Part shown: positions 1-32,722 of the stretch, piece by piece | Position numbering within the stretch: position 1 is the stretch's first letter | Layout: each line of letters opens with the position of its first letter | NCBI GenBank assembly: GCA_031763465.1 | Contig: JARFOE010000057.1 | Span: 3,956,178 to 3,988,899, forward strand | Length of the DNA stretch: 32,722 bases | DNA from: Squatina squatina | Lineage: Eukaryota | Direction: 5' to 3' | Notes under the pieces: generated by a model | Database searches by the model: none | What the model was told of the DNA's origin: nothing | Seen by the model: the letters and a program-made list of their open reading frames with translations, nothing else | Position numbers and translations under genes: made by a program

Positions 1-418
1 AGGAAATTTAACTTCGAGTGTGGAGGACACCACACTCGGCAAGCTCAGCATGCTGTGTTAGACTACCAGCCTACAGGAATACAGTATGCTGCCATATCCT
101 CACATTAAGCAATCAAGGATAGTGGCTGGGAATACCCTCGATCTTTTTATATTCAGACCTATCACTGATGCTAGAATCACATCCCACAGGGGGCAACGGA
201 TAGTTTTGTAGCAAACAGAAAATCTATTGAGAATCAGACTAAGATCTTTGATCAACATGTTTCTCCAAACCTAGTTGAAAATATTCAGTGTTAGGACTGT
301 GCAGGAAGTTACTGTACCAGTACATTGTAATCAGAATCACATTACAAAGGACAGTCGGCCCATCTGTTGTTTGCTCCTTTATAACCTGAAACTCTGGCAC
401 CTTGCTTCTTTTTTGCAG

Positions 419-460
419 AGTGTATGACGTCCAACACCAGTGACAGTGAAAGCAGCTCCA
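419..460 (+). CDS. DLG3: DLG3 (SAP102) 42-nt hook-region exon, xCMTSNTSDSESSSx, phase 1-1
   Basis: Acceptor cttcttttttgcAG (417-418) and donor GTAAGT (461). The translation matches the DLG3 hook-region segment GVTSNTSDSESSSK between SH3 and GK. Confidence 0.88.
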
Positions 461-510
461 GTAAGTAACCCCTTCGGGTTCCTTCATTTATTTTTCTTCT
501 CCCTTTGCAG

Positions 511-540
511 GTCGTTTGTCTCCACGGGTCCTGTCCTCAG
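511..540 (+). CDS. DLG3: Candidate 30-nt in-frame DLG3 microexon, xRLSPRVLSSx, phase 1-1
   Basis: Long polypyrimidine tract ending ccctttgcAG (509-510), donor CAG|GTGGGA (541), length divisible by 3, no stop in the DLG3 phase. No homology support recalled. Confidence 0.4.
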
Positions 541-813
541 GTGGGACAGACAGTTGAGAACATTGACCACCCGCACAGCCTTATCATGAGGCCACCACCG
601 TATTCAACCTTTTTATGGTTGGAGAGAGAATCGGGACCCAGCCTGATTCGGGCTAAAGAAAACAGTTGGAACCCCAAACTCTACTCACTGTCGCCAGGGC
701 TGGAGAGAGTTGGNNNNNNNNNNNNNNNNNNNNNNNNNNNNNNNNNNNNNNNNNNNNNNNNNNNNNNNNNNNNNNNNNNNNNNNNNNNNNNNNNNNNNNN
801 NNNNNNNNNNNNN

Positions 814-2500
814 ACAGGGCCAGGTATTGGGGGAACACACCCCAAGACCAGATATTGGTTGGAGATTGCCAGTCCCATTTATAAAGGAACACCATTCCAG
901 TGTAGTCACAGGGGAATACAGGGCAGGAACAGATATGGGGAAGGGGATTCCCAGTCCCACGAATGAGGGAATCCTCCAGTACAGTAATTGGGAGAATCTA
1001 CCACAGGACGAGCTAATTTTTGAAATTCCTCGTTCCACACTGCCCTCCAGCATAAATATTGGATGAGATTCCCAGTCCCATAGATGAGGGAATACCACGC
1101 CAAGATCAAATATTGGGGAAAAAACCCCCAGACCAAATATTGGTGGGGGTGGAACCCAGGGCCAGATATTGGAGATTCTACCGCAGGATCTCCCATGTTT
1201 GTGGGAATTGCCCCATTATAGAGCAGACATTGGGGGAATATAATCCAGGCCAGATATTGCGGGAGGTTCCTATTCCCATCCGTGAAGGAATCCCCCTGTA
1301 CAGTCAATGGAGGAATACACCGCAGGTCACAATATTAGGGAAATACATGCCAGGATTCGATACAGGCGAATCACCCGTGGAGCAGATTTTGGGGGAATAC
1401 ACCCCAGAATCAGATAGTTCGGTAATACATCCAAGGAACAGAAATGTGGGAATCCCTAGATGCATATATAAGGGAATACACCCCCTCTCCAATGAAAGCA
1501 ATACGGTAATGCACCAGATACTGAGGAATATACCACAGGACCATTGGAGGATATTCCCAGTCCCATATATGAGGGAATCCTCCCCAAGTACAGTATTTGG
1601 GAGAATACATGCCAAGCTCAGATATTGGGGGAGATTTTCAGGACCATGAGTAAGGAATTCTGCTCGTACTGTCATTGGGGAACTGAACCCTCGGACCAAA
1701 TATTGGGAGATATTGCCAGTCCCAGGTAAAATGGAACTCTGCTCTCACCTGCCCCAGTTTGGTAATTGGTGGAATACACTCCAGGAATAGGCATTTTGCG
1801 AGATTACCAGTCCCATGTATGAGGGGATACCCCGCCAATATAGTCATAGGTGGAATATGCCCCAGGAACCGATAATGGGTGAATAAACCCCAGGACCAGA
1901 AATTGGGGGAGATCACCAGTATGAGGAATCCTTTCAGTACGAACAATACACCCCAGGACCAGATGTTGGAGAAAGACACCCAAGGACCAGATCTTGGAGG
2001 ATATTTCCAGTTTCATGTATGAGGGAATCACCACCCGATCTGGACCGTAGAAGCATTGGTGGAATGCACCCCAGAACCTGATATGGGGGCAATACACCCC
2101 AGGACTAGATCCTGGGTGAATATAACCCAGGACCAGATATCAGGGAAGATTCCCAGTCAGTATATGAGCAAATTCACCCACAACCACATTCATCAGGGAA
2201 TACACCCCAGGATGAAATCTTGGGTAAGATTCCCCGGATTGTGTTTGAGGTTATCCCCCAGATCAGTACTTGGGGGAGATACCCAGTCCCATGTATGAGC
2301 GAATCCCCCCAGTACAGTCATTGGGGGAAATACACCCCAGGACCAGATATTGGGGAAATACAACCCAGGACATGATATTGCGGCAATGTATACCATATTG
2401 GGGCGATTCCCAGTCTCATATATGAGGGAATCACCACACCGCACTCCCCAGTACAAGAGTTGGGGTATAAAACACAAGACCATATATCAGGGGTAAATTC
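814..2500. repeat. Degenerate composite tandem repeat (satellite-like) in a DLG3 intron
   Basis: Many diverged copies of two modules, ~GGAATACACCCCAGGACCAGATATTGGG and ~GAGATTCCCAGTCCCATATATGAGGGAATC...CAGTACAGTCATTGG, e.g. 832-885, 1550-1632, 2274-2370. Confidence 0.85.
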
Positions 2501-2509
2501 AAGTCCCAG

Positions 2510-2993
2510 GAGGGGTGATCAAATAGAGGTCTTAAAATTATGAAAGGTTTTGACACAGAGGGCTCGAAATTTGTCTCGGCCGGTGCTGCAAAACTGACAG
2601 AATAGAATTGGCCACCCGTTATACGCAGCGCCTGATATTCAATTTCACTGACTTTCAAGGCCACAGATCGTGTTTCCACTTGTGGGGAAGAGCAAAACTA
2701 GAGGCCATCAATATAAGATAGTCACCAAGAAATTAAATAGGGAATTCAGAAGAGACTTCTTTACCCGGAGAGTGGTGAGGAGGTGGTACTCACTATCACA
2801 GGGAGTGGTTGAAGCGAATAGTATAGATCCATTTAAGGGGAGGTGAGACAAGCATATGAGGGAGAAAGGAAAAGAGGGTTATGCTGATAGAGTTAGATAA
2901 GGAAGGATGGGAGGAGGCTCAAGTGGAGCATAAACGCCTGCACAGACTGGTTGGGCCAAATGCCCTGTTTCTACGCAGTATTGTCTTATGTAA
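2510..2993 (+). mobile_element. CR1-clade LINE 3' end (end of RT ORF plus 3' UTR), 5'-truncated, with a ~105-bp insertion at ~2560-2667
   Basis: Typical CR1 tail: aaaactagaggccat...ttctttaccc.gagagtggtgag...atttaagggg...ttgggccaaatg.cctgtttct. Confidence 0.8.
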
Positions 2994-3047
2994 TTCACAA
3001 TACATCAAATGAAATATAATTTAATATGCTGCTGTTCTGCCTTGTAG

Positions 3048-3220
3048 ACACCACCAGGTCAAGACGTGAAAATGAAATTGACGGGCAGGATTATCACTTT
3101 GTAATTTCCCGAGAGCAGATGGAGAAAGACATTCAGGACAATAAGTTCATCGAAGCTGGCCAATATAATGACAATCTGTATGGGACCAGCATTCAATCTG
3201 TTAGAGCTGTAGCTGAAAGG
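3048..3220 (+). CDS. DLG3: DLG3 guanylate-kinase domain exon (173 nt), (H)[57 protein letters not shown]
   Basis: Acceptor cttgtAG (3046-3047) and donor GTGAGT (3221). [21 protein letters not shown] and [13 protein letters not shown] fit DLG3 better than DLG1/2/4. Confidence 0.93.
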
Positions 3221-3904
3221 GTGAGTACAGCTAAGGGTTACAAAAATAAAATTTCTATCTCGTTAAAGGGAAGGCTAACTGTTACTTTGAGGAATGATGC
3301 ATTACCTGCTGTCACAATGGGCTCTTTTACTCTTAAACTGAAGTTAAATCTACACATACAACAAGAAACTGCCCATCATCCATGAGGAAAACCACTTGGA
3401 ACACTCTCCATAAGGTGATCTCCTCTTTTGGGTTCAGATAAGCTCTAATCACAGTCGAAATACAGATTTACTCCGACACTGGATAATAAAACAAAACTTT
3501 GTGTGTTGAAGTTACAGCAAAGAATTGCTGCTAACAATGGGAGAGAAAAGAATTGCAGGTGAGTCTTAGAATAAGTCTGAATTTATATAACTGGAGACAA
3601 GATCAGCAGGACTTTAAAAGAGACCTTCCTGAAATGAATTGACCCAAGGAGATTCTCTTGGTGGATAATGGGCAGTATCTTACTGTATGAAGGACTGAAC
3701 CCATGAAAAATTGTCACTGAATAGGTAAACTACTCCCACTAAAAATACACTTCTTGAAGTCTCAAATGGCTCCAAGGGTAAATATGCTGCATACAGTACT
3801 ATGGTACTGAGTCTACTTGCCTGTTGGTCATCTTAAGTTTTCTAGGTTCACATGTATGCAGATCAAGAAAGTCCCAGGGTTCATCCCTTGTCTATAATGA
3901 GTTA

Positions 3905-4171
3905 GAAACATAGAAAATAGGAGCAGGAGTGGGCCATTCGGCCCTTCGAGCCTGCTCTGCTATTCAATATGATCACGGCTGATCATCCAAATTCACTACC
4001 CTGTTCCTGCTTTCTCCCTCTATCCCTTTAGCAATAAGAACTATATCTAACTCCTTCTTGAATATATTTAATGATTTGGCCTCAACTGCCTTCCGTGGTA
4101 GAGAATTCCACAGGTTCACCACTCTCTGGGTGAAGAAATTCCTCCTCATCTCAGTCCTAAATGGCTTACCC
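3905..4171 (-). mobile_element. CR1-like LINE 3' end, antisense, running into a gap
   Basis: agaaacatagaaaataggagcaggagt.ggccattcggcccttcgagcctgctc...agagaattccacaggttcaccactctctgggtgaagaaatt is the reverse complement of a shark-type CR1 tail. Confidence 0.8.
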
Positions 4172-4271
4172 NNNNNNNNNNNNNNNNNNNNNNNNNNNNN
4201 NNNNNNNNNNNNNNNNNNNNNNNNNNNNNNNNNNNNNNNNNNNNNNNNNNNNNNNNNNNNNNNNNNNNNNN

Positions 4272-4370
4272 GGGTGTAGGACTGAGCACGACTGCTCTTT
4301 CAAAGAGCCAGCACAGGCACGACCGGCTGAAGGACCTCTTTCCGTGCTGTAAGTTTCTGATTCAATGATT
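4272..4370 (+). mobile_element. CR1-like LINE 3' UTR remnant
   Basis: gctctttcaaagagccagcacaggcacga..ggctgaaggacct..ttccgtgctgtaa...tgattc tail motif. Confidence 0.6.
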
Positions 4371-4814
4371 TACTGTGTTCATCATCTGTAGTTTTGAACA
4401 TTACAAAGGAGAAATATCGAATTCAAAATGTTTGTTTTCATTCTAATCCATAATTCAAACCAGAAATGAGCAGTATGGAATAGAAAATGGCGGCAAGAAA
4501 TTCTCACATCAGTGTCTAAGACGCAAGTAAAATCTGGTTATTGCTGACTGGAATGACTGCTGGATTCATCAGAGATAACCTTGCTGAGGTTTGAACTTCT
4601 CGACGCAACATAACGGAGACATTTATTATAATGGCTTGCCTCCACTCCAAAACAGCTCAGACTGCTGTGAATGAGAGGCAAGGCCATTATAATAAATGTC
4701 TTCTTATTGTTATAAGAAGGTTTGACTGTTCCCCAACCGACTTTGTGGTTAAATCTCCCAGACAGTGCAACACAGAGCCATATTCTTCTGAAAAGTCCCT
4801 AGTTCAAACTGTGA

Positions 4815-5095
4815 TAAGTGCAGAGTTTGATCATCTCAAGCCAGAGTGACAACTGGAGTGTAACAGCTTTCCTCACTCTCCCTGGGATGAGAGAAGTGGA
4901 GAGAATAGGCAGGGTTTCCACTCCTGATCACTGTTCAGTGGCCTGTGCCAGAACCATGTACATGTGAACTTTAGCTAGGGGCAGGGTCAGGCTTAACTGT
5001 AGTATCACTTATGCTGAAATAGCCTTTCAGTGCTCACTGTCAAGATGTATGTGGAGCCTTGTCCCAGCAAGATTACTGCCTTTAGGAGAAGAGGA
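4815..5095 (+). mobile_element. Degenerate SINE body (a related tRNA-like head lies at ~3765-3905)
   Basis: cagggtttccactcctgatcactgttcagtg...gggcagggtcaggcttaactgt...gaaatagcct...ctcactgtc resembles the antisense copy at ~22325-22620. Confidence 0.45.
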
Positions 5096-5218
5096 CAGAA
5101 TAATATATTTCTTCGTATCCTGATCTTACCTTGTTTTCATAGTATACATTGCTCTTAATTTTAGAACTACAACACATTTTTCAATGGTTTTGTTATTAAA
5201 GTTGTTCCATTCCTGCAG

Positions 5219-5328
5219 GGAAAACACTGCATACTTGATGTGTCTGGGAATGCGATTAAGAGGTTACAGCTTGCACTACTTTATTCAGTTGCCATTTTCA
5301 TCAAACCCAGATCTGTGCAATCCCTCAT
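5219..5328 (+). CDS. DLG3: DLG3 guanylate-kinase domain exon (110 nt), GKHCILDVSGNAIKRLQLALLYSVAIFIKPRSVQSL(M)
   Basis: Acceptor ttcctgcAG (5217-5218), in frame with exon 3048-3220. GKHCILDVSGNAIKRLQ is a DLG-family hallmark. The donor at 5329 is a weak GTCAAA. Confidence 0.9.
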
Positions 5329-8300
5329 GTCAAATCATGTGAATGACAACTGCTTACTACAACCTGACAGATTTTGGAGACTGCTCAGCATATTTACTAG
5401 TAACATCAATGGAAATCAGTCTCCTCGAAGGTTCAGTGAATGTGCATTTTGTTTTGCTTTTTTTCCTCTTTGTATCATGGTTTTATGTCTAGTCAACACT
5501 TTTGAAAGAAGGAATATGCAAGGGCCTTTTCAAAACTTTGCACCAGTTTCCTTCATTCTAGCCACCCTGTGAAAAGTTTGAAGCGAACACTTAGACATTT
5601 TTCATTTGTACAGATTCTCCCAAAACAATTCAAGTACTTGTTGTGAAATTCTCAATAAGTCATTGACTTTCAGTGCAGATGGAATAATCTCTCTTTGTAG
5701 AATAGCATAAGATTTGTAGTGATAGCAAAGGCTTCCTCAACATAGTGGCACACTGTGTAATGCTGTTTATTTAGACTTTCAGAAAATTGCACATGAAAGC
5801 CTACTAGTTAAACTAAAAGCCAGGACAGAACATTGTGTCAGATAAAAATGCTGATTAGGTAACAAAGAATATTTGAGATTCATAATGTCAGACTGGGGTG
5901 AATTTTCAAGTCCAGCAGGGGTCAATGCTTGGATCCCTGGAATCAATGAACTGGATATTGACACTAACTATAATCTTGTCAGATTTGCAAGGAAAGAAAC
6001 AGAGACAGACTTTGGCTGAATATTTGCAAAATGATTCAAATCAAATTTAACATTTCTAAATGTGAAGTACCCCTTAGATGCAAGGCCTCTGAAAAATAGA
6101 CAGAATCAGTGAATGCAATACCCAAAACACTAAAAAAAAATCCTCTAATTCTATGTAGTGAAAGCAAAATTTAACTTATTGAATCACCAAAAACCAATGG
6201 GCCTAATTTATAAGCAGATAAAATTGTAGAATATGGTCCCCAAAACACCAGTGAAAATCTCAAACCTCCATGTGATAAACATGGACTTTGGCTCATTCGT
6301 CACTGGAAAACCATTGTCTTGCTCATAGATCAAAAATATACAATGAATACAGTTGAAGTAACACCAGGAAATTTTGAAAGGTATGTGAGAACAATAGTAG
6401 ATACAATACTTACAGCACAGAAACCATCTGGTAAAAGTNNNNNNNNNNNNNNNNNNNNNNNNNNNNNNNNNNNNNNNNNNNNNNNNNNNNNNNNNNNNNN
6501 NNNNNNNNNNNNNNNNNNNNNNNNNNNNNNNNNNNNNNTATACTTCTGTGATTACTCATAGCAGCGCTTTTAAAGACACACGTTGTATACAATTCCTCAT
6601 CTCAAGAGGAGAATGAAGAGAATGAAAATCAGAAAAGAATTTCAAATCATGATTGTGGTACTGTAGATGAAAATATAAAAGAATGATAATTTTCAACATA
6701 TTAAATTGCACATTGTTTTACACATCAAAACATGGTTGTCTGCATGGACATTTTAAATTTTTTTTTGCTGTTTTACAAAAAATTAAATGTGATTCCAGTA
6801 AGAACTGACAGGTGAATGGTAAACGAAGAATATGTAAATTGCTCAAATTGATGCTGTTCACGTGGCTTTGTACGAATGAAATGTTAGAAATGTATTTTTT
6901 GTCTTTGTCTAAAATGCCCTATCTCTCCCTTTTAGTGAAATCAATCAATCTCCTTTGAACTGGATTTAATTTAAATTTGTCGTGGTCAGGAAACCTTTCT
7001 ACATCACTACACAACTAAAAATACTTTTATGTAGAGAATCACAAATCCAATCTATCTATCTTGTCAATACGCAATGCGAGTCCTTCGTTCCTTTCATGTA
7101 TTTATATATAAACATATTGTTGCACAATACTTTCCCTTAATTAAGGAACCAAGGTAATAGCTGGAATTTCTGTTTTGAAGTTCCCCAAAATGAAAGTAAA
7201 ACAACCTAATCGAATGAGGAAGATGTATGTTGTAACCTTGAAATTCTGTGTTAGCAACTGAGCATGAGGGACTTGAATAGTTTGGCTTTCTTCAAAGGAA
7301 GTATTCATCATCTGTTTTTTGAACTGATATCTAAATTGGTCAGGATAGGTGCAAATCTTTGTAGTGACAATTTTTACTCTTTTACAAAGAGTTCTGGATA
7401 TTTTATTTGAGGTGAGTTACCAGGGGACAGAAAATGGGGGTTTATTTGTTGGTGGTAAAGACATGCCATTGATGTTTGAGATGCAGGATGTAATTTATGA
7501 AATGTACACAAAACTAATGAATATGGTGCATCTTTGGACATTAGTGATCATTGCTTTAAATAGATAGACAAGTATGAAAAGAGTTCAGAGAGCTCTTCAG
7601 CTGCCACAGTTCCTCTTGGAATAGGTTAGTCTGATCATCTTTGGGGCATAACTTCTATTACTGGATCTGTCACTGACCTTGGTTTTCAATGTAATCATAG
7701 TGATCACTGCTGCAGTCCATAAGATATCAATGTTGCATGTAAAATCAACAATNNNNNNNNNNNNNNNNNNNNNNNNNNCTGCAACTTTGATCAACAAGGA
7801 AGTTTATCCAGTAGATATTCCCCACAAGGTGACTGTGTCAACACATAAGTGCAGTTATCCCAGGCCTTTTATATGGACTACTGTATTATGTACAGCTATT
7901 ATTACCTATTACACTATACTGCAAAATGTTATTTTCTAATGGTAGTTGGAACAGTATAGCACAACAACAAAAGGGATAAGTAGATAGGAAACAGTGCTGA
8001 ATGGTTTGAGGGTTAGACAGGAAGCCTTTCCTGGCTTCCTTTTTATTTAGTCCAACTCTCATATAATAGTCTTAAAGATATTGATTCAGTGACCAATGTG
8101 TAGTAAATGATTCATGTCCCTATAGTTTTGGGCAGGAGGGGAGATCAAGTGCCTATGTTGTAAAGCTGAAGGCCATTCTGCATTGGATTCATTTCCCCTC
8201 TGTACTGCAGCACAGCAGTATCTTTCAAATGCTCCACTTTGTGGTTGGGTTTTGCTTCCTTCCAGATATGCAGATTACAGGAAATAGGCTTTATATTTCA

Positions 8301-11015
8301 GGCTGTGATTTTTCAATTAAGCATATTTTAACTCTCAGGGTTTCCAATGGAGTAACTTTGATAATTGGCCCAAGCACAGTAAATATTTCCACGAGTAGGA
8401 TGAGGCTTGTGTGCCTGTTCTTAACTAGGCCAAGTCACTTTATATAATAGCAATGAGGTCAGATTGGAATAATAACCTCCATTTCATGAGTGGGAGGGTT
8501 ATACGTACCCAAGATATTGCAGATGAACTCGACTCATAACCAATTTCCCTGTATTTTTTGCAGGATGAATATTTTACTTTCTTCCATCACAAAAACTAGT
8601 CTTTTATAAATTTCTCCCAAAGTAAACTGGCAACCAAGCCAGCAACATTGAAATGGATGAACATTTTGATCCATTTTCAATGGTTGCCTCCAGATTTCTA
8701 CACTCTTAGCCACAGTCATGCTTTCATAGTTCACATTTGCTGAATATTACTAAGTGATAATGGATTATTGGTTGGACAGAAATTAAAGTCGTAAAAGTAG
8801 TAAAATATTGAAGTATACTAAAGACCAATGTGGCAGATAACACATCCCAGTGAAGTCTCATACATTTTGTACAGAGAAGACAGTAAATTGACAAGGTTTG
8901 ATGGTGCAACATCCGGTTCTAGAAATAAGTCAGAAAAGGTCCTCAACTTATACTCTTCTGTGCAAAAGGTAATTCCACCCAATAGTAAAAATTAGCTATT
9001 TTGGTCTTCCCTTTACATTTTTTGTCTCTTTCTTCCCTGATGAACAGTTAGCTGTTGGACTTCCAATGATTCCTCCCAGTGATCCCAATAAATCTTTTTT
9101 TGTCTCTCTATTTTGGTATTTGCATTGATGAAAGTATTTATTTTCTGTTTTTATTTTTTAAATAACCATGGTTTGTTATTTATATGCCCCATTTTGTTTA
9201 AAATTTATTTTGCCACATCATTAAGCACATGTAAAAATTGCATTTTACCTGTTCTAAGTGTCATAAACCCACATTATTGTTTCTTTGCATGTGACAGGCC
9301 AACTGTGGAAGTTTCTCAGCTGACTTGTTTTTGTGCAAGATTTGATCTAAGTTCAGTGGCATTTACTTCTCCTGTACCCCGCCCGTCCTGCCTGTGTAGC
9401 CTGNNNNNNNNNNNGTAGCCTGGTCTGTTGGGTGATCTCCTAGGCCTAGGAATGACCCTGCGCTTAATGTGTTTGTTTGAAATTACTTTGTCCATTGTTT
9501 TAACAAAAGCATTAACCTGTTTATTTTAAAAGTAATATTGCAGTGTAATTTCTAAGCTAAAATGTGCTGTATATCTGCTGGCCTGCTCCAATTGACGAGG
9601 ATTATTTTCTTGTACATACAGTTATAAATGCATAAAAGAAGAAAATCAGCCTTCACCTACCAGTCCAGGAATGCACTTAAACACCCAGGGCAGAGAATAC
9701 TTTTTTTTAAAAGAACAAGGAAATTAAATAACCAGTAGAGTAGCAAAGTTTAAACTAAACTAAATGTTGGGGTAATGGGAGGGCTGCCAGTCTACTTCAG
9801 TTTATTCTACTTTGATCACCATTTGCAGCACATAGTGACAGATGGGAAGGAAATACAGTCTTTAAAGAGAGAATCTGTTTTTAGGCTGGAATTTCTAACC
9901 TTGACCAATCTTATTACATAGTGCTAAGGTATTCCAAAAAAATTAAAGGGTAAAGAGAATATTTTATAACTGAAGTCATGAGACATTTTTATGTGTACTG
10001 CACAGTAAAGTACAAGCTGTAGAGAATCTATTTTGGAAGGTTTGAGGCAGCTGGACGTATTCAAAAGTGGTATTTTAAAATGTTTTAACTGTGGTGCTTA
10101 CAGCACTGTTGCAAGGTATTTTTCTCTCTTGAGGAAATGTTAACATTTATTACTATTAGACCAAGACACACATTGGGATCACAGTATATTTGGCAAATGT
10201 CCAGAAAACTTACAATTTCCATAACCTGTAGCTTTCAAAAAAATTGCTGGAGATTCATCCCATTTCTGTCATCACTGCTCAATAATTGGCCATGCGGAGG
10301 TGCCGAAGAGGGTCTTTGATTATCTCACCCATGATTGCCCCTCTCTAACTGNNNNNNNNNNNNNNNNNNNNNNNNNNNNNNNNNNNNNNNNNNNNNNNNN
10401 NNNNNNNNNNNNNNNNNNNNNNNNNNNNNNNNNNNNNNNNNNNNNNNNNNNAATTGATTCAAAGGGCTAAATTCTGCACAGTCACAGCATCTATGAGCCA
10501 GATTTTTAATTGAGAGGGCGAGTTTGAAAAAATGTAATCAATGGAATTCTTAGCGGTGACATGCTTAAGAATATTGATGGTCTGATTTTTGAAATGTAGC
10601 CTACACAGAATGTCACTAAATAACACATCTTTGTTGCTCTGCTCTGTGTGCAGCAAATGATGTGGTTTAGGTTGTAAATGGTGTGGAAGACTGTACCAGG
10701 ATTGTTATGTCAATGGTGTTGAATTCTGTACCAGGATATTTCAGGTCTTACTAGGACCTCAGCTAACATGGGCATACAGTGAGCATGCAAATTCATTTAG
10801 TGCAGGCTATCATGCTATTAGGAATAACCGAGGAAATCTCATGCACTCATAAGTTTCATTCAATACTTTTTCATTATTGTGTGCAGACCACACCAAGTGT
10901 GCAGGGATCACCAAGGGCCTGAAAGTACAATGTACAATAAAATAGTAGTCACTCAAGGCAACTCAAGCAACAACCCACACCTTGGGCTGTCAAAGTAAGT
11001 GTGTAAAGAGACATC

Positions 11016-11393
11016 GTCTTCGGCCGCTTGAGGAAAAGAGTGTTTGAAGATAAGGACCTCAAACCCGGCACCAAGCTCATGGTCTACAGGGCAACAGTGA
11101 TACCCGCCCTCCAGTATGCATCAGAGACATGGACAATATACAGTAGAGACCTCAAAACACTGGAGAAGTACCACCAACGCTGCCTCCACAAAATCCTGTG
11201 ATTGCACTGGCAGGATAGGTGTACTAATGTCAGTGCCCTCTCTCAGGCCAACATTCCCAGCATCGAGGTATTGGTCATGCTCAACCAGCTGCGATGGGCG
11301 GGCCACATTGTCCGCATGCCCGACTCAAGACTCCCAAAGCAAGCACTCTATTCTGAGCTTTGGTACAGCAAGCGATTACCAGGAGGGCAGAGG
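11016..11393 (+). mobile_element. RTE-clade LINE fragment (post-RT C-terminal region) with an in-frame stop, running into a gap
   Basis: Translates FGRLRKRVFEDKDLKPGTKLMVYRATVIPALQYASETWT...HKIL*LHWQDR...QLRWAGHIVRMPDSRLPKQALYSEL...PGGQR. Confidence 0.88.
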
Positions 11394-12725
11394 NNNNNNN
11401 NNNNNNNNNNNNNNNNNNNNNNNNNNNNNNNNNNNNNNNNNNNNNNNNNNNNNNNNNNNNNNNNNNNNNNNNNNNNNNNNNNNNNNNNNNNNNCAACTTG
11501 CCATGGGAGATGGCCTTCTTTACTGGCCACTAGTAAAAGGAACAGCTGAAGTGCACACACATGCCTTGTACACGCTAGCTATTCAGTACAGACCTGGGGT
11601 AGTGGCCACCATTTTCAACTTTATTGATGTATGAATAGGCAAATTAACAGTCTAATGGATTAGTATACTACACATGCATATTCAGATGAGGTATTCATAA
11701 TGGCCTGTAGGGGCTTCAGTTCCATATACATGCACTTATTATGTTCAGATCAGAAATTTGAAGGACAGCTAAATTAGATCTTACCTATAGTTGGTGTAGA
11801 ATCATTTTATTATTGTGTTCATTTTTGTGCCCAGCAGAGTAAAGGCTACCAAAAAGTAGACTGCAGCTTGGGATTTCAATTCTTGGGTCATAAACATTGT
11901 GTATTCTGTTTAAGGAAATGTAGCTGTGGTAGGGAACTTCCTGTGGTAGATTAGTAGTCCTGATGCAGCCATCCTTTCCCCCAGTTCTACAGTTACATGT
12001 GAATGGTCTGATTTTTTTTTTTAAACTCCCCATTTTGGGATTGGTTCTCTGCAATCCAGGAATTGCAGTAAGAAGCCGCCTGGTTACAGATGTAGAAGAG
12101 TTTGTTGTATACCGTTTGATGCATAACATTTCCCTGATTACATTGTGTGGAAAAACTGTAGGGTTCCAACTGTTGGAATAGTGGCAAATCAAAGGAATAA
12201 CATTTTATTCCAGTTTATTTAAAAAAAAATCAGCTCTGGATATAAAAATAAAACCTGGTTACTTTAATTAAAATCGAGTTAAATTGTTGCTGTCTCTATT
12301 TTCAAAATCTCCCAAGTTTAGCTGAATCCAGCATTTACTTATGGGTTGTTTACAAATATAAGTGTAATCTTTCCTTATTTCCCCCACCCAAGTCATAAGC
12401 AATCACCCTGCTGAATAAATAGTAACTATCAACAGTAGGAATGTCCAAACTACTGTCTGTGGGCTACTGACAACCCGGCCTTAAATCACTGGCAATTCAA
12501 TGCTACATTAGCTTTTATTTCTTACTCACGGGCTAGTCCTTTTGAATTTTGTGATTCTGAATATATGAATAAGGCTCCTTCTGCTGTTGTCTCATTGGTG
12601 GATAAATTCCAAATCAGAATACCAANNNNNNNNNNNNNNNNNNNNNNNNNNNNNNNNNNNNNNNNNNNNNNNNNNNNNNNNNNNNNNNNNNNNNNNNNNN
12701 NNNNNNNNNNNNNNNNNNNNNNNNN

Positions 12726-13096
12726 TTTTTTATTTAAAAAAGTGTTATTTATCTCCTTTTTATTAAATGTTAATGTTAGAATAGTTTTAAATGTGTTTTG
12801 GAATGTGTTTGTGTTTTTTTCCCCCTCTTTCATTGAAGTTCTGACATCACTGAGAACTGTCAAAAGTTCAATGAAGGATACATCTACCTGATTGGTTGGG
12901 GCCTCCCATGTGACCTCTCCAGCCTCTTCGCTCAACGTGCCCGGGAATCTACAGAGGCCCACTCCAAATCTCCAACTCGGGGGATTTCCAACTTGCAAGG
13001 TTGCGTGGATCGAGGACCCTTAGGTAAGTAGATAGATATTTTTGCCATCTGCGGCCTCCGCACGCAAGAAGCCTCCGATTGCAAATTCAGGGCCTA
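12726..13096. mobile_element. Remnant of a non-autonomous DNA transposon (MITE-like), one end only
   Basis: A/T-rich interior, then a GC/CpG-rich end terminating gcaaattcagggcc-TA, similar to the end of 25261-25645. Confidence 0.45.
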
Positions 13097-13604
13097 TGTT
13101 TAGGTCAAGCACAAGAAAGCTTTTGCAGATGTATCTTCATATATCAGTTTCAATTCGCAAGATGTAAATTGAAACCCCCAAAAATGGGTAACAGCTTCTC
13201 GTGGCAGCTGAAATCTCATAAACCGGAATGAAACAGTGACTGTAACCTAACCATGGTCTCCCTGGCAACTGAGAGAGATGAGGCAGTATAATTTGATTGT
13301 GCCCCTATGCAAACATTGAACAACATAGCAGCTGCAACCAATCCTGCATGAGTGTTATTTATCTGAAACTGGCCAGACCAAAAATATTATCCAAAAATTC
13401 ACATGTCTGTGATGCTGCAGCAAGCTTACCCCGACTTATTGCAATTTTTTCTAGAAATGTCAACTGCTATTGTTCTGAATCTCCCTTCAAATCTAAGGTT
13501 TAGGAGGTCTAATTTTGGGGGGCGCTTGGTTTGTAATGTTCCTTTATCAGAGACACCCAAGTAATTTTTAATGTAACTGTCATTCATTCAATGGAAAGGC
13601 TGAG

Positions 13605-13610
13605 TTTATT
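13605..13610 (-). promoter_or_regulatory. Possible TEX11 polyadenylation signal (AATAAA on - strand)
   Basis: tttatt on +, ~520 nt downstream of the TEX11 stop on the same contig. The region is AT-rich, so this could be chance. Confidence 0.25.
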
Positions 13611-14131
13611 TTAAATATTTGTGTGTTTACATAAGGTCATCTATAACATTAATCTCACACTCTAGCAGCAAAACATTTACAATGCTGAGCAAATAAAATC
13701 AGTCTGAGGTCAAATGCTTGTATCCTAATAAATCTCACATTCCTAAATATTTTCTTAAAACATGTCTGGAAACCAGCATATTAGTTACAAATTTTACACT
13801 TATAACCCAGAATATGATAAGCTGTTCCTAAAGCACTATCTTTGTTATGTAGTAGTTTTTTTGTGTGGATATTGCCCTACATATGGTTTATACAACTTAT
13901 GAGCAATCCCAGATAAACTACAGATAACCCATAACAGACTCTTGATTGGACTTACCATAGTTTGGAACAGACATGAAATTAATGTGAATATGGTCAATAC
14001 AAAAGAAAAAAATTCTTAAATGAACAAATAGAATGGATAATTTAGATATGAGCTCACTATTATAAAGAATTGCTACCTCCACATTCCTGATGCATCCCAT
14101 GTCCACTGAATGGAAATGCCTTACTTTTCTG

Positions 14132-14203
14132 TTACTCTTCAATAGGGAGTACCTTCTTTTCTCTATCCATTCTATCCAAAATTTCAGTGTAGAGACTCAT
14201 CAT
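14132..14203 (-). CDS. TEX11: TEX11 terminal coding exon, MMSLYTEILDRMDREKKVLPIEE*
   Basis: Acceptor tgttttgacAG and TAA stop at 14134-14132. Resembles the TEX11 C-terminus (QMxxLYsEiLdRLD...EE in fishes). Missed by the ORF track. Confidence 0.78.
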   Translation of the reverse strand: MMSLYTEILDRMDREKKVLPIEE

Positions 14204-15145
14204 CTGTCAAAACACAATCAAATATGTGTAACACGCAAGTTTTCATCTTCATGGTATTCCACACAGCATGTATAAGATAGTCATTCTATAGTTCCTTTAC
14301 TCCAAAAACCATGGTAAGATTGTCTACAGTTCTTTTTCTTCTCACCATTCCTATTAGTTGCACCTCAACGAATCCTTTAATCGAAAGCTTATTTTCATTT
14401 AAAGTAAATTAAATTTTGTCCTATTAAATTATTATCCTCTGTGTCTGTTGGGCTGCCCCAATGCAAGTATGCCCTGGATGAATTCTGTCAAATGTTTACT
14501 GGACACAGTTAAGGCTAAGGAGTATGATTATCTCTGTATACTCAGATCAAAACACAAGAACAAGGATATACCCAATAAAAACAAGGTGGAGCAATCAGAT
14601 GATAGAGCTTCCTCCCCATCTATTGTTAGGCACAGCCAAAATCCTAGATGGCTGAAACTAAGTAGGATAGCATGAATCAACAGTNNNNNNNNNNNNNNNN
14701 NNNNNNNNNNNNNNNNNNNNNNNNNNNNNNNNNNNNNNNNNNNNNNNNNNNNNNNNNNNNNNNNNNNNNNNNNNNNNNNNNNNNACTATTGTTACCCACT
14801 GTCGTTCTGGCTAATGATCCTTTGGAAAACATACACACAATACCTGATACAAGAAAGATACAATGTACACACAGCCACCTGAGTCTTGGTGAAGCATAAT
14901 ATCAGATGCTCAAGCAAAGGTTCCAATTAACTCATAGATCTGGGAGAATTCACTAATATAGTCCAGACAAAGACTTGAAGATTAGTGTGCTATACAACTT
15001 CACTCTGCAAAGGGACATTACCATGGAGCAGGCTGAAGAGGGAATCAGATTGAAGAGGAGAAGCATGCTGTCCACGATAGCATACATCTCAGTCAGAGGG
15101 TCATGCAGCACTGCACAGTTGCAGATAGTGGGTTCCTCCAGAGAG

Positions 15146-15362
15146 CATAAGAAATAGGAGGAGTAGGCCATACAGCCCATCGTGCTTGCTCCGCCATTCA
15201 ATAAGATCATGGCTGAACATCTGTCTCAACTCCACTTTCCCACCTTATCCCAATATCCCTTGATTCCATTAGTGTCCAAAAATCTATTGATCTCAGTCTT
15301 GAACATACTCATCAACTAAGCATCCACAGCCCTCTGGTGTCGAGAATTACAAAGATTCATCA
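15146..15362 (-). mobile_element. CR1-like LINE 3' end, antisense
   Basis: cataagaaatagga..gagtaggccat..agcccatcg.gc.tgctccgccattcaataagatcatggctga...catccacagccctctgg, same family as 3905-4171. Confidence 0.8.
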
Positions 15363-15463
15363 TTCTGGCACAAGTTTCAAGTATAGAATAGAAGGCCTCT
15401 TCAGCTCCATGTTTTATTTTTTTTAATCCTCTTGTCTCTGTCTCTCATTCGTCCCTCACTTAC

Positions 15464-15584
15464 CAAACTCTCTATAATAACTAGTCCTTCTTCATAGTAA
15501 GACCAGACTTCCTCCAGGATTCGAGGTTCAATTTCAGTTACTCCTGAGGGGAGTGAGATCTGGATCAGGCTGTGCAGAACTTTG
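15464..15584 (-). CDS. TEX11: TEX11 late exon (121 nt), (S)KVLHSLIQISLPSGVTEIEPRILEEVWSYYEEGLVIIESL
   Basis: Acceptor tttttttcacAG and donor GTAAGT. Matches recalled TEX11 SKCMHNLVNLSVPDG...LEEVWGYFEDAL. Confidence 0.88.
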
Positions 15585-16300
15585 CTGTGAAAAAAATGCA
15601 AATAAGTCCTTAATGACAATCCTTCAAACATTAAAATAAGGGTTCTACTCCATCCTGACAATAGGCATATAGTCTTTTTAAAAAGTAGCATAGTGGCACC
15701 TCAAGAGTGGAGCAAAAGTTTATTGTTTCCACTCTGTTGAGTTAGATTAATCAACAATGGCATAAAAAGATGCCCTCAAACTGAAGCCAAGCATTTTCCC
15801 ACGGAAGAAAAAAAGAATGATCACCTAGCTATTTGTAAACAAGAGGATCTGTAACGCATAATGCAGGAGGATCATGGCATGGGGAAGCTAGAAAGGAAGA
15901 AGATTATAGTATAATTATGTGTCCTGGTCATCCACAGTCAACTAACATGGATAACTTTGCCCTTTACGTAATGGTAGTCCTTCACCAGGTAACCACATAC
16001 TATCATAATGAGCAGTTTCTTGGACCCCCATTACAAGCAACCCATNNNNNNNNNNNNNNNNNNNNNNNNNNNNNNNNNNNNNNNNNNNNNNNNNNNNNNN
16101 NNNNNNNNNNNNNNNNNNNNNNNNNNNNNNNNNNNNNNNNNNNNNGGAGCAGATTAGCTCATGTACATCCACTTTCCTGAGATCACAATTGCATACTTTT
16201 TTTTTTAAACTTTAATATACTATTCATCCCAGAGTAATCAAAATTTATACTTTGTTTGAATGGAACAGTATAAAATACTCAAGCAATAGTTAGTACGCAC

Positions 16301-16371
16301 CTGATAAGAAAGAGTGAAGAACTCCCTCATTCTGCTTGGGCAGTCATCACACTGCAGAGCTAAATTCCAGG
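16301..16371 (-). CDS. TEX11: TEX11 internal exon (71 nt), (A)WNLALQCDDCPSRMREFFTLSYQ
   Basis: Acceptor ctttatatttataAG and donor CAG|GTGCGT. Matches recalled TEX11 [24 protein letters not shown]. Confidence 0.88.
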
Positions 16372-18247
16372 CTTATAAATATAAAGCACATGGATATCAT
16401 CTGTAATACTTACGGTTTTTAAAAAAAAATCAATTTAATTCATTAACTTTGCAGCTGATGTTACTGTAACAAAAATAAATTGTAACTCATCATTTCATGG
16501 ATTAGTGTTCAAATTTTCCAGTATCCCAATCATACCAAAGTCTTTCAGCCCATGTTGTCATGTGTGCAGTATATCCAAAACAGTCAACTCACTTATGGCA
16601 GTGCTCACTTAAGGCACGAGGTCTGAATCTGCAGCAAAAATTGTTGTATATGGGTAACATGACTTCATGGTTAAACTTTCCATTCTGGATAAATTCTTTC
16701 AGCAAGTTTGCAATTGTTATTTGACTCACATGTTGCTGCCAATGTAATTTTATATTAACAAAAATGTAGAATGTCTGAACAATAATTTACTTTTATGAAA
16801 TTGGACACAGTTTTGAACCAGAGAACTAGTGAAGTAGACATGATGGTCAACAAGAGGATACTAGTTCCATCATTCACCCAACTTTCCACTTTTTTATTCT
16901 GCTATTTCTGGTGGTCACAGGACCAAATATAAAGTGGTCTCACTTTTGCTGCTGTCGAAAGTGGAAGTTATTATACACAGTTTAATTTATAATTCATCTG
17001 GGGTTTTTTTTAATGTTACTTAAGTAGTCTGCTTACTTTGCAGGTGAAGCATTAGCACTTAACATTCGATTATTAGCATTCTAAAGTCTGATTATAAAGC
17101 ATCATAGACAGGCCTGGGCTGGCAGCAGGATGTTTGATCACCTTCTTGGCAAGAAATGATCTCAGGAGACCACTGAAGAAAATTGTTTTTAAAGAATATA
17201 TTAAATACTAAAAAAAATCAAATTGAAAGCAAAGAACACTTTCAAGTATGCTTTAAGACATTTTTGTTTTAGATAATAACCCATTGAAAGGATTCTTTGT
17301 GCAAATGTCTTTAGCTCATTCAGAAANNNNNNNNNNNNNNNNNNNNNNNNNNNNNNNNNNNNNNNNNNNNNNNNNNNNNNNNNNNNNNNNNNNNNNNNNN
17401 NNNNNNNNNNNNNNNNNNNNNNNNNNCTGCTCTAATCAATAAAAACTCAATCAACATACATACACATATTTTTTGTAATGAACAAAGGAAACAAACATTT
17501 AAACAGTTTGATGGATTTGTGTTTATTAATGGTAAGATTTTTTCAAGCGATGAATCAGTAAAAAATGATTTCCTCTGAATTTGAGCAAAAAGCCTGAAAT
17601 TTTACTACTTTTCACTGTACTACCCAAAACAAGTGCTAGAACAACATGCAAGTGTGCATTGGTACATCTTTTATAGCTCTAATCAATAGGACTAAAACTT
17701 TTGCTTGGCTGGTGTATCATATGTGAAAATGTATTTCCTCATAATAGTGTAAGACAGTCCCCTCATAATGAGCAGGAAATGCAAGTGCCCTTCTAAGGTA
17801 CAGCAGCTGCTCTGTTACGCTGCTAGCCCAGATCTCTTTCCACCACCCCCACAGCTTTCATGCTACCAGCACATGGCCTAATTATTTAAATGAGAGGATA
17901 CTGAAAAATTCTAGCAGGTTCCCTTCCTGTGCCTGTGACACGAAATGCACTGTGTGAGCTGCCCCTACACTCTTAATGGAAAATCACCCTGTTCATGTCT
18001 AACGTCTGCTGGAAAATAATGTGGTGTCTAAATTCAACAGTGAAGTAGCTAAAATGGAATTTGCACTATTTCCTGATGGTACATTCCAAAATCATATCAA
18101 CAGGACCAATTTTGCCAGTCTGAACACCAACCCAATGGTGACAGGTGNNNNNNNNNNNNNNNNNNNNNNNNNNNNNNNNNNNNNNNNNNNNNNNNNNNNN
18201 NNNNNNNNNNNNNNNNNNNNNNNNNNNNNNNNNNNNNNNNNNNNNNN

Positions 18248-18322
18248 CAACGATAACTCTGTTTCTCTCACATAGATGCTGCCTGACCTGCTGAGTGTTT
18301 GCAGCATTTTCTGTTTTTGTTT
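18248..18322 (+). mobile_element. Penelope-like element terminal-repeat remnant
   Basis: aacg.taactctgtttctctc...agatgctgcctgacctgctgagt.ttt.cagcattttctgttttt, nearly the same as 19686-19758. Confidence 0.55.
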
Positions 18323-19012
18323 TAAAAATTTAAGAAGTTAGGAATAAGACGGGAAGTGAGTCAAGCAGAACTGGTTTACAGAAAGGGTAAGAAGCTTAAG
18401 GACTAAGTTACCAAGAAAGACCATTGAATAGTGCAAATCGGTCTGAGAACACTAATCGTGCTTCGAGAAAGAGGAAAGATTAAGGGATATGAAAAGCCAA
18501 GAAGGTGGGTGGAGAAAAATGGAAAACTTGTTAGGCAAAACAGCTTTTACCATTGTATATATTGGCAGAGTTCGTGGGACCTGAGTCTCAAAACTAATAC
18601 TACATCTAGCAACGTTACAGTGGAATATATTTTACCCTAATTTAGTCTGTGTCTGCACTTGTCGCTTGTTACCTCATCTGCCACCAATGTACATCAGAAA
18701 ATATTGGGTGCATTGCTCAGGATTTTCTGATGCATGTTGGTGGCGGGCAAGATAACTCCCTACCAGAATGGACTCAGAAAATTTACCCCTTAATGCATAC
18801 AATGAGACAAAGTAGGAGTGTAATCATGGGGTGGACTGTGGAAGAGAAACAGTCAAGAGGAAGATGTTTGCAACAGTGTCAAAAGCAGTGAAGAAGCTGA
18901 GGAGGATAAATAGTGACAGCAAACCACGATTGTAATCATATAGAATGTTGTCCCAGCCAAATTGGCATAACACATGGTATGTGTGCCTACAGAGCTGCAT
19001 AATATGCCTTAC

Positions 19013-19064
19013 TTCATTGGCCAGAATGACAGCATTCAAAGCTCTCTCCTGGTGTTGCTTGATG
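19013..19064 (-). CDS. TEX11: TEX11 exon or exon remnant (52 nt), xIKQHQERALNAVILANE
   Basis: Acceptor catttcAG and donor GTAAGG. Matches recalled TEX11 KYYDKALNAVNLANK, but the expected 5' half is absent. Confidence 0.7.
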
Positions 19065-19628
19065 CTGAAATGTATTAATTGTTTCTCTCTCAAAGATTGG
19101 CCCCAGATTTGAGTTGGCATTGTCTAACGATCCTGTTAATCATGATTGAAATCAGAAAGAGACTAGGGTGATGAATTTCCACCGGGAAGGCTAGAGCATG
19201 CTGCGTCTTTCATGAATCTCCTTATTTTTTCTCTACAGAAGATGCTCACAATATTGATGAAGAGCTTTCTTGGAAAGCAGGTGAAAAATTATACTCTCTG
19301 AGACCTAGGGTCATATGTAACCATTCACAATCTAGAGACTGGGATAGGTTACAGGCTTTTTGTTGTCCAGTATGAAAGACCTAGAACCATTTTTTCTTTT
19401 GTTTTAATGTGAATTATTAGTAGGTAGCCAAGTACTGCTAATTCATAGAAAGGTGAGAATTATTGCTGTTCAGAAGGATTGTATATTATGGCANNNNNNN
19501 NNNNNNNNNNNNNNNNNNNNNNNNNNNNNNNNNNNNNNNNNNNNNNNNNNNNNNNNNNNNNNNNNNNNNNNNNNNNNNNNNNNNNNNNNNNNNCCTCCTC
19601 CCTCTGTGAGCAGATGCTGTCAATCTGA

Positions 19629-19758
19629 AATAAAGACATAAAATGCTGGAAATACTCAGTAGGTCAGACAGCATCTAGACCTGAGACGTGAACTCTGTTT
19701 CTCTCTCTACGGATGCTGCCTGACCTGCTGAGTATTTCCAGCATTCTCTGTTTTTATT
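19629..19758. mobile_element. Palindromic Penelope-derived repeat with ~48-bp inverted arms
   Basis: aataaagacataaaatgctggaaatactcagtaggtcagacagcatct (19629-19676) pairs with ggatgctgcctgacctgctgagtatttccagcattctctgtttttatt (19711-19758). Confidence 0.7.
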
Positions 19759-19898
19759 GTGTAGTATACTATTGTATGGGATAGTCTGCAATCCACTGTC
19801 ATTGCAGGAACCCACTTTATTAATCTAATTTTATAAACATATTCCATAAATAAATTGCATACACTGACACCACTTTTATTAAAAAAAACTATTATTGG

Positions 19899-20040
19899 GA
19901 ATTTCCTTGGGGCTTCTCCCGCTCCGCCACCGTAACTTTGGCAAAAGTTGGGCAGATACCCGGTGAACATGCATAAATGGCATTTCTACTGAACAACCTA
20001 GCAAAGTTATGGCAGCCGAGCAGAAGTCCCAAGGAAATTC
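19899..20040. mobile_element. 142-bp fold-back MITE-like element
   Basis: Left arm GAATTTCCTTGGGGCTTCT...TAACTTTG; reverse complement of right arm GAATTTCCTTGGGACTTCT...TAACTTTG. Confidence 0.7.
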
Positions 20041-20137
20041 TTTGCATATAACTTTATGGAAGGATTAAATTTAATATCTTTGTCACAAGAGCCATTGGTG
20101 GGAATCCTTCAAACATAGTAAAATAAATCTTCCTTAC

Positions 20138-20223
20138 CTCAGCCAGAAAGCGCTTTCTTCATATTTCTTCTGCTGATAGGTTTCTACTCCGAAATTGTAG
20201 CACAGCAGGGACAAGTAACCTGT
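20138..20223 (-). CDS. TEX11: TEX11 SPO22/ZIP4-region exon (86 nt), TGYLSLLCYNFGVETYQQKKYEESAFWL(S)
   Basis: Acceptor tttgttttAG and donor AG|GTAAGG. LCYNFGVET...KYEESxFWLS is diagnostic of TEX11. Confidence 0.92.
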
Positions 20224-20401
20224 CTAAAACAAAACACTTAGCTCCATGCTGATATCACGATAAGCAGAAAGTGAAATTNNNNNNNNNNNNNNNNNNNNNN
20301 NNNNNNNNNNNNNNNNNNNNNNNNNNNNNNNNNNNNNNNNNNNNNNNNNNNNNNNNNNNNNNNNNNNNNNNNNNNNNNCAAGAGTATAGTAGTGCACATA
20401 C

Positions 20402-20521
20402 TGATTCTGCCTGATAGGAGTGCACTTTGAAAAGGTCCTTTTCCACGTTATGCTTAAGAGCGTTCACATCTGATTGGCCATCATTTCCAGCGATTAGCCT
20501 TGCATACAACATCTCCAAACT
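20402..20521 (-). CDS. TEX11: TEX11 exon (120 nt), SLEMLYARLIAGNDGQSDVNALKHNVEKDLFKVHSYQAES
   Basis: Acceptor tttcccccttcccAG and donor GTATGT. Matches recalled TEX11 SLEQLYVKLI...VESDHFRVLSYQAES. Confidence 0.9.
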
Positions 20522-21239
20522 CTGGGAAGGGGGAAAGATGCAATGTTATAATCTTTCCATCGGGGAATTCAAATTTTTAATCTTCAACACATGCAATACA
20601 CAGAATTTTTNNNNNNNNNNTGTCATTTTTACCCAAGCTAGTATATTTCTGCAAGTGATCTTAAACTATAGCCAACAGTAAAAACAATCAGAATCAAAGT
20701 AACAGTCAGGATTAGTGTGATAAATGAAACCTGAAATATGAGGCAACCACAAGTAATTTGCTTGTCAGCTGCACTAAAGGTCGAGGCTTTGTAAATCAGC
20801 ACAAGATTACAGAATTGAAACTTGTGGGGAAATTTTAACTTCGCTAGGCTGGGAGTTGCAGACCTCTGCAGCCTCCTGTAACAAAACCACTGCCTTCTGG
20901 GTCAGGTAGCCAGTCTTTGCCAGTGGCATTGAAAGTAACCGCAGTTCTCAACTTTTTTTGCATCAGAATCTTTCCAGAGTGCTACAGGGGACATTTTTCA
21001 CTTCTCTGAATCTGCTGTTAATCAATTTGTGAAGCAGATCAGCAATGCCCTCTTGGCCAAGGCCAATGGTAAGCATCCCATTGCTTTTCCAGATAGGACA
21101 ACCCTCCCTATTATGGCATTAGCTTGCTATCTGGTGCAGNNNNNNNNNNNNNNNNNNNNNNNNNNNNNNNNNNNNNNNNNNNNNNNNNNNNNNNNNNNNN
21201 NNNNNNNNNNNNNNNNNNNNNNNNNNNNNNNNNNNNNNN

Positions 21240-21420
21240 GAGAACAAGATGAACAATAACAGACTAAAGACTGCATTACAGGAGAGGGATCTGGTTGAAT
21301 TGGTGAATAGATTGTTGAAACTAGCTGTGCAGTGTACAACAGCAATAAAGGCGGCAATCAAGATCTTGGGATGTATAGCTGGAGGGATGGAGCACAAGCC
21401 TCAGGAAGTAATAACTTATA
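21240..21420 (+). mobile_element. Degenerate CR1 reverse-transcriptase C-terminal fragment
   Basis: ERDLVELVNRLLKLAVQCTTAIKAAIKILGCIAGGMEHKPQEVI resembles CR1 ERDLGVLV..sLK...QC..A.KKANxmLGcI.RgieyKs.EVI. Confidence 0.65.
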
Positions 21421-21795
21421 TAGGGCAAAGGTTTGGCTTTGGAGCAGTCAACTAAATTTGTACTGAGCAACAGGCAACAATAAGAGACTAAGGAAACTGG
21501 GAATATTATAATCCAGAAAAAGTAGCTTAGTGAGTCTGTGTCGAACTTTTATACCTGTATTATTTTTATTGCTGGACATAGCATGACAGGTTAAAATTCA
21601 AGATCACACAGGGTATTTCTCAGAAGGCAGAGCTAACGCAGCACAGACGGGCTATAGTCCGGGACCCTTCTCATCCGTTCAATTCAGCATCTACCAATGA
21701 TCATTTGAATAATCTATCCTAATCTTTTCTGCAACATAGCAGAATACTGTATTAAACAGTTTAAAGGAAACACTGCAAATTTTTCATGTACTCAC

Positions 21796-22000
21796 GTGTT
21801 TTTGCACCTGCTGCACTGGTATGTGTACTTGTAATTTATTTCATATGTGTGACAGCGTGTAACCAATGGTAACTCAGGGTGGATCAGTATGGATTTCTGT
21901 GCATACAACTTCCAAAACGGTCCGTGTCCATCGCGAACATTATTAATAAGCCAGGTAGCAGCATGGCACAATTCGTGAATCAATGTGTCCCGTAGACGCT
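21796..22000 (-). CDS. GCNA: GCNA/ACRC SprT metalloprotease active-site exon (205 nt), (E)RLRDTLIHELCHAATWLINNVRDGHGPFWKLYAQKS...VTRCHTYEINYKYTYQCSRCKN(T)
   Basis: Acceptor tgctttgcAG and donor GTGAGT. Contains HEXXH (HELCH), GHGPFW and the first CxxC of the zinc-binding region. Phase-compatible with exon 23913-24051. Confidence 0.93.
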
Positions 22001-22324
22001 CTGCAAAGCAACACAGAAATCAGTATTTCAGATAAGGTTAGGCAGATCAGACTTAACATATATCCAGCTTTCACTAATTCTCTTGGGTTTAAACAGCTCT
22101 AAAGTTTATAGCCTTGAATACATTTAGTCAAGGGGAAAACTGATCTGGCTACAAATTTGTGTGCAGTAAGTTTACTTTCGATATGGTTAAGCTTCAAGTT
22201 GTGCTAATATTGTATATTCCACTTTAACTTTTTAGTGTAACAAAGAATTAGTTCAACTTTATAAGATAAATGGCTTACCCTTTCTGAAGTTGGCAACTCA
22301 CTACAATATTGTTCCACGGGCAAA

Positions 22325-22620
22325 CACCCTCCAAGAGCTCACATAAGGTGACTACTCTTAAGTGGGCCTGTATATTCACCACAAAGGGCCATCACAATGA
22401 AGTCCAATCAGGACTTGACCTAAAATCTGTGCACACATTTCCAAGCAGGAATCACTAGTCAGTGATCTGGAACAGGAAATGTGGCTAATTACTCCCCACA
22501 ACCCCATTGCATCCAGAATCCAGATCATGTCAAGACACCAGGATAAACGTGGGTGGGACCTTCTTGTGTACAGTTCAGTGCTACATCATGTGTACATGTA
22601 CTCCAGTGAGCCATTTGGAG
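22325..22620 (-). mobile_element. Degenerate tRNA-headed SINE, antisense, in a GCNA intron
   Basis: The reverse complement begins aatggctcactgg...gtagcactgaactgtaca...gaaggtccc, and its body resembles 4815-5095. Confidence 0.45.
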
Positions 22621-23912
22621 CTAAAAGATAAAGCTGTTTAGTTTAACCTGGCGTAGCAATTTATCCAATCTAGCCAGCCAGTCATCATCCTCCAGATCAG
22701 CTAGAAATTGAAGGCTTCGGACAACTGGTCTATCACCTCTGCCTGGGAAGCAGGAGTCCTTTTAAGACTATTCCATTACATTTGAGATCTTTCAGGTCAT
22801 ATTTCCCAAAAATCAGCCAATAAAAAAAAAAGTGTTCAGCCTAACAAGCTGCATCTAAAATGATTCTTCACCATATCTACAATCTATGAGCTGGTCAGTT
22901 CACACATGCACTCGGTCTTCTTTCTCTCCACCCCGCCCCATTCCACAAAAGGCACCATTCTCACCTGCCTAACTACTAGAAAAAGATGAACAAATTTGTT
23001 CCCAGGCTTCTGCTAATTTGTAACCAGTCCCTAAAAGACGCAGGAGCAGCAAGGTTTCCATTTGCCTCAGACTTTTTCTTCTTCCCTGAGGCAAAGCACC
23101 CAATCCCTGCTCAGCACTGTTCCTGGATAACTCAGCTGAAACTGAAACACGACAGGTGGAAATATCAGACACAGCTCACACAAACTGCAGTGCCACCTTA
23201 TCATGATACTCATTCTTAATTAGCAATTTCATAGCCTCACCAGCAAGGAAATGTGCCTGCTCACAACACTGAGGCGCACCTTGCAGCCTGGGTTCCAGTT
23301 ACTTTTCCTTTATCAAAATCATTTGCATTAAAAGTAACATGAAGAATGTGTAATCGGGCAGGATACTAGAGTGCTGTCATGGCCCATCAAACCATACTGC
23401 AACAAGGAGTTAGAGTCAATGCCAGAGGGGAGAAAAATGGAGGAATAAAAAGAAAATGCACGACAAATGTACAAATTACATGCACACTTAATGTCAGCAA
23501 TGAACAAAAATGAACCAAACATGTGGAAGTCAGAAAAGACGACAAATTGTATCTTCCAAGATCATCAGCATCTGTGCAACTTATTCGCTCCATATATATT
23601 AAGGATTTATCCATACGGTCACTGATATTTAAGCCAATCTGGATCTGGATTAATGCATTAAATAGGCTTTTTTGTTAAGTATTCAAAGGGTTTAAGGGAC
23701 TCAAAGAAAAGGAGCAATTCCTCAGAGACTGATTTGCCATCTTAATCAGCATTCTGCTGGAGTGTTATCATCTTTCCTTCCAATTTGAGAATTTATATTC
23801 AGTGTCAATCAAAATAGTGAGCCTGATACTGACCAGTAGGCCTTGCATGGCATGAAAATGAACATGAATTGAAGGCATATTTATCAAGTTAAATTTTGTG
23901 TTTTGTTCTCAC

Positions 23913-24051
23913 CAGCTGAATCACACACTTTCTCGGATAGTTCAATTCTGGCATAGCGTTGGAGAACACCATCCCGTTTCTGTCCAGTAATACAATATCC
24001 GGCTGTTTTCCGCATTTTCTTATTCCATGTAATCTCCAACTTCTCTGGAAG
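23913..24051 (-). CDS. GCNA: GCNA SprT exon (139 nt), LPEKLEITWNKKMRKTAGYCITGQKRDGVLQRYARIELSEKVCDSA
   Basis: Acceptor gatttacAG and donor GTGAGA. WNKKMRKTAGYC and ARIELSEKVCDSA are GCNA signatures. Confidence 0.93.
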
Positions 24052-24131
24052 CTGTAAATCATACAACAGAAAGCCAATCACACTCAGTCCTGCAGGATTT
24101 CATTTGGCCACAAAGATTAATAAGATTTTAC

Positions 24132-24267
24132 CTTCTGCTGAAAGACACTCTTATTGTATAAATTATAGAGTTCTTGAGTTAACTCCTCCCGATTCAGTTT
24201 GAAATTTTTTACATACTTTGATGAACTCAGAGTCAGGTCCTGAAGAAAACAGCCAGGCGTTTGGCAT
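24132..24267 (-). CDS. GCNA: GCNA exon (136 nt), CQTPGCFLQDLTLSSSKYVKNFKLNREELTQELYNLYNKSVFQQK
   Basis: Acceptor tttttcatcAG, donor AAG|GTAAAA, 80-nt intron to the next exon in phase 0. Contains the CxxPGCFL and LYNxSVF motifs that precede SprT. Confidence 0.9.
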
Positions 24268-24896
24268 CTGATGAAAAAGGTAAAAAGGAAATTCTTAAGT
24301 TTGAGTGCGCTTCCCTTCACTCAGGAATTCCTGAACAGATTTGAGGTGTGAAACAAGGAGTATTTGCTGAGCCCCAGTCGGGAGAGAAGTTAAAATTACC
24401 CACTACACTTCCTTCAGGGAAACCTTTTAGCAAGAAGTGGGAGTTATGCTAGCTTGCTTTATTGTGGGGCCTTTCACTGTCTGATGTGCAGCTGTGCCAT
24501 CCGAGACTGCAGCACAACAATAACCCTTGTGGCCTCCTGGACTGCAGACAGAAAGCCAAGATGTGGGAGGCCTGACCTGAATATATCCAAGTAGAGTGTA
24601 CGTCTGACCACTCCAGCGGTGATGAGAGATAAAATGCACTCCCCCACAAACTGCTTATTAAAATGTACAATGGCTCCATAAAATACTAGTGCAGCTCATG
24701 TAACACTGCTTATAGGGAATCTGAGGATATTGTCTTTTAAAAAGGGAGTGAATATGTTATGGCACAGAATATAGTAGTTTTGATTGTCAGAGCAAGTTAT
24801 TTGGTTTGTAACTATTTGAGAGGTTGGAAGTAATTAAGTGGGTTGGAAAACTGAACATTAAGAAAACAGACCTTCAAAAAAAAAAAGAGGGTAAAA

Positions 24897-24900
<4 letters not shown>

Positions 24901-24935
<35 letters not shown>

Positions 24936-24948
24936 ACACACACACACA
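24901..24948. repeat. Compound (GA)n(CA)n microsatellite
   Basis: About 17 GA units followed by about 7 CA units. Confidence 0.95.
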
Positions 24949-25260
24949 GAGAAAAATAAACAGTAAAGGGCTACCAAAAATAGTGCACGAAAAAGGGGAA
25001 AAATACAGCACAACCAGGACAAGAAATGATAGCAACCCATTAGTGCTATTTAAAAAAAGAGCTGTCAAAAAAAAGCATAGAAAGAAACTGGGGTGGGGGA
25101 GATGCTCAGGGAGCAAAGCAGGAAAGAGCAGGTCAGATCTTGCCAGGAATAAAACAAGAGNNNNNNNNNNNNNNNNNNNNNNNNNNNNNNNNNNNNNNNN
25201 NNNNNNNNNNNNNNNNNNNNNNNNNNNNNNNNNNNNNNNNNNNNNNNNNNNNNNNNNNNN

Positions 25261-25645
25261 TGGGGCGATCGGCCGCCACACATCGGCTGACAATAACATT
25301 GGCCGATGTTTTAAGATGGTGGCCGCCGGCACAGGACACGCGCCTTTAAGAGCCCTTGGCAATGACAAGGGAAACCTGCTGTTGCCATGCCAGTGTCGTC
25401 ACGGGGACGGCCGCCTCCAAATCCGGAGGTGCGCCCCTGCAGTGCACAGGGGTTTGGCGTGTGATTGTATGACGTTGCGTCTCTGACACCAGCGCCAATT
25501 GCGTCCCCATTGGCAGGGCCTATATGCCGCCAGATTGCCAGGTTCAAGGCAGCATTTTGTTGATTTTTGGCTCTATGCTGATTTCGCGCCCAGGTAGAGT
25601 CGCTAATTGGCGCCACCCGGGCGTGAAACCACACCAATTGGGGCC
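25261..25645. mobile_element. GC/CpG-rich end of a non-autonomous DNA transposon, abutting a CR1 fragment
   Basis: Sharp CpG enrichment relative to the flanks, ending ...cacaccaattggggccc. The other end is lost in gap 25161-25260. Confidence 0.5.
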
Positions 25646-25647
25646 CT

Positions 25648-25875
25648 CCTCTCTTTCCAGCACTGTAACATTCTCCTTAACCAATACTACCATCCCAACT
25701 GCTTTCCTTCCCTGTGTTTCTTGAAAACCTTACATCCAGGAATATTTAAATCCCAATCCTGCCCTTTTTGAGCCAGGTCTCAGTTATCATATTCCCTTGT
25801 GCCTATTTGCACCTGCAGCTCACCAACCTTATTTACCACACATCCTGCATTCACACACACGCACTGTAAACCTAA
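25648..25875 (-). mobile_element. CR1 ORF2 AP-endonuclease N-terminal fragment, degenerate
   Basis: The minus strand reads VNAGCVVNKVGELQVQI, then after frameshifts ITETWLK, GQDWDLNIPGCKVFKK, GMVVLVKENV. Confidence 0.75.
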
Positions 25876-26793
25876 ACCAAACTCACATCAAAAATATGAA
25901 CACTTGTTTGGAAAAATTGAAATTGTACTAGATTCTGGTTAACAGAATCGATTTGGTTCTTAAAATAGACTAAAATACTGATGACTTCCTGAATGGATAG
26001 GAGATGGATGTAATTAGTACCTGCTGTTGGATCAAACATTTGCCTTCTCTTTAAAAGTCAGTGAGATGCTATTGGTGAAGAATAACCTCTTCGAAACAGA
26101 TTTTTATGTTAATGTCACAAGGTCCCCAGCAAGTATACAAGGAAATTTTATTATAGGGGAGTGTTTTCATTGAAATGTACTTGNNNNNNNNNNNNNNNNN
26201 NNNNNNNNNNNNNNNNNNNNNNNNNNNNNNNNNNNNNNNNNNNNNNNNNNNNNNNNNNNNNNNNNNNNNNNNNNNNNNNNNNNGAAACTACTCATCACCT
26301 GACTATCAGAAGTTGGCTCTAACTTCTGCTGACAAGAAAGATAAACTGATCAAGCTCTTGCTCACCAGTGCCAATTGTTGAACCAGGGCCAGTCCTCTAA
26401 ACACTCTCTCCTCCCCCCACTTGCCTCATTCTTTAAAATCATAATATATTACTCAGCTCCTGTGCCACTGTACACAGAATCAAGACAAAGTGTAAATGGA
26501 AGTAGGGTTAAAGCCAGGGATAAGTGGACCAGAGTATGCAGACATAATTCATTGCGTTTAAAGTCAGGCATTCGGTCTTTATTTTCATAATATAAATTCC
26601 TATATCCANNNNNNNNNNACGGTTATAACTGCCCACGTAAACCTGCCAGTGGAGTTGCTAACAGAAAGTGTGCGCAGGTGTTAAGATTTTGAATACGTTA
26701 GATTATATAGGCACCTCTACATAAACATACTGTGTGTATTAAGTGTTACAGTGAAGCAAAAAAAGCAGCATTGAGCTACAATCTGATGCTTAC

Positions 26794-27088
26794 AAATCTC
26801 AAAATTGTCATCACTACTGGAGTCCAAGATGGCTATGGTTCCACCGCAGTTCTGTGGCTTCTCGTCCACTTTCTCTATCACTACACATTCATCATGTCCT
26901 TCTTGCTTGCTCTCTGGAGTAATTTTTGGCCATGATTCAGCCTCGTCTTCTGAACTAGACAGTAACAGCTTGCACACACATGAATCACAGGTTTTTGGGC
27001 TCTCCTCAGATTCGGAGTGTAGATTCATTGTTGCGTCTTGACAATGATTCTTCAAGGGCTGCCTGGATTTTTCAATTGTTTGTTGAAG
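26794..27088 (-). CDS. GCNA: Probable GCNA N-terminal acidic/disordered exon (295 nt), LQQTIEKSRQPLKNHC...SSSEDEAES...ILDSSSDDNFEI
   Basis: Acceptor ctatttttcAG, donor GTAAGC, open frame rich in S/D/E, with SIM-like VVIE and IAILD motifs. Lies upstream of the SprT exons on the same strand. Confidence 0.72.
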
Positions 27089-28185
27089 CTGAAAAATAGC
27101 AAAAGAATGCAGAGCTAGTTAAATACTTGGAATGGCATGGAACTAAAATAATGAGATGTCAAATACTACAGTGCATAAGTACTGGAAATNNNNNNNNNNN
27201 NNNNNNNNNNNNNNNNNNNNNNNNNNNNNNNNNNNNNNNNNNNNNNNNNNNNNNNNNNNNNNNNNNNNNNNNNNNNNNNNNNNNNNNNNAACATAAGACA
27301 CAAGTAGAGGCATCCAGCTGCTTTATAATTGTACACAGAGATACATTAGATTCTCATTCACATGTATTTACAGCTTCATACTTTAAACAGCCCGAAATCC
27401 AGACAATGCAAACATTGGAGATCTGTACCAATGAAATATCAATTAGATATATGTTAAAATAGCTGACAAAAAAAGGAAATGAAAAAAATTAAAAACCAAA
27501 ATAAATCAAAGCATACTAGAGTTAATGATGATTAAAAATATCCATCTCAGATATTGTAGAATTACCATCATACTCAATGAAATTAGATTCTACCAGAACA
27601 TGCTCACCCGCCTTTGTTGCCACCTCTCCCAGCTCCAGTACAAACCTCATCACCATCCGCTGCTTATTTTTAGTTACTTGTTAAATAAAAATCATTATTT
27701 TATTAATCCATTGAACATCATGAGCCACACATTATCCCTTTCCCCAGTAAGGTGCATGGGACTTTATCAGTTGCAAATGATCTGATATACAAAACCAACC
27801 ACTTGCGCTTTGTTCGATATCACTCCACAGAAGTTTTGCATGAGTGGGCAGAAGAGGGAGTGTCTAATGTAAATATTTACAATCATCATACTGGCTGCTC
27901 CCAGCAAACCAAATGTTACGTCAAGTTGAAGCGATGAGGGGTGAAGTTGAAGTGATTCTTGACGCAGACCTGAGAATAATAAACTCTGAAAGCAGTTCTG
28001 TTATACATTTGAGCAGGTAGATTGTTTGAATGACAGCAAAAGATAATCTTCCAAAAACACCCCACTAAACTTTTGCACCAGTAAAAAGCATATGTAAAAG
28101 GTGTCACCACTAAATATTATCTGTGGTTGGAAACTGCAGAAAGTTGCTAAGTCTACATAATATTAATAACTGATGAGATACTTAC

Positions 28186-28228
28186 CTGGGGGCAAAAGGA
28201 AGAATCCTCAGCCCTTCACAAAATTATC
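28186..28228 (-). other. Possible 43-nt exon (5' UTR of GCNA?)
   Basis: Acceptor atttttgtAG and perfect donor CAG|GTAAGT on the - strand; no homology evidence. Confidence 0.3.
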
Positions 28229-29251
28229 CTACAAAAATCAAATGAATCCATTCAGTGAGGAAGAAGAGCAACCATTCTCCAGACTAACTGGTTTTAATTT
28301 TTCCAACCTGTTCCTGCACTGGGCCAGTCTCCAAAACTTCATTCCAGACCTCAGCGACAGTTGTAGCAGTGCTACTCTGTACAATTATTACAACTGCATG
28401 GTCANNNNNNNNNNNNNNNNNNNNNNNNNNNNNNNNNNNNNNNNNNNNNNNNNNNNNNNNNNNNNNNNNNNNNNNNNNNNNNNNNNNNNNNNNNNNNNNN
28501 NNNNNNNNNNNNNNNNNNNNNNNNNNNNNNNNNNTGGTTATGTTCATCCTTCTGCATCACTTGAAGAAATCGAGCAAACAGCATTAATGATGTATACAGG
28601 ACATTTGTCACACTTCCCTTTCATGTGGATAACAGTTTCCAACACAAGCACAATGACTTTGCATTTAAAAGGCCTAACAAGGCAGAGAGCACAAAGACTG
28701 ACAAGAAAGGGAGCCCCTCTGGTTTATAAAAATAATTTGACAGGGACACATAAAAACATAATGACAACTCTTTAAATAGTTAGTGTAAGGCCTTAATGAA
28801 CTCATCCACCGATCAGGCCTTCAGACATTCAAAAGGAAGCCTCTGCCATTTGTGGAGCGATGAGATGGTAATATAAGATTTTTAACTTCTAATTACTAGT
28901 GAGACATTCTGGCTAAATATCATTACAAATGTTTTCATATTCATCCTGTATAAAGAATACCGTTACTCAATTTAAATCAGAGGTTGTGTTACTGCATATG
29001 GTGCACTCGATACCATCCTGTTTCAGCTTGGTTTAACTCTTACCATCAATAAACGATCGATTCTTTCAATAAAAGGGCTCTAATCTTTGAAGAGTCACTC
29101 TGGGCAGGTATGAAATTGTGTTATTGCCAGAATTTATGGCTTGTCTTAAAANNNNNNNNNNNNNNNNNNNNNNNNNNNNNNNNNNNNNNNNNNNNNNNNN
29201 NNNNNNNNNNNNNNNNNNNNNNNNNNNNNNNNNNNNNNNNNNNNNNNNNNN

Positions 29252-29414
29252 ACATGACACCGAACAATGCAGAAGAGCTGAAGGTCGCTATTGAAGCATC
29301 CTGGTCTTCCATAACACCTCAGCAGTGCCATAGGCTGATAGCTTCCATGCCACGCCGCATTGAGGCAGTAATTGCTGCAAAAGGGGCCCAAACCAAGTAC
29401 CGAGTACATATATA
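29252..29414 (+). mobile_element. 3' end of an older, different Tc1 element (transposase C-terminus) that hosts the nested insertion; probably continues at ~31038-31080
   Basis: PNNAEELKVAIEASWSSITPQQCHRLIASMPRRIEAVIAAKGAQTKY, followed by CGA (29401-29403) where the stop is expected. Confidence 0.88.
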
Positions 29415-29630
29415 CAGTGGTGTGAAAAACTATTTGCCCCCTTCCTGATTTCTTATTCTTTTGCATGTTTGTCACACTTAAATGTTTCTGCTCATCAAAA
29501 ACCGTTAACTATTAGTCAAAGATAACATAATTGAACACAAAATGCAGTTTTTAAATGAAGGTTTACGTTATTAAGGGAGAAAAAAAAACTCCAAATCTAC
29601 ATGGCCCTGTGTGAAAAAGTGATTGCCCCC
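29415..29630 (+). repeat. Left terminal inverted repeat (~215 bp) with outer and inner direct repeats
   Basis: Outer DR cagtggtgtgaaaaactatttgccccc; inner DR ccctgtgtgaaaaagtgattgccccc (29605-29630). Confidence 0.93.
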
Positions 29631-29794
29631 CTTGTTAAAAAATAACTTAACTGTGGTTTATCACACCTGAGTTCAATTTCTGTAGTCACCCCCAGGCCTG
29701 ATTACTGCCACACCTCTTTCAATCAAGAAATCACTTAAATAGGAGCTACCTGACACAGAGAAGTAGACCAAAAGCACCTCAAAAGCTAGACATC

Positions 29795-30817
29795 ATGCCA
29801 AGATCCAAAGAAATTCAGGAACAAATGAGAACAAAAGTAATTGAGATCTATCAGTATGGTAAAGGTTATAAAGCCATTTCTAAAGCTTTGGGACTCCAGC
29901 GAACCACAGTGAGAGCCATTATCCACAAATGGCAAAAACATGGAACAGTGGTGAACCTTCCCAGGAGTGGCCGGCCGACCAAAATTACCCCAAGAGCGCA
30001 GAGACAACTCATCCGAGAGGCCACAAAAGACCCCAGGACAACATCTAAAGAACTGCAGGCCTCACTTGCCTCAATTAAGGTCAGTGTTCACGACTCCACC
30101 ATAAGAAAGAGACTGGGCAAAAACGGCCTGCATGGCAGATTTCCAAGGCGCAAACCACTTTTAAGCAAAAAGAACATTAAGGCTCGTCTCAATTTTGCTA
30201 AAAAACATCTCAATGATTGCCAAGACTTTTGGGAAAATACCTTGTGGACCGACGAGACAAAAGTTGAACTTTTTGGAAGGTGCGTGTCCCGTTACATCTG
30301 GCGTAAAAGTAACACAGCATTTCAGAAAAAGAACATCATACCAACAGTAAAATATGGTGGTGGTAGTGTGATGGTCTGGGGTTGTTTTGCTGCTTCAGGA
30401 CCTGGAAGGCTTGCTGTGATAGATGGAACCATGAATTCTACTGTCTACCAAAAAATCCTGAAGGAGAATGTCCGGCCATCTGTTCGTCAACTCAAGCTGA
30501 AGCGATCTTGGGTGCTGCAGCAGGACAATGACCCAAAACACACCAGCAAATCCACCTCTGAATGGCTGAAGAAAAACAAAATGAAGACTTTGGAGTGGCC
30601 TAGTCAAAGTCCTGACCTGAATCCTATTGAGATGTTGTGGCATGACCTTAAAAAGGCGGTTCATGCTAGAAAACCCTCAAATAAAGCTGAATTACAACAA
30701 TTCTGCAAAGATGAGTGGGCCAAAATTCCTCCAGAGCGCTGTAAAAGACTCGTTGCAAGTTATCGCAAACGCTTGATTGCAGTTATTGCTGCTAAGGGTG
30801 GCCCAACCAGTTATTAG
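29795..30817 (+). CDS. Tc1 DD34E transposase, 340 aa, uninterrupted
   Basis: Paired-like HTH with GRPTK linker, RRKPLL, WTDETK, QQDNDPKH and WPSQSPDLNPIE (34 residues between second D and E), ending KGGPTSY*. Confidence 0.97.
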   Translation: MPRSKEIQEQMRTKVIEIYQYGKGYKAISKALGLQRTTVRAIIHKWQKHGTVVNLPRSGRPTKITPRAQRQLIREATKDPRTTSKELQASLASIKVSVHDSTIRKRLGKNGLHGRFPRRKPLLSKKNIKARLNFAKKHLNDCQDFWENTLWTDETKVELFGRCVSRYIWRKSNTAFQKKNIIPTVKYGGGSVMVWGCFAASGPGRLAVIDGTMNSTVYQKILKENVRPSVRQLKLKRSWVLQQDNDPKHTSKSTSEWLKKNKMKTLEWPSQSPDLNPIEMLWHDLKKAVHARKPSNKAELQQFCKDEWAKIPPERCKRLVASYRKRLIAVIAAKGGPTSY

Positions 30818-30822
30818 GTTCA

Positions 30823-31035
30823 GGGGGCAATTACTTTTTCACACAGGGCCATGTAGGTTTGGATTTTTTTTCTCCCTAAATAATAAAACCCCTCATTTAA
30901 AAACTGCATTTTGTGTTTACTTGTGTTATCTTTGACTAATAGTTAAATGTGTTCGATGATCAGAAACATTTTGCGTGACAAACATGCAAAAGAATAAGAA
31001 GTCAGGAAGGGGGCAAATAGTTTTTCACACCACTG
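30823..31035 (-). repeat. Right terminal inverted repeat (~213 bp), containing AATAAA at 30882-30887 on + as a likely transposase polyA signal
   Basis: Reverse complement of the left TIR, with the terminal 34 bp identical and scattered internal mismatches. Confidence 0.93.
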
Positions 31036-31679
31036 TATACTTATACTTTTCAGAGGTCTGATATGTTCTATATACAATTGCCAAAAGTTTATAGAAACAG
31101 AATTCTTTTTCTGTGACTGTTGTACTGGGAGCAAACAACAGAATAGTGGTAAAATTCCATAATAACCTACTTTTTGCCATGACTTCATTATTCTTCAGAT
31201 ACAAGTAAATCAAATATGGTCAGTGAAATTAGTTTGGCACATACTATTCCATATCTGTGCCCAACGTGACAGCAATATCCTCATACTCTTGTCTGGTCTT
31301 TGCTATCAGTTCTGGACATCCCCAACACATCAGCTGTGAGGCAGCAACACGGGATGCCAATGTTTCCCCTGTAACAAGGAACGCAATACATTTAACATAC
31401 AGAATCACAAATGGAAACAATTGCTTTTACATACCATACATGAATCCATACCCATCATATAGCATAAACCAAGATACGACTCCGTTACACGTGAATTTTT
31501 TTTTTTAGGCGCTTCTTTTAAATTCATATTTACATTCATAATGGATAGAGTATATCTGTTGCGGATTTATTGTGTGCACATATATAACACACTAGTTCAT
31601 CTCCTGTTGCACATAGGGAGCCAAGACCAAGCGCATATTTGGGTTAAACAGGCTTAAAATGCTTGGTTAACTGGCCCCA

Positions 31680-31880
31680 GAGTGGAGGAGGAGGGAGGAG
31701 GAGAGAAGCAGATTAGCATGGCACGTGCAAGAGGAGGATGGGGAGAGGGAAGAGAAGATGAAGACACTAAGTGTGCAAGGAGTGGGAGGGGGTTGAGGCT
31801 AGCTTTTGTTTTCAGTGGAGGGATGGACTGCAAGGCCCATTTCTCTTGTCCATGGTGGGGAGAGGGAGGAGGAGGGGAAG
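31680..31880 (+). repeat. Purine-rich (GGA/GGGA) low-complexity tract
   Basis: gtggaggaggagggaggaggagagaag ... ggggagagggaggaggaggggaag. Confidence 0.6.
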
Positions 31881-32722
31881 ATATTGATTAGATTATTGTT
31901 CAGATAGTAATGAATAGACAGGTGCAATCAGGTAGTTAAGCCATTATGCCGCTCGGTTCAGTTCAGTTCCCAAAGTTTGCAGGCAGCTACTTATAAGCTT
32001 TTTAAAAAGAATTTAGGCTTGATCTGGGTTAAGGGACAATGCGAAAAGTATTTTAAAAGATGCTCTCACCTGAATATTCAAATAACACATACTTTGCTAT
32101 GATCAGTTAGAGGCATATTTATGGTCAATGTTTTCACTAACAATGGACTGACAGGCTGGAATTTTAATATTTGTTTTTTTAGCTAGCCTTTGGATTTGAG
32201 CTGGAGAACTATTGTTGAAGTAATTAGTTTTAAATCTGTCATCTTTTCAAATTAGTTACTTATTGCAGCTGGCCAGATGGGGAAGGCAAAGTACAATTTG
32301 GCTGTCAATGCAATGTTAGTTGAGCCCCACTGTACTTAAAATGGATAACAGTATAACACTCTGCCACCTGCAAGCACAATACCAATGGAATGTTACAATC
32401 ATCACCCACCACTCCTTTTTTTAGTAATAGATATACATAAGCACATAATTGGTGTATGTTACACACACCCACAGTACACATTATTATTTAAAACCATGTG
32501 CATAGCTAGGCAGAATCTGGATTTTCTATTGTACAGAATCCTTACTCAAAATTCACGCAGAAAAATATTTTAAAAAGGAGTAAAGCAGCGAACACAATTA
32601 CCTTCCACTGAACCCACCAACTTAGTTAATACTGCTTTGTCCAACATCACTACCAGTATACATTCAATGGAACAGATAAACTCAGTAACTATAAACCAGT
32701 CAGCCTAACGTCAATGATCCAG

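Follow-up and report, generated by a model that had tools for sequence, protein, structure and literature searches.

An intact Frog Prince-related Tc1 transposon nested in an older Tc1 copy on a shark GCNA scaffold: horizontal transfer or foreign DNA

Described Tc1 elements of vertebrates

Sleeping Beauty (SB) is the mechanistic reference for vertebrate Tc1 elements with IR/DR ends. In the portions available of two accounts, its transposase binds the inner and then the outer DR, the ends form a synapsis, and the DDE domain excises the element for insertion at a TA within an AT palindrome (PMC7827188, PMC3016246). Frog Prince of Rana pipiens, a second IR/DR Tc1, was reconstructed. Other DD34E elements have natural open frames: as far as the excerpted sources go, Passport is native and active (PMC2651795), ZB is native and active with 19 intact copies (PMC7913693), and Thm3 occurs in 3–5 copies that are untranscribed and fixed in place (PMC4683633). 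The part of a genome survey at hand counts intact copies in 105 genomes for ZB, 183 for ZB-like, 26 for SB, and 36 for SB-like elements (PMC9777934).

Aquatic vertebrates provide well-documented cases of Tc1 transfer in the sections consulted of two studies (PMC7070016, PMC3516227). The published cases (Kuraku 2012; Zhang 2020; Jia 2022) concern Tc1 elements that are near-identical between distant aquatic vertebrates and draw on many copies and synonymous divergence. For cartilaginous fish, the available text of Kuraku 2012 states that its family was not amplified (PMC3516227), that of Jia 2022 names one chondrichthyan for ZB-like elements, and the intact ZB-like family there amounts to at least 100 full copies within a single chondrichthyan (PMC9777934). 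Tc1/mariner is given an average of 0.14% of shark genomes in the extract of a further source (PMC12361510). No publication on the subfamily described below was found for sharks in the literature searched, which lay mostly outside subscription journals.

The window, meaning the whole 32,722-bp stretch of DNA that was analysed, holds a single copy of an intact Tc1 element. It shares with SB the PAI/RED plus DDE layout, ~220-bp IR/DR ends, a TA duplication, and an AT-palindromic target, but is distant from it in sequence (the best representatives of other families reach 48–54%), and the SB half-DR was not detected here. It resembles Frog Prince as an IR/DR Tc1 with 340 aa and a TA target, whereas Frog Prince is a reconstruction and the window copy is natural and known from sequence alone. 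With Passport, ZB, and Thm3 it has in common a natural open DD34E frame; those elements belong to other subfamilies and their activity is assay-proven, whereas the present one is read from its sequence. Identity with Thm3 is ruled out by a different length and start.

An earlier note on this DNA had called naturally intact copies uncommon and had proposed the element as a gene-transfer tool. The first view is not supported, given the native Passport and ZB, the surveyed genomes with intact copies, and the full-length relatives in databases. The case for a tool is ordinary, as native active Tc1 elements and intact copies are already published; with active vertebrate Tc1 elements known and intact relatives present in frog and fish assemblies, tool value is small. 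The part of the finding that deserves attention is the shark context, next to GCNA, a germ-line genome-protection gene.

The intact element and its family

The element proper occupies 29415–31035 (1621 bp), and the span of 29413–31037 given earlier holds for the element with both copies of the duplicated target TA (29413–29414 and 31036–31037). The left TIR (29415–29630, + strand, 216 bp) carries an outer DR at ~29415–29445 and an inner DR at ~29603–29630. The right TIR (30823–31035, − strand, 213 bp) carries its inner DR at ~30823–30850 and its outer DR at ~31005–31035. Both TIRs of ~215 bp with inner and outer DRs had been recognized in the earlier note, and so had the 34 identical terminal bp, which the TIR alignment reproduces. 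Overall, 196 of 211 aligned bases are identical between the TIRs, with 7 gap columns (self-BLAST E 5e-80). All four DRs have one 8-bp core in common; the two outer copies are identical, while the inner pair is one base apart. Of 68 columns in the DR zones 1 carries a mismatch, and of 150 spacer columns 21 do (Fisher p = 0.003), and this sparing of the DR zones fits a family-level asymmetry rather than decay. A scan with the 8-bp core, allowing up to one mismatch, found no half-DR within the left TIR.

Between left TIR and open frame lies a leader of 164 nt (29631–29794, + strand) without an upstream ATG. A TATA-like heptamer at 29735 may act as a putative promoter. The leader is collinear with read-through extensions of relatives, and read-through peptides of the right TIR match as well; one leader codon of the window copy differs from all five Nothobranchius read-throughs. 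The transposase ORF (29795–30817, + strand) encodes 340 aa with HTH_SB (residues 1–52), HTH_Tnp_Tc3_2 (69–140), and DDE_3 (149–300), all above the Pfam cut-off. Its catalytic triad is formed by D153, D244, and E279, the second D and the E being 34 residues apart, in agreement with the intact DD34E frame seen before. The catalytic half, residues 113–340, aligns gap-free to SB100X (E 1e-85). The predicted structure of the transposase has a mean pLDDT of 47 and is usable for residues 11–40 only. The exact transposase sequence is absent from the protein collection searched. The polyA signal ascribed to the right TIR is present as AATAAA at 30882 (+ strand), and a second AATAAA at 30680 lies within the ORF. 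The flanking sequence likewise confirms the TA duplication in an ATA-TA-TAC context; equally AT-palindromic TA sites, scored against the usual target motif, number 17 of 1853 in 1–29151. The element is therefore a DD34E/Tc1 of the IR/DR subgroup with a TA target-site duplication. Rfam gave no matches in the window.

Relatives at E 1e-30 or better number 4472, of which the best 120 were listed. Among these listed matches, the closest is a 229-aa copy from Cirrhinus (226/229, 99%), bichir copies are 96–97% identical, and medaka and killifish copies are 94% identical. The Xenopus tropicalis copy is identical at 326 of 340 residues (96%); this protein (P0003) is misnamed N-acetylgalactosaminidase in its source. 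Full-length relatives of the same subfamily, 339–343 aa long, exist in databases. Placed in a tree with 34 hand-picked rows of the best 120, the window protein sits on an end branch of 0.003 inside a clade with 100/99 support, together with Cirrhinus mrigala, X. tropicalis, Polypterus/Erpetoichthys, Nothobranchius, Oryzias melastigma, and Denticeps. The short branch bears out the claim of youth and marks the element as very young. The hosts in this clade range over bichirs, a cyprinid, killifish, medaka, Denticeps, and Xenopus, so the family has demonstrably jumped between hosts. The window copy is joined to this unnamed subfamily by 94–99% protein identity and the single 100/99 clade, and is set apart from it by Y21 and by its shark host scaffold.

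The element had been described as Frog Prince/Txr-like, which stands as far as a related IR/DR Tc1 goes. It is not Frog Prince itself: P0020, a protein that we take to be of the Frog Prince type, is 87% identical (44 differences) and falls in a separate 100/99 clade, on which ground identity with Frog Prince proper is rejected. With P0020 so labelled, the tree places the element in a sister subfamily of the Frog Prince-like elements. We presume the subfamily to be the Txr family of Xenopus. No Txr consensus was found, and a literature search that combined Txr with Frog Prince gave nothing. The supplements of PMC9777934, PMC7731502, and PMC7325037 held no sequence match. At the DNA level, the plasmids searched contained no relatives, and the genome contigs searched, a set free of eukaryotic genome DNA, gave 63 protein-pattern matches with none confirmed and no match to the DR pattern.

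Residue 21 and expected activity

Residue 21 is Y, encoded by TAT. Among 105 relatives that cover the position, S occurs in 84 and Y in none, and Y21 is the sole residue unique to the window copy in comparison with the same relatives. The suggestion that Y replaces the family S as a copy-specific change is thus well founded. The position comes directly after helix 1 (model helix 9–20, with pLDDT 84–89 across 11–40). The DNA-contact residues of SB are 28–47 according to the part of the source consulted (PMC7827188), and by analogy residue 21 would lie outside them. Distant Tc1 representatives, of which 100 out of 150 cover the position, have mostly A (59), followed by S (12), K (7), and Q (4); 16 residue types occur, including single instances of bulky F, H, M, and R, while the following G22 is kept in 91 of the 100. 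Y21 appears in one other protein (1 of the 100 covering representatives), a decayed, deleted copy of the sister subfamily. No publication on an S21 mutant was found in the literature searched.

All cis and trans parts of the element are shown, along with the TA duplication, the nesting within another Tc1, an AT-rich target, and the shark identity of neighbouring exons. If the analogy to SB holds, the paired-like N-terminal domain would bind the four DRs and pair the two ends, the DDE domain would excise the element and join its ends to TA, and repair would then duplicate the TA. By such cut-and-paste, the element would have been inserted at an AT-rich TA within an older Tc1 copy. Transcription, excision, integration, and a working protein are inferred, and so are the transfer and the shark origin of the element's contig, discussed below.

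The transposase would on balance be expected to be active in vitro. An intact-looking copy that is dead or silent, through S21Y or host silencing and whatever its provenance, is a possibility that we rate below even. The tyrosine is foreign to all 105 close relatives, and the one other Y21 sits in the deleted, decayed copy mentioned above; yet the residue follows helix 1 outside the SB contact set of 28–47, the position is loose across distant Tc1 families, and no residue besides Y21 is unique to the window copy. Thm3 offers a precedent of a low-copy, open-frame Tc1 that is, in the available part of its report, untranscribed at fixed sites (PMC4683633). That no half-DR turned up with one mismatch allowed to the 8-bp core also speaks for a defective copy, but the SB half-DR is described in the pages at hand as an enhancer and not as essential (PMC7827188). 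Current mobility of the element in its host is doubtful.

The shark scaffold, the nest, and its provenance

Four exons of GCNA, a SprT-like protease, are mapped at 21795–27091 (− strand). The SprT exon (21795–22001, − strand) has sharks and rays as all of its best 12 matches (93–100%), and bony vertebrates reach 77–86%. A fast-evolving GCNA exon (26792–27091) agrees with Pristiophorus at 86 of 100 residues and with Heptranchias at 77 of 100, and had no match in the four bony-vertebrate proteins tried. Judged by these similarities, the scaffold is shark DNA, probably from a squalomorph. The first coding exon and the C-terminal exons of GCNA were not found in the window, and about 300 residues (~139–437) are missing from it. 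Between GCNA and the element, 28184–28226 (− strand) may hold a non-coding exon of 43 nt whose splice signals look good by eye; it could be a GCNA 5′ UTR exon.

The scaffold in the window consists of 19 contigs of 617–3921 bp (median 1132 bp) separated by 18 gaps, each at least 100 N long; these many gaps and the absent GCNA residues indicate a fragmented draft. One gap of 100 N (29152–29251) opens the contig that bears both Tc1 elements (29252–32722), and 161 bp separate its end from the left TA. Between the element and the end of the closest GCNA exon mapped are 2.3 kb and three gaps. In an overall view, the earlier reading was right about a complete, young element with Y21, and missed the nesting, the nearby N gap, and the shark host, and with them the choice between transfer and contamination.

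The element interrupts the 3′ end of another Tc1. To its left, 29252–29412 (+ strand) contains the last 49 transposase codons of this outer Tc1, with the stop lost and the left side cut by the N gap; to its right, the outer Tc1 continues in register at 31038–31077 (+ strand), its similarity fading at ~31064–31077. With the similarity ending there, the remainder of the outer Tc1's right end is lacking. When the element and one TA are removed, the flanks rejoin the outer Tc1 in register with the read-through tails of relatives. The tail from Naja scores 26.8 against the right flank, above a shuffle maximum of 19.9 in 60, and the other 5 of 6 tails are not clearly above their own shuffles. Because the outer Tc1 rejoins in register minus one TA, a genuine insertion with TA duplication took place at a single locus of some genome. 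The outer fragment carries two rare residues in addition to the lost stop. An imperfect hairpin (31066–31096, with 15-bp arms at 80%) lies exactly where the outer similarity stops, and may mark either the end of a natural deletion or a joint in a chimera.

The outer fragment is 47% identical to the inner transposase over 47 residues, and full-length relatives of the outer Tc1 are 29–34% identical to the inner protein, which places the outer Tc1, at the sequence level, outside the inner element's family. Among its named matches, Staurois comes first (96%), followed by Leptobrachium (94%), Naja (90%), and cyprinids (83%), a distribution by which the outer family also appears to be a wide horizontal traveller. 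Among the matches listed, the outer family shows lizard-level spread and reaches ~81–82% in two deep-sea eel-like fishes. A search with 240 Tc1 proteins found no further Tc1 remnant in 1–29151.

The reading we prefer, at about an even chance, is that a young IR/DR Tc1 entered the shark lineage by horizontal transfer and then landed inside the older Tc1. At the protein level, the transposase is 96–99% identical to its X. tropicalis and Cirrhinus relatives vs. 72–77% for three conserved GCNA exons (124/162, 77%, to X. tropicalis; 116/162, 72%, to Labeo). Similarity above that of host genes is the yardstick of Zhang 2020, and the excess here, given at the protein level only, agrees with transfer. 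The lineages compared are separated by more than 400 million years. This comparison makes vertical descent implausible, and we regard inheritance or domestication of a shark transposase gene as very improbable: an open frame does lie beside the germ-line gene GCNA, but its identity exceeds that of conserved host exons, the TIRs and DRs are intact, as is the TA duplication, and the tree departs from host phylogeny. Domestication is rejected on the same intact ends and duplication and on the tree not following hosts. Compared with the published transfers, which have many copies and synonymous divergence, the present case has one copy and protein-level data. To exclude contamination, Zhang 2020 asks, in the part of the text available, for five or more copies per clade (PMC7070016), and one copy in the window falls short of this rule. 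A transfer also needs two Tc1 families in one shark, one landing inside the other, in a group where Tc1/mariner averages 0.14%. The intact ZB-like family of one chondrichthyan is a precedent for it.

The nested pair may instead be a frog or freshwater-fish locus, brought in as a contaminant contig or through a chimeric joint at ~31065–31080, and the element would then be an ordinary intact copy from a known amphibian/fish family; this we consider a serious prospect that stays somewhat short of even. Anurans are the sole named group at 94% or above for both families (X. tropicalis at 96% for the inner; Staurois at 96% and Leptobrachium at 94% for the outer), but the inner and outer matches point to different frogs, a cyprinid copy stands nearest to the inner element while cyprinid copies of the outer family are only 83% alike, and both families are promiscuous. 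Nesting would be far likelier in a Tc1-rich genome. Neither family has a named shark among its listed matches: counted by eye, no chondrichthyan occurs among ~80 named in the best 120 matches of the inner element or among ~63 named in 120 listed matches of the outer Tc1. This absence is weak evidence, since many top matches are nameless, 40 of the inner and 57 of the outer rows, and gene sets usually mask transposons. The contig opens at a gap, the outer similarity halts abruptly at the hairpin, and the draft is very fragmented, with its 18 gaps and ~300 GCNA residues unaccounted for. Against a contaminant, low-level contamination is expected to give a consensus and not private changes with both junctions in register; the private Y21, the rare outer residues with the lost stop, and the in-register flanks mark an individual locus and not a collapsed consensus. 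A non-Tc1 flank of 1.6 kb would be hard to obtain from low-level contaminant reads, and a wholly foreign contig would have no obvious route into a DLG–TEX11–GCNA block. This flank has a CpG o/e of 0.25 vs. 0.26 in the shark part, a test that is blind because the element itself also scores within the shark range, and the right flank holds nothing diagnostically shark in composition, similarity, repeats, or open frames. That a young 1.6-kb repeat was read through in a draft with a median contig of 1132 bp would suggest a single-copy or collapsed element and would argue against a current burst.

If the locus is truly shark, as under the transfer favoured here, it documents that a Tc1 of cyprinid/frog type recently passed into sharks, a group poor in Tc1/mariner, and provides a low-copy, datable invasion for studying how the host first responds and by which route transfer occurs. 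A foreign locus would instead be a sign of contamination or chimerism in the draft and a warning against transfer claims from single copies. A fuller reading is unlikely as a whole, namely that two unrelated Tc1 families of the frog/freshwater-fish pool very recently invaded a squalomorph-type shark, leaving a copy that would be one amino acid from the ancestral subfamily sequence and still mobile just upstream of GCNA. Were it true, it would catch the entry into a transposon-poor, slowly evolving genome in the act, and the element would be a natural, unreconstructed relative of Frog Prince, its subfamily having passed through bichirs, teleosts, and frogs and lastly reached sharks.

Several further features occur on the scaffold. 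Exons of guanylate-kinase-domain type lie at 420–460, 3048–3220, and 5219–5330 (+ strand) and are presumably from a DLG-type gene, probably DLG3, of which no later exons were seen. A single exon at 20140–20220 (− strand) resembles SPO22/ZIP4 (TEX11-like) just below the cut-off (E 7.9e-6, 26 bits). The linkage group of DLG, TEX11-like, and GCNA is also seen in other vertebrates. LINE-like remnants at 2800–2990, 3900–4170, 5700–6100, 11007–11393, 15140–15360, and 32630–32722 look, to us, CR1-like and RTE-like; the LINE-like pieces tried gave no Pfam match, including the last 31 codons of the right flank, which look CR1-like. A degenerate purine-rich array of ~28-bp units with many internal matches extends over 830–2500. 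Palindromic MITE-like repeats are found at 4617–4701, 18255–18321, and 19629–19758, the latter two being related to each other, and we take them to resemble common shark repeats.
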